In this document: positions 1-64,000 of the stretch, in pieces | How positions within the stretch are numbered: the stretch's first letter is position 1 | Layout: the number at the start of each line of letters is the position of its first letter | Assembly: GCA_046733215.1 (NCBI GenBank) | Contig: JBKPOS010000129.1 | Coordinates: 158-64,157 of the forward strand | Direction: 5' to 3' | Length of the DNA: 64,000 bases | Source: Gemmatimonadota bacterium | GTDB lineage: Bacteria; Gemmatimonadota; Gemmatimonadetes; Gemmatimonadales; GWC2-71-9 | Made by a program: the position numbers and the translations under genes | The notes under the pieces: generated by a model | Databases searched by the model: none | What the model was told of the DNA's origin: nothing | Seen by the model: only the letters and a program-made list of their open reading frames with translations

Positions 1-427
1 GGTCAGCGGTCTCGACCTGGGTGATCGAGATGATGAACTCGGGGCTGAACGGGGTCTTGAACTGCCCCGCCCAGACAACAAAGTCATTGCGGGTCCACCG
101 AATGTACGCGTCACGGAGGCTCACACTGGCGGCGGTACTCGCGTTCCCGCCGGCCTCGTACTCCGCCATGATCCGATAGCTGAATCCGGCCGTCAGATTG
201 CCCTCGACGTACGCCCGCGCCCGGTTGAGCGTCCCCGTCAGAACGTTGCCCGCTTCCTGCCAGGTTTCCCGTGCCTGGAGATAGCCGCCCACCTTGAGCG
301 TGGGCCCGGTGGACGATGGCGGCGTTTGATATGAGGAGTCCCGACCTTGTTGCGCCGTGAGTCGCGTCGCGGGAGCAGGGCAAGCCAAGAGAGCGGCCAG
401 ACACGCTGTACTGGCGAGCCACTTCAT
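1..427 (-). CDS. Outer-membrane porin, OprO/OprP (phosphate-selective porin O/P)-like; only the N-terminal part, gene runs off the window start
   Basis: Missing from the ORF track because the frame is open to the window edge. Minus-strand ATG at 427..425 gives MKWLASTACLAALLACPAPATRLTAQQ (signal peptide), then porin-like segments TLKVGGYLQARETW, SYRIMAEYEAGG, VWAGQFKTPFSPE with no stop down to position 1. Divergent from the molybdate uptake genes. Confidence 0.6.
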   Translation of the reverse strand, partial: MKWLASTACLAALLACPAPATRLTAQQGRDSSYQTPPSSTGPTLKVGGYLQARETWQEAGNVLTGTLNRARAYVEGNLTAGFSYRIMAEYEAGGNASTAASVSLRDAYIRWTRNDFVVWAGQFKTPFSPEFIISITQVETAD

Positions 428-526
428 CGAGGACCTCACCTGAGTTGACCGGGGGTGCTGGCCGCGGGGCAAGGGCGGGCTATAATATCTCCCAATCGAC
501 TGTTTGCGCTATCGCTATGGGAACAT

Positions 527-919
527 ATGGAAACATTAACGGTCACTGAGGCGGCCCAAGTCCTCCACCTCAATCCGAAACGGGTCCAATTTCTCGCCCG
601 CACCGGGCGCATCCCAGCCGTGCGAGTCGGACGGAAGTGGCTGATCCCTCGCCGCGAGCTGGAGGGTCGGTTGGCTCAGCTCCCCCCTGAAGGGGCGACG
701 TCGGCGCAGGCGATCGATCTGAGCGCCCGCAACCAGCTTCGCGGCCGCATCGTCGCGCTCACGACCGACGGGCTGATGGCGGAGGTGCGAGTAGCGATTG
801 GAGACCAGGAGCTGGTTTCGCTGATCACGCGGGGAGCTACCGAGCGGCTGCAGCTCCGGGTGGGAGACGAGGTCTACGCGGTGATCAAGTCCACCGAGGT
901 CATGATCGGAAAGGGTTGA
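527..919 (+). CDS. Excisionase/MerR-type HTH fused to a single Mop/TOBE molybdate-binding domain; putative molybdate-responsive regulator
   Basis: In-frame ATG at 527 (METLTVTEAAQVLHLNPKRVQFLARTGRIPAVRVGRKWLIPRREL is an excisionase-family HTH). C-terminal RNQLRGRIVALTTDGLMAEVRVAIGDQELVSLITRGATERLQLRVGDEVYAVIKSTEVMI is a Mop/TOBE fold. Lies directly upstream of modA. Confidence 0.7.
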   Translation: METLTVTEAAQVLHLNPKRVQFLARTGRIPAVRVGRKWLIPRRELEGRLAQLPPEGATSAQAIDLSARNQLRGRIVALTTDGLMAEVRVAIGDQELVSLITRGATERLQLRVGDEVYAVIKSTEVMIGKG

Positions 920-928
920 AACGGAGTC

Positions 929-1759
929 ATGCTCAAACGTCGTTGGACAAGTCTGTTGGTCGCCGCTGCGGCGGGGATTCCGATCTCACTGAGCGCGCAA
1001 CGGCAGCCGGCCGAGCTCACGGTGTTTGCCGCCGCGTCCCTCAAAGATGCCTTCACCGAGGCGGCCGAATCGCTGGGGCGGCGAACGCCGCCCATGGCCG
1101 TTCGCTACAGCTTCGCAGGCTCGCAGCAACTCGTGCTGCAGCTTGAGCAGGGCGCGTCGGCAGATGTGTTCGCCTCGGCCGATCAGCGGTGGATGCAGGT
1201 GGCTCGAGACACCGGCCTGATCGCGGGTGAACCGGCGATCTTTGCGCGGAACCGTCTGGTCGTGATTACACCGGCTTCGAATCCCGGCCGCATCGACCGG
1301 CTGGAGGATCTCGGTAAAAGGGGGCTCAAGCTCGTGCTGGGTGCGGAGGCCGTTCCGGTGGGGAAATACAGCCGCGAAGCGTTGAATCGCCTGAACAGAG
1401 CGCCGGGCTTCGGTTCGAGCTACTCGCGACGGGTGCTCGGGAGCGTAGTTTCCGAGGAGGAGAACGTAAAGGCGGTGGTGTCGAAGGTTCAGTTGGGTGA
1501 GGCTGACGGAGGAATTGTGTACGTGTCCGATGTGACGCCGTCGGTTCGAAAAGCCGTGCGCACTATTGACATTCCCGACCCCTACAACGTGGTGGCCACC
1601 TATCCCATTGCGGTGCTGAAACGGTCAGGACAATCGGCCGCGGCGCAGCAGTTCATCCAATTCATCACCTCTGGCGAAGGGCAGGCTCTGCTGGCGCGGC
1701 ACGGCTTTCTGCCCGCCGAGACAGCCATGAATCCCTCGCCGGCCGGCGCTCCTCGGTGA
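929..1759 (+). CDS. modA: Molybdate ABC transporter substrate-binding protein
   Basis: Signal peptide followed by the ModA-typical N-terminus LTVFAAASLKDAFTE. Size 276 aa. Followed by modB and modC. Confidence 0.9.
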   Translation: MLKRRWTSLLVAAAAGIPISLSAQRQPAELTVFAAASLKDAFTEAAESLGRRTPPMAVRYSFAGSQQLVLQLEQGASADVFASADQRWMQVARDTGLIAGEPAIFARNRLVVITPASNPGRIDRLEDLGKRGLKLVLGAEAVPVGKYSREALNRLNRAPGFGSSYSRRVLGSVVSEEENVKAVVSKVQLGEADGGIVYVSDVTPSVRKAVRTIDIPDPYNVVATYPIAVLKRSGQSAAAQQFIQFITSGEGQALLARHGFLPAETAMNPSPAGAPR

Positions 1760-1772
1760 GGAGCCGGAGACG

Positions 1773-2588
1773 ATGTCGGGGCGCGTCCTGGCAGGCCGGA
1801 TTGTTACTGCGCTCGCAGTCTCCTTCCTGCTCGTTCTCCTGGTCCTTCCGGTGCTCGCGCTGCTCCTCCGTGCACCAGTCGGTGACATCTTAGCTCGCCT
1901 TTCCGAGCCGCTCGTCCTGGCCGCCATCCGGCTCAGTCTCGAAACCAGTCTTTGTGCGGCGGCGTTGGCAACGATCCTGGGCCTGCCAGTCGCGTACCTA
2001 CTCGCCACTCGCGAGTTCCGAGGCAAGCACGTCCTCGAGGCCATCATCGCGCTGCCCATGGTGTTGCCACCGACGGTCGCCGGGGTGGGCTTGCTGTTGG
2101 CATTCGGGCGGGCGGGACTGGCCGGTCGCGCGCTCGGTATTTTCGGATTGAGCATTCCCTTCACTACCACTGCCGTGGTGCTCGCCGAGGCGTTCATCGC
2201 TGCGCCGTTCTTCATCGGGGCGGCCGCGGCCGGGTTCCGGGAAGTGGAGACTCGCTATCTGGACGCTGCGGCGACGCTCCGGGCTGCACCGGTCACGGCG
2301 TTCGTACGTGTGCTCCTGCCGCTCGCCGCTCCTTCGGTGCTGGCGGGAGCCACCATGTGCTGGGCGCGGGCAATCGGTGAGTTCGGCGCCACTATCACTT
2401 TCGCCGGCAACCTTCCCGGCGTGACCCAGACGATGCCACTGGCCGTCTACGTCGCCTTGCAGACCGATCTGGATGCGGCGATCGCCCTTTCTGTGCTCCT
2501 GGTGTTGATCTCGCTCACGATTCTCGTGGGTGTGCGGGCCTTTCCGTTCGGGCCTGCCGCGCTTCGTGGTCAGCGCCGGGCTGGTTAA
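1773..2588 (+). CDS. modB: Molybdate ABC transporter permease
   Basis: Polytopic membrane protein of 271 aa with an EAA-loop-like DAAATLRAAPVTAFVRVLLPLAAPSVLAG. Position between modA and modC. Confidence 0.9.
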   Translation: MSGRVLAGRIVTALAVSFLLVLLVLPVLALLLRAPVGDILARLSEPLVLAAIRLSLETSLCAAALATILGLPVAYLLATREFRGKHVLEAIIALPMVLPPTVAGVGLLLAFGRAGLAGRALGIFGLSIPFTTTAVVLAEAFIAAPFFIGAAAAGFREVETRYLDAAATLRAAPVTAFVRVLLPLAAPSVLAGATMCWARAIGEFGATITFAGNLPGVTQTMPLAVYVALQTDLDAAIALSVLLVLISLTILVGVRAFPFGPAALRGQRRAG

Positions 2589-3639
2589 GCGCCTTGGTGG
2601 TTTGTCACTGGCGGCCACGGTCGAAATCGAGGCCGGCAGCACGCTCGCGCTGGTGGGGGAGAGCGGAGCGGGCAAGACCACCGTGCTCCGCCTACTCGCC
2701 GGGCTGACCGCTCCGGATGACGGCCATATCGCCGTCGATAATCAAACCTGGTTCGATCACAAAACCGGAGTCTCGCTCCCCACGTGGCAGCGGGAGGTTG
2801 GGTATTTGTCACAGGACTACGCTCTCTTCCCACATCTGTCCGTATTCGAGAACATCGCATTCGGCCTCCGGGCGCAACATGTAGGTGGCACCCAGATCCG
2901 CCAGCAGGTGGAGGCGATCTTGCTTCGCTTCGACCTCGAGGAGCTGCGGGCACGGAAGCCGCATCAACTCTCAGGAGGCCAGCAGCAGCGTGTCGCGCTG
3001 GCGCGGGCCCTTGTGCTGCAGCCCCGTTTGCTATTGCTGGACGAACCGCTATCGGCTCTGGATCTCAAGACCCGGCGTTCGGTTCGGGCTCAGCTGCGGC
3101 AGACCCTTGCCTCCCTTCCCGGCGCTACGGTCTACGTGACCCACAATCCAATGGAAGCGATCGTCTTCGGCGATCGGATCTCAGTGCTCGAATCGGGCCG
3201 GGTAACTCAGCATGGCGTGCCGGATGATCTGCTGCGACATCCACGCTCCGCCTACGTCGCAGAGTTCATGGGAGTCAACCTTCTGCGAGGATCGATTGCG
3301 GCTGCGGAAGTCGGGGGCCTGGTTCGGGTCCAGACCCCTTTCGGCTCCGTGATTGCCGCGGACTCCGGCGATGTGGGTGAAGTTCTGGTCGCGCTCAGTC
3401 CGCGCGAGATCACGCTCCATCTCACCCCACCGGCAGGAAGCGCGCAAAATGTTTTCTTCGGCCGCATCGTGGAGCTGGTCCCCGAGCCACCCTTCGGCGA
3501 CCGGATTCGCGTTGCGCTCGCTACGTCGCCTCCTCTGGTCGCCGAGGTGACCCGCCATGCCGTCGAGACGTTACGCTTGCGGGAAGGGCTCGAGGTCCAC
3601 GCTGCTTTCAAGGCTACGGGGCTCGTGCCCTATCAGTAG
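2566..3639 (+). CDS. modC: Molybdate ABC transporter ATP-binding protein with C-terminal TOBE domain
   Basis: Walker A GESGAGKTT, signature LSGGQQQRVALARAL, Walker B LLLLDEP, C-terminal TOBE-like region. Start is uncertain: GTG at 2566 gives a normal N-terminal length and overlaps the modB end; the ORF track starts at 2530. Confidence 0.85.
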   Translation: MVSAGLVKRLGGLSLAATVEIEAGSTLALVGESGAGKTTVLRLLAGLTAPDDGHIAVDNQTWFDHKTGVSLPTWQREVGYLSQDYALFPHLSVFENIAFGLRAQHVGGTQIRQQVEAILLRFDLEELRARKPHQLSGGQQQRVALARALVLQPRLLLLDEPLSALDLKTRRSVRAQLRQTLASLPGATVYVTHNPMEAIVFGDRISVLESGRVTQHGVPDDLLRHPRSAYVAEFMGVNLLRGSIAAAEVGGLVRVQTPFGSVIAADSGDVGEVLVALSPREITLHLTPPAGSAQNVFFGRIVELVPEPPFGDRIRVALATSPPLVAEVTRHAVETLRLREGLEVHAAFKATGLVPYQ

Positions 3640-3652
3640 CGCCAATGTGAAA

Positions 3653-3670
3653 CCGCCCTTTTGAGGGCGG
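3653..3670 (+). terminator. Possible hairpin terminator after modC
   Basis: CCGCCC-TTTTGA-GGGCGG stem-loop 14 nt after the modC stop. No clear U-tract follows. Confidence 0.35.
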
Positions 3671-3713
3671 GCCGGGTTACCTTTTCTTCCTCATTTGTCC
3701 CAGGTTCGCCCGC

Positions 3714-5342
3714 ATGAGCAGCCCGTTCAAGTTTCCGGTTCCACACAATGAGCCGGTTCTCGCCTACGATCCCGGAAGCCCCGCCAGGGCATCACTCAAG
3801 GCAGCACTGAAATCGATCGCCGCGCAGAAGGAAGAGATTCCCATTGTGATCGGCGGCCGGGAGATTCGCACCGGCCGCACCGAGCCGGTCACTATGCCCC
3901 ATTGCCATGCCCGCGTCCTGGCCGACGTGCACCAGGCCACGCCGGAGCTGGTCGAGCAGGCGGTCGATGCCGCCCTCGAGGCCCAGCGGGAGTGGGCTCA
4001 CTGGCGCTTCGAAGATCGGGCCGCGGTGTTCCTCAAGGCGGCCGACCTGCTCGCCACCCGGTACCGTCCGCTCGTGAACGGAGCGACCATGCTGGGCCAG
4101 AGCAAGACCGCTCATCAGGCCGAAATCGACAGTGCCTGCGAGTTGATCGATTTCCTCCGATTCAACGTTCATTTCGCGGAGCGGCTGTATCGGGAGCAGC
4201 CCGAGTCGGCGCGCGGTACCTGGAACCGCATGGATCATCGTCCGCTCGAGGGATTCGTCTACGCGATTACGCCGTTCAACTTCACGGCGATCGGCGGCAA
4301 TCTGCCCACTGCTCCCGCACTTCTTGGCAACGTGGTCGTCTGGAAGCCGGCGGCGACCGCGATGCTCAGCAACTGGCACTTCTTCCGAATCCTGGAAGAG
4401 GCCGGTCTTCCGCCCGGGGTCATCAACTTCGTGCCGGGCAACTCGGTGGAGATCAGTGACATCCTGCTGGGGCACCGGATGCTGGCGGGCATCCACTTCA
4501 CCGGGTCGACCGAGGTCTTTCGCTTGCTGCAGCAGCGGGTGGCGCACACGCTCGAGAAATACGTGAGCTATCCTCGCATCGTCGGTGAGACCGGCGGCAA
4601 GGACTTCGTGCTGGCGCACGCCAGCGCCGACGTGAATGCGCTCGCCGTCGCGCTACTGCGTGGCGCGTACGAATATCAGGGGCAGAAGTGCAGCGCTGCC
4701 TCCCGTGCCTATGTCCCGGACAATCTCTGGCCTGCTTTGCGAGACCGGCTGGTTGGCATGATCGGCGACATCCGTATGGGAGACGTGAGCGACTTCCGCA
4801 ACTTCGTGGGCGCCGTGATCGACCGCCGCGCATTCGAGCGGATTACCAACCACCTCGAGCGGGCGAAGAAGGATCCCGGCGTCACGGTCCTCGCCGGCGG
4901 TCAGACCGACGGATCGGTCGGCTGGTTCGTGCAGCCCACCCTGCTGCAGGTAAACGATCCCGGATACCGGCTCATGTGCGAGGAGATTTTCGGTCCGGTC
5001 CTCACCCTGCACGTGTATCCGGAGGCTCGCTGGCAGGAAACGCTCGCCCTGGTGGATCGGACCAGCCCTTACGCGCTCACCGGTGCCGTCTTCGCACAGG
5101 ATCGAACGGCACTGGTGGAGGCCGATCGGGCCCTGCGGAATGCAGCGGGCAATTACTATGTGAATGACAAGCCCACGGGAGCCGTCGTCGGACAGCAGCC
5201 GTTCGGAGGCGCGCGAGCGAGCGGCACCAATGACAAGGCCGGCTCCATCCTCAACCTGATGCGCTGGATTTCACCTCGAACCATCAAGGAGACCTTCGAC
5301 CCGCCGACGGAGTGGCGCTACCCGTTTATGCAAGAGGCCTGA
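3714..5342 (+). CDS. pruA: L-glutamate gamma-semialdehyde (1-pyrroline-5-carboxylate) dehydrogenase
   Basis: 542-aa aldehyde dehydrogenase of the P5CDH type: ETGGKD, catalytic Cys in GQKCSAASR, EEIFGPV. The N- and C-terminal regions (KFPVPHNEPVLAY, and the C-terminal WISPRTIKETF) are typical of bacterial PruA/RocA. Confidence 0.88.
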   Translation: MSSPFKFPVPHNEPVLAYDPGSPARASLKAALKSIAAQKEEIPIVIGGREIRTGRTEPVTMPHCHARVLADVHQATPELVEQAVDAALEAQREWAHWRFEDRAAVFLKAADLLATRYRPLVNGATMLGQSKTAHQAEIDSACELIDFLRFNVHFAERLYREQPESARGTWNRMDHRPLEGFVYAITPFNFTAIGGNLPTAPALLGNVVVWKPAATAMLSNWHFFRILEEAGLPPGVINFVPGNSVEISDILLGHRMLAGIHFTGSTEVFRLLQQRVAHTLEKYVSYPRIVGETGGKDFVLAHASADVNALAVALLRGAYEYQGQKCSAASRAYVPDNLWPALRDRLVGMIGDIRMGDVSDFRNFVGAVIDRRAFERITNHLERAKKDPGVTVLAGGQTDGSVGWFVQPTLLQVNDPGYRLMCEEIFGPVLTLHVYPEARWQETLALVDRTSPYALTGAVFAQDRTALVEADRALRNAAGNYYVNDKPTGAVVGQQPFGGARASGTNDKAGSILNLMRWISPRTIKETFDPPTEWRYPFMQEA

Positions 5343-5344
5343 GC

Positions 5345-7630
5345 ATGCAGGTCGGGCTTGCCCTGGCCTTGTCCGTCAGTGCGCTGGCGGCCCGGTCGCT
5401 CGCTGCACAGAACGAGGTGGTCAAGGGCACCGTCGTCGATTCGACCGGAGCTCCGGTTGGTCGCGCGGACCTAGGACTTCTCGAGCTCGGCCGGCGCGTC
5501 CTCTCCGATGCCGACGGGCAGTTTACGCTCGGCCCGGTGCCGCCGGGCCAATACACTCTGGTAGCGAGCAGTCCCGGGTTCCGGCCCTTTGCGCAGCGCA
5601 TTCGGGTTCCGCTGAGCGAGCCTGTCGTCCTCCGCCTTCTGCCACAGACCGCGACGCTTCTTGCGCCGGTTACGGTCACTGCGACACGGGATCCAATCGA
5701 TCCCCGTGACTCTCCGTTGCCGGCCTCTGAGTTGTCTGGTGACGCGCTCCGCCGCTCGATAAGTGTCTCGTTGGCCCGTGCCGTGGAAGAATTGCCGGGG
5801 CTTCGTACGCTGAGCACCGGCGAGCAGATCGGAAAGCCCGTCATTCGCGGGCTGGCTGGATCCCGCGTCCTGGTCCTGGAGAACGGCCTGCGACTCGAGG
5901 ACTACTCCTGGAGCGACGAGGACGGTCCCTCGGTCGATGCTCGCCTGGCGGAACGAGTTGAGGTCATTCGCGGACCCGCCAGTGTGCTCTATGGCTCTGA
6001 TGCCGTGGGGGGCGTCATCAATGTGCTCCCCGCCGATCTACCACGGGCCGATCCCGGCCGTTCGGTCTCGACCTTCCGCACCGAGCTGTTCGGGGCCACC
6101 AACAACACCGAGGGTGGTGCGCTGCTCGGGTTCGAGGGAGCACGGGGTGCCTGGGGAGCGCGGGCTACGCTACTCGGTCGCACAGCAGGGGACCTGCACA
6201 CGCCCGAGGGCGAGTTGGGAAACACCGGCTTCAGCGCGCTCAATGGCGAGCTTGCCGCCGGGATGTCAGCGGCTTCGGGCGGATTCTTCGTCCGCTACAC
6301 CCGCTATGGCGGTGAGTTCAAGCTGCTGGAAGCGGGTGGTCCCGGGGCTAACGGCGAAGAAGAACAGGAGGGTGGCGAGGAAGAAAGCGGTCCCGAGCGT
6401 AAGCTTACGGACGATCGCATTCAGCTCGACGCAACCCGCGTGCTGGGCGGGATGCGCCTCGAGGTCAAGGCTCAAGGCCAGCGTCACTGGATCGCCGAAA
6501 ATTCCGACGAAGCCCCCGCTCCAGCGGGAGGCACAGAAGAAGGGCGGGTCTTCGATCTCGTGCTCAAGACCGGCACCCTGGATGTGCTGCTGCATCACAC
6601 GATCGGCCCACAGATCAGCGGTACCGTCGGGTTGTCAGGAATGCTGCAGGACAATGACAGCCGAGGCCCGGAGGCCCTGGTGCCCGACGCGCGCACGAAG
6701 AACGGCGCTCTGTTCGGCCTGGAGCGAATGGAGCTTGGGCGGTGGAGCATTCTGGCCGGTGCGCGTGTGGATGTACGCGGCATCGATGCCGACGCTACTC
6801 CCGAGCTTGCCCTGCCCGCCACTTCGCGCGACTACACCGCAGTGACGGGCGATCTCGGCACAGTATTCCGCTTGACGCCCACACTCGCTCTGACCGCCAA
6901 CGCGGGACGCGCGTGGCGGGCGCCCAACTTGTTCGAGTTGTTTGCCAACGGCCCCCGGTTGGGCGAAGCACGATTCGATATCGGAGACACCACGCTGGTA
7001 CCGGAGAAGAGCTTCAACCTCGATGTTGGCGTACGCTGGGAGGGAAGGCCGATCCGGGTCGAGCTGGCCGCCTTTCGAAATCATATCGACGACTTCATCT
7101 TCGGCGCTCCGACCACCGAATTCGAAGATTCACTGCGGATCTTTCGCTACGGCCAGACCGATGCCACCCTGATCGGCGGCGAGGTCAGGGCCCTTAGCGA
7201 TATCACCCGCCACCTGGCCGCGGGAGGACAGGTCGAGTACGTGCATGGCGATGATGCCGAACACAGACCCCTCCCCGACATTCCCCCGATACGCGGCATT
7301 GTCGAAGCTGAGCTGCACGATCTCGCACTTGGCTGGTTTCACCGCACCAAGATTGGGGTCGAGCTCGAGTTGGTAGGGGCCCAGAATCGGATGCCGACTT
7401 ATCAGCTCTCCGGATCGGGCGCCACCGTCTTCGACATGCCAACGGACGGATACGCCCTGCTCGACGTCGAGGCAGCCACTGAGCATGTGGTCGCCGGACA
7501 TCGGCTGACCATCGCTGCCCGGGGGCAAAACCTGACCAATACCGAATACCGGGATTACCTGAGCCGCTATAAGACGTTTGCGCTCAATCCCGGCCGCAAT
7601 CTCTCCCTGCGCCTCGGCTGGGAGCTGTAA
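5345..7630 (+). CDS. TonB-dependent outer-membrane receptor with N-terminal carboxypeptidase-regulatory-like domain
   Basis: ATG at 5345 gives the signal peptide MQVGLALALSVSALAARSLAAQ. This is followed by VKGTVVDSTGAPVGRADL (CarbopepD_reg-like), a plug region (GKPVIRGL, RVEVIRGPASVLYGSDAVGGVINV), and a long beta-barrel ending NLSLRLGWEL. Confidence 0.85.
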   Translation: MQVGLALALSVSALAARSLAAQNEVVKGTVVDSTGAPVGRADLGLLELGRRVLSDADGQFTLGPVPPGQYTLVASSPGFRPFAQRIRVPLSEPVVLRLLPQTATLLAPVTVTATRDPIDPRDSPLPASELSGDALRRSISVSLARAVEELPGLRTLSTGEQIGKPVIRGLAGSRVLVLENGLRLEDYSWSDEDGPSVDARLAERVEVIRGPASVLYGSDAVGGVINVLPADLPRADPGRSVSTFRTELFGATNNTEGGALLGFEGARGAWGARATLLGRTAGDLHTPEGELGNTGFSALNGELAAGMSAASGGFFVRYTRYGGEFKLLEAGGPGANGEEEQEGGEEESGPERKLTDDRIQLDATRVLGGMRLEVKAQGQRHWIAENSDEAPAPAGGTEEGRVFDLVLKTGTLDVLLHHTIGPQISGTVGLSGMLQDNDSRGPEALVPDARTKNGALFGLERMELGRWSILAGARVDVRGIDADATPELALPATSRDYTAVTGDLGTVFRLTPTLALTANAGRAWRAPNLFELFANGPRLGEARFDIGDTTLVPEKSFNLDVGVRWEGRPIRVELAAFRNHIDDFIFGAPTTEFEDSLRIFRYGQTDATLIGGEVRALSDITRHLAAGGQVEYVHGDDAEHRPLPDIPPIRGIVEAELHDLALGWFHRTKIGVELELVGAQNRMPTYQLSGSGATVFDMPTDGYALLDVEAATEHVVAGHRLTIAARGQNLTNTEYRDYLSRYKTFALNPGRNLSLRLGWEL

Positions 7631-7694
7631 CCACCGGGCCCGGTGTCAGCCGGGCACCTACAACGGGCATCGTCAACATCCGAGCGAAGGCAAC

Positions 7695-7720
7695 ACCGCC
7701 CGCCGATAACGGCGGGCGGT
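7695..7720 (+). terminator. Hairpin terminator after the TonB-dependent receptor gene
   Basis: Perfect 11-bp stem ACCGCCCGCCG-ATAA-CGGCGGGCGGT followed by TGCATTTCGT, 65 nt after the stop codon. Confidence 0.55.
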
Positions 7721-7765
7721 TGCATTTCGTACTCTTGAGCCGCACTCGCAAAACCGGAGCAAGAG

Positions 7766-8392
7766 ATGTGGAAGTCGTTGGCTGTCGCTGCCTTGTGCTC
7801 GATCGCTGCTGTCTCGTCCGTCGAAGGACAGGCCGAGCTGTCCTCCGCGCCGGCCCAGCGGCAAATCCTGAACGCCGTGGTCACCGCTGGTCGGCTGAGC
7901 TTCGACGGCCGCGCCAACGTCGGCGATTTCACGGGCACCACGACCACGGTTAGCGGCGAACTGATCGGTGGCGAGGACATTACGCTGGTGCGCGGTTGGG
8001 TCGAGGCGCAGGTCCAGACGATCGTGACGGGCAACGGCAAGCGCGATCGCGATCTCAACAAGTCCATGGAGTCCGATCGGTATCCCACCCTCCGGTTCGA
8101 GCTTGCCGGGGTGACAATCCGGTCCGAGTCGGGAGATACCGCCAACGTGGATCTGCAGGGACGCTTCCTGATTCATGGCGTGACGCGCGATGTCGTGCTG
8201 CCCGCGACGGTGGTTCTAGGCGGCGACTTCACCGCGATCCGGGCGGACGCTCCACTCAATCTCAAAGATTACAACATAGGTGGCCTCACCAAGGCGTTTG
8301 GAATGTTACGGATGTATCCGGCCATCCTGGTGCACATCGACGTGACCTTCGCTTCCGGGACAGCTGTGCCGGCAGCTGGGGCGAGGGGCTGA
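7766..8392 (+). CDS. YceI-like polyisoprenoid-binding periplasmic protein
   Basis: Signal peptide, then YceI-family hallmarks: GKRDRDLNKSMESDRYPTLRFEL, the LQGRFLIHGVTRDVVLPATV region, and PLNLKDYNIGG. Confidence 0.8.
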   Translation: MWKSLAVAALCSIAAVSSVEGQAELSSAPAQRQILNAVVTAGRLSFDGRANVGDFTGTTTTVSGELIGGEDITLVRGWVEAQVQTIVTGNGKRDRDLNKSMESDRYPTLRFELAGVTIRSESGDTANVDLQGRFLIHGVTRDVVLPATVVLGGDFTAIRADAPLNLKDYNIGGLTKAFGMLRMYPAILVHIDVTFASGTAVPAAGARG

Positions 8393-8452
8393 CCTGAAAT
8401 CAATTCGCCGGGGCTCCCGGCGGTGACGCTATAGCAGACGAGAGGAGCGGGT

Positions 8453-9259
8453 ATGCGGTTCGCAGGATTGATCGCACTTGTTGGGCTCAGCGGATTAGCG
8501 GGTTGCAGTAGCGGCGATAACCTCTCGCCCTCTTCGGGGCAGCCCGAGGAAGGTTCTCGGGTGGGGTTGTCGCCGTCCGGCGAGGTCAATTCCTCGTTTC
8601 GGGTCATTAAGGGAAGCGGGGACATTACGGCGACCGTGAACCAGTTCCGCGATGCTCTGGGGCAGCCGGGCAACGGCACCACGCCCGGACAGCAGCCCAA
8701 GGGCCGGCGCGAGATCAATTGGGACGGTGTGCCGGCGGCGCTCGATAACAACAACAATTTCCCGGGCGACTTCTTCAAGAAGGCCGGCGCGGTGCTGAGC
8801 AGTCTGGGCAGTGGCCTTCGTAACAGCAGCAACGATTTTGCCGATCTCAACCCGGCGTATGCGGCGCAATTCGAGCCCTTCACCAAGCCCAAGACCTTCG
8901 CGCCGACGGGAAGCCCCTCACTTGATCTGACTTTCCGGGTAGCGGGGAGCGACACCCCCGCGGCCGTCACTGGCGTCGGCATTGTGTTCTCCGACGTCGA
9001 TCGGGGCGGATCTGCTTCCATCAAGCTGTTCGACGCCAAAGGGCGGGATCTCGGTAGGTATTTCGCGCCCACCCGCAGCGATGCCAACGGGCTGTCGTTT
9101 GTCGGCGTGGTATTCGACGCGGCGATCGTCGCACGGGTTACCATCACGGCGGGAGAAGCCGCCATCGATGCGGGGCTGCAGGATATCTCGGATGGAGGCC
9201 TCCGGGACCTGGTGGTGACCGACAACTTTCTTTATGGCGAGCCGCAGGCACTGCCCTGA
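8453..9259 (+). CDS. Hypothetical lipoprotein
   Basis: Lipobox in MRFAGLIALVGLSGLAGCSS and an RBS GAGGAG upstream. Coding-like composition. I recognise no family. Confidence 0.6.
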   Translation: MRFAGLIALVGLSGLAGCSSGDNLSPSSGQPEEGSRVGLSPSGEVNSSFRVIKGSGDITATVNQFRDALGQPGNGTTPGQQPKGRREINWDGVPAALDNNNNFPGDFFKKAGAVLSSLGSGLRNSSNDFADLNPAYAAQFEPFTKPKTFAPTGSPSLDLTFRVAGSDTPAAVTGVGIVFSDVDRGGSASIKLFDAKGRDLGRYFAPTRSDANGLSFVGVVFDAAIVARVTITAGEAAIDAGLQDISDGGLRDLVVTDNFLYGEPQALP

Positions 9260-9316
9260 GCCGGCGGCGTCGCCCTGCATTTGCCCAGGCCCGAACCACA
9301 CCATATCGTGAACGGC

Positions 9317-10978
9317 ATGACCACACCGCCGCCCGACGACGATTCTCCGATCAGGTTTCCGCCACCGGGTGATTCGGGTCTCACCCGGATGGCGTACCTG
9401 CGTGAAGTGCTCGGCCCCCAGATTCGGCAGTACCACGCCGACCTCGCGGGTGCTGCAGCGGCGGTCCTCCATCCGGCCGAGAAGGCGTTGCAGGAAAGCC
9501 AGCGTCTGCTCGAGCTGTTCTTCGCGCAGTCGCTGGACGGCTTCTTCTTCATGATGCTGGAAGAGCCGGTCCGCTGGGACGAGACCGTCGACAAAGACGG
9601 CGTCCTGGAGTTCGTGTTCGAGCACCAGCGGGTCACTCGAGTCAACGATGCCATGGCGCGGCAGTACGGCGGCGGCCCGGAAGACCTCTTAGGGCGGACG
9701 CCGGCTGAGCTGTTCGTTCACAATCCGATGTACGGAAAGAATCTGTGGCGCCAGCTCTTCGATGCCGGCCGACTCCACGTTGAAACTGACGAGCGCAAGC
9801 TCGACGGTACGCCGATCTGGATCGAGGGGGATTACATCTGCCTCTACGCTCCGGACGGCCGGATCATGGGGCACTTTGGCATCCAGCGCGACATAACCGC
9901 TCGCCGTCAGGCGGAGGAAGCGCTGCGGTTTTCGGAGGAGAAGTTCGCCAAGGCGTTCCGCTCTTCCCCCTTCCGGGTGACCATTGGAACACTCGCGGAG
10001 GGGCGTTTCATCGAGGTGAACGACGCGTTTCTGCGCGATCACGGCTTCACTCGTGAGCAGGTAATTGGCCGCACCTCGCCCGAGCTGGGGCTCTGGGACA
10101 GACCGGAAAACCGCAAGCGATTGGTGGAAGCGCTGGAGCGCTACGGCAAGGTTCACGAGTTCGAATACCCCGGCCAGACCCGTGACGGCCGAGTCCACAT
10201 TACCTCACTGTCCGCCGAGCTGATTCAGGTGGCCGGTGAGACCTGCATCCTTGCGGTCGCCACCGACATCACCGACCGGAAGCGGGCGCAGGAGGAAATC
10301 CGGCGCTCCCGGGAGGAACTGCGGGCGCTGGCTGCCCGGCTTCAGTCGGTTCGCGAGGATGAACGAACTCATATTGCGAGGGAGATCCATGACGAGCTGG
10401 GGCAGGCCCTCACCGGTCTCAAGCTCGACCTGGCGTGGCTCCGTCAGCGGCTCAAGGACCGGACCGATCTGACCGAGCGGCTGGCCTCCGTGATGGGCCG
10501 GATCGATGGGACCATCGACGCCGTACGCCGGATCGCCACCGAGCTGCGGCCCTCGGTGCTCGACCACCTCGGTCTGGTCGCGGCAGTGGAATGGCAGGCT
10601 CAAGAGTTCGAGAGGCTCACAGGCGTCTCGACTCGACTGGACGTAAGTGCTACGACCATACCCGTGAACGGCACCACGGCTACGACCGTGTTCCGGATGC
10701 TGCAGGAGACGCTGACCAACGTGGCCAGGCACGCAGCCGCCACCCGGGTCGAGATCACGCTCGAGATCGGTTCCGACGCGGTGTCGTTCCGCGTCACCGA
10801 CAACGGACGTGGAATCAGCGATGCGGAGCGCACCGACCGCCGGTCGCTGGGACTGGTCGGCCTTCGCGAAAGGGCCATTGCCTGCGGCGGTCAACTGAGC
10901 ATCGAGGGGCGGTCTGGAGCGGGGACCGTGGTCTCGGCCCGAATTCCCACCAACCCAACCGGCGAGTTCATGCTGTGA
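9317..10978 (+). CDS. PAS-domain sensor histidine kinase (HisKA_3 / NarX-DegS type)
   Basis: Two PAS-like repeats, H-box HIAREIHDELGQALTGL, and ATPase motifs DNGRGI and GLVGLRERA. First ATG is at 9317; the ORF track uses TTG at 9281, so the start is uncertain. Confidence 0.85.
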   Translation: MTTPPPDDDSPIRFPPPGDSGLTRMAYLREVLGPQIRQYHADLAGAAAAVLHPAEKALQESQRLLELFFAQSLDGFFFMMLEEPVRWDETVDKDGVLEFVFEHQRVTRVNDAMARQYGGGPEDLLGRTPAELFVHNPMYGKNLWRQLFDAGRLHVETDERKLDGTPIWIEGDYICLYAPDGRIMGHFGIQRDITARRQAEEALRFSEEKFAKAFRSSPFRVTIGTLAEGRFIEVNDAFLRDHGFTREQVIGRTSPELGLWDRPENRKRLVEALERYGKVHEFEYPGQTRDGRVHITSLSAELIQVAGETCILAVATDITDRKRAQEEIRRSREELRALAARLQSVREDERTHIAREIHDELGQALTGLKLDLAWLRQRLKDRTDLTERLASVMGRIDGTIDAVRRIATELRPSVLDHLGLVAAVEWQAQEFERLTGVSTRLDVSATTIPVNGTTATTVFRMLQETLTNVARHAAATRVEITLEIGSDAVSFRVTDNGRGISDAERTDRRSLGLVGLRERAIACGGQLSIEGRSGAGTVVSARIPTNPTGEFML

Positions 10979-11607
10979 TCAGGGTTTTTATCGCCGACGA
11001 CCACCCGGTAGTTCGTGCGGGCCTGCGAGGCATCATCGAAGGCGAGCCAGGCCTCGAGGTGGTGGGCGAAGCGATCAATGCCGCCGACCTGCTGGGAACG
11101 ATCGGACGGACCCCGGCTGAAGTGTTGTTGCTCGACGTTTCGATGCCCGGTCCGGGGTTTCTGGAAGTGTTGCGCGACATCAAGCGCGATCATCCCCGCG
11201 TTGCCGTGCTGGTGCTCAGCGTGCATCCGGAAGACCAGTATGCAGTCCGGGCATTACGGTCGGGCGCCGCAGGGTATCTCACCAAGGATCACTCGCCGGA
11301 AGAGCTGGTCGCCGCCATCCGCAAGGTGCACCGCGGGGGCAAGTACGTGAGTCCGTCGCTGGCGGAGAAGCTGGCTGCGGGTCTCGAGATCGGCGCGGCC
11401 GGTGCGGCTCATGAAACGCTGTCGGACCGCGAGTACGACGTCCTTTGCCTGCTGGGGTCAGGGCAGACGGTGAAGGAAATAGCGGGGGGTCTGGGTTTGA
11501 GTCCGAAAACGGTGAGCACCTACCGCGCGCGCATTCTGGAGAAGATGAAGCTGGCGACAAACGCCGACCTGGTGCGCTACGCTGCCCAGCACGGGTTGAT
11601 CCGTTGA
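10975..11607 (+). CDS. NarL/LuxR-family response regulator
   Basis: GTG at 10975 overlaps the kinase stop (GTGA). Receiver motifs IRVFIADDHPVVRAGL and LLLDVSMPG. LuxR HTH LSDREYDVLCLLGSGQTVKEIAGGLGLSPKTVSTYRARILEKM. Confidence 0.9.
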   Translation: MIRVFIADDHPVVRAGLRGIIEGEPGLEVVGEAINAADLLGTIGRTPAEVLLLDVSMPGPGFLEVLRDIKRDHPRVAVLVLSVHPEDQYAVRALRSGAAGYLTKDHSPEELVAAIRKVHRGGKYVSPSLAEKLAAGLEIGAAGAAHETLSDREYDVLCLLGSGQTVKEIAGGLGLSPKTVSTYRARILEKMKLATNADLVRYAAQHGLIR

Positions 11608-11629
11608 GAGCAATGACGGCCGGCCACGG

Positions 11630-12504
11630 TTGGCCGGCGCGGAGGCTGGTGTGACACACGCAATCGAAGTCGAGCCCCACAAAGACGACTACGCCATGGG
11701 CCGGACGCCGGCTGAGTACGAACGGCTCCGTCAGCAGGCTCGAATCCTGGAACCGGCGGCCCGTCGAGTGCTGGAGCAGATAGGCCTCGACTCGGGAATG
11801 TGCTGCGTCGACGTCGGCTGCGGGCCCGGCGAAGTCATGCGGCTTAGGGGAGAGCTGGTCGGGCCGTCGGGTCGCGTGGTTGGCGTCGATGTGGACTCGA
11901 CGTTGGGCGCCCAGGCGCTGGCAATGCTGCGGGAGCGGGGAACCAGCAGCTTCGAGTTCGTTGAAGCCGATGCCGCACAGCTGGACCAGCTTCCGGGAGG
12001 CGAATGTGACCTCGCGTACGCCCGCCTGGTCCTGATCCATACACAGGATCCAGCGGTTCTGCTCCGCCGCATGTATGGCTGGCTGCGGCCGGGAGGCTAT
12101 CTCGTCGTTCAGGACTTCGACCTGAAGGGCATGAACGCCGATGCGGCCGGCGAAGCCGGGCGGGAGTTCCTGCGAGTAGCGAATCGGCGTGTTTCAGGCG
12201 CTTGGCCGGGACTCGCAAACCGGCCAGAATCTTCCCTACTACTTCCGGGCGGCCGGCCTGGGAAGGCCCGACGGCACGGACATCAGTGGAATCCTGAGTC
12301 CGATGACGACCCTGGCCCCGAAGATGGAAGGTGTGTTTCGCAGCGTGCTTCCGCACGCGCTCGGTCTCGGCCTCACCACGGAGGCCCGCAGCGAAATGCT
12401 GCTTGCAGGGCTGACCGACCCTGGCCGCGCGCGACGAAATCTGGGGGCGCTGGCCGCTGTTGATGTCGGCCTGGAAGCGGAAGCCGCTAGAAGCCTCCGA
12501 TTGA
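11630..12504 (+). pseudogene. Class I SAM-dependent methyltransferase interrupted by two +1 frame changes
   Basis: Motif I VDVGCGPGEV lies in the frame of 11630. Homology-like sequence continues in the frame of 12189 (VFQALGRDSQTGQNLPYYFRAAGLG). It then continues in a third frame (LAARDEIWGRWPLLMSAWKRKPLEASD, stop at 12502..12504). The switch zones are bounded by in-frame stops at 12177 and 12412. Confidence 0.6.
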
Positions 12505-12519
12505 GGCTCGCCGTTCGGT

Positions 12520-13848
12520 TTATTGATCGAACCGGTATACCGTCCCTCCCTTCATTACCCACCGGACCCGCTCCAGCTCCGTGATGTCTGCGAGCGGGTC
12601 TCCCCGCACGGCTACCATGTCTGCGTAGTGGCCGGCGGCCACTGTTCCCAGGCTGTCCTCCCGATCCAGCAGCCTCGCTGCCACGCTGGTCGCCGACTTG
12701 ATCGCCTGCATGGGTGTCATCCCGTACTTCACCATGTAGCCGAACTCTTTTGCCTGGTTCTCGGTCCACGCGTAGCCGCCCGCATCGGTTCCGTACGAGA
12801 TATAGGGCAGCAGTCCGCGCTTGAGGGCCGTGCCGAAAGCCTGGCGCTCGAGCTCGACCATTCTAGGCCACGGACCACCCCGGCCGCTCGCGACATACAC
12901 GCCTACGTAGATGGTAGGGCACCAGTAGACCTTCTGCTTCACCATGCGGTCGATGAGATCGGGCGTGAGGCCATCGCCGTGCTCGATTGTATTCACCCCC
13001 GCCCGCAACGCCGCATCGATGCCATCCCAGCCAACGGCATGAACGGCAACTTTCCGGCCGAGCCGATGAGCCTCGGCCACGAATGCCTGAAACTCCTCGT
13101 CGGTGAAATTCACCCAGCTGCGTAACCTGCCGTCGAAGGCGATGTAATACTTCCGGTCCGCGTAAACCTTGATCCAGTCGGCACCGTACTTGACCTGCTC
13201 CCGGACTGCCTTGCGGATTTCGTCCGGTCCATCCACGACCTGGACGCCCTCCGGCATTTTGAGCTCCCACGAATATCCCAACAACGGATACATCCCGGTG
13301 GCGCTGAATGCCCGGGTGGCCACGAACATGCGCGGCCCGGGCACGACTGAGCGCGCAATCGCGGTCTTGAGATCGACATCGGCGTACATTGCGCCCTCGG
13401 TCTCGAGATCGCGAATGGTGGTAAAGCCGTTGAGTAATGCCGTGCGAGCGGCTGCCGTAGCGCGGATAGCCCGGTATGGAATGGATTCCTTGAGTAGCTG
13501 CTCGTCGTAGTCTGCGGCGGTAATGTCGCCCTGAAGAAGCACGTGGGTGTGGTTGTCGATCAGACCGGGCAAGACGGTCATCCCGCTGAGATCGATACGG
13601 TCCGCGCCCGATGCACGGCCGCTGACATCAGAATACGGACCGACGGCGACGATGCGGTCGCCTTCAACCAGGATGCCCTGATCTGCGCGGACGTTTTCAG
13701 CGGCGCCATCGATCAGGCGCCCGGCGCGGATGATGATTCGCTTGGGCGGAGCAGTGGGTGCGGGAGCGGCCTGGGAGTGTACCGACGCCGCACACAGCAT
13801 GATGATTCCGAGGGCACTGGCTGTTCTGCCGACCGAGGGTGAGACCAT
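12520..13848 (-). CDS. Secreted amidohydrolase-family metallohydrolase
   Basis: Signal peptide, metal-binding PGLIDNHTHV, 442 aa, typical amidohydrolase_1 layout. Confidence 0.85.
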   Translation of the reverse strand: MVSPSVGRTASALGIIMLCAASVHSQAAPAPTAPPKRIIIRAGRLIDGAAENVRADQGILVEGDRIVAVGPYSDVSGRASGADRIDLSGMTVLPGLIDNHTHVLLQGDITAADYDEQLLKESIPYRAIRATAAARTALLNGFTTIRDLETEGAMYADVDLKTAIARSVVPGPRMFVATRAFSATGMYPLLGYSWELKMPEGVQVVDGPDEIRKAVREQVKYGADWIKVYADRKYYIAFDGRLRSWVNFTDEEFQAFVAEAHRLGRKVAVHAVGWDGIDAALRAGVNTIEHGDGLTPDLIDRMVKQKVYWCPTIYVGVYVASGRGGPWPRMVELERQAFGTALKRGLLPYISYGTDAGGYAWTENQAKEFGYMVKYGMTPMQAIKSATSVAARLLDREDSLGTVAAGHYADMVAVRGDPLADITELERVRWVMKGGTVYRFDQ

Positions 13849-13934
13849 ATGAACTCCGGGGGAAGGTACGTCGCCGGACGTGCGGTCCGGGCAGACGGCA
13901 GCAAATTACAAACTCGCCATCGAATGGGGAGCGG

Positions 13935-14753
13935 ATGGGACCACCACGGCGGCTGCTGCACACTGTAATCGCCGGGGTCGTAGCGGTGAGCTCTCGCCCT
14001 GACACCCTGGCCGACCCCGCTTTGCGATACGGACCCGGCCAGCTCGACTGTGCCCGCTTCCAGGAGACCAGTCGGGGCAACGTGGAGACCTACACCGCGG
14101 GACGTGCGCGCCGCGAGTCGGTCGGGCTCGACGGCGAGTGGCGCTTTCGAGCCCAGCCCGGCCGAGCCGACAGCGTTCAAGTAGAGGCGTGGTTCGACAC
14201 ACTCTCGGTCTGGCGGCGCACTGCCGAGGGGAATCTTCAGCCCGACACCGATCCTGTCATCGGCGGGCGCTATCGTGGCGTGGTGAGTCGGGATGGGCGG
14301 TATCGAGCCGATGCCAGGCCATTTGTGCCTGATGATATCGCAGAGGTAGCGGATCTCTCCCGGGCGCTGGATGATCTTCTGCCTCGGCTCCCCACTCAGC
14401 CGCTTCCGGTGGGAGAAACCTGGACCGACGGCGCGGGTCTCGAGATTCGCCGCCTGGCAGACAGTGTCGGCGTCGATTCGGTGCTTCGCTTCCGCCTCAC
14501 GCTGCAGCGCGAGACTCGAGAGGCGGCCCTTCGCGGCGACAGCATTCCGCTCAGGCTGACCCAGAGGACCCGCGAGGAGGGCAGCTTCGCCTGGCACGCC
14601 CGGCGCGGACTCCTTCGGCGCGTGCGCCACATCACCATCGAAACCGAGGTCCCCCCTGAGCCGAGGGTTTGGCGTGCGGTTCGAGCGAGGGTGGAGCAGA
14701 ACGTAGTGCTGGAGCGGATCCCGGACGAGTGCGAGCCAACCAGCGATAACTAA
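13935..14753 (+). CDS. Hypothetical protein, probable signal peptide
   Basis: ATG at 13935 (MGPPRRLLHTVIAGVVAVSS). Coding-like codon usage. No family recognised. Its stop overlaps the stop of the convergent ABC-2 permease. Confidence 0.5.
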   Translation: MGPPRRLLHTVIAGVVAVSSRPDTLADPALRYGPGQLDCARFQETSRGNVETYTAGRARRESVGLDGEWRFRAQPGRADSVQVEAWFDTLSVWRRTAEGNLQPDTDPVIGGRYRGVVSRDGRYRADARPFVPDDIAEVADLSRALDDLLPRLPTQPLPVGETWTDGAGLEIRRLADSVGVDSVLRFRLTLQRETREAALRGDSIPLRLTQRTREEGSFAWHARRGLLRRVRHITIETEVPPEPRVWRAVRARVEQNVVLERIPDECEPTSDN

Positions 14754-15553
14754 GGCCGCGCGACCGCAGGGAGTCGGCCTTCGCTTGAAGGCTTTTTCCC
14801 CACAAATCGCTGTTCCGGATCGAACAGCAGCGCGGTGAGACCAAAGCCGACAATGGCCGTGCCGATCAGAGCAACCAGGTCCAGGCGGAGACTGAACTCC
14901 GCTCCCTGGCCGAAAGCATGGCGCATCAGATCCACCATGTAGGAAACGGGATTCGCCCGCGCGATCGTCCGAAGCAGAGGCGGCATCCCGCCGGTGGGAT
15001 ACAGCGCGCCGCTCAGGAAGAGCAACGGAAATAACACCACGTTGATTACTCCGCCGAAATTCTCCACCGAGGTGAGCCGTGACGCGACCAGCAGCCCAAG
15101 CGTACCACTGACCAGCGACACCAGAACCAGGGCCGCCGCCGCCGCCGCGTATTGGGTCAGTGTCAAGTGAACCGCGAGCGGAGCGCAGATGAGCACGACC
15201 GCGGCCTGCATGCTGCCCACGAGCGCGGCGGATAAGGTCCTGCCAGAGAGCACGGCACCCATGCCGGACGGGCTCGCCAGCATGAGCCGCAGCATGCCAA
15301 ATTCGCGATCGTAGACTGTCGAAATTGCCGTCAGCATTCCGCCGAACAGCGCTGCCATCACGACGCCTCCCGGATAAGCGAACGCCTGGTAGCTCATTCC
15401 ATCCTGCAGACGCGCAATGCCGTTGAAGCCGGCGCCGACCAGGAATACCCAAATGAACGGGCGGGCCAGCCCGGACAGAAGCCGGCTTTGCTGGCGCGTG
15501 CTGCGGATGAAGTCCCTCACGACGATACCCCATGCTGTCGCGGCGGCGCTCAC
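14750..15553 (-). CDS. ABC-2 type exporter permease
   Basis: 267-aa six-TM protein with an ABC-2 (DrrB/NodJ-like) N-terminus AWGIVVRDFIRSTRQQSRLLSGLARPFIWVFLVG. Its GTG start at 15553 overlaps the ATPase stop (GTGA). Confidence 0.8.
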   Translation of the reverse strand: MSAAATAWGIVVRDFIRSTRQQSRLLSGLARPFIWVFLVGAGFNGIARLQDGMSYQAFAYPGGVVMAALFGGMLTAISTVYDREFGMLRLMLASPSGMGAVLSGRTLSAALVGSMQAAVVLICAPLAVHLTLTQYAAAAAALVLVSLVSGTLGLLVASRLTSVENFGGVINVVLFPLLFLSGALYPTGGMPPLLRTIARANPVSYMVDLMRHAFGQGAEFSLRLDLVALIGTAIVGFGLTALLFDPEQRFVGKKPSSEGRLPAVARP

Positions 15554-16500
15554 GACTGGACCTCGACCTGGGTTCGCGCGAAGTAAACATCCTCCAGCGT
15601 GGGCGGCCGCACGGACAGACGGCTGATACCGGAGACAGCCGCCGCTCGCTCGGTGACCACCTCTCCTCCCCCTCGCACACCCACCCGCCAGCCCCGGCCG
15701 GTCCGATGCGCGACGACCACGACCCCTGCGTCACTCAGGGCGGAGATCAACGCATCCGCGCCGTCGCCGTCGACCTCGGCGATGTGATCTCCCAGCCCCG
15801 ATCGCAAAGCGAAGGGCGGGGCGTCGGCCACGACTTCACCGCGCGCAAGCATCACGACGCGATCGGCCGGCTCGGCTTCGGACAGATAGTGAGTCGAGAA
15901 GAGAATGGTCGCGCCCCGCTCGCGTCGCTCGGTATCGAGCAGGCTCCACATGCGATCGCGATGCTCCGGATCCAGCCCGACGGTTGGCTCGTCCAGAATC
16001 AGGAGCTCGGGCGCGTGGAGCGTCGCTCGTGCGATATCAGCGAGCCTGCGCCATCCGCCCGAGAGCTGCCTGGCCGGCTGCCGAGCCCGGGGCGCAAGAC
16101 CGGTTCGATGCAAGGTGGCACGGACCGCGACTCGCCCAGCCTGTCCGTCGAGTCCCGCGAGCCGTGCGGCGAACAACAGGTTTTCCTCGACCGTGAGCAA
16201 CCCATCGACACTGGGCTCCTGAAATACGAGACCCAGGTGGCGGCGGACGGCGGCGCGCTCGCGCGCGACATCATGGCCGAAGACGCTGGCCCGCCCGCGG
16301 GACGGCGCGAGCAGTGTCGCCAGTAGCAGCATAGCGGTCGTCTTGCCGGCGCCGTTGGGGCCGAGGAGACCGACCAAGGCCCCGGCGCGGATGGCGAGGT
16401 TGAGGCCAACGAGGGCTCGGGTATCGCCGTAATCACGACCCAGCCCCTCGGCTCGAATGGCCAGAGCGGCATCGGCTCCCTCAGGGCGGGGGCGGGTCAC
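15550..16500 (-). CDS. ABC exporter ATP-binding protein (DrrA/NodI-like)
   Basis: Walker A GPNGAGKTT, signature LSGGWRRLADIARAT, Walker B LLILDEPTVGLD, and a C-terminal accessory domain. GTG start at 16500 overlaps the pqqE stop (GTGA). The upstream part of track ORF 15550..16884 lies inside pqqE and is not coding. Confidence 0.85.
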   Translation of the reverse strand: MTRPRPEGADAALAIRAEGLGRDYGDTRALVGLNLAIRAGALVGLLGPNGAGKTTAMLLLATLLAPSRGRASVFGHDVARERAAVRRHLGLVFQEPSVDGLLTVEENLLFAARLAGLDGQAGRVAVRATLHRTGLAPRARQPARQLSGGWRRLADIARATLHAPELLILDEPTVGLDPEHRDRMWSLLDTERRERGATILFSTHYLSEAEPADRVVMLARGEVVADAPPFALRSGLGDHIAEVDGDGADALISALSDAGVVVVAHRTGRGWRVGVRGGGEVVTERAAAVSGISRLSVRPPTLEDVYFARTQVEVQS

Positions 16501-17588
16501 GCCCGCTGTGGCTCTCCTGCGAGCACGCGGTATTCGTAGTCGATCTGGTCTGGCGTCTCGCCCAGAGCCTCGTCGATCAGACCGCGCAATGGAGTGAGAG
16601 TACAAACCGGATCGGGGTTGGCTGCATCTCCGGTCAGAGCGAATGCCTGACACCGGCAGCCGCTGAAGTCCAGCGTCTTCCGGGGGCACGCCCGACATGG
16701 CTCCTTCATCCAGGAATCGCCGCGGAAAGCCTGGAAGCCCGGTGATTCGTGCCAGATCCACTCGAGCGAGTGGTCCCGCACGGACGGGAACGACAGGGAC
16801 GTGATGATGCTGGCGGCGTGGCAGGGCAGTGCAACACCGTTCGGTGTGACGACGATATAGAGTTTGCCCCAGCCGCCGTAGCACGCCTTGGGGTACTGCT
16901 CGTAGTAATCCGGAAGGACGAAGATGATCTGCATCTTCTTTCGGTACCGCTCGATCGCAGCTTCGGCGATGGTCTTGGCGCGCTGTACCTGGTCGCGGGT
17001 CGGCATCAGGGCCGCGCGATTCTTAAGGCCCCAGCCGTAATACTGTGTGTTGGCCAGCTCCAGACGGTCCGCACCCCAGCTGCCGGCAAGGTCGATGATC
17101 TCACCGATCCGATCGAGGTTCCCTCGGTGGAGCACCACGTTGATTGAAAAGGCGAAGCCGAGCTCTTGCACGAGAGCTACGGCCGCCTGCTTCTGCTTGA
17201 CCGAGCTCACGCCCGCGATTCGCTCCGCATTCGCCGTGTCCGCGTCCTGAATGGAAATCTGCACGTGCTCCAGGCCCGCATCCTTGAGGGCCTCCGCCCG
17301 CTTACGGGTGAGCCCCAGTCCGGAGGTGACCAGGGTGCTGTAGAGGCCAATGCGCCTCGCATGACGTGCCAGCTCCTCGAGATCCTTTCGAATCAGCGGC
17401 TCGCCGCCGGAGAGTCCCAGCTGGAGAACGCCGAGGTCGCGCGCCTGACTGAATACCCGCTTCCAATCCTCGGTGGCGAGCTCGGCCTCTCCCCGGATCA
17501 GCTCGAGCGGGTTGGAGCAATAGGGGCAGTGTAGCGGACAGCGATGGGTCAGCTCCGCCAGCAATGTGGTTGGACGCTCGGACGTCAT
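16497..17588 (-). CDS. pqqE: PqqA peptide cyclase, radical SAM/SPASM enzyme
   Basis: LLAELTHRCPLHCPYCSNP (CxxxCxxC radical SAM cluster), SGGEPL, a C-terminal SPASM cysteine-rich region, and operon position after pqqD. Confidence 0.95.
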   Translation of the reverse strand: MTSERPTTLLAELTHRCPLHCPYCSNPLELIRGEAELATEDWKRVFSQARDLGVLQLGLSGGEPLIRKDLEELARHARRIGLYSTLVTSGLGLTRKRAEALKDAGLEHVQISIQDADTANAERIAGVSSVKQKQAAVALVQELGFAFSINVVLHRGNLDRIGEIIDLAGSWGADRLELANTQYYGWGLKNRAALMPTRDQVQRAKTIAEAAIERYRKKMQIIFVLPDYYEQYPKACYGGWGKLYIVVTPNGVALPCHAASIITSLSFPSVRDHSLEWIWHESPGFQAFRGDSWMKEPCRACPRKTLDFSGCRCQAFALTGDAANPDPVCTLTPLRGLIDEALGETPDQIDYEYRVLAGEPQRA

Positions 17589-17848
17589 TGAATCAACTCC
17601 CGCTCCTCCAGCGTGGACAGATACTCGGCCACGTCAGCGGAAACATCTGCCTGATAGCGTTCGCCGAGGATCGACGCGATCTCGGCCACAGTGCGCTTGC
17701 CGTCGACCAGCTCCAGGACAGCCGCGCCGGTCTCGTTCAGCAGCACGGCCCCTTCGGGATAGAGCAGGACTCGGCGCTGGCGAACCGGATCGTAGTCGAG
17801 CCGTGCCAGCCGCCAGAGCCGCGGCACCGAATCCTGAGTGAGCGCCAC
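17585..17848 (-). CDS. pqqD: PqqA-binding chaperone
   Basis: 87 aa, from GTG at 17848, two nt after the pqqC stop. PqqD-typical LYPEGAVLLNETGAAVLELVDGKRTVAEIASIL. ATGA overlap with pqqE. A TTG alternative start exists at 17854. Confidence 0.85.
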   Translation of the reverse strand: MALTQDSVPRLWRLARLDYDPVRQRRVLLYPEGAVLLNETGAAVLELVDGKRTVAEIASILGERYQADVSADVAEYLSTLEERELIQ

Positions 17849-17850
17849 AC

Positions 17851-18606
17851 TCAATCCTCGCGATACGCGTTGTAAATCGTATCGATCATCGCCCACAGCA
17901 TGTCCAGTTTGAACGCGAGCGCCTCGAACGCCTGACGCTGAGTCTCGACGCTGGTGCAATGCTCCTTCACGATCGCCAGGCCGTGGTGCACGTCGCGGGG
18001 CGCTTGGACCAGCCGGCTCTTGAAGTAGTCCAGCGCTTCGGGCGGAATCCACGGATAGTGCTTGGGGAATGCCTCGATGCGCTGCTGATGGATCTTGGGT
18101 GCAAATAATTCCGTCAGCGACGATGCGCAGGCCTGAACCCACGGTTTCGTCCGACAGAACGTGACGTACGATTCGCAAATGAGTCGGACCGCGGGAAGCA
18201 CATGGCGCTCGTCTTCCATCTCCTCACGGGGCACCCCCAACGAAATGCCCAGGCGGATCCAAAGCTCGATCCCTCCGCTGCCCGGTTCGGTGCCATCATG
18301 ATCGGTGATGCGCTGGATCCAGACCCGGCGCACATCCGCGTCGGGGCAGTTGGACAGAATCGCCGCATCCTTCCGAGGCACCACCCGCTGGTATGCCAGC
18401 CGGTTGGCCACCCAGCCCTGGAACTGGCGCTGGCTCAGCTTGCCCTCGTACATGAGCTTATGGAACGGATGCTCCACGTAGTACGAGCCCTGGAAGCTGC
18501 GCAGTGCCTGCTCCAGCGCGTCGGGCGAAAGCGGGCGCTCGAGAGCAGGGAAAGGCGGCTGGGGTGGGGTTGCCAGCTGAGATGCGTGCAATAGATCAGT
18601 GGCCAT
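17851..18606 (-). CDS. pqqC: Pyrroloquinoline-quinone synthase
   Basis: 251 aa with the PqqC-typical YYVEHPFHKLMYEGKLSQRQFQGWVANRLAYQ, and operon position. Confidence 0.95.
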   Translation of the reverse strand: MATDLLHASQLATPPQPPFPALERPLSPDALEQALRSFQGSYYVEHPFHKLMYEGKLSQRQFQGWVANRLAYQRVVPRKDAAILSNCPDADVRRVWIQRITDHDGTEPGSGGIELWIRLGISLGVPREEMEDERHVLPAVRLICESYVTFCRTKPWVQACASSLTELFAPKIHQQRIEAFPKHYPWIPPEALDYFKSRLVQAPRDVHHGLAIVKEHCTSVETQRQAFEALAFKLDMLWAMIDTIYNAYRED

Positions 18607-18647
18607 CGTGATACTCTCCTGGCGCCTTCGCCATCATTGCGACTCCA

Positions 18648-19559
18648 TCAAACATCGAAGCGCATTCCGTCCATTCCTACTTCCAATCCCGCATGCTCGA
18701 CCGCTGCGCGCTCGGAAGAGGCTTCCAGCAGCATCGGGTTGGTGTTGTTGATGTGGGTGTAGACCCGGCGGGGACGCTCGAGTCCGCCCAACCGAATCAG
18801 GCTGCCATCCGGCCCCGATACCGGCATGTGATCCATCTGACGGGCCGTGCGGTCTCCGATACCGAGCTTGATCAACTCGTCGTCGGTCCAGAACGTGCCG
18901 TCGAAAAGCACGAGATCGACCTTTCCCAGACGGTCGAGGATCTTCTCGTCCAATCCGCCGCAGCCGGGCACGAAGGCGCAAGTGCCTCCGGTCGAGGCAT
19001 CGCGGACCACCAGCCCGATGGTGTGCCCCGGAAGCTCGCTGCTGGCAAAGCGTGCCGGGCCGGCGGGCACGGGGAACGTCTCGAGGCTGAGACCGCTCCG
19101 TTCGCCATCCATATCATCGAGAGATATCGGGCCGCCCGCGGCCGGAAGCTCTATCACGTCGACCTCGGCAAACGCGCGTGTTACGGGAAGCAGCCGCGAA
19201 TCATCCTCGAGCACCTGTCGCACCGCACACGTGGCGTACAGTCGAAGCCGCCGGCCCTCCCGCAGCAGCACGATGCCCAGTGTGTGGTCGAGCTCCGCGT
19301 CTGTTGCGACCACGCCCGCGACGGGAACGTGACGGTTACCTGCCGGCGGACGGACTTCCAGAGCGGCGAGCTGCTCCCGGACGTCCGGCGATGCGTTGAG
19401 CAGGAACCAGCGTTGGCCGTCGGCAGTGAGCGCCACTGACGACTGCGTTCGGGGCTTGGCCTTCCGGGGCTCCGTGCGAGCGACGCGGCAGGTCGGACAC
19501 CAACAGTTCCACTGGGGGAATCCACCGCCTGCCGCGGTACCGAGGAGAACGATCTGCAT
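18648..19559 (-). CDS. pqqB: PQQ biosynthesis protein B (metallo-beta-lactamase fold)
   Basis: MQIVLLGTAAGGGFPQWNCWCPTCRVAR is the canonical PqqB N-terminus. 303 aa. Confidence 0.95.
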   Translation of the reverse strand: MQIVLLGTAAGGGFPQWNCWCPTCRVARTEPRKAKPRTQSSVALTADGQRWFLLNASPDVREQLAALEVRPPAGNRHVPVAGVVATDAELDHTLGIVLLREGRRLRLYATCAVRQVLEDDSRLLPVTRAFAEVDVIELPAAGGPISLDDMDGERSGLSLETFPVPAGPARFASSELPGHTIGLVVRDASTGGTCAFVPGCGGLDEKILDRLGKVDLVLFDGTFWTDDELIKLGIGDRTARQMDHMPVSGPDGSLIRLGGLERPRRVYTHINNTNPMLLEASSERAAVEHAGLEVGMDGMRFDV

Positions 19560-19563
19560 AGCT

Positions 19564-19597
19564 CCAAAAAATAAGGGGCTCGCTTGCGCGAGCCCCC
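19564..19597 (-). terminator. Intrinsic terminator/attenuator between pqqA and pqqB
   Basis: On the minus strand there is a 9-bp GC stem GGGGCTCGC-GCAA-GCGAGCCCC followed by TTATTTTTT. It runs straight into the pqqB RBS (GGAGCTATG). Confidence 0.7.
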
Positions 19598-19615
19598 GTA
19601 ACTCATTGCCGTAGC

Positions 19616-19690
19616 TTAGAGGGTCGCGACGTACGCGGTCACTTCCATCGTCACGGCGACGACCTCGGCCTCAGGCTTAGTCCAACGCAT
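19616..19690 (-). CDS. pqqA: PQQ precursor peptide
   Basis: 24-codon ORF not in the ORF track (too short): MRWTKPEAEVVAVTMEVTAYVATL with the conserved Glu-x3-Tyr (EVTAY) cross-linking pair. GGAGG Shine-Dalgarno sequence 5 nt upstream of the ATG. Lies directly upstream of pqqB. Confidence 0.88.
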   Translation of the reverse strand: MRWTKPEAEVVAVTMEVTAYVATL

Positions 19691-19794
19691 TTCTACCTCC
19701 GATCGTTGTTCGGTTGCTGGGCCACCGGCCCGGACAGGGTTGGGTCTTTTCACCCAGTCGGGCGGTGCTTGGAGCCCGACGACACCCCCTCATA

Positions 19795-19810
19795 GGCAGG
19801 CACCGTGCCG
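19795..19810 (-). promoter_or_regulatory. Sigma54 (-24/-12) promoter candidate for pqqA
   Basis: The minus strand reads cGGCACGgtgccTGCc against the consensus TGGCACG-N4-TTGCW. The GG and GC dinucleotides are at the exact spacing. It lies about 105 nt upstream of the pqqA ATG, and a sigma54-dependent activator gene is immediately upstream. Confidence 0.55.
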
Positions 19811-19900
19811 CCGAGCCCCCGGCCCGCTCTAAATGCATAAGTCATTGAAACTCGTGAGTTACATAGCTATAAACGAGCTCTGAATCGGAGGCCGGGTCCC

Positions 19901-19924
19901 GGAAAATTGGGGCAAATGAACCCC
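19901..19924 (-). terminator. Weak hairpin terminator candidate after the sigma54 activator gene
   Basis: Minus strand GGGGT-TCATTT-GCCCC followed by AATTTT, about 27 nt after the activator stop codon. The stem is short. Confidence 0.3.
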
Positions 19925-19950
19925 TCATTGGGTGATATAACCCAGTGCGT

Positions 19951-21372
19951 CTAGCCCTGAATTCCGAACTTCTTGAGTCGGTAACGCAGCGTATCGCGGG
20001 AGATTCCGAGCCGCTGGGCTGCCCGAGTCTGGTTGCCGCCGGCATCCCGTAGAGCTTGTTCGATCATCGCCCGCTCCCACTGGCCCAAATCCACTCCAGC
20101 GGGTGGCATCTGGCCGGCCAGCGGGTCTGATCCAGTTCCGGCATTCGCCGGGAACTGTCCGGTCACCGGCTCGGATACCGGTTGGGCCGGTTCATCCTTC
20201 GGCTCGCTCAGGGAGAGATGATCGACGTCGAGCGACGGTCCGTGACTCCATAGCACCGCCCTTTCGATGACGTGGCTCAACTCGCGCACGTTTCCCGGCC
20301 ACCGATACACCAGCAAGCGATCTTGCGCGGCCGGCTCGATCCGGCGCACGTCCTTCCCGTATTTCACGCTGAACTGTCTCAGATAGTGCTCGGCCAGTCG
20401 CAGGACGTCATCGCCCCGCTCGCGAAGCGGAGGAAGTCGAAGCAGGATGACGGCCAGTCGAAAATAGAGATCCTTTCTGAACGCCTCGCGCCGGGATTCC
20501 CGCTCGAGATCGCGATTCGTAGCCGCCAGGATTCGCACGTCGATCTGACGGTCTCGAATGCCCCCGACGCGGCGCACGGTGCGCTCTTCGATTGCGCGAA
20601 GCAGCTTGCCCTGGAGCGCCAGCTCGATGTCACCTACCTCGTCGAGGAAGATGAATCCGCCTTCCGCCGCCTCGAACAAGCCGACCTTGGATTCTTTTGC
20701 GTCGGTGAACGCGCCGCGCTCGTAGCCGAACAGCTCGGCCTCCATGAGACTGCCGGGTAGCGCGGTGCAATTCACTTCGATAAACGGACGTGAGCCGCGG
20801 GCCCCGGACGCGTGGATGGTCCTGGCGACCAATCCCTTGCCGGTGCCGGTCTCGCCGGTGATCAGGACCGGGGGGGTCTCATCGAGTGAGGCGATTTGCC
20901 GGGCGCGCTCGAGCACCGCCCGCAGAGCCGGTGAATCGCCCACCACGCCCCCAAAGGGGGTCTCCCTCGCCTGCCTGCGATAGTAGGACAGCTCACCTTC
21001 GCGACGGGATTGCTCGCGGGCGCGGTCGGCCAGGAGCTTCAGCTCCTCGAGATCAACCGGCTTCTTCAAGTAGTCGAAGGCGCCCAGCTTCACCGCCTCG
21101 ACCGCGCCTTCGATCGTGCCATGGGCGGTCATGATGATCACCGGCACCGCCGGGTCGAATTCGCGGATCCGGCGCAGCAGGTCGATGCCGCTCATCCCGG
21201 GCAGGCGCACGTCGGTGAAGACCACGTCCGGCCTCAGTTGCTCGAGCATGCTGAGCGCACTCTCGGCGTCAGCGGCAACCTCGGCCTCGTACCCCGACTC
21301 GGCAAGGAAAGTCCGAACCGCGCGCGCGAGCGTCCGCTCGTCATCCACGATGAGAACGCTTGGTCCGCTCAT
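19951..21372 (-). CDS. Sigma54-dependent Fis-family response regulator (NtrC-like)
   Basis: Receiver (VLIVDDE, FTDVRLPGMSG), AAA+ sigma54-interaction domain (GETGTGKGLVAR, ELFGYERGAFTDA), and C-terminal Fis HTH NQTRAAQRLGISRDTLRYRLKKFGI. Confidence 0.92.
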   Translation of the reverse strand: MSGPSVLIVDDERTLARAVRTFLAESGYEAEVAADAESALSMLEQLRPDVVFTDVRLPGMSGIDLLRRIREFDPAVPVIIMTAHGTIEGAVEAVKLGAFDYLKKPVDLEELKLLADRAREQSRREGELSYYRRQARETPFGGVVGDSPALRAVLERARQIASLDETPPVLITGETGTGKGLVARTIHASGARGSRPFIEVNCTALPGSLMEAELFGYERGAFTDAKESKVGLFEAAEGGFIFLDEVGDIELALQGKLLRAIEERTVRRVGGIRDRQIDVRILAATNRDLERESRREAFRKDLYFRLAVILLRLPPLRERGDDVLRLAEHYLRQFSVKYGKDVRRIEPAAQDRLLVYRWPGNVRELSHVIERAVLWSHGPSLDVDHLSLSEPKDEPAQPVSEPVTGQFPANAGTGSDPLAGQMPPAGVDLGQWERAMIEQALRDAGGNQTRAAQRLGISRDTLRYRLKKFGIQG

Positions 21373-22853
21373 GCACCGCTCCCTGCTGCCACGCCACCAG
21401 CCTCGGCAACCGGCAGGTAGACGCGCACGGTCGTTCCCTCTCCTACCCGGGATGTAAGCTCCAGCCGACCGCCGTTCTGCTCGATGTAGCGCTTCGCGAT
21501 GGCGAGCCCTAGCCCCGTACCTTCGGGTCGAGTCGTGAAGAAGGGTTGAGTGATCTGCGCTAACGCGTGCTCTGGAATTCCACCGCCCGTGTCAGCGATT
21601 TCCAGCACGATCCCGTCCGATGCGCCCGCAGCCATCGGCTCGCGCCGGCCGGTAATGACCAGTCGGCCGCCCTCGGGCATGGCATCGAGCGCATTCGAGA
21701 CGATCTCTACCAGTGTCTGCTCGAGTTGCACCGGATCCACGCGAATGTCGGGGAGGTCGGCCGGAAGATCGAGCTTCAACTCCACCTTCCGCTGGTCCAG
21801 CAGCTGGGTAAAGGCCGGCAATATCCCTTCGACCAGAGCCGTGACACCTTCCCGTGTCGGGTGGAAAGGGGCGGGGCGCGAAAAACTGAGTAGGTGGGTG
21901 ATTCGCCGGTCCAGTCGATCGACTTCATCGATGATGGCGCTCAGTTGCTCGCGTGAAGCAGGTGAGTCGGGGCGTTTGAGCACGAACTGCGCAGCGGCAC
22001 GAAGACTGGCCAGCGGATTGCGAAGACCGTGGGCGACGGCAGCCGACATCTCGCCGATCGAGGCGAGCTTTTCCGATTGCACCAGTTTGGCCTGGATGCG
22101 GCGAAGCTGCTCGGTCATGTCAGCGAACGCACGGGCCAGATCGCCGATCTCGTCCCGCCTCCGCACTGCGATCGGATGGTCGAGATCTCCCGCGCCGACT
22201 ACCGCCATGGCTTCCCGCAACTGGTTAATGGGCCGTACCAGGCTGCGGGTGATGAGAAAGGCTCCGGCGAGTCCGCATCCCAGCGCCAGCAGCACGATGC
22301 CGAACAGGATCTGGCGCTCTGTGTTTACGATGGCCTCTACTCTCGCGAACGCCTGCTGGACGCTGAATTCGCGCGCCTTGCGGTAGATCTCGCGATTCAG
22401 GTTTGCCAGGGTGGGGAGCAGTCGCATCTTGATTTCCTGCCGCGCAATCCTGTACCCCTCTTCACGATGTCCCGCATCAGACAGGGCGATCACACTATCC
22501 CCAACGGCTCGGATCTGGCGCTGCACCTCTCGCACGGCGTTCGCCAGCTCGACTTCGTCCGGCCGAAGTTCGGCGCTCCACCGATCGAGCCAGTAGTCCA
22601 CCACCTCACCGCTCAGGCGCCACTCCTTCCTGGCATCAGGGTCAAGGCCGCTCAACTGGCGCCAGATTGCCTCGGTCTGGTCGAACATCGCGTTTTCGAC
22701 GTCGGCATATGTGCGGGTGCGGGACAGGCTCGCGCCCAACGTTTCCAGCGCGCGACGCTCGAGCGCGTTGCTGCGAATAGCCTCGACCCCGACCAGCAGG
22801 GCGGGCAAGGCCATCAGAGAGAATCCGAGCAGGAGCTTCCGCTGGAAGGTCAT
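21369..22853 (-). CDS. Membrane sensor histidine kinase with HAMP domain
   Basis: Two TM segments flank a periplasmic-type sensor region, followed by HAMP, H-box SAAVAHGLRNPLASL, and ATPase motifs DTGGGIPE and GTGLGLAIAK. ATGA overlap with the downstream regulator. Confidence 0.9.
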   Translation of the reverse strand: MTFQRKLLLGFSLMALPALLVGVEAIRSNALERRALETLGASLSRTRTYADVENAMFDQTEAIWRQLSGLDPDARKEWRLSGEVVDYWLDRWSAELRPDEVELANAVREVQRQIRAVGDSVIALSDAGHREEGYRIARQEIKMRLLPTLANLNREIYRKAREFSVQQAFARVEAIVNTERQILFGIVLLALGCGLAGAFLITRSLVRPINQLREAMAVVGAGDLDHPIAVRRRDEIGDLARAFADMTEQLRRIQAKLVQSEKLASIGEMSAAVAHGLRNPLASLRAAAQFVLKRPDSPASREQLSAIIDEVDRLDRRITHLLSFSRPAPFHPTREGVTALVEGILPAFTQLLDQRKVELKLDLPADLPDIRVDPVQLEQTLVEIVSNALDAMPEGGRLVITGRREPMAAGASDGIVLEIADTGGGIPEHALAQITQPFFTTRPEGTGLGLAIAKRYIEQNGGRLELTSRVGEGTTVRVYLPVAEAGGVAAGSGA

Positions 22854-22884
22854 GGGGGCGGCGAGAAGTATGAAAGGCGCCGCG

Positions 22885-24474
22885 TCAGTGCGCCATCCCG
22901 CCTCCCCGAGCCCGGCCGGTCCGGAACAACAGGAGAAGCGGCAGGGCGGAGGCGAAGGCCACGCCCATGATCAGAAAGACCCGTTCGAAGGAGAAGACGG
23001 ACGCCTGCTGGCTCAGCTTGAAGTCGAGCAGGGCCGATGCCCGAAGCTGGGCCTCGGCCATCGTGCCGCCGAATCGCTGCATCGAGGCGGTCACGCTGCT
23101 AAGCCAGCTCTGGGTCGCGGCGTCGTAGTTGGTGACGTGAGCCACCAAGGCCCCCCTCGCCTGCTCGGTGAAATGCGCAAGCATCGTCGCCGTCACCGCG
23201 ATACCGAGGCTCCCGCCCAGCTGGCGGGCCAGGTTGAACAGGCCGGTGCCCTGGGGAATCTGCCCCGGCTTGAGGTCCGCGACGGTTGCCGCGGTGAGCG
23301 GCACGAAGACCAGCCCGATGCCGAAGCCACGGAGCACCATCGCCCAGAAAAGCTCGTGATGTCCGGTATCCAGGGTGAAGTGATAGTGCATCCACATAGA
23401 GCAGAGGAACAGCGACACGCCGGTGACGATGAGCACGCGCGCGTCGACCTTCGGCACCAGCCGGCCCATCGAAGCCATCGCGATGGCGCTGGCGATCGCG
23501 CCCGGCAGAATGACCTTGCCCGTATCCCAGGCGGTGTAGCCGAGCAGGTTCTGGAGGAAGACCGGCAAGGCAAACACGCTGGAGTAGAGTGCGAAGCCGA
23601 GCAACGCTCCGAACGTCACGCCGACCGCCAGCTGCCGGTTCTTGAGCACGCGCAGATCCACCATCGGATGCGCGGTCCGCAGCTCGTGCCAGATGAAGCA
23701 GACGATGCCTGTGAGTGCGACCAGCCCCTCGACCACGATCTCCCGGGTCTCGAACCAATCTCGCCGCTCGCCCCGCTCCAGCATGATCTGGAGTGCTCCG
23801 ATACCGATGATCAGGAACGCGAGGCCCCACCAGTCAACCTTCTCGGTCTCGTGCCCCGACTCGTGCGAGGGCTCGGGCACGAAGCGCCAGCTGAGAAAGC
23901 CGGCCAGAATGCCCAACGGGATGTTGATGTAGAAGATCCAGGGCCATGTGTAGTTGTCCGTGATCCAACCGCCAAGTGTCGGCCCTAGCGTGGGGCCGAC
24001 CATCACGCTCATGCCGAAGATCGCCTGCCCGGTAGCACGCTCCTCGAGCGGGAAGACATCGAACAGAATGGCCTGGGCCGTAGAAATCAGCGCCCCACCG
24101 CCGATGCCCTGAACCACCCGGCCACCGACCAGCATCTCCAGCGAATGGGCGTTGCCGCAAAAGAACGAGGCAATCGTGAAGAGGATGATCGATCCGGTGT
24201 AATAGTTCCGCCGGCCGAACCGCTCGGCGAGCCAGCTGGTGAGAGGAAGGATGATCACGTTCGCCACGATGTACCCGGTCGAGACCCACGCGATCTCGTC
24301 GAGCGTGGCGCCGAGATTCCCCATCATGTGGGGGATCGCGACATTCACGATGCTGGTGTCCACCAGCTCGAGCACGCTGGCTAGGGCAACGGCAAACGCA
24401 ATGATGTAGCGGTAGCGGTAGACGTCCTTCTGGGCGAGTCCACCACTCCGCGAGGGCAACGCCAAGGTGGCCAC
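22885..24474 (-). CDS. MFS drug efflux transporter, DHA2 (EmrB/QacA) family, 14 TMS
   Basis: 529 aa. N-terminal LVDTSIVNVAIPHMMGNLGATLDEIAWVSTGY is typical of EmrB-type transporters. Confidence 0.88.
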   Translation of the reverse strand: MATLALPSRSGGLAQKDVYRYRYIIAFAVALASVLELVDTSIVNVAIPHMMGNLGATLDEIAWVSTGYIVANVIILPLTSWLAERFGRRNYYTGSIILFTIASFFCGNAHSLEMLVGGRVVQGIGGGALISTAQAILFDVFPLEERATGQAIFGMSVMVGPTLGPTLGGWITDNYTWPWIFYINIPLGILAGFLSWRFVPEPSHESGHETEKVDWWGLAFLIIGIGALQIMLERGERRDWFETREIVVEGLVALTGIVCFIWHELRTAHPMVDLRVLKNRQLAVGVTFGALLGFALYSSVFALPVFLQNLLGYTAWDTGKVILPGAIASAIAMASMGRLVPKVDARVLIVTGVSLFLCSMWMHYHFTLDTGHHELFWAMVLRGFGIGLVFVPLTAATVADLKPGQIPQGTGLFNLARQLGGSLGIAVTATMLAHFTEQARGALVAHVTNYDAATQSWLSSVTASMQRFGGTMAEAQLRASALLDFKLSQQASVFSFERVFLIMGVAFASALPLLLLFRTGRARGGGMAH

Positions 24475-24480
24475 GAGAGC

Positions 24481-25578
24481 TTACCGGGTGGTGATGGTCG
24501 GCACGACCGACATTCCCGGCCGGAGCGGGAAGGCCGGATCCGGCTGGTCGTCCACAGCGATGCGCACGGGGACGCGCTGCACCACCTTGGTGTAATTCCC
24601 GGTCGCGTTGTCCGGTGGGAGCAGCGCGAACCGCGCCCCGGTGGCGGGGCTCAGGCTCTCGACGTGGCCGTGGAAGACGTGCCCGCCGTATGCATCCACC
24701 GTGAACGTCGCTGCGTCACCCACGCGAATGTTGTCAAGCTGGGTTTCCTTGAGATTCGCAGTGACCCAGAGCCCCCTATTAGGTACCAGGGACATCAGCG
24801 TCTGTCCGATCTGCACCAATGCGCCGACCTCGGCGCTCCGCCTGGCGATGACGCCGTCCGTGGGCGCAAGGATGTAGGTGTAGCTGAGCTGCAGGCGTGC
24901 GTTGTCTACCGCGGACTGCGCCGCCTCGAGCCGGGCGCCCGCACCGGAGAGGGCGGCGCCATACATGACGACCTGATCCGCGCCGGCCGCCGCCTGTTTC
25001 CGGGCGGATTCGAGTCCGGCCACCGCGGCGTCGTATTCGGCCTGGGCCGCGTCCAGCTGTTGGGCTGGAACGATCTTGTTGGCGGCCAGACCCCGAATGC
25101 GCTCGAGATCAGCCGCCGCCTTCTTGAAGCCGGCCTCAGCCGACGCCACCGTAGCCCGCGCGCTGGCCTCCTGCGCCCGGCTCCAGGCGAGCTGGGCGCG
25201 AGCCTGTCCCGCCCTTCGATCGTTGCCGGCGCTAGCGGTTGCATTGGCCAGATCCGCCTCCGCTTGCTGCAGCTTCACTTTGAGATCGCGGGCATCCAAT
25301 ACCACCAGCGTGTCGCCTGCCTTCACGTGCTGGTTGTCGTCCACCAGAACCCGCGAGACGAACGCCTGGACCCGCGGGGCAATGGTCGTGATATGACCAT
25401 CAACTTGAGCGTTGTCGGTCGATTCGTGATGCAGGCCCCAGACATACCGACGAACGCCCCACGTCGCCGCGGCCGCCACGATCAGTCCGACGATGATGAA
25501 TGGAAGCCACCGCCTCCGCGTTTGCGCCTCGGGCCGAGTGTCGGTGGCAGGAAGATCCATTGCGATATCGGTTGCCAT
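24481..25578 (-). CDS. HlyD/EmrA-family membrane fusion protein
   Basis: Single N-terminal TM, long coiled-coil (QAEADLANA ... LESARKQAAAG), and a beta-barrel C-terminus. Lies between the TolC-like and EmrB-like genes. Confidence 0.88.
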   Translation of the reverse strand: MATDIAMDLPATDTRPEAQTRRRWLPFIIVGLIVAAAATWGVRRYVWGLHHESTDNAQVDGHITTIAPRVQAFVSRVLVDDNQHVKAGDTLVVLDARDLKVKLQQAEADLANATASAGNDRRAGQARAQLAWSRAQEASARATVASAEAGFKKAAADLERIRGLAANKIVPAQQLDAAQAEYDAAVAGLESARKQAAAGADQVVMYGAALSGAGARLEAAQSAVDNARLQLSYTYILAPTDGVIARRSAEVGALVQIGQTLMSLVPNRGLWVTANLKETQLDNIRVGDAATFTVDAYGGHVFHGHVESLSPATGARFALLPPDNATGNYTKVVQRVPVRIAVDDQPDPAFPLRPGMSVVPTITTR

Positions 25579-25598
25579 GATGCGTCTCGTTCCCCGTT

Positions 25599-26933
25599 CT
25601 ACTGCAACTGGTCGATGATCCCGAGGGCGCGGTAGGCACTCACCCGGGCACTGCCATAATTCACTCGCGCCTGTATGACGGCGTCGCGGGCCGCGATCAC
25701 AGAGCTCTGTGCGTTCGTCGTCTCGACCGATCCTGCCACGCCAGCTCGGAAGCGTTCCTCCGCCTGCGACAACTCTTCCTCGGCGAGTCGCAGCTGATCC
25801 ACCGCGATCGCCACTTGCTGCCGAGCCGAGGTAATGTCGAGCACTGCCTGCCGGGCTTCCGTCTCCACCTGATTGCCCAGATCCCCTTCCCGGACCTGTT
25901 GAGCCTCCACGCGCGCCTGCGCCTCCCGGGCCCGGACCTGTCGTTTGAGGCCATCGAGAATTGGGACGCTCAGGCCTACTAACACCTGATACGTGCCGAG
26001 GAGATCCCCAAGGGCCGGTCCGGTCTGCTGGTAGTACCCGGTCGCGCTCAGGCTGGGGAGGTTCTCGGCTTTGATCGCGGAAAGCGAACGACGGAGCGCT
26101 TCCGTCCGCTTCCGCTCCGCCGCAAGCTCGGCCCGGTGCTCACGGGCGAACTGGCCCGCGGTGTCGGGATCCAATGGAAGCTCGACGGTCTGCTCGCCCA
26201 GCGAGTCGGCAACTTGAATGTTGCTTCCCGGAGGGAAGTCGAGGGTACGGAGCAGATCCAGCCGGGTGCGGTCCCGAGCGTTGCGCGCCAGCTCCAATTG
26301 GGTCCTCACCGCCTGAAAACTCACCTCGCTGCGCGTGGCATCGATGGTAGGGCTGACGCCGGCACTCACCAGTTGGCGAGCCTGATCGAGCAGCGCTGCA
26401 GCCACCACACTGTCGGCCTCACGGGCTCGTACGGTTTCCTGCGCACTCTGGACCTGCAGGTACGCCAGTCCGGCCGTCGCTCCTGCGATCTCACCGATGC
26501 CCTGGGCGTCGAGGCCGGCGGCCGCGGCGCTGTCCTGAGCTGACTTGAGCCGACGAAACACGCTGGCGTTGAACAGGGTCTGGCTCCCATCCAGACGGAA
26601 TCGCCATAGCGTGAAGTCCGGCACCTTCGGTGGGAAACCAGGGAAGGTGAGGCCGAATTCCTGGAGGTTGAGCGTCTGGCGGGAAGCCGCCGCGGTCCCA
26701 TTGATCGTAGGCAGAAGGTCTGCCTTTCGCTCGCCTACCCGCTCACCCGCGATGCGAGCATTGATCTGGGCCAGCACCGCCGAGACTGCCCGCTGCCGAC
26801 CGATACGAATAGCATCGAGCAACGTCAGCGGTCCTTGCGGCGGTGCAAGGGGAGCCGGTGGAGTCGGCTGCTGCGCTCCCGCGGGAGCAGCCAACAGCAT
26901 GAATGCGAGAAGGACAACGAGTGAGCGAACCAT
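25599..26933 (-). CDS. TolC-family outer-membrane efflux protein
   Basis: ATG at 26933 gives the signal peptide MVRSLVVLLAFMLLAAPAGAQQ. The two-repeat TolC architecture ends ...YRALGIIDQLQ. Confidence 0.85.
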   Translation of the reverse strand: MVRSLVVLLAFMLLAAPAGAQQPTPPAPLAPPQGPLTLLDAIRIGRQRAVSAVLAQINARIAGERVGERKADLLPTINGTAAASRQTLNLQEFGLTFPGFPPKVPDFTLWRFRLDGSQTLFNASVFRRLKSAQDSAAAAGLDAQGIGEIAGATAGLAYLQVQSAQETVRAREADSVVAAALLDQARQLVSAGVSPTIDATRSEVSFQAVRTQLELARNARDRTRLDLLRTLDFPPGSNIQVADSLGEQTVELPLDPDTAGQFAREHRAELAAERKRTEALRRSLSAIKAENLPSLSATGYYQQTGPALGDLLGTYQVLVGLSVPILDGLKRQVRAREAQARVEAQQVREGDLGNQVETEARQAVLDITSARQQVAIAVDQLRLAEEELSQAEERFRAGVAGSVETTNAQSSVIAARDAVIQARVNYGSARVSAYRALGIIDQLQ

Positions 26934-26937
26934 TGGG

Positions 26938-27600
26938 CTACCGCTGAGGTTCTGGACGTGCAAGGACGCCGCTCAGGCAAAAGTCGATGACGCCATCGAG
27001 CGTTTCCTCGTCCGACAGCGCTTCGGGATCGAACCGCTGAAAGAAGCACTGTGTCTGTGCTGCGTGGATCAGGAGCATCGGCACGGCACGACTGGCGAAG
27101 CCGAGCGGCGTCTCTCGAAACTCTCCCGAGGCCACGCCCTGAGCGATGATCGTCTCCATCAGGCGGCGAGCCGGGAGAATGACCTCCTGTGTGTAGAAGT
27201 GGGCGAGCTCGGGGAAGCTCCCCAATTCCGCCTGGACCAGCCGGCTGATCCGGGTCAGGTTCTGCTGCCGCAACACGCGGTACATGCGGCGCAGAAACGT
27301 GATCAACAGATCGCGATTCGTTCCCTGGAATCCCTCGACGAACGCTTCAGCTTCGCGCAACGCTGCGACTGCCTTGGCCCGAACCATTTCGCGAAACAGC
27401 GTCTCCTTCGAATCGAAGTAGAGGTAGAGAGTCCCCTTGCTGACGCCGGCCCGTTGTGCGACCTCCTCCAACCTGGTGCGGGCGAATCCTTGTTCTCCGA
27501 AAACATCAAAGGCGGCGTCGAGGATCTCCTCAGGGCGCTCCTCCGGGCGGCGTTGCCACCGTGGGGGTGGCGGGTTGGTCGCATCGGCGGGCTGACTCAT
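26938..27600 (-). CDS. TetR-family transcriptional repressor
   Basis: TetR HTH ILDAAFDVFGEQGFARTRLEEVAQRAGVSKGTLYLYFDSKE. First gene of the efflux operon. Confidence 0.9.
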   Translation of the reverse strand: MSQPADATNPPPPRWQRRPEERPEEILDAAFDVFGEQGFARTRLEEVAQRAGVSKGTLYLYFDSKETLFREMVRAKAVAALREAEAFVEGFQGTNRDLLITFLRRMYRVLRQQNLTRISRLVQAELGSFPELAHFYTQEVILPARRLMETIIAQGVASGEFRETPLGFASRAVPMLLIHAAQTQCFFQRFDPEALSDEETLDGVIDFCLSGVLARPEPQR

Positions 27601-27613
27601 TCCTGGTCCTTAG

Positions 27614-27631
27614 TAACTGACTGGTCAGTAA
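27614..27631. promoter_or_regulatory. Palindromic operator candidate for the TetR repressor
   Basis: TAACTGAC-TG-GTCAGTAA. The core is a perfect inverted repeat ACTGAC/GTCAGT with a 2-nt spacer. It lies 14-31 nt upstream of the TetR start codon. Confidence 0.45.
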
Positions 27632-27801
27632 GGTAAAATTGACACCCAAACCGTCAACCCCCTGCGCAGTCGGCGCCCTAAGCGGCGATGGGCCCGATAA
27701 TTAGGCGGCGCTTCCAGGACCGGCGCCGCCGACCGCTTGACTTGCTTCCACCCCATCGACCGTCCTACCTTTGACCCAAAGCTCATCGGGAGGCCCTCTC
27801 G

Positions 27802-28935
27802 ATGTCGGACGCATTCCGCAGCTCCGACGATTTCGACGAACAAGCCCATCAGCTCTACAACGAAGGCCGCTACGACGAGGCGGTCGCTCTCCTCCGCGAG
27901 GGACTTTCCCTCTATCCCAATGCGGTAGAACTCCACATCGGGCTAGGTTACGCCCAGCTTGCCCGGGAAGAGTTCGCCTGGGCCCGAAGGAGCTTCGAGC
28001 GAGCTCTGACGTTGGACCCGGACCATGAGGACGGGCTTGCCGGTCTGGGCGAAGTGCTGCTCAAGCTGGGCGAGCGCGGCGGAGCACTGCGTGCGTTCGA
28101 GCGGATCGTGCTTCTGGGATTCCAGGAAGACCACGAGCTGATGTTGCAGGTAGGCCGAGCCTTGTTCCGTGAAGCTCTGGTCGGTCCTGCGCAGCGCTTC
28201 TTCGAGTTTGCCGTCACGGCGCACCAGGAGTCACCGGACGCTGCCGCGTGCCTGGGATACGCTTGTCATCGGTTGGGCAGCGACAGCGGCGCGCTGTTTT
28301 GGCTACGCAGATCCCTCGAGCTCGAGCCGGACTTTGTGGAAGCGCGGATCTATCTCGCCAACATGCTGTACGACCGCGGCGAGACCGAGGCGGCGCTGCA
28401 CCATCTCGAGAAGACCCGTCCTGACGAGCATTACGATGAGCTGGGCATCTGGCGCCACATCGAGCTCAAGAAGACGGTCTACCGCCTCAGCGATGAAGAT
28501 CCCGAGTTGCAGCCCTGGTTGCAGCGGCTGGGCGAAGTCGCGGGCGATCCCGAACCCGTTGACCTGCTGCTGGCCGAGGTCGAGGCGCTGCAGCCCGACG
28601 GCAGCATTCGTGACCCGCATCAGCTGGAGCTGTTCGGAACGCTGCTCACCGAGCTGCACGCGATGCAGCGCCGCCCGGGCCAGCCGGTCGGGCATCCGAC
28701 CGATACACATGCAGTCGGCACGTTGGGCGGACTCACGTTCAAGGGTACCTGGGACGAGATTCTGTTACAGATGAAGGCGGCCGACCGCGAGTGGGCCGAT
28801 GCCTCACTCACCGAGTTCATGGTCGGCCTCGCTCGGCGGGGTCGCACGGAGACCGGCGTCGTTATTCCGGTCACGGACGCCGAGGCGTTCATCCGTGGCA
28901 GCGCCGAGGCAGGGGTGCTCCGCATTATCCAGTGA
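27802..28935 (+). CDS. TPR-repeat protein with unassigned C-terminal domain
   Basis: N-terminal tandem TPR-like repeats (YNEGRYDEAVALLREGLSLYPNAVELHIGLGYAQ...). The last ~150 aa are unassigned. Its stop overlaps the next start (GTGA). Confidence 0.75.
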   Translation: MSDAFRSSDDFDEQAHQLYNEGRYDEAVALLREGLSLYPNAVELHIGLGYAQLAREEFAWARRSFERALTLDPDHEDGLAGLGEVLLKLGERGGALRAFERIVLLGFQEDHELMLQVGRALFREALVGPAQRFFEFAVTAHQESPDAAACLGYACHRLGSDSGALFWLRRSLELEPDFVEARIYLANMLYDRGETEAALHHLEKTRPDEHYDELGIWRHIELKKTVYRLSDEDPELQPWLQRLGEVAGDPEPVDLLLAEVEALQPDGSIRDPHQLELFGTLLTELHAMQRRPGQPVGHPTDTHAVGTLGGLTFKGTWDEILLQMKAADREWADASLTEFMVGLARRGRTETGVVIPVTDAEAFIRGSAEAGVLRIIQ

Positions 28936-29858
28936 TCGAGCTGCAGGGCCTTTCCAAAACGTACCGATCGCTCTTCGGCACGCGGGTGGTGCCGGCGCTC
29001 GACGACCTCACCCTCACACTTGCGCGGGGTGAGGTCGTCGGCGTTGCCGGGCCTAACGGTGCCGGCAAGAGCACGCTGATCTCGCTGCTCCTCGGATACC
29101 TCCGTCCGACCCAAGGGCAGGTCCAGGTCGACCGAATGCCGCCGCGTCGCTGGGTCGAGCGTCACGGCGTCGGCTATCAGGCCGAGCTGGTCGCCATTCC
29201 AGGGCGCTGGAGCGTCGAAGGAGCGCTGCAGCGGTATACCGTGCTTTCCGGCGTTTCGCGGGCTCAACTGACTCAACGGGTCGACTCGCTGCTGAGCGAC
29301 TTCGGGCTTGCGGATCAGCGGCGGAAGCGGGTGCGCGAGCTGTCCAAGGGGAATCTCCAACGGCTCGGTCTGGCCCAGGCTCTTGCCGGAGACAGCGATC
29401 TGGTGGTACTGGACGAGCCGACCCACGGCCTCGATCCGCTGTGGACCCAGCGCTTCCGCGATGTTGTGCGGGATCTCCGGCGTCCATCGCGGCTGATCCT
29501 CATCGCGTCGCACAACCTTGATGAGCTCGAGCGACTCGCTGACCGGGTCCTCATTCTCCACCAGGGTCGGCTGCAACGTGTGGTTACGGCTGGTGCGGGC
29601 CCGGCCGAGGCGTCGGTGGCCCGGCCATTGGTGTACCGGCTCGCTTTGACTACAAGGCATGCAGCGGTCGGCCGGGTGTTTCCCGCCGCCGAGTCGGTCG
29701 AGGGACGCGATGCCGAATGGCTGGTTCGAGGCGACCTCGAGACGCTGAATCGGGGCCTTGCCGAGCTGGTGGGGGCCGGGGCGTTGGTGGCGGCGTTCAC
29801 GCCGGAGCAGAGCCGGCTGGAAAGCGAATTTCGAGCAGCAGTCCGGGGCGAACCGTGA
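28932..29858 (+). CDS. ABC transporter ATP-binding protein
   Basis: GTG at 28932 (VIELQGLSKTY), Walker A GPNGAGKSTL, signature LSKGNLQRLGLAQAL, Walker B LVVLDEPTHGLD, and a ~90-aa C-terminal extension. Confidence 0.85.
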   Translation: MIELQGLSKTYRSLFGTRVVPALDDLTLTLARGEVVGVAGPNGAGKSTLISLLLGYLRPTQGQVQVDRMPPRRWVERHGVGYQAELVAIPGRWSVEGALQRYTVLSGVSRAQLTQRVDSLLSDFGLADQRRKRVRELSKGNLQRLGLAQALAGDSDLVVLDEPTHGLDPLWTQRFRDVVRDLRRPSRLILIASHNLDELERLADRVLILHQGRLQRVVTAGAGPAEASVARPLVYRLALTTRHAAVGRVFPAAESVEGRDAEWLVRGDLETLNRGLAELVGAGALVAAFTPEQSRLESEFRAAVRGEP

Positions 29859-30568
29859 GCGGACTTCCGACGCGCTATGCCGGTTGGATGGTTCGCGACT
29901 TCGCCGCCGGGCCAGCCATTCTAATGGCGGTACTCGTCGGGCTGGCGCTGCTCGTGGTGCGCAACCTTCAGGTGGTCGGTCCCAGCGGTAACGCGGATCT
30001 TGCGGCATGCCTTGTCGCACTCGACTGGACCACAATGAGCCTCACGCTCGTGGCGACCGCTGGATTGGTGAGCGGCGATTTTTCTCAGGGACATCAGCGG
30101 ACCTTGTTTGCCAAGCCGCTCAACCCGGCCCTCTATTACCTTCAGCGCTGGCTCATCGGTGGCGTTGCGGTCGGGGTGGCCACGCTTCCAATCGCTTACG
30201 CCATCGCAAACCGTTTCGGCGTTCCCCTACTCGGGCTGGGCTTCTTCGCCCGTTTGGCCCTGCTCTATCTCGTCCTCGGCGGTCTCGTGTTTGTCCTTTC
30301 GACCATCACTCGGCGAGACTGGCTGGTGGCGATCGTGTTGATTGCCTGGCAGGCCGCGCTGGGGGCTGCCCACTCCGCCGGTCTCGCACACGGTCCGCTC
30401 ACCGAGACGCTCCTCGCAATTCTGCCTCCCTTTCAGCAGATCGGACTACGCGGACCAACCCCTGAAGTCGCAGGGCTGGTGCACGCGTCAGGGTACGGTG
30501 CCCTGCTGCTCGGCGCTGCCTTGGCGGTGTTGCAGTGGCGCCCATTGGCCCGCGGGGCTCGTGATTGA
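29855..30568 (+). CDS. Polytopic membrane protein, presumed permease partner of the preceding ATPase
   Basis: GTG at 29855 overlaps the ATPase stop (GTGA). 237 aa with about six hydrophobic segments. The family is not recognisable by eye. Confidence 0.6.
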   Translation: MSGLPTRYAGWMVRDFAAGPAILMAVLVGLALLVVRNLQVVGPSGNADLAACLVALDWTTMSLTLVATAGLVSGDFSQGHQRTLFAKPLNPALYYLQRWLIGGVAVGVATLPIAYAIANRFGVPLLGLGFFARLALLYLVLGGLVFVLSTITRRDWLVAIVLIAWQAALGAAHSAGLAHGPLTETLLAILPPFQQIGLRGPTPEVAGLVHASGYGALLLGAALAVLQWRPLARGARD

Positions 30569-33174
30569 TGCAATGGTCTGCCGGCGTGGTGCGCGAGGCC
30601 CTGCCTAACGGACTGACGCTGTTGGTTCAGCCGGAGCGCTCCGCGCCGGTGGTCGCCGTCGTCACGCACGTCAAAGCGGGTTTCTTCGACGAGCCCGATC
30701 GCTGGGTGGGCATTTCGCACGTGCTCGAACACATGTTCTTCAAGGGCACCGCGCGCAGAGGCGTGGGAGCCATCGCTCGTGAGACCAAGGCGGCCGGCGG
30801 CTACCTGAACGCAAGCACGAGCTACGACCACACCACCTATTTCACCGTGCTGCCGGCAGGCGGCCTCGAGGCGGCTCTCGACATTCAGAGCGATGCCTTG
30901 CGCAATTCGGCCATCGATGCCGACGAGCTTGCTCGCGAGTTGCGCGTGATCATCCAGGAAGCAAAGCGTAAGCTGGACAACCCGCCGGCGCTGGCCTACG
31001 AGACACTGCATGAGATCATGTTCGACCGGCATCGGATCCGTCGCTGGCGCATCGGACACGAGACGGCCCTCGCCGGGTTCACTCGGGACGACGTCTGGGG
31101 CTACTACCGGTCCCGATATGTACCCGAGCGAACCATTGTCTCGATCGTAGGAGATGTCGACCCGGAGAAGGCGATCACGCTTGCGAAAGCACGCTATGCC
31201 GACTGGCCGCCCGCGCGAGGCGCCGAGGATCCTTCACCCGAAGAGCCGATCAGGCGGGAAATCCGGGCGCGCACGCTTCGCGGCGACATCGCGCAGGCCG
31301 AACTGGCGGTCGGCTGGCGAACCGTCCCGCCGCTCCATCCTGATGCTGCCCCGCTGGATCTCGCCGCTGCCGTTCTCGCGTCCGGCCGCGGCAGCTGGCT
31401 GCAACGATCGTTGCGTGAGAGCGGGCTCGTCATCAGCGTCTCCGCTCACAATTACACGCCGACGGAGCTTGGCATCTTCGGCGTGACGACCGACCTCGAG
31501 GCCGACAAAGCTGTACCCGCGCTCGAAGGGATTGCGTCGGCGGTCTCGCGACTGGCGTTGTTGGGACCCTCCGAAACGGACCTCGATCGAGCCCGCACCC
31601 TTCTGCTCACGCGCTGGGCCCGTCGCCTCGAGGCCATGGAGGGAAGGGCGTCCGCGTTGGCCGCAGCTGAGGCGCTCGAATCCGTGGGCGTACTCGATCG
31701 GGAGTATGCCGCGCTGTCCAGGGCCACTGCGGCCGACATACGGACAGTCGCCGGGCGCTACCTGGACCCCGAGTCCGTCGCGGCATTGGCGTATCTGCCT
31801 CGCAATCGAGGAGAAGATCTCACAACCGATCGAGTCGCAGGAATCTTCGCGGTCACGGCGCTCACGAGCGGAACCCCAACGATCGCGCCGCCCCCCCGCG
31901 CAGCTGCGCCCCAGGTCGTGCGTGGGCAAAGCCAGGCGGGGGTTCTCCACGTGGCGCTATCCGGCGCCGACCTTCTGATCCGGCCCAAGTCCGGAGTACC
32001 GACGGTCAGCCTTGGCCTGTATGTGCCCAGATTCGAGTTCGAGCCGGCCGCCCAGACGGGCCTCGGTGCGCTGGTAGCACGCGCCGCGCTCCGTGGAGCG
32101 GGAGACCTCGATGCGGGTGCGCTCGCCTTCGCTGCGGAGCGGTTGGGTGGCTCCCTCAGTGCTGTCCTCAACTCGGACTGGCTCGGATTCGGCCTCACGG
32201 TTCTCTCGGAGCGGTTGTCGGAAGCAGCGGCACTGCTCGACATCGTCTACCGGCTGCCACAGCTCTCGCCCGAAGACACTGCCGTCGAGCGGGATGCCTT
32301 GACCGCCGAAGCGAAGCAGCTCGCGGACGACATGTTCCGATTCCCTTTCCAGCTCGCTTTCGGTGCGGCATTCGACGATCAGGGCTATGGACTTCCCGTC
32401 GCCGGCCTGGGCGAGACCTTGGCGTCGCTCACAGCAAAGGACGCCCGGCGCTGGCACGAGACCGCGTTTCTTGGCCGACGGCCCGTGATCGTGGTGGTGG
32501 GAGACCTCCGAGCGGGAGCGGCCGCAGATGCTCTCGCGGGAATATTCGGCACCCTTCCTGCCCGTTCCGCCAATGGCCTCCCGGCCGATCACGATTGGGC
32601 GCTTGATTCGCAGCCGGTCGAGCGGGTGGTGGAGCGCGACAAGGCTCAGAGCGCGCTGGCGATGGTGTTCCGTGGTCCGTCGCGCCGCAGCGCGGACCGG
32701 CATGCGGCCGAGGTCTGGGCTGCCGTTGCCAGCGGACTGGGGGGTCGGATCTTCGAGGCGCTACGCGAGCGGCGCTCCCTGGCGTACTCCGTGATGGCAT
32801 CGTCGTGGCAGAAGGGACGGGCCGGCGCTCTCGTGACCTACATCGCCACCTCGCCCGAACGTGAGGCCGAGGCGCGGTCGGCCATGCTGGCCGAACTGGA
32901 GCGATTCGCCGCTGGGCCGGTCACCGCCGATGAGCTGGCACAGGCGATCAACTACCTGGCCGGACAGGCGGAGGTGCGGAAACAACACGCCACCGCGGTC
33001 GCAGGTGATCTGCTTGAAGCGTGGCTGGTCGGTTGTGGTCTGGAGGAACTGGAAGATCCTGCAGCCGCCTATCGGAGTGTCACTGCGACTCAGATTCAGC
33101 GTGTAGCCGAGCAGACTTTCGGAGGCCTCATACGCGCGGAGGGAGTCGTGCGCGGCAGCGGCGGAGGTCGGTAG
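30568..33174 (+). CDS. Double-length M16 (pitrilysin/insulinase) family zinc peptidase, no signal peptide
   Basis: Inverted zinc motif HVLEHMFFKGT in the first half. The second half is M16-like without HxxEH. ATG at 30568 shares one nt with the preceding TGA. About 868 aa. Confidence 0.88.
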   Translation: MQWSAGVVREALPNGLTLLVQPERSAPVVAVVTHVKAGFFDEPDRWVGISHVLEHMFFKGTARRGVGAIARETKAAGGYLNASTSYDHTTYFTVLPAGGLEAALDIQSDALRNSAIDADELARELRVIIQEAKRKLDNPPALAYETLHEIMFDRHRIRRWRIGHETALAGFTRDDVWGYYRSRYVPERTIVSIVGDVDPEKAITLAKARYADWPPARGAEDPSPEEPIRREIRARTLRGDIAQAELAVGWRTVPPLHPDAAPLDLAAAVLASGRGSWLQRSLRESGLVISVSAHNYTPTELGIFGVTTDLEADKAVPALEGIASAVSRLALLGPSETDLDRARTLLLTRWARRLEAMEGRASALAAAEALESVGVLDREYAALSRATAADIRTVAGRYLDPESVAALAYLPRNRGEDLTTDRVAGIFAVTALTSGTPTIAPPPRAAAPQVVRGQSQAGVLHVALSGADLLIRPKSGVPTVSLGLYVPRFEFEPAAQTGLGALVARAALRGAGDLDAGALAFAAERLGGSLSAVLNSDWLGFGLTVLSERLSEAAALLDIVYRLPQLSPEDTAVERDALTAEAKQLADDMFRFPFQLAFGAAFDDQGYGLPVAGLGETLASLTAKDARRWHETAFLGRRPVIVVVGDLRAGAAADALAGIFGTLPARSANGLPADHDWALDSQPVERVVERDKAQSALAMVFRGPSRRSADRHAAEVWAAVASGLGGRIFEALRERRSLAYSVMASSWQKGRAGALVTYIATSPEREAEARSAMLAELERFAAGPVTADELAQAINYLAGQAEVRKQHATAVAGDLLEAWLVGCGLEELEDPAAAYRSVTATQIQRVAEQTFGGLIRAEGVVRGSGGGR

Positions 33175-33200
33175 AATCGGTCACGTGCTCTCGGCGATGT

Positions 33201-33788
33201 ATGTTTGGGCCTATGAGCGTCCCCGATGCCGATCCTGCCGCGAGAATGAGCCGGCCTCGCACACGTGTGTCACCCCGCTGGACCGCCGCGGACGTTCTGA
33301 CTGCCGTTCGCCTGCCGCTGGCCGTGCTCTTTCTCCTGGCCGACGAGGTGTGGGCGAGGGTCACGATCGTCGCCGTCGCAGCCGCCACCGATCTTCTGGA
33401 CGGGCCCATCGCGCGGCGGTTCGGATCGTCGGCATTCGGCGCGGTGCTGGATCCCATCGCCGACAAGCTATTCATGGCTTGCGCCTTCGGGGTTGTTGCG
33501 TTCTCCGGACGCCTCGAGTGGTACGAGGTCGCAGGCGTATTGGTGCGGGACATTGTCGCGACGGCTGCCTTCGTGGTTACCGCAGTCTCCCGCCGGCCTA
33601 GCGCGATACCAGCCCGCCTGGGGGGTAAAGCGGTGACCGTCGGTCAGTGTCTCACGCTCCTGGCCTTCCTGCTCGACTCTTCCTTCCTGCGACCGCTCGC
33701 CTGGGCAACCGGCGCCGTCGGCTTGTATGCCATTTGGGACTACAGCCGTGTTGCCGGCAGCGAAAAGCGGCCGGTCGGCACCCGGTAA
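33201..33788 (+). CDS. CDP-alcohol phosphatidyltransferase family protein
   Basis: Signature D-x2-DG-x2-AR-x8-G-x3-D-x3-D seen as DLLDGPIARRFGSSAFGAVLDPIADK. Start is either ATG 33201 or ATG 33213. Confidence 0.82.
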   Translation: MFGPMSVPDADPAARMSRPRTRVSPRWTAADVLTAVRLPLAVLFLLADEVWARVTIVAVAAATDLLDGPIARRFGSSAFGAVLDPIADKLFMACAFGVVAFSGRLEWYEVAGVLVRDIVATAAFVVTAVSRRPSAIPARLGGKAVTVGQCLTLLAFLLDSSFLRPLAWATGAVGLYAIWDYSRVAGSEKRPVGTR

Positions 33789-33795
33789 CCTCTCA

Positions 33796-34206
33796 ATGGA
33801 AGGCAGTGTTCGGGCGGTGGAGCTCACCTGGGAAGGCGACATGCGCTTTCGTGGGGGTGAGCCCGGCGGACCCACGACGTTGATCGATGCCGACAATGCA
33901 ACCGCCCCCGGACCCATGCTGACACTTCTTCTCGCAGCGGCGGCCTGCTCGGGGGCAGACGTCGTGAGCATCCTGGGGAAGATGCGGGTTGAGCTTGGGG
34001 CCCTTCGGATCGAGGTAGAAGGCCGCCGCCAGGCGCAGGACCCAAAGCGACTCCGGTCGATTCGATTCACATTCCATGTCACCGGCGGCGCCATCGATAA
34101 AGCCAAGGTGCGGCGCGCGGTGGAGCTGTCGCTACAGAAGTATTGCTCGGTGGTGCACTCGCTCGCGCCTGACATCGCGGTCGAGTATGAGCTCGACCTG
34201 GCCTAG
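33796..34206 (+). CDS. OsmC/Ohr-family peroxiredoxin-like protein
   Basis: 136 aa with OsmC-type features PMLTLLLAAAACSGADVVSIL and VELSLQKYCSVVHSL (the two conserved Cys). Confidence 0.8.
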   Translation: MEGSVRAVELTWEGDMRFRGGEPGGPTTLIDADNATAPGPMLTLLLAAAACSGADVVSILGKMRVELGALRIEVEGRRQAQDPKRLRSIRFTFHVTGGAIDKAKVRRAVELSLQKYCSVVHSLAPDIAVEYELDLA

Positions 34207-34645
34207 CTGGCTTTTGGCAGCCGCGGCCGTTATTCCCGGCTCGCTGGCAGCCCAAGAAGTAAGAGAGCTCGGCGTTCAGGCTCTGGGTACTACGTCCGAG
34301 CCGGCTCTTGTCACCGGTGGCGTGTACGGTGCGATGCGGGTTGCGGCACGGGCCCGCATCGCGCTGACCTTGGGCGCCGGTGTTTCCGATGGGCAAGCTG
34401 CAGGCCGGGGTGAGTTGCTCGGGCATTTTCTGCTGAGTCCGGGGGCGACGACTCGACCGGGGGTCTATGTGGGCGGAGGAATTGCCGGCGTGGTGGGCGC
34501 CGTCGATCAGGGGTACGTTGTGGCGCTCGTCGGACTGGAGAGCGCCCCGGGCCGCCGATCGGGATGGGCTGTGGAGGCTGGTGTGGGCGGTGGCTTTCGA
34601 TTTACGGCTGGGTGGCGATGGCGCTGGCGACGGGCCCCGACGTGA
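34187..34645 (+). CDS. Hypothetical secreted glycine-rich protein (small beta-barrel-like)
   Basis: ATG at 34187 gives a signal peptide ending LAAQ. Gly/Ala/Val-rich alternating segments follow, with an aromatic-rich C-terminal end FRFTAGWRW. Confidence 0.45.
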   Translation: MSSTWPSWLLAAAAVIPGSLAAQEVRELGVQALGTTSEPALVTGGVYGAMRVAARARIALTLGAGVSDGQAAGRGELLGHFLLSPGATTRPGVYVGGGIAGVVGAVDQGYVVALVGLESAPGRRSGWAVEAGVGGGFRFTAGWRWRWRRAPT

Positions 34646-34646
34646 T

Positions 34647-34678
34647 ACCGCCCCGGGACCAACGGGCCCCGGGGCGGT
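34647..34678. terminator. Bidirectional hairpin between convergent genes
   Basis: Perfect 11-bp stem ACCGCCCCGGG-(10 nt)-CCCGGGGCGGT, located between the stops at 34645 (+) and 34700 (-). Confidence 0.5.
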
Positions 34679-34699
34679 GAGTGGCGGCGAATTCGGCGG

Positions 34700-34984
34700 T
34701 CAGCCTGCCAGCGAGCCGGCGTTCTCCCGCGATGCGGTCTCACTCCGACGTTGCACCGGCTGGCAGTACCGTTCGCCCAGCGTGCGGAGCCTGCCGAGAT
34801 CTTCGTCGCTCAAATCCGAGTACCGGTCGGCGAGATACTGCATGGTATCGTCGAACCATTCCTTCTGGTGCTCGGGAAGAGCATCGATCACGCCACAGCG
34901 CAGAATGTGACTGAACAGCTCGTCACGGGCCTGATCGAACGAGGTCGCGGTTGCTGCGAAACGTCTGGGCTTCTTCTTGCTCAT
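34700..34984 (-). CDS. Hypothetical small protein (94 aa)
   Basis: ATG start, Lys-rich N-terminus, acidic helical body (EHQKEWFDDTMQYLADRYSDLSDEDLGRL). Coding-like composition. No family recognised. Confidence 0.55.
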   Translation of the reverse strand: MSKKKPRRFAATATSFDQARDELFSHILRCGVIDALPEHQKEWFDDTMQYLADRYSDLSDEDLGRLRTLGERYCQPVQRRSETASRENAGSLAG

Positions 34985-35162
34985 CTACCTTCCTTGAGGT
35001 TTACTGGGTTCGGACGTTTCATCGCGTCCACGCGAAAGATAACTACGCCGCGCTACATGGAGCAAAGGTTCCCAATGCTCGCCTTTTGGCGTCCGCGTTA
35101 CATTTATCGCCTAATAACCGCGAAAACTTCACCCGGGTTCCTGAGAGGACCCGGAGGGATAC

Positions 35163-35468
35163 ATGGCCGAGCATGATGAAGTGTACGACAAGCATCGGGC
35201 GGACCGTCTGGCCGAGTTGCTGCGCGAGTTGGCCGCCCGGATTCAGGAGCTCGACCGGCAGGGAGCTCTGCTGAGCGGCGTGCCGGAACTGCTTCGCCTG
35301 ATGGGCGATGCACGTAGCGAGCTGTTTCACTATGAGGTGAGGAGCACATACGACACGCCGGAGGTTGCCGAGAGCCGCCGGATCGTCGAGGAGGCGCAGC
35401 GCAAGGGCTCCTTCAATCTCGAAGAACCGGAGGACGAGGAACCATGGCGGTCACCCCCAACCGAATGA
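35163..35468 (+). CDS. Hypothetical small acidic protein (101 aa)
   Basis: ATG preceded by GGAGGG. Helical charged sequence. Its stop overlaps the next ATG (ATGA). Confidence 0.55.
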   Translation: MAEHDEVYDKHRADRLAELLRELAARIQELDRQGALLSGVPELLRLMGDARSELFHYEVRSTYDTPEVAESRRIVEEAQRKGSFNLEEPEDEEPWRSPPTE

Positions 35469-36118
35469 AGGGGTTCTATGCCGGGCTGATCGGTGTGCTG
35501 GTGGTCGGGGCGGGTGCCTTGGGATGGATGCTCACTCGTCCCCGGACAACCAGCATTCCCGCCAACGTGACGGTCCAGGCAGCGGATACTGCGGGATTCC
35601 GCGGATACATCCTGGGATCGGACACCGCCAAAGTCGAGATTACGGAGTACGCTGACTATCAGTGTCCCTTCTGTCAGACCTTCGATCAGCTGCAGATGCC
35701 TACGATAAAAAAAGACTTGATCGACACCGGACGGCTCCGCTGGCGGTATCGGGACTTTCCCCTGCAACAGCATCCTTTTTCACGGCTCGCCGCTCACTCC
35801 GCGGCGTGCGCGGACGAACAATCCAAATATTGGCAGCAACACCACAGCATCTACGACGGGCAGCAGGACTGGGCTCAACTCCGAGACGCTGCCTCGACAT
35901 TCCGCCAATACGCTCAGGCCAATGGCCTGGATCTCGGTCGCTACGACACCTGCATGCAGTCGGCGAAATTTGCGGGTCGTATCCAGGCGAGCTATGACGA
36001 AGGGGTTCAGGTAGGTGTGAGCGGGACCCCAACCCTGATGATCGGCGGGCGGCTTTACCAGGGCCGCCTCGACTCAGATGCCATCGCCCACCTCGTCGAC
36101 TCGCTGACAACCCACTGA
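35465..36118 (+). CDS. DsbA-family thiol:disulfide oxidoreductase, membrane-anchored
   Basis: N-terminal TM MKGFYAGLIGVLVVGAGALGW, and a thioredoxin active site in EYADYQCPFCQTF. Confidence 0.85.
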   Translation: MKGFYAGLIGVLVVGAGALGWMLTRPRTTSIPANVTVQAADTAGFRGYILGSDTAKVEITEYADYQCPFCQTFDQLQMPTIKKDLIDTGRLRWRYRDFPLQQHPFSRLAAHSAACADEQSKYWQQHHSIYDGQQDWAQLRDAASTFRQYAQANGLDLGRYDTCMQSAKFAGRIQASYDEGVQVGVSGTPTLMIGGRLYQGRLDSDAIAHLVDSLTTH

Positions 36119-36119
36119 C

Positions 36120-38027
36120 GTGTCGGAGCCTCCCAAGCCTCTTCCTCGGGGGCGAGTGCTTGCCGGGCTTGCCCTTGCCGCGCTGGGCGTGGTCTATGGT
36201 GACATCGGGACCAGCCCGCTCTACGCCCTGAAGGAGTGTTTCGTCGGCGATCATGGAATCCCGCCTACCGTTGAGAACGTGCTCGGCATCCTTTCCATCA
36301 TCGTCTGGTCGCTCAACTTCGTCGTTTCGCTCAAATACATCTCGCTGGTAATGCGGGCGGACAATCGTGGCGAAGGCGGCATTCTTGCGCTGATGGCGCT
36401 GGTGCGATCGAAAAGTGTGGCCGGCAGGGTGCCGGTGCAGCGCTTGCTCATCCCGATGGGTCTTTTCGGCGCCGCGCTCCTGTACGGCGACGGCGTGATT
36501 ACGCCAGCGATCTCCGTGCTCGGCGCCATAGAGGGCTTGGGAGTCCTGGCTCCCGTATTCGATCACCTGGTGGTGCCGACGACGGTCGTGATTCTGCTTG
36601 CGCTCTTCCTGTTCCAGCGTCGAGGAACGGCCGGCGTGGGAGCGGTGTTCGGACCGATCACGTTGACCTGGTTCATCTGTATCGCAGCGCTGGGCATCCG
36701 CGGCATCATGCTGGAACCGTCGGTGCTGCGCGCCATCAATCCCTGGTATGCCTTGCACTTCTTTGCCGTGGATGGGCTTCGGGGATTCTTGATCCTGGGC
36801 GCCGTGGTGCTGGTGCTCACTGGAGCCGAGGCGTTGTACGCTGACATGGGGCATTTCGGCAAGCGTCCGATTCGCATCGCCTGGTTCGGACTCGTCCTCC
36901 CCGCGCTGCTCCTGAACTATTTCGGCCAGGGCGCACTGCTGCTGCACGATCCTACTGCGGCCCGTAATCCGTTTTACAGCCTGGTGCCGACGCCGCTGCT
37001 GGTGCCGATGATCGTGATCGCCACGGCCGCCGCTATCGTCGCCTCACAAGCGTTGATCTCGGGGGCATTTTCGCTCACGCAACAAGCTGTGCAGCTGGGA
37101 TATTCGCCCCGCGTGACTATCCGGCATACCTCGCACACCGAGATGGGCCAGATCTATGTTCCCGAGGTCAATAAGGCGCTGGCCGTTGCCTGCATCGGAT
37201 TGGTGCTGGCGTATCGCTCGTCTACCAACCTGGCGGCCGCCTACGGAATCGCCGTGACCGGTACCATGACGATCACTACGGTCCTGTACTACGAGGTCAT
37301 GCGGGTGCGGTGGAATTGGCCTCTCTGGAAAGCTGCAAGTCTCGCGGGAATCTTTCTCCTGGTTGATCTCTCCTTCCTCGGCGCCAATCTGGTCAAGGTG
37401 ACGCACGGCGGCTGGTTCCCGATCGTGGTCGGCATCGGGATCTTCACGCTCATGACGACGTGGAAGCAAGGCCGCAGTTTGCTCGGGCACATTCTGCGAG
37501 AGAACTCGCTGCCGATGGATCTCTTCCTTCAGGACATTGCGCGCCGCAAACCACCGAGAGTGCCCGGCGTGGCGGTGTTTCTGACATCCGCGGCCGGCGG
37601 TGCTCCACCAGTGCTACTGCACCATCTCAAGCACAACCAGGTGCTGCACGAACGAGTCGTGCTGCTCAGCATCGTGACCAAGGACATCCCGCTCGTTCCG
37701 GAGAAGGAGCGCATCGACTGTACCGAGCTGAGCGAAGGGTTTTCGCAGGTGATCGCGCACTACGGCTTCATGGAGACACCCGATGTACCGTCGATTACGC
37801 GGGCATTGAGCAAGCCGGCTCCGCGAGGCCTCGGCCTCACGATCAATCTGTTGCAGACCTCGTTCTATCTGGGGCGGGAAACGTTGATTGCGACCGGCCG
37901 GGCAAAGATGGCGCGGTGGCGGAAGCGGCTGTTTATCCTAATGACCCGTAATGCACAGCCAGCGACCGCATTTTTCGGCTTGCCGCCGAATCGGGTCGTG
38001 GAGCTGGGCGCACAGATTCAGCTGTAA
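36120..38027 (+). CDS. kup: KUP/HAK/KT potassium uptake transporter
   Basis: 635 aa. N-terminal LGVVYGDIGTSPLYALKECF is the Kup signature. 12 TM segments plus a cytoplasmic C-terminal domain. Confidence 0.92.
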   Translation: MSEPPKPLPRGRVLAGLALAALGVVYGDIGTSPLYALKECFVGDHGIPPTVENVLGILSIIVWSLNFVVSLKYISLVMRADNRGEGGILALMALVRSKSVAGRVPVQRLLIPMGLFGAALLYGDGVITPAISVLGAIEGLGVLAPVFDHLVVPTTVVILLALFLFQRRGTAGVGAVFGPITLTWFICIAALGIRGIMLEPSVLRAINPWYALHFFAVDGLRGFLILGAVVLVLTGAEALYADMGHFGKRPIRIAWFGLVLPALLLNYFGQGALLLHDPTAARNPFYSLVPTPLLVPMIVIATAAAIVASQALISGAFSLTQQAVQLGYSPRVTIRHTSHTEMGQIYVPEVNKALAVACIGLVLAYRSSTNLAAAYGIAVTGTMTITTVLYYEVMRVRWNWPLWKAASLAGIFLLVDLSFLGANLVKVTHGGWFPIVVGIGIFTLMTTWKQGRSLLGHILRENSLPMDLFLQDIARRKPPRVPGVAVFLTSAAGGAPPVLLHHLKHNQVLHERVVLLSIVTKDIPLVPEKERIDCTELSEGFSQVIAHYGFMETPDVPSITRALSKPAPRGLGLTINLLQTSFYLGRETLIATGRAKMARWRKRLFILMTRNAQPATAFFGLPPNRVVELGAQIQL

Positions 38028-38034
38028 AGCGGAT

Positions 38035-39990
<1,956 letters not shown>

Positions 39991-40153
39991 GGCAAGAATT
40001 CTTAGAGGGAGCCTCAAGGTAGGGCCGACCGGCCCCATCAGCCAGAGCCGGGTTGCAGTTCTCCAAACTCTGTCGCGGACTGCGGTGGATCGATGCAGAC
40101 ATGGCTTGCAGTGGTGTTCTCCATAACTCTCTGTATCAATGCCTTACGGTGAT

Positions 40154-40168
40154 TGGCACCGCTCTCGC
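40154..40168 (+). promoter_or_regulatory. Sigma54-like -24/-12 element upstream of the STAS-receiver-ccm genes
   Basis: TGGCACcgctcTcGC against TGGCACG-N4-TTGC, with correct GG/GC spacing and two mismatches. It lies about 200 nt upstream of the STAS gene. Confidence 0.3.
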
Positions 40169-40365
40169 CCCTATGCCGGTCGGGTCGCATGGTGCGGCCC
40201 GCGTACAAAAAAATCCGCCCGATAAGAGCACACCCGGAGCGATCCGGGGCCGCAAAACTAGAGGTCTCATCCGTGGATTCAGTTGGGTGAGATAGCTCGG
40301 TGCCGAAGGTGGACACAGGCCAGCCGCAGGTTTGCGCGCCAGCCTTGTCGGGTGTGGGAGGCTCT

Positions 40366-40680
40366 ATGACGGCCACACGCGACAAGACTTGCGATCTCGT
40401 TGCCCCTCAACGTCTGGGGCTCGACACCCGAGTCGAATTCCGAAAAGAAGCCATCCAGGCGCTCGAGGCTCTGCCCGAGGGATCTGGCTGCCTGAACATC
40501 GATCTGTCCAAGACTCGGCAGATCGACTCCGCTGGACTCGGCGTCCTGATGCTGATTCAGCGTCGGGCAGCGGAGCGACGACAGGCGGTGGTGTTGCGCC
40601 AACCAAATGACGAAATCCGCTTTCTGCTGGCGATCACGAAGTTGGCCGGACTGTTCACTCTAGAACCGGCGACATCATGA
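40366..40680 (+). CDS. STAS-domain protein (anti-sigma-factor-antagonist-like)
   Basis: ATG at 40366 preceded by GGGAGG. STAS-like LNIDLSKTRQIDSAGLGVLMLIQRRAAERRQAVVL. Confidence 0.75.
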   Translation: MTATRDKTCDLVAPQRLGLDTRVEFRKEAIQALEALPEGSGCLNIDLSKTRQIDSAGLGVLMLIQRRAAERRQAVVLRQPNDEIRFLLAITKLAGLFTLEPATS

Positions 40681-40798
40681 GGAGGCCGCCCGTCCCGGAC
40701 TATGGACGGTGCTTCATGGCCGGGTTACTGTTGAGGGTCTAACCCCCTGATGTGCCTGTGCCCCATACTGATATGGGGCGATGTTCGAAGGCCTGCCA

Positions 40799-41167
40799 AT
40801 GAGCTCTGAAAGACGGCGCCGGCGCGTCTTGATCGTCGAGGACGAGCCTGCGCTCCGCTTGAGTTACCAGCGCCATTTCAACCCTCGCTACGACCTGGTC
40901 TTCGCCAGCACCGGTGCGGAGGCCTTGGCGAAAGTCGAAGCCGAGCCCCCCGATGTCGCGGTGCTCGATATGCGACTCCCGGATACCGATGGGGTCGATC
41001 TTCTGCGACGGATTCGAATTCGACACCCGACTCTCCCGGTCATCATTACGACTGCGTACATGAGCATCGAACCGCAGCTCAAGGTGCTCGACCTTCCCCA
41101 CTCAGGGTACATTCTCAAGCCCTTCCGTCTCGACGAGCTCGGCGCCCGCATCGATGCCGTCCTTTGA
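40799..41167 (+). CDS. Stand-alone CheY-like receiver protein
   Basis: VLIVEDEP, the phospho-acceptor context DVAVLDMRLPDTDG, and ILKPF. No output domain. ATG at 40799 has GAAGG upstream; the track start at 40781 is the alternative. Confidence 0.82.
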   Translation: MSSERRRRRVLIVEDEPALRLSYQRHFNPRYDLVFASTGAEALAKVEAEPPDVAVLDMRLPDTDGVDLLRRIRIRHPTLPVIITTAYMSIEPQLKVLDLPHSGYILKPFRLDELGARIDAVL

Positions 41168-41870
41168 CGGCAGCCTGCTCGCTGCCGTCGGTCTCGAGCG
41201 ATCCTTTGGCCATATCCGGGTGTTGCGCGGTATCGACCTTCAGGTCGGGCCCGGGGACACACTCGTCGTAGCCGGTCCGAATGGCGCCGGCAAGACCACC
41301 CTGTTGCGGGTGTTGGCTGGGCTGTCTCGGCCAAGCGCCGGGGAAGTCTGGGTGCTCGGGAAAAGACTCGACCGCTCGACCCCGGAGACGCGTCGCCCGA
41401 TCGGATTCGTTTCGCACCAGTCGATGCTCTACGATGACCTCACGATCGCCGAGAACATTTCGCTGGCGGCCCGACTCTATGGGTTGCCGGATCCTCGAGC
41501 CAAGGCCGCGCGCGCACTGGAGTCTGTCGGGCTGGCGGAGCGTGGGTCGGACCGCCCTCGAGAACTGAGCCGGGGTTTGCTGCAGCGCGCCTCGATTGCG
41601 CGCGCGCTGGTCCATGAGCCAAGCCTGTTGCTGCTCGACGAGCCGTTTACGGGACTCGATGCGTCGGCGGCCGAGCGGTTGCGGGAACTGCTTCACGAGC
41701 GCAGGCAACGAGGACTGGGCCTTCTGCTGGTCAGTCACCACCTCGACGAAGCCTGGCATCTCGCGACCCACGTCGCCGTTCTGGGCGGCGGCCGGTGGCT
41801 GCTCGACGAACCGAAGAACGGTGCGCTGGCCGACTTCATCCCGCGGTATCGCGCGGTGGCGCATGGCTGA
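41154..41870 (+). CDS. ccmA: Heme exporter ATP-binding protein
   Basis: Walker A GPNGAGKTTLLR, signature LSRGLLQRASIARAL, Walker B LLLLDEP. Followed by ccmB and ccmC. Confidence 0.85.
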   Translation: MPSFDGSLLAAVGLERSFGHIRVLRGIDLQVGPGDTLVVAGPNGAGKTTLLRVLAGLSRPSAGEVWVLGKRLDRSTPETRRPIGFVSHQSMLYDDLTIAENISLAARLYGLPDPRAKAARALESVGLAERGSDRPRELSRGLLQRASIARALVHEPSLLLLDEPFTGLDASAAERLRELLHERRQRGLGLLLVSHHLDEAWHLATHVAVLGGGRWLLDEPKNGALADFIPRYRAVAHG

Positions 41871-42543
41871 CGGCCTCCGGCTCGCTCTGGTCATCGCCGC
41901 CAAGGATGTGCAAGCGGAGCTGCGCAGCAAGACCGCGCTGCTCTCCGCAACCGTATTCGCGGCCCTCGTGCTCGTCATCTTCAACTTTGCCCGGGACCCG
42001 ACTGCGCTGAGCGCAACGGATCTCGCGCCCAGCGCACTCTGGGTGACCTTCGCCTTCGCGGCGATGGTGGCAATGAACCGCTCCTTTACGGTCGAGCGGG
42101 AGCATGGAGCGCTGGATGGTCTCCTGCTTGCTCCGGTGCCGAGAGGTGCTTTGTTTGCCGGCAAGCTGCTTGCGAACCTTGCGTTTGTCGCGGCGGTGGA
42201 AGCAGTCGCGCTCCCATTGTTCGTTCTCTTCTTCAACGTCGATCTCTCCCGGGCGCTTCCCGGCATCATCGGCACGGCGGCGCTCGCCACAGTGGGGTTC
42301 GTCGCCGTGGGTACCATCTTCGGAGCGATGGCAGTGCGGACTCGCTTTGCCGAGCTGATGCTGCCGGTGTTGCTCCTCCCCTTCATGGTGCCGCCGCTGA
42401 TCGGCGCGGTGCAGGTCACGTCGAGGTTGCTGGCCGCCCGTCCGTTGAGTGAGATGATGGGATGGCTTAGGTTACTCGCGGTTTACGACGTCGTATTCGT
42501 GACTCTCGCCGCTCTCGCCTTCTCCTTCGTGGTGGAAGAATGA
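41863..42543 (+). CDS. ccmB: Heme exporter protein B
   Basis: ATG at 41863 (MADGLRLALVIAAKDVQAELRSK), six TM segments, and the CcmB-typical EREHGALDGLLLAP. Confidence 0.85.
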   Translation: MADGLRLALVIAAKDVQAELRSKTALLSATVFAALVLVIFNFARDPTALSATDLAPSALWVTFAFAAMVAMNRSFTVEREHGALDGLLLAPVPRGALFAGKLLANLAFVAAVEAVALPLFVLFFNVDLSRALPGIIGTAALATVGFVAVGTIFGAMAVRTRFAELMLPVLLLPFMVPPLIGAVQVTSRLLAARPLSEMMGWLRLLAVYDVVFVTLAALAFSFVVEE

Positions 42544-43262
42544 CCGGCCTGCCGGGCGCCGCTTCTGTCGTCACGTGCACTCGCGCCCGCGCCGTGGTCC
42601 GCCGCGGCACCATCATCAGCTCTATCGCCTTGATCGGGATCGGCTTTGCCGCGATCCTTGCGCTCGGATTCACGCCGATAGAGGCGCGACAGGGACTCGC
42701 CCAGAAGATCTTCTATCTCCACGTTCCATCGGCCTGGAGTGCGCTTCTGGCGTTTTCGCTGGTTGGGATCGCGGGCGGTCTCTACCTGTGGCTGGAAGAT
42801 CCGCGGCTCGACCGCTTCGCCGCGGCGTCGGCCGAGGTCGGAGTCGCTTTTGCCGCGGTAATGCTGACCACGGGACCGATCTGGGCCAAGCCGATCTGGG
42901 GCACGTGGTGGACCTGGGACGCACGACTCACTCTGACCCTGTTCCTGTTCTTTCTCTTCGTTGGCTACCTCGCGCTCCGGGCTGCGGTACATGACCGGCA
43001 CGAACGCGCGCGGTTCAGCGCGGTCTTGGGGATCATGGGTCTGCTGTTGGTCCCCTTCATCCACCTGAGCGTCTACCTCTTCCGCACCCTCCATCCCCAG
43101 CCGATCGTACTCAAGCCGAGCGCACCGTCGCTGCCCTGGGAGATGCTTCGGACCCTGCTGGTCTCGACCGTGATGTTCACACTGCTCTATATCGGGTACG
43201 TGACCATCCGCTACGGCATCGGCCTCGCCATCGATGCTCGCGAGCAGAGCGATGCCGGCTGA
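42540..43262 (+). CDS. ccmC: Heme exporter protein C
   Basis: Tryptophan-rich WWD motif WGTWWTWDARLT. ATGA overlap with ccmB. Confidence 0.9.
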   Translation: MTGLPGAASVVTCTRARAVVRRGTIISSIALIGIGFAAILALGFTPIEARQGLAQKIFYLHVPSAWSALLAFSLVGIAGGLYLWLEDPRLDRFAAASAEVGVAFAAVMLTTGPIWAKPIWGTWWTWDARLTLTLFLFFLFVGYLALRAAVHDRHERARFSAVLGIMGLLLVPFIHLSVYLFRTLHPQPIVLKPSAPSLPWEMLRTLLVSTVMFTLLYIGYVTIRYGIGLAIDAREQSDAG

Positions 43263-43377
43263 GCCGCCAGCGACCGGCGGCTACATGGTGGCCGCGTATG
43301 TCGTAGCGGCGGCGATTCTGTTGGGGTATTTCCTGTCGCTTCTACGACGAGCGAAACGGATACTGCGTGAACGGTGA
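43252..43377 (+). CDS. ccmD: Heme exporter protein D-like small membrane protein
   Basis: 41-codon ORF not in the track: MPAEPPATGGYMVAAYVVAAAILLGYFLSLLRRAKRILRER. It has one TM followed by a basic tail, overlaps the ccmC end, and sits in the canonical position. Confidence 0.65.
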   Translation: MPAEPPATGGYMVAAYVVAAAILLGYFLSLLRRAKRILRER

Positions 43378-43435
43378 ACGGTAAACGGGGACTCCGCCGA
43401 TAATCGGAGCCCCCGTTCACCGTTCACTGTTCACG
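43366..43435. repeat. Heptamer-built long palindrome (copy 1) between convergent ccmD and KAS genes
   Basis: Left arm TGAACGG TGAACGG TAAACGG, core GGACTCCG-CCGATAAT-CGGAGCC, right arm CCGTTCA CCGTTCA CTGTTCA. About 31 paired positions with 2 mismatches and one G-T. It contains the stop codons of both flanking genes. Confidence 0.8.
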
Positions 43436-44675
43436 CTGTTCTTCGAAACACCAAGCTGGCGTTAATCCCACCAAAGCCGAACGAATTGCTGAGCACGAAT
43501 TCCGGCCGTGCTTCGCGCCCGTCGCCCCGGATGTAATCCAGATCGCACGCGGGATCGGGTGTCTCGAGGTTCACGGTCGGCGGAAGCCACCCGTTGCGGA
43601 GCGACAACGCGCAGATCGCGGCCTCAATGGCGCCGCTCGCACCGAGCGCGTGGCCGTAGTAGCCCTTGGTCCCGCTCAAGACAAGTCGATACGCATGGTC
43701 GCCGAATACCTGCTTGATCGATGCGGTTTCGGTGGGATCGTTGAGCGGAGTCGAGGAGCCGTGCGCGTTGATGTAGCCGATATCGGCCGGAGCCACGTGG
43801 GCGTCCCTGAGCGCGAGCTGCATCGCCCTCGCGGCCTGACGCCCGTCCGGCCGCGGCGCGGTCATGTGGTACGCATCGTTGGTGAGTCCGTACCCACACA
43901 CCTCCGCATAGATCGGCGCTCCTCGCGCGAGGGCCCGGCCACGCTCTTCCAGCACGAGCACAGCGGCTCCTTCGCCCATAACGAAACCGTCGCGCCCACT
44001 GTCGAAAGGACGACTGGCCCGCTCCGGGTCCTCGTTCCTCGTGGACATGGCCCGAATGATGGCAAAGGCTCCGAAACAAAGCGGCGCGAGTGGTGCCTCG
44101 ACGCCGCCGGCGACCATAGTGTCGGCATCTCCCCGTACAATGGCGCGGAACGCTTCGCCGATTGCGATGGTCCCCGACGCGCAGCTCATCCCGTTGGTCG
44201 AGTTCGGCCCGGTGAGCCCGAATTCGATCGCCACATTGCAGCTGGCGGCTCCCGCGAAGACCATGAGGGCCAGGCTCGGATCGACCGCTCTCGGGCCGCC
44301 ACGCAGGAACTCGGGATACTGTTGCTCGGCGAACGCTACGCCACCCAACGCGGTGCCCATCATCGCTCCCACCGTATCCCGGTCTTCGCGAGCCAATTCA
44401 ATGCCGGCGTCGAGCAGCGCCAGTCTGGTTGCGGCGACGCTGAATCTCCCGAACCGGTCGAGCCGGCGGGCTCGACGTTCCTCCAGATGATCCGTCGCGA
44501 CAAAATCGTTCACCTGCGCTGCGATGCGGCTCTTGAACGGCGTGGGGTCGAACCGGGTCACGCACTGCACTGCCGAGCGCGATTCCTGGAGACCCGTCCA
44601 GAGCTGTTCTGCGCCAGTCCCGATCGGTGTGATTGCTCCTATACCGGTAATGACAACCCTGCGTAGGTCAGGCAT
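43431..44675 (-). CDS. Beta-ketoacyl-ACP synthase I/II family condensing enzyme
   Basis: ATG at 44675 (MPDLRRVVITGIGAITPIGTG). Active-site Cys in GMSCASG. Two His in YINAHGSSTP and GYYGHALGASG. Confidence 0.88.
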   Translation of the reverse strand: MPDLRRVVITGIGAITPIGTGAEQLWTGLQESRSAVQCVTRFDPTPFKSRIAAQVNDFVATDHLEERRARRLDRFGRFSVAATRLALLDAGIELAREDRDTVGAMMGTALGGVAFAEQQYPEFLRGGPRAVDPSLALMVFAGAASCNVAIEFGLTGPNSTNGMSCASGTIAIGEAFRAIVRGDADTMVAGGVEAPLAPLCFGAFAIIRAMSTRNEDPERASRPFDSGRDGFVMGEGAAVLVLEERGRALARGAPIYAEVCGYGLTNDAYHMTAPRPDGRQAARAMQLALRDAHVAPADIGYINAHGSSTPLNDPTETASIKQVFGDHAYRLVLSGTKGYYGHALGASGAIEAAICALSLRNGWLPPTVNLETPDPACDLDYIRGDGREARPEFVLSNSFGFGGINASLVFRRTA

Positions 44676-45129
44676 ACCCGTTCTCCACTGCGTGGCGGAT
44701 GCCTGCCAGCGTGCGGGAGGCAATCCCGTGAATGAACACCGGTCCAATTATCAAGTTGGCGGCGATAGTCCCAACCAAAGGCCATCGCGGCCCCGACCAT
44801 TCGTGTACGATCGATACTTCCGTGCCGTTGCCGTTCCGTACCATGCGCCACTCCACATCCATCCCGGTGGTGACGCCCCGCACATGGCGGTAGCGAATTG
44901 CGGGGCTCTGCGGGTCGACCGTCATTTGCGAGACCCACCACGTGGGGTACTTGACGGGGCCGAACGGCCGCCAGGCCGCCATTTCGACCAGCGCGCTGCC
45001 ATTGTCGCGCCTGAGCACCCGAACCCAGCGATAATGCCGCAACAACTCGGGCCACCGCTCCACCGCGGAAGCCGCGTGGAACACTCGCTCCACCGGCGCA
45101 CGCATGAAGAGACGATCAACCGTGCGCAT
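44668..45129 (-). CDS. SRPBCC (polyketide cyclase/dehydrase and lipid-transport, START-like) protein
   Basis: 153 aa from the ATG at 45129. The SRPBCC-typical start is RAPVERVFHAASAVERWPELLRHY. 8-nt overlap with the KAS start. Confidence 0.7.
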   Translation of the reverse strand: MRTVDRLFMRAPVERVFHAASAVERWPELLRHYRWVRVLRRDNGSALVEMAAWRPFGPVKYPTWWVSQMTVDPQSPAIRYRHVRGVTTGMDVEWRMVRNGNGTEVSIVHEWSGPRWPLVGTIAANLIIGPVFIHGIASRTLAGIRHAVENGYA

Positions 45130-45827
45130 CAGGGCACGCCCGGCGCCCAGGTTGCCACGAGACGCCAACCGGGTCGTCGAGCCACCCGCGCGGATACACC
45201 GGCGCGCGCGAGCAGAGAAGCGAGCTCCGACGGTGTAAAACCGCGGCGTATCGATGTCATGCCATCGGCGCGAGTGACGGGGTCGAACCGGAGCAGGCGG
45301 GCCCCCCAACTGAAGGCAAACATCGCGAGAGGCGCCCGGCGCAAATCAGTGATGATTACTGCGCGGCGGGCGATGCGATCGCAGGCCCGGAAGAGCTGCA
45401 CCACAGACTCCGGCTCGAAGTGATGCGCCAGCATGCTTACCGCGACGAGGTCGACACTCTTCTCCGCGACCGGCGGCGCACCGGCACAGCCCACGATCAT
45501 CGGGAGCCCACGCGACCGGGCCTGACGCGCAGCCGCAGGATGGCGATCCAGGCCGATTGGCACGAGCGCGATGCCCCGCCGCGCCGCCCATCGTGCGGCG
45601 GCGCGGGGGAGGTCACCCAGGCCGGATCCCAGGTCGAGTAGAGTGAGGCTCGTGCCCGGAGCGAGACCCCGAAACACCCGCGACAATCCGAAGCGCAACG
45701 CGGAAGCACCGCCGAACCACCGGTTGGATCGCGCAATGTTCCGCAGCGATTCCGCCACCAGTCGGGAGTCCGTCAACGGATCGTCGAGAAGTTCGGCGCC
45801 GAGCCGTCGAACCGTGAGTTCAGGCAC
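45129..45827 (-). CDS. Class I SAM-dependent methyltransferase
   Basis: GTG at 45827, two nt after the flavin reductase stop. Motif I LLDLGSGLGD. The upstream part of track ORF 45129..46379 is out-of-frame overlap with the neighbouring gene. Confidence 0.75.
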   Translation of the reverse strand: MPELTVRRLGAELLDDPLTDSRLVAESLRNIARSNRWFGGASALRFGLSRVFRGLAPGTSLTLLDLGSGLGDLPRAAARWAARRGIALVPIGLDRHPAAARQARSRGLPMIVGCAGAPPVAEKSVDLVAVSMLAHHFEPESVVQLFRACDRIARRAVIITDLRRAPLAMFAFSWGARLLRFDPVTRADGMTSIRRGFTPSELASLLARAGVSARVARRPGWRLVATWAPGVP

Positions 45828-45829
45828 GT

Positions 45830-46306
45830 TTATTCGAATGCGCCGTAACCGCCGCGGTAGTAGAGCAGCGGACGACCGTCCGCCGTCGAGCCGGCAACCA
45901 CACGCCCCACGACGATAGTGTGGTCGCCCGCCGCGACTGTATTCTGCCTCACGCACTCTATGTGCGCGAGCGCACCCTCCAGCAGGACGCCACCGTACTG
46001 GCCCGGATGGTATCCCACGCCGTCGAAGCGATCGTCGAACGGGTCCGCAAAGCGACGTGATAGCTCCTCCTGATGGCTCGACAAGATATTGATGACGAAG
46101 CGATCGGATCCCACCAGCAGATCGTGCATCGCAGCGCCGTGGTCGATCGCCACGGAAAGGAGTGGCGGACGGAGTGACACGGATGCGAGACTGTTTGCCG
46201 TCATTCCGTGTGGCCTGCCATCGGGCGCCGTCAAGGTGATGACCACGACGCCGGTGGCGAAGCGCCCAAGCAGCTGCCTGAATTGCGCGTCGTCTACGTC
46301 GGGCAC
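45830..46306 (-). CDS. Flavin reductase-like (NAD(P)H-flavin oxidoreductase) domain protein
   Basis: FRQLLGRFATGVVVITLTAPDGRPHGMTANSLASVSLRPPLLSV is the flavin reductase domain core. GTG at 46306 follows the upstream stop by 2 nt; the track start at 46336 is the alternative. Confidence 0.8.
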   Translation of the reverse strand: MPDVDDAQFRQLLGRFATGVVVITLTAPDGRPHGMTANSLASVSLRPPLLSVAIDHGAAMHDLLVGSDRFVINILSSHQEELSRRFADPFDDRFDGVGYHPGQYGGVLLEGALAHIECVRQNTVAAGDHTIVVGRVVAGSTADGRPLLYYRGGYGAFE

Positions 46307-46308
46307 GG

Positions 46309-47535
46309 TCAGAGCACCATGCGCGCGAGAAACCACGGATTGAGGACTCGGCGAGTCGGCACAAAATTCCCCGTGACACCGATCAGCGTGTCAGCCATTC
46401 CGCCTCGGCGACCGAGCCGACCGACTGCACGGTCGAACAGGGCGGGCCAGATCATCGCGTAGCCGATCAACCGCTCCACCGCCCATTTCCCTGCAAACGC
46501 GTGCCAGCGCGCGCGAGTGTAGCCGCGCAGGCGTGCCCCGGACACGATGCCGGGCACTGAGAGGCTACGGGCCGCGTGCTCGGCGAGCAATTCTGCTCCG
46601 CGCAGCGCACTACAGATCCCTTCTCCGGTAAACGGATCGAAAAATTCGGCGGCGTCGCCCACCAGGGCAGCGCCATCAACTACCACGCGCCGCGACCGCG
46701 CGGCAAACGGTCCGGTAGCCAGCACCTGACCCACGAGCCTACCCCGCTGTACTCGCCCTCGGACGTCGGGAAAGCGCTCGAGCTGGGAAAAGAAGAAGTC
46801 GGCAAGTCTGCCCCGAGCCCCTCTCGCTACGGCCGCCGGGATGACGAGGGCGACGTTCGCCAGGTTGGTGTCCACTCGATTGAGCCCCACGTAGCCTTCG
46901 GTGCTGACATGCATCTCCGCCGACTCACCCAGCTCGGCCACGTCGCTCAGATGTGCCACCAGTGCAACTCTGCGAAGCCGGCCATGGGAGCGCAGGCCGA
47001 GTCGTCGGGCAACCGTTGAGCGAAGCCCGTCGGCTCCAACCGTGAGGCGGGCCCGGATGACTTGGTGCCCCTCCGGCCTGCGCACCAGTGCACCGGTGAC
47101 GGCTCCGTCCTCGATAAGCATCTTCTCTAGCGCGGTTTGCTCGAGCAACGCAACTCCCTCGCTCCGTGCGCGCTGCACCAGGTGCTGATCGAGAACCCAG
47201 CGGGTGACCGAAAGCCCGGTAGAACGCGACGGGGCGGGGCGGGCACGCGCGAATAGCCCATGGAGCCGGGCGCCATGAGGCCCGCGTACCACTGTTCCTG
47301 CCAGTGCCTGTGCGCCGCCCAGCTCGAGCTGCTCGACCACGCCGAGGCGGTCCAGCAGGCGAACGGTTTCAGGGCTCAGATACTCGGCACAGGGCTTGTC
47401 GCGGGGGAAAGAGGCACGGTCGATCGCCACAACATGGAAGCCTTGCCGCGCGAGAAATGCGGCGGTCGCAGCGCCGGCCGGGCCGGCGCCCACGATCAGC
47501 GCATCGGTCGAAAGCTGCGGCAGCTCAGCCGACAC
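46309..47535 (-). CDS. FAD-dependent oxidoreductase, geranylgeranyl reductase family
   Basis: Dinucleotide fold DALIVGAGPAGAATAAFLARQG, GADGLRSTVAR, GDAAEFFDPFTGEGI. GTG at 47535; the track start at 47616 is the alternative. Confidence 0.8.
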   Translation of the reverse strand: MSAELPQLSTDALIVGAGPAGAATAAFLARQGFHVVAIDRASFPRDKPCAEYLSPETVRLLDRLGVVEQLELGGAQALAGTVVRGPHGARLHGLFARARPAPSRSTGLSVTRWVLDQHLVQRARSEGVALLEQTALEKMLIEDGAVTGALVRRPEGHQVIRARLTVGADGLRSTVARRLGLRSHGRLRRVALVAHLSDVAELGESAEMHVSTEGYVGLNRVDTNLANVALVIPAAVARGARGRLADFFFSQLERFPDVRGRVQRGRLVGQVLATGPFAARSRRVVVDGAALVGDAAEFFDPFTGEGICSALRGAELLAEHAARSLSVPGIVSGARLRGYTRARWHAFAGKWAVERLIGYAMIWPALFDRAVGRLGRRGGMADTLIGVTGNFVPTRRVLNPWFLARMVL

Positions 47536-47950
47536 GGGAGAACTCGTCCGAATCGAGTCGTAGAACGTCGGGGCTCGGGAAGCTGTAGTGAAGATCGAAA
47601 GTGATGGCCATCCCAACCCCGGCGTAGGAGACCGTGATCGTGGTGGAGGTCGCAGTCCAGGTGCATGGTCGGTCGCTGCTGTTTTCGATGCCGTCCGTAA
47701 TCGAGAGGAAAGACTCGAGGCAGGCGCCGTCCGGGTCGAACCGCCACGTGATGGTCTGGACCGTACTCGGCATGAGTCCGGTCACGACCCCGCGCCAGCT
47801 TCCGATCAAGGCTGGAGGATGAGTCGATGCGGGTGGCGGCGGCTGGTCGCCGCCACCTGCAGGCAAAGGCAACCCGGCCGTGGGATTGGGCTCGATCGGT
47901 GCCCCTCCGCAAGCGGGCACAAGGCTCAGGTATGACCCAACCAGAGCCAC
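47525..47950 (-). CDS. Small hypothetical lipoprotein
   Basis: Lipobox SLVPACGG, then a Pro-rich linker and a ~90-aa beta-rich domain. Only the last ~140 aa of track ORF 47525..48658 are taken as coding. The start (GTG 47950 or a nearby TTG) is uncertain. Confidence 0.5.
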   Translation of the reverse strand: MALVGSYLSLVPACGGAPIEPNPTAGLPLPAGGGDQPPPPASTHPPALIGSWRGVVTGLMPSTVQTITWRFDPDGACLESFLSITDGIENSSDRPCTWTATSTTITVSYAGVGMAITFDLHYSFPSPDVLRLDSDEFSRVG

Positions 47951-48708
47951 GCTGCCCAACCGCCCAAAGCTGCGGCTGCGGTAGCGAGACCATTCACACC
48001 GTCGTTGTCCAGCCAAACAAATCCTCCCGTCGGGACGGTCGGTGTTCCGCAGCGATGCACCTGCCACTCGGACAGTTGCCCGCAGATCGGGCAGCGAAAC
48101 CGACCCTGCATCGATCCGCCCAGGGCGGAGTCCAGCAGCATCCCGCCGAAACCTAGTGCGGCCCCAGCGCCGAAGAGGGCCGGCTCCCGGCCCACCCAGG
48201 CGCCACTCGCGGCCACCAGGCTTGCACCGACCAATGCTGCCAGGCAGCCCAGCAAGGTGATGCCCCCGTTGGTACCCGGGGGCACCGATCGCCAAGTGAG
48301 GAGGTGACGTGGTGGGGTTCGGCTCCATGCACCAATTGCGGTAGCCCAGGTGTCCGCGGCGGCGGCGGCGAGGCTCGACGTCGCAATCCAGATCGCTAAT
48401 GCAGGCTCTTCCCGAGCCAGAAGCGCACCGAGCGCCGCCGGCCCACCATTGGCGAGGACCTGCCAATGATCGCGGCAATTCCCTTTGGGGTCGCTGGTGG
48501 GGAAGGGATCCTCGGGTTCGAGCCGGGACACCACGCTGCTCGACACGAAAAATGCAGCAAGAGCGGCCCCGCCGGCCCAGCCTGCGGCTACCAGGATCGC
48601 GGCCCCGACGAGAGTTGCAGCTACGGCACCGGCGCCGGTGAGCGCACGCGACTGCCATCCTGCAGCGGCGACGGCGGCAGCAAGCGCAACGTCAAGAAGG
48701 AGAGACAC
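47926..48708 (-). CDS. DUF92/TMEM19-family integral membrane protein with Cys/His-rich loop
   Basis: 260-aa polytopic Ala/Gly-rich membrane protein with a DUF92-like layout (TWATAIG, GGITLLG, LLDSALGGSMQ). It carries the loop RFRCPICGQLSEWQVHRCG. Confidence 0.6.
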   Translation of the reverse strand: MSLLLDVALAAAVAAAGWQSRALTGAGAVAATLVGAAILVAAGWAGGAALAAFFVSSSVVSRLEPEDPFPTSDPKGNCRDHWQVLANGGPAALGALLAREEPALAIWIATSSLAAAAADTWATAIGAWSRTPPRHLLTWRSVPPGTNGGITLLGCLAALVGASLVAASGAWVGREPALFGAGAALGFGGMLLDSALGGSMQGRFRCPICGQLSEWQVHRCGTPTVPTGGFVWLDNDGVNGLATAAAALGGWAAWLWLGHT

Positions 48709-48726
48709 GAGACCGCCGCGCGCGGC

Positions 48727-48984
48727 TCAGTTATCGGCGGTGCTGTCGAGTTCGGAGCGAAGTTCTGAAAGAATGCGGGCCTTCAGCCGGTCAGGGCAGC
48801 ATTGCCCCTTACCCTTGTGCTGAAGCATTTCGAGAAACTGCTTCTCGAATTGGAGGTGCTCGAAACACGGGCGGCACTTCTCAAGATGGTCGGTGATCTT
48901 GGTGGCGAGCTCCGGCGTGATCTCCTGCTTCAGGTAATCCTGCATCAGGGACAGAGCTTCGCGACATTTCGGGCCGCCGGCCAT
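48727..48984 (-). CDS. Zinc-binding anti-sigma factor (ZAS, RsrA-like)
   Basis: 85 aa with the H-x3-C-x2-C motif in DHLEKCRPCFEH plus extra Cys residues. Lies directly downstream of an ECF sigma gene. Confidence 0.82.
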   Translation of the reverse strand: MAGGPKCREALSLMQDYLKQEITPELATKITDHLEKCRPCFEHLQFEKQFLEMLQHKGKGQCCPDRLKARILSELRSELDSTADN

Positions 48985-49002
48985 CAGTTCTCTCTCATCC
49001 GG

Positions 49003-49581
49003 TTATTGCTTGATCGGGGCGCGATCGCGCGGACGGATATACCCCATCTCCACTGCGTGGTCGTAGAGCACCTCCTGCAGCTGACGACGAGCCCGGAAAA
49101 GCCGGGACTTGACAGTGCCGACGGGGATGCCGAGCACGTCTGCGATTTCGGCGTAGGGAAGATTTTCGATGTCACTCAGCACCAGCACCTCGCGAAATTC
49201 CTCGGGGAGTCGATCGATCGCATCGAGCACCTTTGCGTCGACAATCCGGGAAAAGAACGTGCCTTCGGGATCTTCGTCGTCCACCGCTCGAAAGGACGCG
49301 TGCGGCTCCGCGGTCTCGAGGTCCATCGGGATAGGCTCCCGCTGGCGCCGGCGGTAATCATTGATGAACGTGTTCCGCAAGATCGTGAACAGCCAGCTGC
49401 GGATGTTGGTTCCGGGCTGAAATCGCTGCCAGGACCGGAACGCCTTGAGCACGGTATCCTGGACAAGATCTTCCGCACGGCTGGGATCGGTCGTGAGCCG
49501 GAGGGCCAGCCGGTACAGACTATCGAGCTGCGGAATGACTTCCGCCTCAAAGGCCTCCCGGCCGGGTGCTGGGTCGGTCAT
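49003..49581 (-). CDS. ECF-type RNA polymerase sigma-70 family factor
   Basis: Region 2 DLVQDTVLKAFRSWQRFQPGTNIRSWLFTILRNTFINDYRRR and region 4 LPEEFREVLVLSDIENLPYAEIADVLGIPVGTVKSRLFRAR. Confidence 0.9.
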   Translation of the reverse strand: MTDPAPGREAFEAEVIPQLDSLYRLALRLTTDPSRAEDLVQDTVLKAFRSWQRFQPGTNIRSWLFTILRNTFINDYRRRQREPIPMDLETAEPHASFRAVDDEDPEGTFFSRIVDAKVLDAIDRLPEEFREVLVLSDIENLPYAEIADVLGIPVGTVKSRLFRARRQLQEVLYDHAVEMGYIRPRDRAPIKQ

Positions 49582-49698
49582 CCCGCAATGTTCCGGGGAG
49601 AAGGGCCCGGCGCAAGGACCCCTGGATGGGCCGCCCCGGAATGGCTAAGTTCCGCCCCGGTCTGGTGGCCCTGAACGCGTCCGCGACACCACCCTCCC

Positions 49699-50325
49699 GT
49701 GCCCGACTCGCCGCCGATTCCAGCTTTCCTTCCGCTGAGCCTGCTCGAGGCGCTCCGCAATCTCGACACCCCCGTCGAGGACGGTCTCGAAGCGATGGCC
49801 AGGGATATCGTCTCGCGACGGCTCGGCTTGAGCGATACCGTCGCCGCGCAGATCGAGCGCTACCGCCAGGCGACGCAACGCGAAGGAACCGTCACCGAAG
49901 ACGAGTTGGTCTCCGTGCTGCGCCTGGTGGGCCGGCGTCCCGATGCCCCGCTCGTCTTCGCCGATGCCGGCCGACGGGCGGCCCGCTATGCCGTGCGTGC
50001 CAACGGCGGCTCACGTGCGCTGGCCAAGGTATCCCCATGGGCCTTGGGTCGGGCGCTCGCCCGGCGGGCGGCCCGGCGCATTTCCGCCAAATGCTTCCGG
50101 GGAGAGCTCGGAGGAAAGGGGCCGGAAGCCGAGGTTCGCATGACCCGGCCGCTTTCGGTGAGCGCAATCTCTGACGGCAGCGCCTGTGCCTTCTACGGCG
50201 CAGCCTACGGCGAGCTCCTACGAACCTTGATCAACTTCGAGGGCACAATGGTGCACGAACGATGTGAGGGCAGGGGCGACCAGGCCTGCCTCTGGCGCGG
50301 CCAGCGCGCAGGCGATTACGAATGA
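49699..50325 (+). CDS. Hypothetical protein, possible V4R-type small-molecule-binding C-terminal domain
   Basis: 208 aa. The C-terminal CAFYGAAYGELLRTLINFEGTMVHERCEGRGDQACLW resembles the Cys pattern of V4R domains. This assignment is from memory only. Confidence 0.5.
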   Translation: MPDSPPIPAFLPLSLLEALRNLDTPVEDGLEAMARDIVSRRLGLSDTVAAQIERYRQATQREGTVTEDELVSVLRLVGRRPDAPLVFADAGRRAARYAVRANGGSRALAKVSPWALGRALARRAARRISAKCFRGELGGKGPEAEVRMTRPLSVSAISDGSACAFYGAAYGELLRTLINFEGTMVHERCEGRGDQACLWRGQRAGDYE

Positions 50326-51497
50326 CGCCGCTCGCAGATGTCGACCGAAACGGTTTGGGCGCAGCGCTCGAAGAAGCGGGAGCCGACGCGTGGCTGCTCT
50401 ACAACTTCCGGGGCGTCAATCCGGTCGCCGGGCGAGTACTCGGGGTGAGCGGCATGGGAACCCGGCGGTTGTTCGTGCTACTGCCTCGGGATGGTGAGCC
50501 GGTTGCTGTCGCTCACCGGATCGAGCTCCAGGGTGTCGAAGGATTTCCCGGCACAATCGTGCCATACTCTCGCTGGGAAGAGCTGCACCACGCGCTCGGC
50601 AAGCTGCTCAAAGGGCGCACGGTTGCGATGGAAATTTCACCCGACGACGCGGTGCCGTATCTCGACCGCGTTCCATTCGGTGTCGTGGAACTGGTGCGGC
50701 GTCTTGGCGCACGTGTGGTTCCTTCAGGTCCGCTCGTCTCCCGGTTTGCCGCGCGCTGGAGCGCGGAGGAGATGGCGGGACACTCGGCCGCCGCAGAAAC
50801 CATCGCTGCAATTGCACGAGCCGAGCTGACCCGCGTGGTGCGCGAGCCGGCAGTGAGCGAGTCGACGGTGCAGGCTCGTGTGGTTCGCGCGCTCGAGGAG
50901 CATCGCCTCGTTTTCGATCACCCACCCATTGTCGCGTTCGGGCCGAACGCGGCGAATCCACACTACGAGCCAATCGCGGGTCATGACGCGCGGCTCGAGC
51001 AGGATCAGGTCGTGCTGCTGGATCTCTGGGGCGCGCCGGGGGAGGATGCTGTCGCCGCCGACCAGACCTGGATGGGGTTCGCGGGAGACGAGCCGCCGGC
51101 GCGCGTGCGTCAGGTCTGGACCGCAGTTCGGGATGCGAGGGATGCGGCAATAAGCGCGGTTCGCGAGGCAGCGCGGTCACAGCGGCCCATTGCGGGATAC
51201 GAAGCGGACCAGGCGGCCCGGGCTGTGATCGACAACGCCGGCTTCGGCCAATGGTTCGTCCATCGGACCGGCCATTCGATCGACCACGACTTGCATGGAT
51301 CTGGTCCGCACCTCGACGACTATGAGACCCACGATGATCGGCGACTCGGCCCCGGGATCGGCTTTTCGGTGGAACCGGGCGTCTATCTGCCTGGAGAATT
51401 CGGTGTTCGCAGCGAGGTCAACATGTTCTGGGGCCCGGAGGGACCGCAGGTGACGCCGCAAGAGCCGCAGCGAGAGCTGATCACGGCTCGCGGATGA
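50322..51497 (+). CDS. M24-family metallopeptidase (Xaa-Pro aminopeptidase-like)
   Basis: ATGA overlap with the upstream gene. Metal-ligand contexts HRTGHSID, FSVEPGVY, SEVNMF. Confidence 0.85.
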   Translation: MTPLADVDRNGLGAALEEAGADAWLLYNFRGVNPVAGRVLGVSGMGTRRLFVLLPRDGEPVAVAHRIELQGVEGFPGTIVPYSRWEELHHALGKLLKGRTVAMEISPDDAVPYLDRVPFGVVELVRRLGARVVPSGPLVSRFAARWSAEEMAGHSAAAETIAAIARAELTRVVREPAVSESTVQARVVRALEEHRLVFDHPPIVAFGPNAANPHYEPIAGHDARLEQDQVVLLDLWGAPGEDAVAADQTWMGFAGDEPPARVRQVWTAVRDARDAAISAVREAARSQRPIAGYEADQAARAVIDNAGFGQWFVHRTGHSIDHDLHGSGPHLDDYETHDDRRLGPGIGFSVEPGVYLPGEFGVRSEVNMFWGPEGPQVTPQEPQRELITARG

Positions 51498-51501
51498 GCC
51501 G

Positions 51502-52332
51502 ATGCGAACCTTCGTCGCGGCGGTCCTGGCCGCCGCAAGCCTCGCCGGCTCACCACCCGCCGCCCAGCTCGACGATCGCCTTGCATTGCGCGCCGTCCGC
51601 TTCTACCGGGCCGACCATCGCACCACCCGGGTCACTGCCTTTCTGGAGATCCCCTACGCAGCGCTGATAGACGGGCCGAACGGACCAGGATCGAGTTATC
51701 AGGTAACGGTTCGGGTATGGGACGCCGCCGGCGCTGCGCTTCATACGGAGTCGTGGACTGCCACGGTTCCACCCACGATGCAAGTCGGCGCCTCCGCAGT
51801 CGAGACGGTTGAGTTTCTGGTCCCGCCGGGTCGCTACAGGCTCGAGGCGATCGCGCACAACCTCTCCACAGGTCGCGAAGCCCGAGCGACCCTCGATCTC
51901 GAAGGCTTCGATCGTCCGCCTGCCGTTTCAGACCTGCTGCTCTCGCCCGGCATCCGATTGGTGTCTGCCGGCGACACCGTTCCCCAGCCCGGCGAGCTGC
52001 GGCGGGGTGGGGCGCTCGTCACTGCAGCAGCAATTCCCCGGCTTAGTCCCTCCCATTCAACAGCCCACTACCTGCTGGAGATGTACGCCACCGGAAATCA
52101 CGAAGAGGTCGGCAACATCAGCGTGTCGGTCCGCGACTCCACCGGTACGACGACGCTGCGCTGGCGGCCGGTACCGGTCCGAGTGCCCTCCGGCGGAAGC
52201 ACCCTGCACGGGCATGTGAGTCTCGCCGGGTTGAACCCCGGACGCTATACCCTGGTGGTGTCGGTGGCGGTGGCAGGTCAGACCAGCGAGAGATCGGCGG
52301 AGCTGGTGTTCGACAGGGTCGGCGCTTCTTAG
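51502..52332 (+). CDS. Hypothetical secreted protein
   Basis: Signal peptide MRTFVAAVLAAASLAGSPPAAQ, with beta-rich two-domain-like repeats (PPGRYRLEAIA / NPGRYTLVVSV). No family assigned. Confidence 0.6.
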   Translation: MRTFVAAVLAAASLAGSPPAAQLDDRLALRAVRFYRADHRTTRVTAFLEIPYAALIDGPNGPGSSYQVTVRVWDAAGAALHTESWTATVPPTMQVGASAVETVEFLVPPGRYRLEAIAHNLSTGREARATLDLEGFDRPPAVSDLLLSPGIRLVSAGDTVPQPGELRRGGALVTAAAIPRLSPSHSTAHYLLEMYATGNHEEVGNISVSVRDSTGTTTLRWRPVPVRVPSGGSTLHGHVSLAGLNPGRYTLVVSVAVAGQTSERSAELVFDRVGAS

Positions 52333-54149
52333 GGTTCCTCCGTCGCCCCGGTCTCGACCAGGAGATCTCCTTCGCGAAACTGATGCTGATAGAGCCGGGC
52401 GTACAGGCCGCCTCGAGCGAGCAGCTCGGAGTGACTTCCTTCCTCGACAATCCGGCCGTGATCCAGCACCACCAGCCGATCCGCGCGGCGGACAGTGCTC
52501 AGACGATGTGCGATGATGAGTGTGGTTCGGCCGGCCAGGAGCCGCTCCATCGCATCTTCGATGAGTCGCTCGCTCTCGGTATCCAGGCTGCTCGTGGCCT
52601 CGTCGAGAATCAGAACCGCGGGGTCCTTGAGCAGGGCCCGGGCAATCGCGATTCGCTGCCGCTGCCCGCCGGACAGCTTGACGCCGCGTTCGCCCACTAC
52701 CGTATCGTAGCCTTCCGGTAATCGTTGAACGAACTCGTGCGCGTGCGCCGCCTGCGCCGCTGCTTCGATGGCTTCCTGATTCGCATTGGGGCGGCCATAC
52801 GCAATGTTCTCGCGCACGCTGCCGCTGAAGAGCGCGGGTTCCTGCGCAACCACTCCGATCGCACCACGAAGGTCCGCCAGGCGCAGATCCCGGATGTTGA
52901 TCCCATCCAGCAGAATCCGACCCTCCCGCACGTCCCAGAACCGCGGGAGCAACGACACGAGCGTGGTTTTCCCGGCGCCAGAAGGTCCGACCAGCGCCAC
53001 GATTTCGCCCGGCGCGACGGCCAGGTTAATGTCGCGCAGCACCTGCGGTGCCGCGGGATCTGCCAGATACCGGAACGAGACCCGTTCGAACGTGACAGCG
53101 CCGCGGATCGGCCTGGGAAGCGATTTGGGAGAAGGCGGATCGGTGATGGGCGAGGTGGTCTCGAGCAGCTCGAACACTCGTTGGGCGGCCCCGACCGCCT
53201 CCTGGTAGCTGCTGAAAAACGAAGCGAGGCCACCGATCGCGGCTGCGATGGTCACCGTATACAGGAGAAACGAGACTAGCGCCCCCGGCGTCAGCTTGCC
53301 GTCGAGGACTAGGAGACCACCCTGCCACAGGACGAAGACGATGCCGCCGAAGGTGGCGAAGGTGAGCACGCCAAAGAACACTCCGCGCACCTCGGCTCGC
53401 ACCAGGGCCGCCCAGACACTCGCCAGTATACGGTCGGCGTAGCGCTGCCGCTCCGCCGGCTCCTGCACGAAGCTCTGCACCGTGCGGATCTGGCTCAGCG
53501 CCTCGTCGGCAACGGCGGTCGCCTCGGCGACCTTGTCCTGCACGCCCGTCGTCATCTTCCTCAACCGGCGGCCGAAATAGAAGGCAGAGCCAACAACGAG
53601 CGGAACCACGCCCAGAGCGGTGAACGTGAGGCGCGGCTGCATGTAGGTGAGCACCACCACGCCGCCGATGAGCGCCAGAGCCTGTCGCGAGAACTCCGCG
53701 ATCTGATGACTCATGACGCTTTGCAACAGGCCGATGTCGGTGGTCAGACGGCTGGTCAGCTCGCCGGTGCGGCGCTCTGCGAAGAACCCTGGCGGCATGG
53801 TGAGCAGCTTGTCGAAGAGCTCCCGCCGAAGGCCTGCCACCGCGCGCTCACCAGTGGCGCTCAAATAGTAGGTCTGAACAAAATTGAGCCCGGCCTGGAT
53901 CGCGAAGAGCGCCAGAAGCAGAAGTGCGATTCGATCGAGCAGCGAGCGGTCGTGGTGGAGAAACGCCGCGTCGAGCAGGTAACGCACGATCTGGGGAAAC
54001 GCCAAGCCGATTGCGGCACTGAGCAGCAACGCCAGCGTCGCCAGCGCCAGTCCGCCACGATAGGGGCGCACCCGGGGCCAGAGGCGGGCCAGCTGACCGG
54101 GCGCGGGGAGCCGCCGCCGGATGCCGGACACGGTAGGCTGGGCTGTCAT
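52329..54149 (-). CDS. Fused ABC exporter permease/ATPase (MsbA/ABCB-like)
   Basis: Six-TM domain, Walker A GPSGAGKTTLVSL, signature LSGGQRQRIAIARAL, Walker B VLILDEATSSLD. Confidence 0.9.
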   Translation of the reverse strand: MTAQPTVSGIRRRLPAPGQLARLWPRVRPYRGGLALATLALLLSAAIGLAFPQIVRYLLDAAFLHHDRSLLDRIALLLLALFAIQAGLNFVQTYYLSATGERAVAGLRRELFDKLLTMPPGFFAERRTGELTSRLTTDIGLLQSVMSHQIAEFSRQALALIGGVVVLTYMQPRLTFTALGVVPLVVGSAFYFGRRLRKMTTGVQDKVAEATAVADEALSQIRTVQSFVQEPAERQRYADRILASVWAALVRAEVRGVFFGVLTFATFGGIVFVLWQGGLLVLDGKLTPGALVSFLLYTVTIAAAIGGLASFFSSYQEAVGAAQRVFELLETTSPITDPPSPKSLPRPIRGAVTFERVSFRYLADPAAPQVLRDINLAVAPGEIVALVGPSGAGKTTLVSLLPRFWDVREGRILLDGINIRDLRLADLRGAIGVVAQEPALFSGSVRENIAYGRPNANQEAIEAAAQAAHAHEFVQRLPEGYDTVVGERGVKLSGGQRQRIAIARALLKDPAVLILDEATSSLDTESERLIEDAMERLLAGRTTLIIAHRLSTVRRADRLVVLDHGRIVEEGSHSELLARGGLYARLYQHQFREGDLLVETGATEEP

Positions 54150-54198
54150 TGTCGGAAAACTAATTCAAGATGAGCGCAGAGGCCCAAGCGAGAGGTTC

Positions 54199-55182
54199 TC
54201 AGCGGTGACGGTCGGGGGATCTGATTGCTTCCTGCTCGGGCTTACTCAGGATGAGAATGTTGGACGATCGATGCACCGATGCACCAGGCAGGTTGCGGTC
54301 GATCGCCATCGCCAGGAACAGCAGCGCCAGGTAGAGTAAGGAGTACCGGTACAGTCTCCAGGCGGTCGGCGTCACCCCCGACGTGCGGAGCAGGCGAATG
54401 CAATACCACAAGAGAGGCGCACCCAACAGCGCGGCACAGACTGCGTAGAACCAGCCAAACGCCCCGAACAACACCGGCATCAGGGTGAGCGGCAGCAACA
54501 TCATGGTATAGACGAGCATCTCGAACTTGGTGCGCTGTTCTCCACGGACCACCGGCATCATCGGGATGCCAGCCCGGGCATATTCGGCCCGCTTGATGAG
54601 AGCGAGAGCCCAGAAGTGCGGCGGAGTCCAGTAAAATATGATGGCGAAGAGATACAGCGCCGCGAGATCCAGGTGACCGGTCACGGCTGCCCAGCCGACT
54701 AATGGTGGAAAGGCTCCTGCAGCGCCACCGATGACGATGTTCTGCGGGCTGGACCGTTTGAGCCAGACCGTATAGACAAAGACGTAGAACAGCAGACCCG
54801 CTAGCGCGAGCTCCGCGCTCAACGGATTGACCAGTTGCCAGAACACGTAGAAGGAAATGACGGCCAGGCCTAAACCGAACGCGAGTGCAACCGGGGCCGC
54901 AATTCGGCCCGCCGGCAGCGGACGCAGCCGAGTTCGGGACATCTTGTCGTCGATGTCCCGGTCGAACCACATATTGATCGCATTGGCGCCCCCGGCCATG
55001 AGATAACCGGCGACGATGACCGTAAGAACCAGCTGCAGGGAAGGTAGCCCGCGATCGGTCACGAACATGGGCGCGACCGTGGTGACCAGGAGCAGCGAGA
55101 TGATGCGCGGCTTGGTGAGCGTCACCAGGTCGGCTGCCAGCGAGGGCCGGCGAGCATCCACGGCCTGGGAGGGAACCTCCAC
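54199..55182 (-). CDS. ctaB: Protoheme IX farnesyltransferase (heme O synthase)
   Basis: UbiA-family motifs: TLTKPRIISLLLVTT and NMWFDRDIDDKMSRTRLRPLPAGRI. Confidence 0.88.
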   Translation of the reverse strand: MEVPSQAVDARRPSLAADLVTLTKPRIISLLLVTTVAPMFVTDRGLPSLQLVLTVIVAGYLMAGGANAINMWFDRDIDDKMSRTRLRPLPAGRIAAPVALAFGLGLAVISFYVFWQLVNPLSAELALAGLLFYVFVYTVWLKRSSPQNIVIGGAAGAFPPLVGWAAVTGHLDLAALYLFAIIFYWTPPHFWALALIKRAEYARAGIPMMPVVRGEQRTKFEMLVYTMMLLPLTLMPVLFGAFGWFYAVCAALLGAPLLWYCIRLLRTSGVTPTAWRLYRYSLLYLALLFLAMAIDRNLPGASVHRSSNILILSKPEQEAIRSPDRHR

Positions 55183-55236
55183 GAACGTGCCTCCGGATCA
55201 CAGGGCGAGAGCCGGGGAAAGAATGGTGTCTCAATC

Positions 55237-56631
55237 TTGCTTGTCAAGGCGAACCACGCGGTGACCGAGACCCTTCGCGCTGCCACTTCCGACTCGAGCC
55301 CTCAATCGGCCGATCCATGGGGTGAGCGGCTCCCGCGCCGCCTCGGCTTGTGGAGCGCCGGTGCCGTGCTGGTGGGCATCACCATTGGCAGCGGCATTTT
55401 CCGGGTCCCGGCAGGCACCGCCGGCATCCTTGGCGTGCCGGGGGCCGTCGTGTTCGCCTGGATTTTGGGGGGCGCCATTGCGCTTACCGGCGCGCTCACC
55501 ATCGCGGAGCTGGCCGCGGCGCTGCCACGATCGGGCGGCGTGTTCGCTTTCCTTCTGGAAGCATTCGGCCCGCTACCCGCGTTTCTGTTCGGCTGGTCCG
55601 AGCTGGTGGTGCTCCGGGCGGCAGCATTGGGCGCGATTGCAACGATCTTCGCGGAGTACCTCGGCTACTTCGTCCACTTCGACCCAGCCACGGTCCGGCG
55701 GGTCGGTGCCATCGCTATCATCGGCATCGGCCTGCTCAACTATGTGGGCGTCCGCGCAGCCGCTGGGGTAATGAACCTGGTGACCGTCGCCAAGTTCTCC
55801 GCCATAGCGCTCCTCGGCGTCCTGGCCTTTGCTGCCGGCAGCGGCACGGCCGAACATTTTACGCCGGTGTGGAGCGGACAGGTGTCGCTGTCTTTGCTTG
55901 CGACGGCCCTGGTTCAGATCATGTGGACCTATGACGGCTGGGCCGACGTGTCGTTCATGAGTGGTGAGGTCCGCGACCCAGGCCGGACGCTCCCTCGCGC
56001 GCTCATCGCGGGAACACTGACTATCGTCGCCATCTATCTCCTTATCAACGCTGCCTACGTCTATCTCCTGCCGTTGACGGTCATGGCCCACTCGCGCCTG
56101 GTTGCGGCGACAGCGGCAGAGCAAATCCCACTACTCGGCAAGGGCGGCGCCGCTCTCGTGTCCGCCCTCGTCATGGTGTCGTGCTTCGGTTCGCTAAACG
56201 GATCGATGATGGCCGGTCCGCGGATTTTCTTCGCCATGGCGGATCGAGGTCTCTTTTTTCAGGGGGTCGCGCGAGTCTCGCCCCGGTTCCGAAGTCCCTC
56301 CGTTGCGATCTGGCTCGCGACCGGACTCGGCGTGGTCTATGTGCTGCTCAACGATTTCCAGCAGCTCGCCGACAAGTTCATCCTGGGGATCTGGCCCTTC
56401 TACGCTCTTTCGGTGGCCGGCGTGTACGTGCTGCGCCGGACCCGCCCCGACCTGCCGCGTCCGTATCGCACCGTTGGGTACCCGGTGACTCCGGCCCTGT
56501 TCCTGCTCGCATCAGTTGGAATGGTGCTGAACGCGTTGGTAACGGATCCTGTGAATACCGGAATCACGTTTGCGATTATCGGGGCGGGAGTGCCGGTTTT
56601 CTACGTCTGGAAACAAAAGCGTAAACAGTAA
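55237..56631 (+). CDS. APC-superfamily amino acid permease
   Basis: 12-TM protein with GITIGSGIFRVP typical of APC transporters. Start is uncertain (TTG 55237 or GTG 55261). Confidence 0.85.
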   Translation: MLVKANHAVTETLRAATSDSSPQSADPWGERLPRRLGLWSAGAVLVGITIGSGIFRVPAGTAGILGVPGAVVFAWILGGAIALTGALTIAELAAALPRSGGVFAFLLEAFGPLPAFLFGWSELVVLRAAALGAIATIFAEYLGYFVHFDPATVRRVGAIAIIGIGLLNYVGVRAAAGVMNLVTVAKFSAIALLGVLAFAAGSGTAEHFTPVWSGQVSLSLLATALVQIMWTYDGWADVSFMSGEVRDPGRTLPRALIAGTLTIVAIYLLINAAYVYLLPLTVMAHSRLVAATAAEQIPLLGKGGAALVSALVMVSCFGSLNGSMMAGPRIFFAMADRGLFFQGVARVSPRFRSPSVAIWLATGLGVVYVLLNDFQQLADKFILGIWPFYALSVAGVYVLRRTRPDLPRPYRTVGYPVTPALFLLASVGMVLNALVTDPVNTGITFAIIGAGVPVFYVWKQKRKQ

Positions 56632-56684
56632 ACAGTGAACGGGGTGCTCCGGTGATTTTTGGAGCCTCCCGTTTACCATTCACG
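56621..56684. repeat. Heptamer-built long palindrome (copy 2) between convergent APC permease and nadC genes
   Basis: Left arm TAAACAG TAAACAG TGAACGG, core GGTGCTCC-GGTGATTTTT-GGAGCC, right arm CCGTTTA CCATTCA. Same architecture as 43366..43435 but with more mismatches. It contains both flanking stop codons. Confidence 0.75.
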
Positions 56685-57527
56685 CAGTATCTCGAACGCT
56701 ATATCCGCTGCTTTGGCCGAGTGGGTCAACGCCCCCACAGAGATAAAATCGGCCCCGGCCTCGGCGTAGGCCCGAACGTTCTCCAGGGTAATTCCACCCG
56801 TCGCTTCGATTTCGATTCCCGGTGCGAGCCGGCGTGCCAGCGCGGCCCACCGTCGCACAGTGTCGGGCGACTGATTGTCCAGGAGCAGGCGGGTCGCGCC
56901 GGCATCACACGCCTCTCGCAGCTGTGATTCCGATTCCACTTCGACCTGAAGACCCCGAACCCCGCTCGTCCGAGCCTCGGCAAGGGCTGTACGCAACGGC
57001 TTACGCTGTGCGGCCAACGCCTGCCAGTGATTGTCCTTCACCATTACTGTCTCGGTGAGGTCGAGCCGGTGCAACTCACCGCCTCCTGCGAGGACAGCGG
57101 CGACATCGAGAAGGCGTAAGCCTGGTGCCGTCTTTCGGGTGTGGAGAATCCGGGTCGGAGTTCCGGCGACTGCCGCTACGTATCCCCGAGTGGTCGTGGC
57201 GATGCCGGAAGCACGCTGCAGAAGATTGAGCAGAGGGCGTTCCGCGCGAAGTAACGGGCCCAGGGGGCCGGTGGCGTTGCCGAGCACGGCTTTGGCTGCG
57301 AGTTGCTCACCTTCCGCGGTTGCCCATTCGATTCGGCAGCCGCACAGCTGCGCTACGGCATGCGCGTATCGCTGCCCGGCCACCACGCCGCCGCTTCGAA
57401 ACTCGAGCCGCCCGGTTCCCCGGGCGGTGTGGGCGACTGTCACTTCACTCGTGATATCCCGGGATCCGTCTTCCGCCAGCGCGATCGCCGCCAGCCGGTC
57501 GGCGTCGGCCGCGAAGTCGGGCGTCAT
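56673..57527 (-). CDS. nadC: Nicotinate-nucleotide pyrophosphorylase (carboxylating)
   Basis: ATG at 57527 (MTPDFAADADRLAAIALAEDG). Typical HTRKTAPGLR, VMVKDNH and IEATGGI. ATGA overlap with nadA. The remainder of track ORF 56673..58178 is an out-of-frame run through nadA. Confidence 0.9.
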   Translation of the reverse strand: MTPDFAADADRLAAIALAEDGSRDITSEVTVAHTARGTGRLEFRSGGVVAGQRYAHAVAQLCGCRIEWATAEGEQLAAKAVLGNATGPLGPLLRAERPLLNLLQRASGIATTTRGYVAAVAGTPTRILHTRKTAPGLRLLDVAAVLAGGGELHRLDLTETVMVKDNHWQALAAQRKPLRTALAEARTSGVRGLQVEVESESQLREACDAGATRLLLDNQSPDTVRRWAALARRLAPGIEIEATGGITLENVRAYAEAGADFISVGALTHSAKAADIAFEILREW

Positions 57528-58519
57528 TTGCCCAGGCTCACCATACGATCGAGCGATAGTCGGGCCCGACGGGCGATGTCCTCGGGGACAGTGATCTCGT
57601 AGCGATCGAGAGCAAGCGAATCCCGCACGCCCGGAAGAGTAATGCTTTTCATGAACGCGCAAACCGCTTCGGGATCCGCCGGATAGAACTGCTTGTCGGG
57701 CGCGATCTGCTTCATGCGGTGCATGATGCCGGTCTCGGTGGCGATAATGAACGAATCGGCGGGCCGCTCCTTCACCAGCCTGATCATCCCCTCGGTCGAC
57801 GCGATGTGGAGTCCGTCCGCCGCGATGGCGCCGCGGCCCATTTCGTAGATGAGCTGTCCGGCGCAGCCACACTCGGGATGGACCAGCACTTCGGCGTCCG
57901 GGTGGGCGGCTCGCTGAGCCTCGAGCACGTTCGGATTGATGCCCTTGTGGACGTGGCACTCTCCGAGCCAGACCTCGACCTTCCGGTCTGGGCGCATCCG
58001 CCGAATGTGCGAGCCGAGAAAGAAGTCGGGGAGAAACAGGATGCCCTTGTCTGCAGGGATCGCGTCGATCACGTCCAGGACGTTTCCGCTGGTGCAGGCG
58101 TAATCCAGCTCGGCCTTCACCTCCGCCGTCGTGTTCACGTATCCCACGACGACGTAGTCCGGAAATTGGGCTTTCCATTCGCGGACCTGTGCTCCTGTAA
58201 TCGTTGCCGCGAGCGAGCAGCCCGCGCGGAGATCCGGTAACAGGACCTTCTTCTGCGGGGACAGGATCTTCGCTGTTTCCGCCATGAAATGCACACCGCA
58301 GAACACGATCACGTCGGCGTCGGCCTTCGCTGCCTGTCGCGACAACCCTAGCGAGTCACCCACGAAGTCGGCGATGTCTTGCACCTCGGGGCGCTGGTAG
58401 TTGTGAGCCAGAATGACGGCGTTGCGCTCCCGCGCCCGATCGCGGATCTCGGTCTGGAGCGCTTTGGTCGCTTCTGGGCTCAGGTCGAACTCTTCGATGA
58501 CCGGGAGGGGAACCGACAT
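57524..58519 (-). CDS. nadA: Quinolinate synthase
   Basis: 331 aa with VILAHNYQRPEVQDIADFVGDS, CGVHFMAETAKIL and HPECGC. Confidence 0.93.
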   Translation of the reverse strand: MSVPLPVIEEFDLSPEATKALQTEIRDRARERNAVILAHNYQRPEVQDIADFVGDSLGLSRQAAKADADVIVFCGVHFMAETAKILSPQKKVLLPDLRAGCSLAATITGAQVREWKAQFPDYVVVGYVNTTAEVKAELDYACTSGNVLDVIDAIPADKGILFLPDFFLGSHIRRMRPDRKVEVWLGECHVHKGINPNVLEAQRAAHPDAEVLVHPECGCAGQLIYEMGRGAIAADGLHIASTEGMIRLVKERPADSFIIATETGIMHRMKQIAPDKQFYPADPEAVCAFMKSITLPGVRDSLALDRYEITVPEDIARRARLSLDRMVSLGK

Positions 58520-60015
58520 TAGATCACTTTCGATTGTCTGGCTATGGGAGGGTAGTCCACCCGCCGGTGTCCACCACGACTCTCGCGGCGGCTCCGGGCC
58601 GCTCGGGTAATGAGCGTGGCGACGAGGAGCTGGTTGGCGGTTCGCCAGTCATCCGGCGACAGCTCGCGTGTCAGTTCGGCGAGTGCCTCTTCCGCTCTGA
58701 GCAACGATACCTCGCTCCGCTGGACGCCGACGTCTGCGGTCATGATCGTGCGCATCCTGGCGCGGATCGCCTCACTTGCCGGCGTCGGCGTGACGTCCGG
58801 TACTCGTTCACCGGGAACGGCGCCAGTCGGCAAGTCTACCACACCCGGCGGCGGGAGCGATCGCGCAACTCGGTCCGCGAACACCAGTCCCTCGAGTAGC
58901 GAGTTGGAAGCAAGCCGATTGGCACCGTGAACGCCGGTGCTGGCGCATTCCCCGACGGCCCAGAGCCCGGGAAGACTGGAATGCCCGTCGAGGTCGGTTC
59001 GTACTCCTCCCATTGCGTAGTGGAGCGCCGGAGCGACCGGAAGCAGATCGCGAGCCGGGTCGAGTCCGTGGGCGGCGAGCATCTGCGAAATCCCCGGGAA
59101 CTGCTCCCTGAAATCACTGACCGCTCGCGCATCGAGCCAGGCCCCGCCGTTCGCATCCGCTGCGGCGACTGCACGAGCGAGGATGTCGCGCGGCGCGAGC
59201 TCTCCGCGGGCATCGTAGTTGAATGCAAACCGGAGACCCGACGCGTCCACCAGGTAGGCGCCCGCCCCTCGGACAGCTTCGGAAATGAGTGGGGCCGGAT
59301 TGACGCCTTGAAGCTTGAGCGCGGTGGGATGGAACTGGAGGAATTCGAGATCTCGAAGCTCGGCACCGGCATGGTAGGCCATTGCCCACCCATCTGCAGT
59401 AGCGACCTTGGGATTGGTGGTGACGGCATAAAGCTGACCGACGCCCCCTGTCGCAAGCACGACTGCAGAGGCACGCCTGGCGAACGTCGGTCGATTGCGC
59501 TGCACCAGCAGAGCGCCGGTCACTCGGCCGTCGTCGACCAGCAAAGCCTTCGCCTCGGTGTGTTCCAGGATTTCGACCAGTGGATCGTTGGCGACGATGC
59601 GGGTGAGGAGCGCAATCAAAGCGGCCCCGGTGCGGTCGCCGCCGGCGTGGATGATCCGCGGGCGCGTGTGGGCTGCCTCGAGCCCATAGCGTAGCCGGCC
59701 ATCCGCAGCGCGATCGAAAACGGCTCCCATGGCGAGCAGCTCACGCACCCGATCCGGTCCCTCATTGGTGAGTACGCGAACCGCGTCCGGGTCGGAAAGC
59801 CCATCACCGGCGGCCAGAGTATCGGCCGCATGTTGCAGCGGATTGTCCCCGGGACCGAGCGCAACCGCGATTCCGCCTTGCGCCCAGGCGCTGGCGCTGT
59901 CCGCCAGCGCTTCCTTGGTCACCAGGCGGGCAGCTCGGCCTTCCGCTGCCAGGCGCCACGCCGTCCAAAGGCCAGCGATTCCCGACCCGATTATGAGCGG
60001 CGGTGCATCCTGCAT
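58519..60015 (-). CDS. nadB: L-aspartate oxidase
   Basis: FAD fold LIIGSGIAGL, plus AQGGIA and the C-terminal SRGGHRRVDYP. One-nt overlap with nadA (TAATG). Confidence 0.93.
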   Translation of the reverse strand: MQDAPPLIIGSGIAGLWTAWRLAAEGRAARLVTKEALADSASAWAQGGIAVALGPGDNPLQHAADTLAAGDGLSDPDAVRVLTNEGPDRVRELLAMGAVFDRAADGRLRYGLEAAHTRPRIIHAGGDRTGAALIALLTRIVANDPLVEILEHTEAKALLVDDGRVTGALLVQRNRPTFARRASAVVLATGGVGQLYAVTTNPKVATADGWAMAYHAGAELRDLEFLQFHPTALKLQGVNPAPLISEAVRGAGAYLVDASGLRFAFNYDARGELAPRDILARAVAAADANGGAWLDARAVSDFREQFPGISQMLAAHGLDPARDLLPVAPALHYAMGGVRTDLDGHSSLPGLWAVGECASTGVHGANRLASNSLLEGLVFADRVARSLPPPGVVDLPTGAVPGERVPDVTPTPASEAIRARMRTIMTADVGVQRSEVSLLRAEEALAELTRELSPDDWRTANQLLVATLITRAARSRRESRGGHRRVDYPPIARQSKVI

Positions 60016-60041
60016 TACAAGAATATAAGGCGCGCGGTGGG

Positions 60042-61124
60042 CTAGGTCCTCGCCCGAATCAGCAGCGCCACTCCGATGAGCAGGAAGGCCCCGTTGGGAA
60101 TCCAGGCGGCCGCCGTCGGGTCGATAATGCCGCCGGCACCGACCGCCTTGGCGATCTGCATGAGCAGAAGAAACAGTACGGTGGTGGCCAGGCTAATCGC
60201 GATCCCGAATGCGGTTCCCGCCCGGGGTGACGTGATGGCGAGCGGAGCGCCGAAAATCGCGATGATGAGGCACGTGGCCGGAATCGCGAGCTTGAGCGCT
60301 CGTTCGACAACCAGCTTGTTGGCGTCATTGCCGGAGCGCTGCAGCGCCTCGATGTACTGCCCCAGCTCGGCGTACCGCATCTCGTCCGGTGCTTTGGGCT
60401 CGGCGAGCAGATCGCCCGGCGTCTGAGTGAAGCTCCGGAGCCGCAATGTTCGAAACGTGAATGCGGCCTGCCGCTCGGGTGAACCAATGACACGGCTGGT
60501 TCCGTTCCAGAGACCCCATCCTCGACGCTGCTTGTCGTAGGTCGCGCTGTCGGCGGTGACGACCAGGTCCGGATAGCGGAGGCCGGTGCCCTGCCGCTCG
60601 AACAGTACGGTCTTGAGGTTGCGGTTTGCGATCTCCAGCGACCGGATGGTATAGACCCAGCCCTGGTCTGCCCGGTAGACGAAGTTGAACCGTGCCGATG
60701 TCGGGCCTTCCGGTTGAGCCTTCTGCAACTTGAGCTGCTTTGCCGTGGCTCCCGGCGCCATCTCGCCGACCACGATGCCGAGTCCGGTGGCCAGGATCGA
60801 AACCAGAAAGATCGGCAGCATGAGACGCCGGAAGCTCTGGCCCCCGGCTTTGGCAGCCGTGAGCTCAGAGTGACGGGCCATGGAACCCACCGTGAACACC
60901 GTGGCGAAGAGCACTGCCGCCGGCAGGACGAGAAACATGTTCTCGGGCACGGAGTACACGTAGCTCACTATGATCTGTCGAACAGTGAGCCCGCGGTCGA
61001 GCAGCTTGTTCAGCGAATCGGTGAGGTTGATCAGGATGGAGACAATCGGGAAGCCGAGCACCGTGAGCCCGAACAGCCGCAGCCACAGGCTCAGCGTATA
61101 CCGGTCGAGCAGTCTGCCGATCAT
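60042..61124 (-). CDS. lptG: LPS export ABC permease (YjgP/YjgQ family)
   Basis: 360 aa with a 3+3 TM layout and a central periplasmic beta-jellyroll region. ATGA-type overlap with the upstream paralogue. Confidence 0.8.
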   Translation of the reverse strand: MIGRLLDRYTLSLWLRLFGLTVLGFPIVSILINLTDSLNKLLDRGLTVRQIIVSYVYSVPENMFLVLPAAVLFATVFTVGSMARHSELTAAKAGGQSFRRLMLPIFLVSILATGLGIVVGEMAPGATAKQLKLQKAQPEGPTSARFNFVYRADQGWVYTIRSLEIANRNLKTVLFERQGTGLRYPDLVVTADSATYDKQRRGWGLWNGTSRVIGSPERQAAFTFRTLRLRSFTQTPGDLLAEPKAPDEMRYAELGQYIEALQRSGNDANKLVVERALKLAIPATCLIIAIFGAPLAITSPRAGTAFGIAISLATTVLFLLLMQIAKAVGAGGIIDPTAAAWIPNGAFLLIGVALLIRART

Positions 61125-62857
61125 ACGGTCCTGCGGCGCCGCCAGCGAAAGCGATACAGGAGGCTGTCGAACAGCTCACGGAAGTCGCCTCCCCGATTCA
61201 ATCCAGGCTGGCGGTTCACGTGAATGAGCCCGAGAACGCCGACGACCGTCAGGATGATGTTGGGCAGCCACATCGACAGAGCGGGCGAGAGCAGCCCCCG
61301 GTCGGACAGGGCTTCGCCCGCTGTGAGCCCCACGTAGTAGAGCGAGAACACCGCCAGGCCGCCGCCGATCACGAGTCCCATGCCGCCGCGGGGGAAGCGT
61401 AGCGCCATCGCTAGTCCGATCAGAACGAACGAAATGCAGGCCATACTGATCGCCCACTTCTTATGGACCTCGACCATGTACCGGTCCGCCCTCAGATCCG
61501 CATCTTTGGCCCGATCGAGAGCGAGGGACACTTCAGCACGGGACGTGAGCCGGAGAGGCGGTGGCGGCTTCGGTCCCGAATCGGCTACCGGCTTCACGAG
61601 CGCCGACGCAGGCAGTTTTTTCGCCGGTTTGGGCTGGGTGGGGGTTCGAGTCGGGGCCTGTTTGCGCGCCGGTACAGTCGGGTGTGCGCTGCGCTGAGGC
61701 ACGCCGGCCTTTGCCGCGGGCGTCTTGGGAGGGATGGTTACCGGCGTGTCCGCCGGCGTCGCGAGCGATTTGGGCTCTTTGATTGACGACTTAGGCTGCG
61801 GCGGCGAGGGCGCGCTGGCCCCTGCAATGTTTGCTGTCGAATGCGAATCGGGCGCCTGGGCGGCAAGCCTCGGCGGGGCGAGCCTTGCCCGGACGCCTGT
61901 CCTGAGGTGGTCGAGCCACAGGCAATAATCCCCTGGAGGCTCTGGCGAGCTAGTGTCCGGCTGCAGAGTAGGCAGTGCAAGCAGCTCGTGGAGATCGCGC
62001 TCGACGAAGAAACGACGGTCTGCAAACGCTTTGTCCTGGTCCCTGTCAGCGTCCCGTACCACCGCCAGCATCGCGCAGCTCGACAACTCCCGGTCGCCCC
62101 GGATCTGGTCCGAGGTATTGCGCTCCAACTCGTCGAACACGTTACGCACGCGAATTTCGTTGGTCGCGAAGCGGGTGACCTGAAAGCGGTCGGCCTCGTC
62201 CGATTTGTATTGATGGACGACCCCGTCGAACAGACGCAACGTGAGGTCTTTCCCGCCCGGCGCGTACGCCATGAATCCGCTGTCGGCGTAGATCACGCGG
62301 CGCACGTTCTCATCGCCCACGTCGTAAATCGTCACACCACGCAGCAGGCCGGTAGCACCGTCGATTCGGCTCGACCGGAGGAAATACTTCGAGGGTGGCA
62401 CCTCGTTGATGATCTGCTCGCGAAGCTCGAACGTGGGTTTCTTGCGCCCGATATCGATTAGGAGCGCCCGGAGCTGGGCGTTGCTGTTGGGCAGGACCTG
62501 ATCGATGAAGAGGAAGGTCAGCACGGACATCAGGATGCCCCAGGCGAGGATCGGGCGGAGTATCTGAGCGACGCTTATCCCGTTGGCCCGAAGGGCCATG
62601 ATCTCGCTATCCGCCGCCAGATGGCTGAACGCGTACATCACGGCCAGCAACACCGCCATCGGGATCGTCATGGCGAGAATGAACGGCAGACTCAGGACGA
62701 ACACCTCGGTGATGACGGACCAGGGGAGGCCCTTTCCCACCAGAGCGCCGAATCGCTTGGCGACCTGGTTGAGCAGCATGAGGCTGGTTGCCGCGCCCAG
62801 CGAAAACAGGAACGGGGCGATGAGTTGGCGAAGGAGATATCGCGCGAGGAGGCGCAC
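61121..62857 (-). CDS. lptF: LPS export ABC permease (YjgP/YjgQ family) with a long Pro/Lys-rich insertion
   Basis: N-terminal MRLLARYLLRQLIAPFLFSLGAATSLMLLNQ is typical of LptF/G. At 578 aa it is long because of a low-complexity insertion at about residues 296-436. Confidence 0.78.
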   Translation of the reverse strand: MRLLARYLLRQLIAPFLFSLGAATSLMLLNQVAKRFGALVGKGLPWSVITEVFVLSLPFILAMTIPMAVLLAVMYAFSHLAADSEIMALRANGISVAQILRPILAWGILMSVLTFLFIDQVLPNSNAQLRALLIDIGRKKPTFELREQIINEVPPSKYFLRSSRIDGATGLLRGVTIYDVGDENVRRVIYADSGFMAYAPGGKDLTLRLFDGVVHQYKSDEADRFQVTRFATNEIRVRNVFDELERNTSDQIRGDRELSSCAMLAVVRDADRDQDKAFADRRFFVERDLHELLALPTLQPDTSSPEPPGDYCLWLDHLRTGVRARLAPPRLAAQAPDSHSTANIAGASAPSPPQPKSSIKEPKSLATPADTPVTIPPKTPAAKAGVPQRSAHPTVPARKQAPTRTPTQPKPAKKLPASALVKPVADSGPKPPPPLRLTSRAEVSLALDRAKDADLRADRYMVEVHKKWAISMACISFVLIGLAMALRFPRGGMGLVIGGGLAVFSLYYVGLTAGEALSDRGLLSPALSMWLPNIILTVVGVLGLIHVNRQPGLNRGGDFRELFDSLLYRFRWRRRRTV

Positions 62858-62919
62858 ATGGGAAAGATGGCCGCCCGATCGGCGCGGGCCAAGCCGGAGG
62901 GTTACCGGGGTCCGTTATA

Positions 62920-63855
62920 ATGAGGGCCATGACAAACCTCCGTATCGCGCCACTTCTCAGCATCGTGGGAGTCGTGGTCGGGCTCGGTGCGTGCGCTCGT
63001 GAGAAAGCGCCTCCGCCGCACGAGTTCGACTCCGCCAAAGCATTCGAATACCTCCGCACTCAGGTGGAGTTCGGCACGCGCATCCCCGGCACCGCACCGC
63101 ACGAGCGTATGGCCGACTGGCTCGATACCCTCCTGCGAGCGAGGGCCGATACACTGATCGTTCAGTCTTGGACCCACGTGACCGCGACTCGGGATTCGCT
63201 CCGGCTTCGCAATTTCGTCGCGCGGTTCAATCCGAAGGCGACGACCCGCATTCTGTTCCTCGCCCACTGGGACACCCGTCCGCGATCTGACGGTCCCAAC
63301 TCGAAGAATCCCAAGGCTCCGGTTCCGGGAGCGAACGACGGCGCCTCCGGCGTCGCCGTACTCCTCGGGGTGGCCGATGCGCTCAAACGCACGCCGCCGG
63401 CCATCGGGGTGGACCTTCTGTTCGACGACGGGGAAGACTATGGGGACTTCAATGAACATCCGAAGGATGTGCTGATCGGAGCGCGATACTTCGCGGCGCA
63501 CCTCCCACCGGGAGCGGCGCCGAAGTACGCTGTGCTGTTCGATCTCGTGGCCGATAAGGATCTGCAGATCCATCAGGAGGGAAATTCGCTCACCGGCGCC
63601 CCGGAGATCGTGGAGTTGGTCTGGTCCACAGCCAAGAAGCTGGGAAAGCAGTCGGTGTTCATCGACTCCCCCAAACACACTCTGACCGACGACCACGTCG
63701 AGCTGCAAAAGGCCGGAATCAAGGCGATCGACGTGGTGGACTTCGACTATCCGGCTTGGCACACACCGGACGATACGATCGACAAGGTGAGCGCGGCGAG
63801 CCTGCAGACGGTGGGGGACGTGGCGATGGCGCTGGTGCGGCAGGAGAAGCCCTAG
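62920..63855 (+). CDS. M28-family peptidase / glutaminyl-cyclase-like lipoprotein
   Basis: Lipobox VVVGLGAC. Metal-site contexts FLAHWDTRP, GANDGASGVAVLLG and AWHTPDD. Confidence 0.82.
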   Translation: MRAMTNLRIAPLLSIVGVVVGLGACAREKAPPPHEFDSAKAFEYLRTQVEFGTRIPGTAPHERMADWLDTLLRARADTLIVQSWTHVTATRDSLRLRNFVARFNPKATTRILFLAHWDTRPRSDGPNSKNPKAPVPGANDGASGVAVLLGVADALKRTPPAIGVDLLFDDGEDYGDFNEHPKDVLIGARYFAAHLPPGAAPKYAVLFDLVADKDLQIHQEGNSLTGAPEIVELVWSTAKKLGKQSVFIDSPKHTLTDDHVELQKAGIKAIDVVDFDYPAWHTPDDTIDKVSAASLQTVGDVAMALVRQEKP

Positions 63856-64000
63856 GGCGACGAGCGCGTGAGCTGGTGGTCAGACGGATGACGTGACGTT
63901 CAGCGGCCATCGAAATGAAGCCGCGCCTTGTTGGACTCCGGGACCGTTTGTTGGTGCGTTAGGAAGCCCCAGGGCGGTGAGTGAGTCGGTGGCGCACCGT

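Follow-up and report, generated by a model that had tools for sequence, protein, structure and literature searches.

A gene cluster of a soil Gemmatimonadales bacterium that pairs a FabF-like ketosynthase with an SRPBCC protein: a possible phenolic-lipid pathway

Introduction

A conserved operon of a methyltransferase (MT), an FAD oxidoreductase and a type III polyketide synthase (PKS) makes alkylresorcinols and hierridins according to the accounts in PMC10896814, PMC8086630 and PMC6836626; in these accounts, of 96 type III PKS genes of planctomycetes, 58 are part of such an operon, which is known as hidABC in cyanobacteria. One planctomycetal variant described in PMC10896814 also contains accessory lipoprotein genes. 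Further, in the pathways of srsABC, agq and the mycobacterial polyketide quinones, a fatty acyl starter is turned into a resorcinol lipid, which is methylated and oxidized to a quinone (summarized in part in PMC10896814). These pathways, of which the actinomycete srsABC/agq types lead to an alkylquinone or a prenylated methoxyhydroquinone, use type III PKSs and are likened to our locus by description. Another precedent, as PMC6836626 describes it, is the DarAB/StlCD system for dialkylresorcinols and stilbenes, in which a ketosynthase and an aromatase work on intermediates that primary metabolism supplies bound to ACP; an ACP of their own is sometimes lacking.

Here we describe a nine-gene cluster of a soil Gemmatimonadales bacterium, located in the window, i.e., the whole 64,000-nt stretch of DNA that was analyzed. 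An earlier note on this DNA did not recognize a described pathway, which no longer holds for the tailoring half, as this matches hidABC and the planctomycetal alkylresorcinol operons as portrayed in the three papers cited. The pathway would thus be partly known, with tailoring as in type III PKS operons and a scaffold pair, a β-ketoacyl-ACP synthase (KAS) and an SRPBCC protein, that differs. Our preferred reading, to which we assign a probability of roughly 45%, is a phenolic-lipid pathway in which KAS and SRPBCC would replace the type III PKS.

Organization of the cluster

All nine genes are co-directional, as described before, and lie on the minus strand within 43431..49581. The gene families named at that time were supported by Pfam and NCBIfam searches except for the small putative lipoprotein (47525..~47959), which had no family match in either search and was assigned by a lipobox-like LVPAC (...LSLVPAC) in its translation. 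Starts of the lipoprotein, flavoprotein, MT and KAS genes were refined from homolog lengths and reading frames; that of the lipoprotein is uncertain (TTG 47959 or GTG 47950). The sigma and anti-sigma genes are separated by 18 nt, and the same distance lies between anti-sigma and the gene of a 260 aa DUF92 integral membrane protein (47926..48708; PF01940, score 184.7). DUF92 overlaps the lipoprotein gene by about 34 nt, followed by overlaps of 11 nt between lipoprotein and flavoprotein and of 28 nt between flavoprotein and flavin reductase (FlavRed). FlavRed and MT are 2 nt apart, MT and SRPBCC overlap by 1 nt (ATGA), and SRPBCC and KAS by 8 nt. The measured junctions agree with the overlaps and gaps of up to 18 nt claimed before. 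According to Pfam and NCBIfam, neither an ACP nor a ketoreductase or dehydratase is among the products of the nine genes, also as stated earlier; the fabG-acpP-fabF set of the same genome sits on a different contig.

The ketosynthase and the SRPBCC protein

The cluster KAS (43431..44675, 414 aa, ketoacyl-synt N and C domains) is a β-ketoacyl-ACP synthase II paralog, reaching 525 with the fabF model TIGR03150 (cut-off 493.75), and its triad C166/H306/H343 is intact, confirming the earlier assignment. The housekeeping FabF next to acpP and fabG reaches 605 bits. In a tree, 19 of 20 cluster-linked KAS fall into one clade (97/94 support), apart from six housekeeping FabFs, and the changes specific to this clade are located near the active site. 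Further, four of five genomes lacking the SRPBCC gene hold just one fabF-class gene above the cut-off. By these comparisons, the cluster KAS is a dedicated paralog.

The SRPBCC protein (44668..45129, 153 aa; PF03364 Polyketide_cyc, 42.2) resembles type II PKS aromatase/cyclases (ARO/CYCs). A profile search of PDB returned BexL (2.8e-8), WhiE-ORFVI (4e-8) and TcmN (5e-7), with an overall range of 3e-8 to 8e-7, while the Coq10-like structure 1t17 reached just 0.019. For the AF2 model (pLDDT 87), fold comparison gave TM-scores of 0.78 to 0.83; eight of the ten best Foldseek hits were WhiE-VI, TcmN or ZhuI ARO/CYC chains and the other two were TTHA0849. W26, Y33, W65, S67, M90 and W94 are matched in the alignment by identical residues of TcmN and WhiE-VI; Trp, Tyr, Ser and Met positions of the pocket are conserved. 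By profile and predicted fold, the protein is closest to type II PKS ARO/CYCs and, like these, it is partnered with a ketosynthase (KS) of the KAS I/II superfamily. In contrast to type II PKSs (KS-CLF plus ACP), the cluster contains a single KS, which scores as FabF rather than KS-alpha, and neither chain-length factor nor ACP; this makes a non-reducing iterative extension hypothetical and counts against a phenolic lipid. A second point against a phenolic lipid concerns R69 of TcmN, which is catalytic (an R69A mutant is among the aligned PDB entries): its column holds Met in the window protein and the other Gemmatimonadota SRPBCC proteins and is variable in more distant relatives.

The putative tailoring enzymes and type III PKS operons

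The flavoprotein (46309..47535; Fdo, HidB-like) is an FAD oxidoreductase resembling the geranylgeranyl reductase (GGR) family, with a FAD_binding_3 score of 104. Its best NCBIfam subfamily was GG-red-SF (TIGR02032, 135.9, below the cut-off of 158.8), and the MenJ model matched as well (84, below cut-off). P37, R38, K40 and C42 are invariant among 15 sequences. Since the GGR-type Cys is kept, a C=C reductase would also fit, which counts against a phenolic lipid. The MT (45129..45827; Methyltransf_11 and Methyltransf_25) is a SAM-dependent, PRK06202-like enzyme in a HidA-like position (NF004851: 136.5, below the cut-off of 243), and its homologs share its length of 232 aa. For FlavRed (45830..46336, 168 aa; PF01613 Flavin_Reduct, 138.6), the best NCBIfam matches were reductases of two-component monooxygenases (HpaC, HsaB and StyB type), all below their cut-offs.

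An operon of exactly the MT-Fdo-type III PKS kind is present in two genomes of Gemmatimonadota, G153 and G173. Its MT scored 201 to 203 bits on PRK06202 and its flavoprotein 113 to 120 bits on GG-red-SF, i.e., on the models matched by the window proteins, and the motifs PRxKxCG and GYVG are common to both flavoproteins. The window MT is 32% identical to that of the G153 operon (E = 5e-16), and the window flavoprotein 31% identical to that of a Gemmatimonadota operon of this kind (E = 3e-14). The isoprenoid-type flavoprotein of the earlier note is consequently doubtful, as it groups with FAD oxidoreductases of MT-oxidoreductase-type III PKS operons. The likeness to hidABC is drawn through these 31 to 32% identities to Gemmatimonadota proteins. 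It extends to gene order, as outside Gemmatimonadales the cassette runs MT, FAD oxidoreductase, scaffold enzyme, like hidABC and the planctomycetal mtr-fdo operon. Unlike these operons, the window has SRPBCC and a FabF-like KAS where the type III PKS stands and adds FlavRed, DUF92 and a sigma/anti-sigma pair.

An SRPBCC gene is absent from G153 and G173; at their home locus, the GGR-like, MT, SRPBCC and KAS genes were lost together, and only DUF92-FlavRed is kept. FlavRed and DUF92 thus persist without the core and need not belong to the pathway. In the congener G174, the cluster is complete and a type III PKS is missing, a complementary pattern based on these three genomes of one genus, and the window's own genome gave no type III PKS match either. 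However, two genomes (G041 and G067) combine a type III PKS with SRPBCC, which speaks against the proposed replacement; in G067, neither MT nor Fdo lies beside the type III PKS.

Conservation of the cluster

Where at least 600 nt of room was available, KAS followed immediately 3′ of SRPBCC at all 75 genome loci and at 63 of the 68 metagenome loci. The GGR-like, FlavRed, MT, SRPBCC and KAS genes are colinear in 20/20 fetched loci of relatives from three families, so that their adjacency is not due to chance; the synteny check suggested beforehand supports co-conservation. A cassette of MT, GGR-like flavoprotein, SRPBCC and KAS occurs across the class and was found in other orders in varied contexts (five of ten fetched loci, plus L234 with 50% GC). 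Natural fusions also exist, namely MT-SRPBCC (P0124) and FAD_binding_3-SRPBCC (P0246). DUF92 is present at 19 of the 20 relatives' loci and was not part of the cassette at the fetched loci of other orders; FlavRed lies inside the cassette in Gemmatimonadales only. Both were added within Gemmatimonadales. Neither the sigma/anti-sigma pair nor the lipoprotein is present at 14 of the 20 loci or at those of other orders (lipoprotein homologs: five of the six sigma-carrying loci among the 20, and further loci such as L258); these genes are lineage-specific add-ons. While co-conservation of the cluster is upheld, it does not form one unit as proposed earlier. It is a nested composite of an SRPBCC-KAS pair, a four-gene cassette and Gemmatimonadales additions. 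Since the flanking unk208-M24 and ccmBC genes are conserved too, part of this conservation is simple vertical inheritance.

In more distant contexts, SRPBCC has an O-methyltransferase (L215, L217) or an ICMT/PEMT methyltransferase (L187, L212) as neighbor, and at L217 a UbiA prenyltransferase beside SRPBCC-KAS. Such putative enzymes are typical of phenolic-lipid tailoring, and L217 resembles a prenylating variant of srsABC/agq type pathways.

Proposed pathway and alternatives

Based on the genes present, their co-inheritance and fusions, and their homology to type III PKS operon partners, we infer the following chemistry. The FabF-like KAS would accept a fatty acyl-ACP made by the FAS II of the cell and extend it with malonyl-ACP without reduction. 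SRPBCC would hold the β-keto chain and promote ring closure and aromatization, and both together would substitute for a type III alkylresorcinol synthase. As suggested by homology of the operon partners, the HidB-like flavoprotein could then oxidize or hydroxylate the ring, with the inserted FlavRed delivering the reduced flavin in Gemmatimonadales, and the HidA-like MT could methylate the ring. DUF92 and the small lipoprotein may be accessories. The tentative product is a phenolic lipid with redox activity, presumably a membrane lipid, akin to the alkylresorcinols, methoxyphenols or alkylquinones. Of the unusual membrane lipid proposed earlier, a specialized lipid-like metabolite stands as most likely. 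Two further observations count against a phenolic lipid: of 80 metagenome loci, 21 have no MT between FlavRed and SRPBCC, and the authors of the planctomycetal study, by their account in PMC10896814, could not establish the role of the oxidoreductase.

A modification of fatty-acyl chains is unlikely. Here, KAS and SRPBCC (as isomerase, dehydratase or acyl binder) would produce an acyl chain of a special kind, MT would methylate it, and the GGR-like protein with FlavRed would saturate a double bond, leading to an unusual fatty acid, for instance one branched in mid-chain. 10-Methyl fatty acids are made analogously by a methyltransferase and a flavoprotein reductase. The canonical FabF score and triad of KAS, the GGR Cys motif with a reductase partner at hand, and the missing ACP, ketoreductase and dehydratase, which necessitate use of FAS II, are in accordance with this. 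However, MT belongs to the class I enzymes of PRK06202 type and not to the lipid MTs of cyclopropane-synthase type, and the metagenome loci without it keep the flavoprotein, leaving a reductase without its supposed substrate. Further, MT and flavoprotein are homologous to type III PKS operon partners, and SRPBCC is nearest to ARO/CYCs.

Quite improbable is a tailoring of isoprenoids or prenylquinones, with the GGR-like protein saturating a prenyl chain, DUF92 as prenyl-phosphate kinase (it is presumably related to the VTE6 family), a UbiE-like MT, a Coq10-like quinone-binding SRPBCC and KAS as mere neighbor. This would be in line with the GG-red-SF and MenJ matches, Ubie_methyltran matches of some MT relatives, the UbiA gene at L217 and the occurrence of DUF92 in Synechococcus and archaea among 14 control genomes. 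Yet every GGR and MenJ score is below cut-off, and the flavoprotein reads GYVGLNR where GGRs have YxWxFP, their lipid-binding motif. SRPBCC matches ARO/CYCs far better than Coq10-like 1t17 and has KAS as its tightest-linked partner. Moreover, DUF92 is outside the cassette beyond Gemmatimonadales, and the UbiA gene within the window is a heme O synthase (367 bits, cut-off 246).

We give equally little credence to a route like that of DarAB, in which KAS would couple two thioesters derived from fatty acids head to head and SRPBCC would aromatize the cyclohexanedione, omitting iterative malonyl extension. The window likewise offers a putative two-protein ring-forming system that would be fed by ACP-bound fatty-acid intermediates, the precedent exists, and the same tailoring logic would apply. 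On the other hand, DarB is presented in PMC6836626 as a ketosynthase class of its own in which elongation was lost, whereas the cluster KAS resembles FabF and retains the two His of the decarboxylating triad. Finally, nine unrelated neighbors with KAS as a second housekeeping FabF, a notion to which the persistence of FlavRed and DUF92 alone in some genomes and the conserved flanks would be agreeable, are hardly credible given a cassette found in other orders within unrelated contexts, the fusion proteins, the joint loss of four core genes and a KAS clade that tracks SRPBCC.

The sigma/anti-sigma pair and the cluster boundaries

In the proposed phenolic-lipid pathway, the pair at the operon head could tie expression to thiol or redox stress in this lineage. 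SigR-RsrA and SigH-RshA are thiol-oxidation-sensing pairs of an ECF sigma factor and a zinc-binding (ZAS) anti-sigma factor of actinobacteria, and both window proteins have their best NCBIfam matches here. The sigma factor (49003..49581, 192 aa) has Sigma70_r2 and r4_2 domains, no region 3 match in the family search, a TIGR02937 sigma70-ECF score of 103.7 (cut-off 42.9) and SigH_actino TIGR02947 as best equivalog (165.7, below 251.55). The anti-sigma factor (48727..48984, 85 aa) matches zf-HC2 (32.6, above 22.2) and best the RsrA model TIGR03988 (52.1, below 62.5). Like RsrA, it is small and soluble, with C7 and the motif H33-x3-C37-x2-C40 that had been noted before; C7 precedes the His by 26 residues, the spacing of RsrA. 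The pair thus resembles the thiol-sensing SigR/RsrA type, in agreement with the thiol/redox sensitivity given earlier for ZAS factors, with both scores below the equivalog cut-offs and in a different phylum.

Of 47 close genome loci, 39 have the sigma gene, with its anti-sigma partner, at the head of the cluster. Between the sigma gene and a V4R-like gene lies a putative divergent promoter region (49582..49698), in which TTGCGC-N17-AACATT ends 5 nt upstream of the sigma ATG. An (A/T)ACATT hexamer near the start codon recurs in many of 68 aligned upstream regions. This sole conserved promoter-like motif is sigma-70-like, not ECF-like, and a search of the locus for a GGAAT-N18-GTT-type promoter found none, in contrast to the actinobacterial pairs. 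From this, the stress induction proposed earlier gains no support.

At its other end, the cluster is bounded, as claimed, by a palindromic heptamer-repeat hairpin (43366..43436; 31-bp stem, −62 kcal/mol, z = −11.4) between KAS and the convergent ccmC. The hairpin arm GTGAACGGTGAACGG occurs in 336 copies in the genome, compared to 0 to 1 for the reversed control.

Borders and conservation of the cluster

The source genome is a Gemmatimonadales metagenome-assembled genome of 3.66 Mb with a completeness of 94.8%, in which the cluster forms nine open reading frames on the minus strand, running from 49581 to 43431. The gene families that the earlier note had assigned from the sequence were all borne out by Pfam and NCBIfam. 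With start codons refined from homologues, five of the junctions are overlaps, two are gaps of 18 nt and one is a gap of 2 nt. The end of the cluster at a palindromic element was likewise confirmed. This hairpin (43366-43436; 31-bp stem, free energy -62 kcal/mol, z = -11.4) is composed of GTGAACG heptamer repeats, and the convergent genes ccmB and ccmC lie beyond it. The 15-mer of its arm has 336 copies in the 3.66-Mb genome (at most one mismatch) vs. 0 to 1 for a reversed control, often in tandem runs and inverted pairs, and looks like a REP-like family of dispersed intergenic hairpins.

To define the cluster by its conservation, 20 loci of relatives were fetched, spanning three families of the order (an earlier tally of relatives takes in the unpublished genomes G005 and G008; no locus from either was used). 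The genes for the geranylgeranyl reductase (GGR)-like flavoprotein, the flavin reductase, the methyltransferase (MT), the SRPBCC protein and the condensing enzyme (KAS) are colinear in all 20, DUF92 is present in 19, and a divergent pair encoding a 208-aa protein and an M24 peptidase adjoins in 20 of 20. The nine-gene cluster is therefore real, but layered, as the sigma/anti-sigma pair was found in only 6 of the 20 loci. A wider set was made of the 80 closest genome loci, with each species represented by a single genome. Here, KAS directly follows the SRPBCC gene on its 3′ side in 75/75 loci with room for it. Where the upstream sequence extends for at least 5.5 kb (47 loci), the cluster begins with the sigma/anti-sigma pair in 39.

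A smaller, four-gene unit, MT-flavoprotein-SRPBCC-KAS, is carried by other orders of the class (genomes G065, G080, G113, G161 and G168), with unrelated flanks which contain no fatty-acid or polyketide genes. Two further genomes have SRPBCC-KAS only (G133) and SRPBCC only (G140). Altogether, the SRPBCC family occurs in 101 of 151 sampled Gemmatimonadota genomes, a tally which takes in the unpublished genomes G086 and G124, no locus from either being used. More distant family members were found in 80 metagenome loci: KAS follows SRPBCC in 63/68, and one locus (L234, 50% GC) has the same four genes as the cassette. MT is missing in 21 of the 80, which counts against reading the cluster as a phenolic-lipid pathway in which KAS and SRPBCC take the place of a type III polyketide synthase (PKS). 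A profile search of 1.84 billion representatives recovered 433 SRPBCC clusters at E ≤ 1e-10, among them a member from Herpetosiphonaceae, and relatives extend to Chloroflexota. Natural fusions were present among the matches, joining SRPBCC to a methyltransferase (P0124, 403 aa) and to a FAD_binding_3 flavoprotein (P0246, 520 aa). DNA nearly identical to the cluster was detected in soil and rhizosphere metagenomes from nine studies, with no RNA data set among those listed.

DUF92 and the flavin reductase stay behind after loss of the core in G153, G173 and G154, and the flavin reductase alone in G025; these two genes may represent an older unit at the locus that later received the cassette. The DUF92 membrane protein (47926..48708, minus strand) has a PF01940 domain (184.7 bits) and scores 80.2 bits, below the cut-off of 205.85, on TIGR00297, used as a test for a VTE6-like prenyl-phosphate kinase. 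A literature search for DUF92 together with geranylgeranyl reductase gave no match. The small protein encoded next (47525..~47959, minus strand) belongs to no family and has a lipobox-like LVPAC; this lipoprotein gene is present in only a part of the family. One locus, L153 of genome G061, contains sigma, anti-sigma, flavoprotein, flavin reductase, a truncated MT and a KAS-like remnant of 35% identity, without SRPBCC. Several of its genes are split between frames, which could reflect gene decay or an assembly error, the latter because M24 on the flank is broken up in the same way.

Encoded at 52329-55182 (minus strand), a few kb away, are an MsbA-related ABC exporter, whose 657 bits fall short of the cut-off of 780, and a heme O synthase (367 bits, above 246). 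Both are syntenic in many relatives, and nothing links either to the pathway. The UbiA gene of the window was considered as a pathway prenyltransferase and rejected, since it is this heme O synthase.

The SRPBCC-KAS core pair

The SRPBCC protein (44668..45129, minus strand) was compared with solved proteins by profile and by structure. Its profile best matches the aromatase/cyclases of type II PKSs (BexL, 2.8e-8; WhiE-ORFVI, 4e-8; TcmN, 5e-7), and the Coq10-like 1t17 reached only 0.019. Using an AF2 model (pLDDT 87.3), eight of the top ten Foldseek matches were chains of WhiE-VI, TcmN or ZhuI and the other two were chains of the uncharacterised TTHA0849, with TM-scores of 0.74 to 0.83. In HMM alignments, W26, Y33, W65, S67, M90 and W94 align with identical residues in TcmN and WhiE-VI, and invariant across distant relatives are W26, P27, H32, Y33, R34, M50, W65, H82, M90, W94 and H110. 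Aromatase/cyclases of the TcmN type have a pocket Tyr (Y35) and Arg (R69). Judged as a TcmN-type aromatase/cyclase, the SRPBCC protein has the fold and the pocket Tyr and a Met at the Arg position. This position is Met in the Gemmatimonadota proteins and variable elsewhere, which counts against the phenolic-lipid reading.

The KAS (43431..44675, minus strand) scores 525 bits on the fabF equivalog TIGR03150 (cut-off 493.75) and 430 bits to solved FabFs, and is thus a FabF by family. Its triad C166, H306, H343 is invariant in 19/19 cluster enzymes. A housekeeping fabG-acpP-fabF locus is found on another contig, so the cluster enzyme is a paralogue. In a phylogenetic tree, 19 of 20 cluster-linked KAS fall into one clade (97/94 support) apart from six housekeeping FabFs. 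Changes around the active site are specific to this clade, namely A110-L111 (housekeeping G-I), S165 before the catalytic Cys, P196, HGSST, and I/V/F in FGFGGxN. Of five genomes without SRPBCC, four have a single fabF-class gene above the cut-off. The label “FabF” should be corrected here, as the gene is not the housekeeping one.

Membership in the type II PKSs would imply a KS-alpha/CLF heterodimer and a dedicated ACP; in contrast, there is one FabF-like ketosynthase, and the cluster encodes no PP-binding protein. The likeness of KAS to an ordinary FabF and the lack of a chain-length factor or ACP in the cluster also speak against the phenolic-lipid reading. A second ketosynthase was seen only in the distant metagenome locus L179 (2614-10611, 59% GC), in which SRPBCC is followed by two tandem KAS, with genes for phospholipid synthesis and for a flavoprotein of the Trp_halogenase family (132 bits) upstream; this locus may be a halogenating variant with a ketosynthase pair.

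The flavoprotein and the methyltransferase

The flavoprotein (46309..47535, minus strand) is a FAD_binding_3 protein. Its best subfamily is GGR (TIGR02032, 135.9 bits), below the family cut-off of 158.8. The GGR-type Cys motif PxxKxCG(E/G) is present, C42 aligning with the Cys of Thermoplasma 3oz2, and all 15 sequences compared share P37, R38, K40 and C42. The geranylgeranyl reductase family has a lipid-binding motif, YxWxFP, which is absent from the flavoprotein: the aligned stretch reads EGYVGLNRV vs. GYIWVFP in 3oz2. Among solved structures, flavin-dependent halogenases come closest (E ~1e-17 to 1e-18), and next is an archaeal GGR (1.7e-14).

Because its best PDB matches are halogenases, a halogenating role was considered. 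The Trp_halogenase model PF04820 gave a total of 24.0 against a cut-off of 21, a score to which no single stretch is sufficient alone. Flavin-dependent halogenases are marked by the motif WxWxIP; the flavoprotein has GYVGLNR where PDB halogenases have GWLWYIP or GWVWMIP, and the assignment was rejected. What is annotated as “geranylgeranyl reductase family protein” is here probably a HidB-like ring-tailoring enzyme. Its Cys would also suit a reductase, a further point against the phenolic-lipid reading.

The MT (45129..45827, minus strand) is a class I SAM methyltransferase with PRK06202 as its best model (136.5 bits, below 243). No match was found in a plasmid collection or in a PDB sequence search, and the homologues retrieved were generically named close relatives from Gemmatimonadales only. 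The flavin reductase gene (45830..46336, minus strand) is located between flavoprotein and MT.

Relation to type III PKS operons

In Planctomycetota, 58 of 96 type III PKS genes are described as closing an operon in which they follow genes for a methyltransferase and an FAD-dependent oxidoreductase (PMC10896814). According to three publications, alkylresorcinols are the products of these PKSs, and the operon corresponds to hidABC, the hierridin operon of cyanobacteria (PMC10896814, PMC8086630, PMC6836626). In a review, HidA is reported to methylate pentadecylresorcinol, and ring oxidation or hydroxylation is given putatively for HidB (PMC6836626). The planctomycetal study did not succeed in assigning the oxidoreductase a role (PMC10896814), a point against the phenolic-lipid reading. 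The four-gene cassette has the same gene order as these operons, but SRPBCC-KAS stands in the place of the type III PKS.

Type III PKSs occur in 8 of the 151 Gemmatimonadota genomes. PF02797 gave no match in the window's genome at E ≤ 1e-8, and the chalcone-synthase families had no match among the nine cluster proteins. G153 and G173, which belong to these eight and have lost the core, carry MT-flavoprotein-type III PKS operons, in which the MT scores 201 to 203 bits on PRK06202 and the flavoprotein 113 to 120 bits on GG-red-SF. The latter shares the PRxKxCG and GYVG stretches with the flavoprotein of the window. Operons of this type and the window are 32% identical in MT (E = 5e-16) and 31% in flavoprotein (E = 3e-14), with the same NCBIfam best matches. 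By this comparison, made against the Gemmatimonadota operons rather than authentic HidA and HidB, the cluster has an MT and a FAD oxidoreductase of hidABC type. It is not itself a hidABC-type operon, since it lacks the type III PKS by which that type is defined. The cluster is a variant of the MT-oxidoreductase-PKS alkylresorcinol operon, outside that type proper.

Neither G153 nor G173 has SRPBCC, and the home locus of both, from the V4R-like gene to ccmC, keeps only DUF92 and flavin reductase; GGR-like gene, MT, SRPBCC and KAS are jointly missing. G174, from the same genus, has the full cluster (DUF92, lipoprotein, GGR-like, flavin reductase, MT, SRPBCC, KAS) and no type III PKS. Such a pattern, here from a small sample of three genomes of one genus, is expected if one tailoring pair can work on a scaffold made either by SRPBCC-KAS or by a type III alkylresorcinol synthase. 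Two genomes, G041 and G067, have both type III PKS and SRPBCC, and in G067 the PKS has no adjoining MT or flavoprotein.

A proposed pathway

We propose, with a probability of roughly one in three, that SRPBCC and KAS constitute a previously unrecognised minimal polyketide synthase for an alkylresorcinol/quinone scaffold, which in soil Gemmatimonadales is wired to a thiol-redox-sensing sigma/anti-sigma switch. A single FabF-derived ketosynthase, lacking a chain-length factor and an ACP of its own, would use acyl-ACPs of primary metabolism in concert with the SRPBCC protein, an aromatase/cyclase-like partner, and would yield a scaffold which is made elsewhere in bacteria by a type III PKS. In the proposed mechanism, a fatty acyl chain supplied by FAS II would be loaded by KAS and condensed with malonyl-ACP. 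SRPBCC would take over the beta-keto chain, shield it from reduction and steer cyclisation and aromatisation towards a resorcinol or pyrone lipid. The flavoprotein would then oxidise or hydroxylate the ring, and MT would methylate it. In Gemmatimonadales, the inserted flavin reductase would supply reduced flavin to the flavoprotein, as in two-component systems. Within this proposal, the wiring to a redox switch suggests a stress-inducible membrane redox lipid.

The combination of genes is not described in the literature searched, which covered journals other than subscription titles. If true, the proposal would set a third route to resorcinolic and quinone lipids alongside those of type III PKS and DarAB, and would show how aromatic polyketide synthesis can recruit a fatty-acid synthase paralogue, needing no more than a small cyclase as its partner. 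Considering the 101 of 151 genomes with SRPBCC, the relatives in Chloroflexota and the nine metagenome studies, the product could be a common yet unseen soil lipid.

Some distant contexts fit phenolic-lipid tailoring. A convergent O-methyltransferase gene (Methyltransf_2) adjoins SRPBCC-KAS in the metagenome loci L215 and L217 (8001-12452), and an ICMT/PEMT methyltransferase is encoded beside SRPBCC in L187 and L212. L217 additionally has a UbiA-family prenyltransferase and an alpha/beta hydrolase, and may represent a prenylated variant of the product.

Regulators and promoters

The sigma factor (49003..49581, minus strand) matches Sigma70_r2 (69.8 bits) and r4_2 (71.7), with no match for r3 and r1, and scores 103.7 on TIGR02937 (cut-off 42.9); it is therefore an ECF sigma factor (sigma-70 group 4). 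Its best match is the SigR/SigH equivalog SigH_actino (TIGR02947), at 165.7 bits below the curated cut-off of 251.55. The anti-sigma factor (48727..48984, minus strand) is a ZAS protein according to its zf-HC2 domain (PF13490, 32.6 bits, above 22.2) and an H-x3-C-x2-C motif at H33, C37 and C40 of the translation; C7 is a further Cys. Its best model is the RsrA equivalog TIGR03988 (52.1 bits, below 62.5). The actinobacterial thiol-stress pair SigR/SigH-RsrA is hence the best model for both regulators, each scoring below the cut-off and so outside the equivalog.

The gap between anti-sigma factor and DUF92 is only 18 nt and leaves no room for a promoter, which makes co-transcription likely. No ECF-type promoter (GGAAC or GGAAT, 16 to 19 nt, CGT or GTT) was found upstream of the sigma gene or DUF92. 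SigR-type promoters matched twice in the window vs. 2.9 expected by chance, with none near the cluster. A consensus scan of the cluster was uninformative (one promoter-like site, 0.9 expected; six terminator-like, 3.5 expected). Upstream of the sigma gene (49582-49620), a sigma-70-like motif, TTGCGC-N17-(A/T)ACATT, is conserved: TTGCGC stands 17 nt 5′ of the (A/T)ACATT hexamer in many of 68 aligned upstream regions. As the motif ends 5 to 6 nt before the ATG, it suggests a leaderless transcript of sigma-70 type. A GGAAC(A/T)TAGCC box is probably an element of the divergent gene. For the stress or redox induction inferred in the earlier note, the best models of the regulators are a thiol-stress pair, and neither an ECF-type nor a SigR-type promoter was found at the locus. 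Judged from sequence, redox control of the cluster is plausible, and a link to a SigR/RsrA-like switch would allow the conditions of lipid production to be predicted and tested.

The divergent 208-aa protein (49699-50325, plus strand) has no match in Pfam or NCBIfam. A protein atlas alone groups it with “V4R domain” clusters (score 0.97), which is taken as a lead only; it could be a small-molecule-binding partner or regulator. Finally, in other Gemmatimonadales lineages (loci L071, L062, L064, L084, L174) the corresponding intergenic stretch upstream of sigma holds arrays of differing short tandem repeats (among them CAGGAGC-like, GAGAGGT-like and ATGATTGGGC-like), and each lineage may have its own repeat family.
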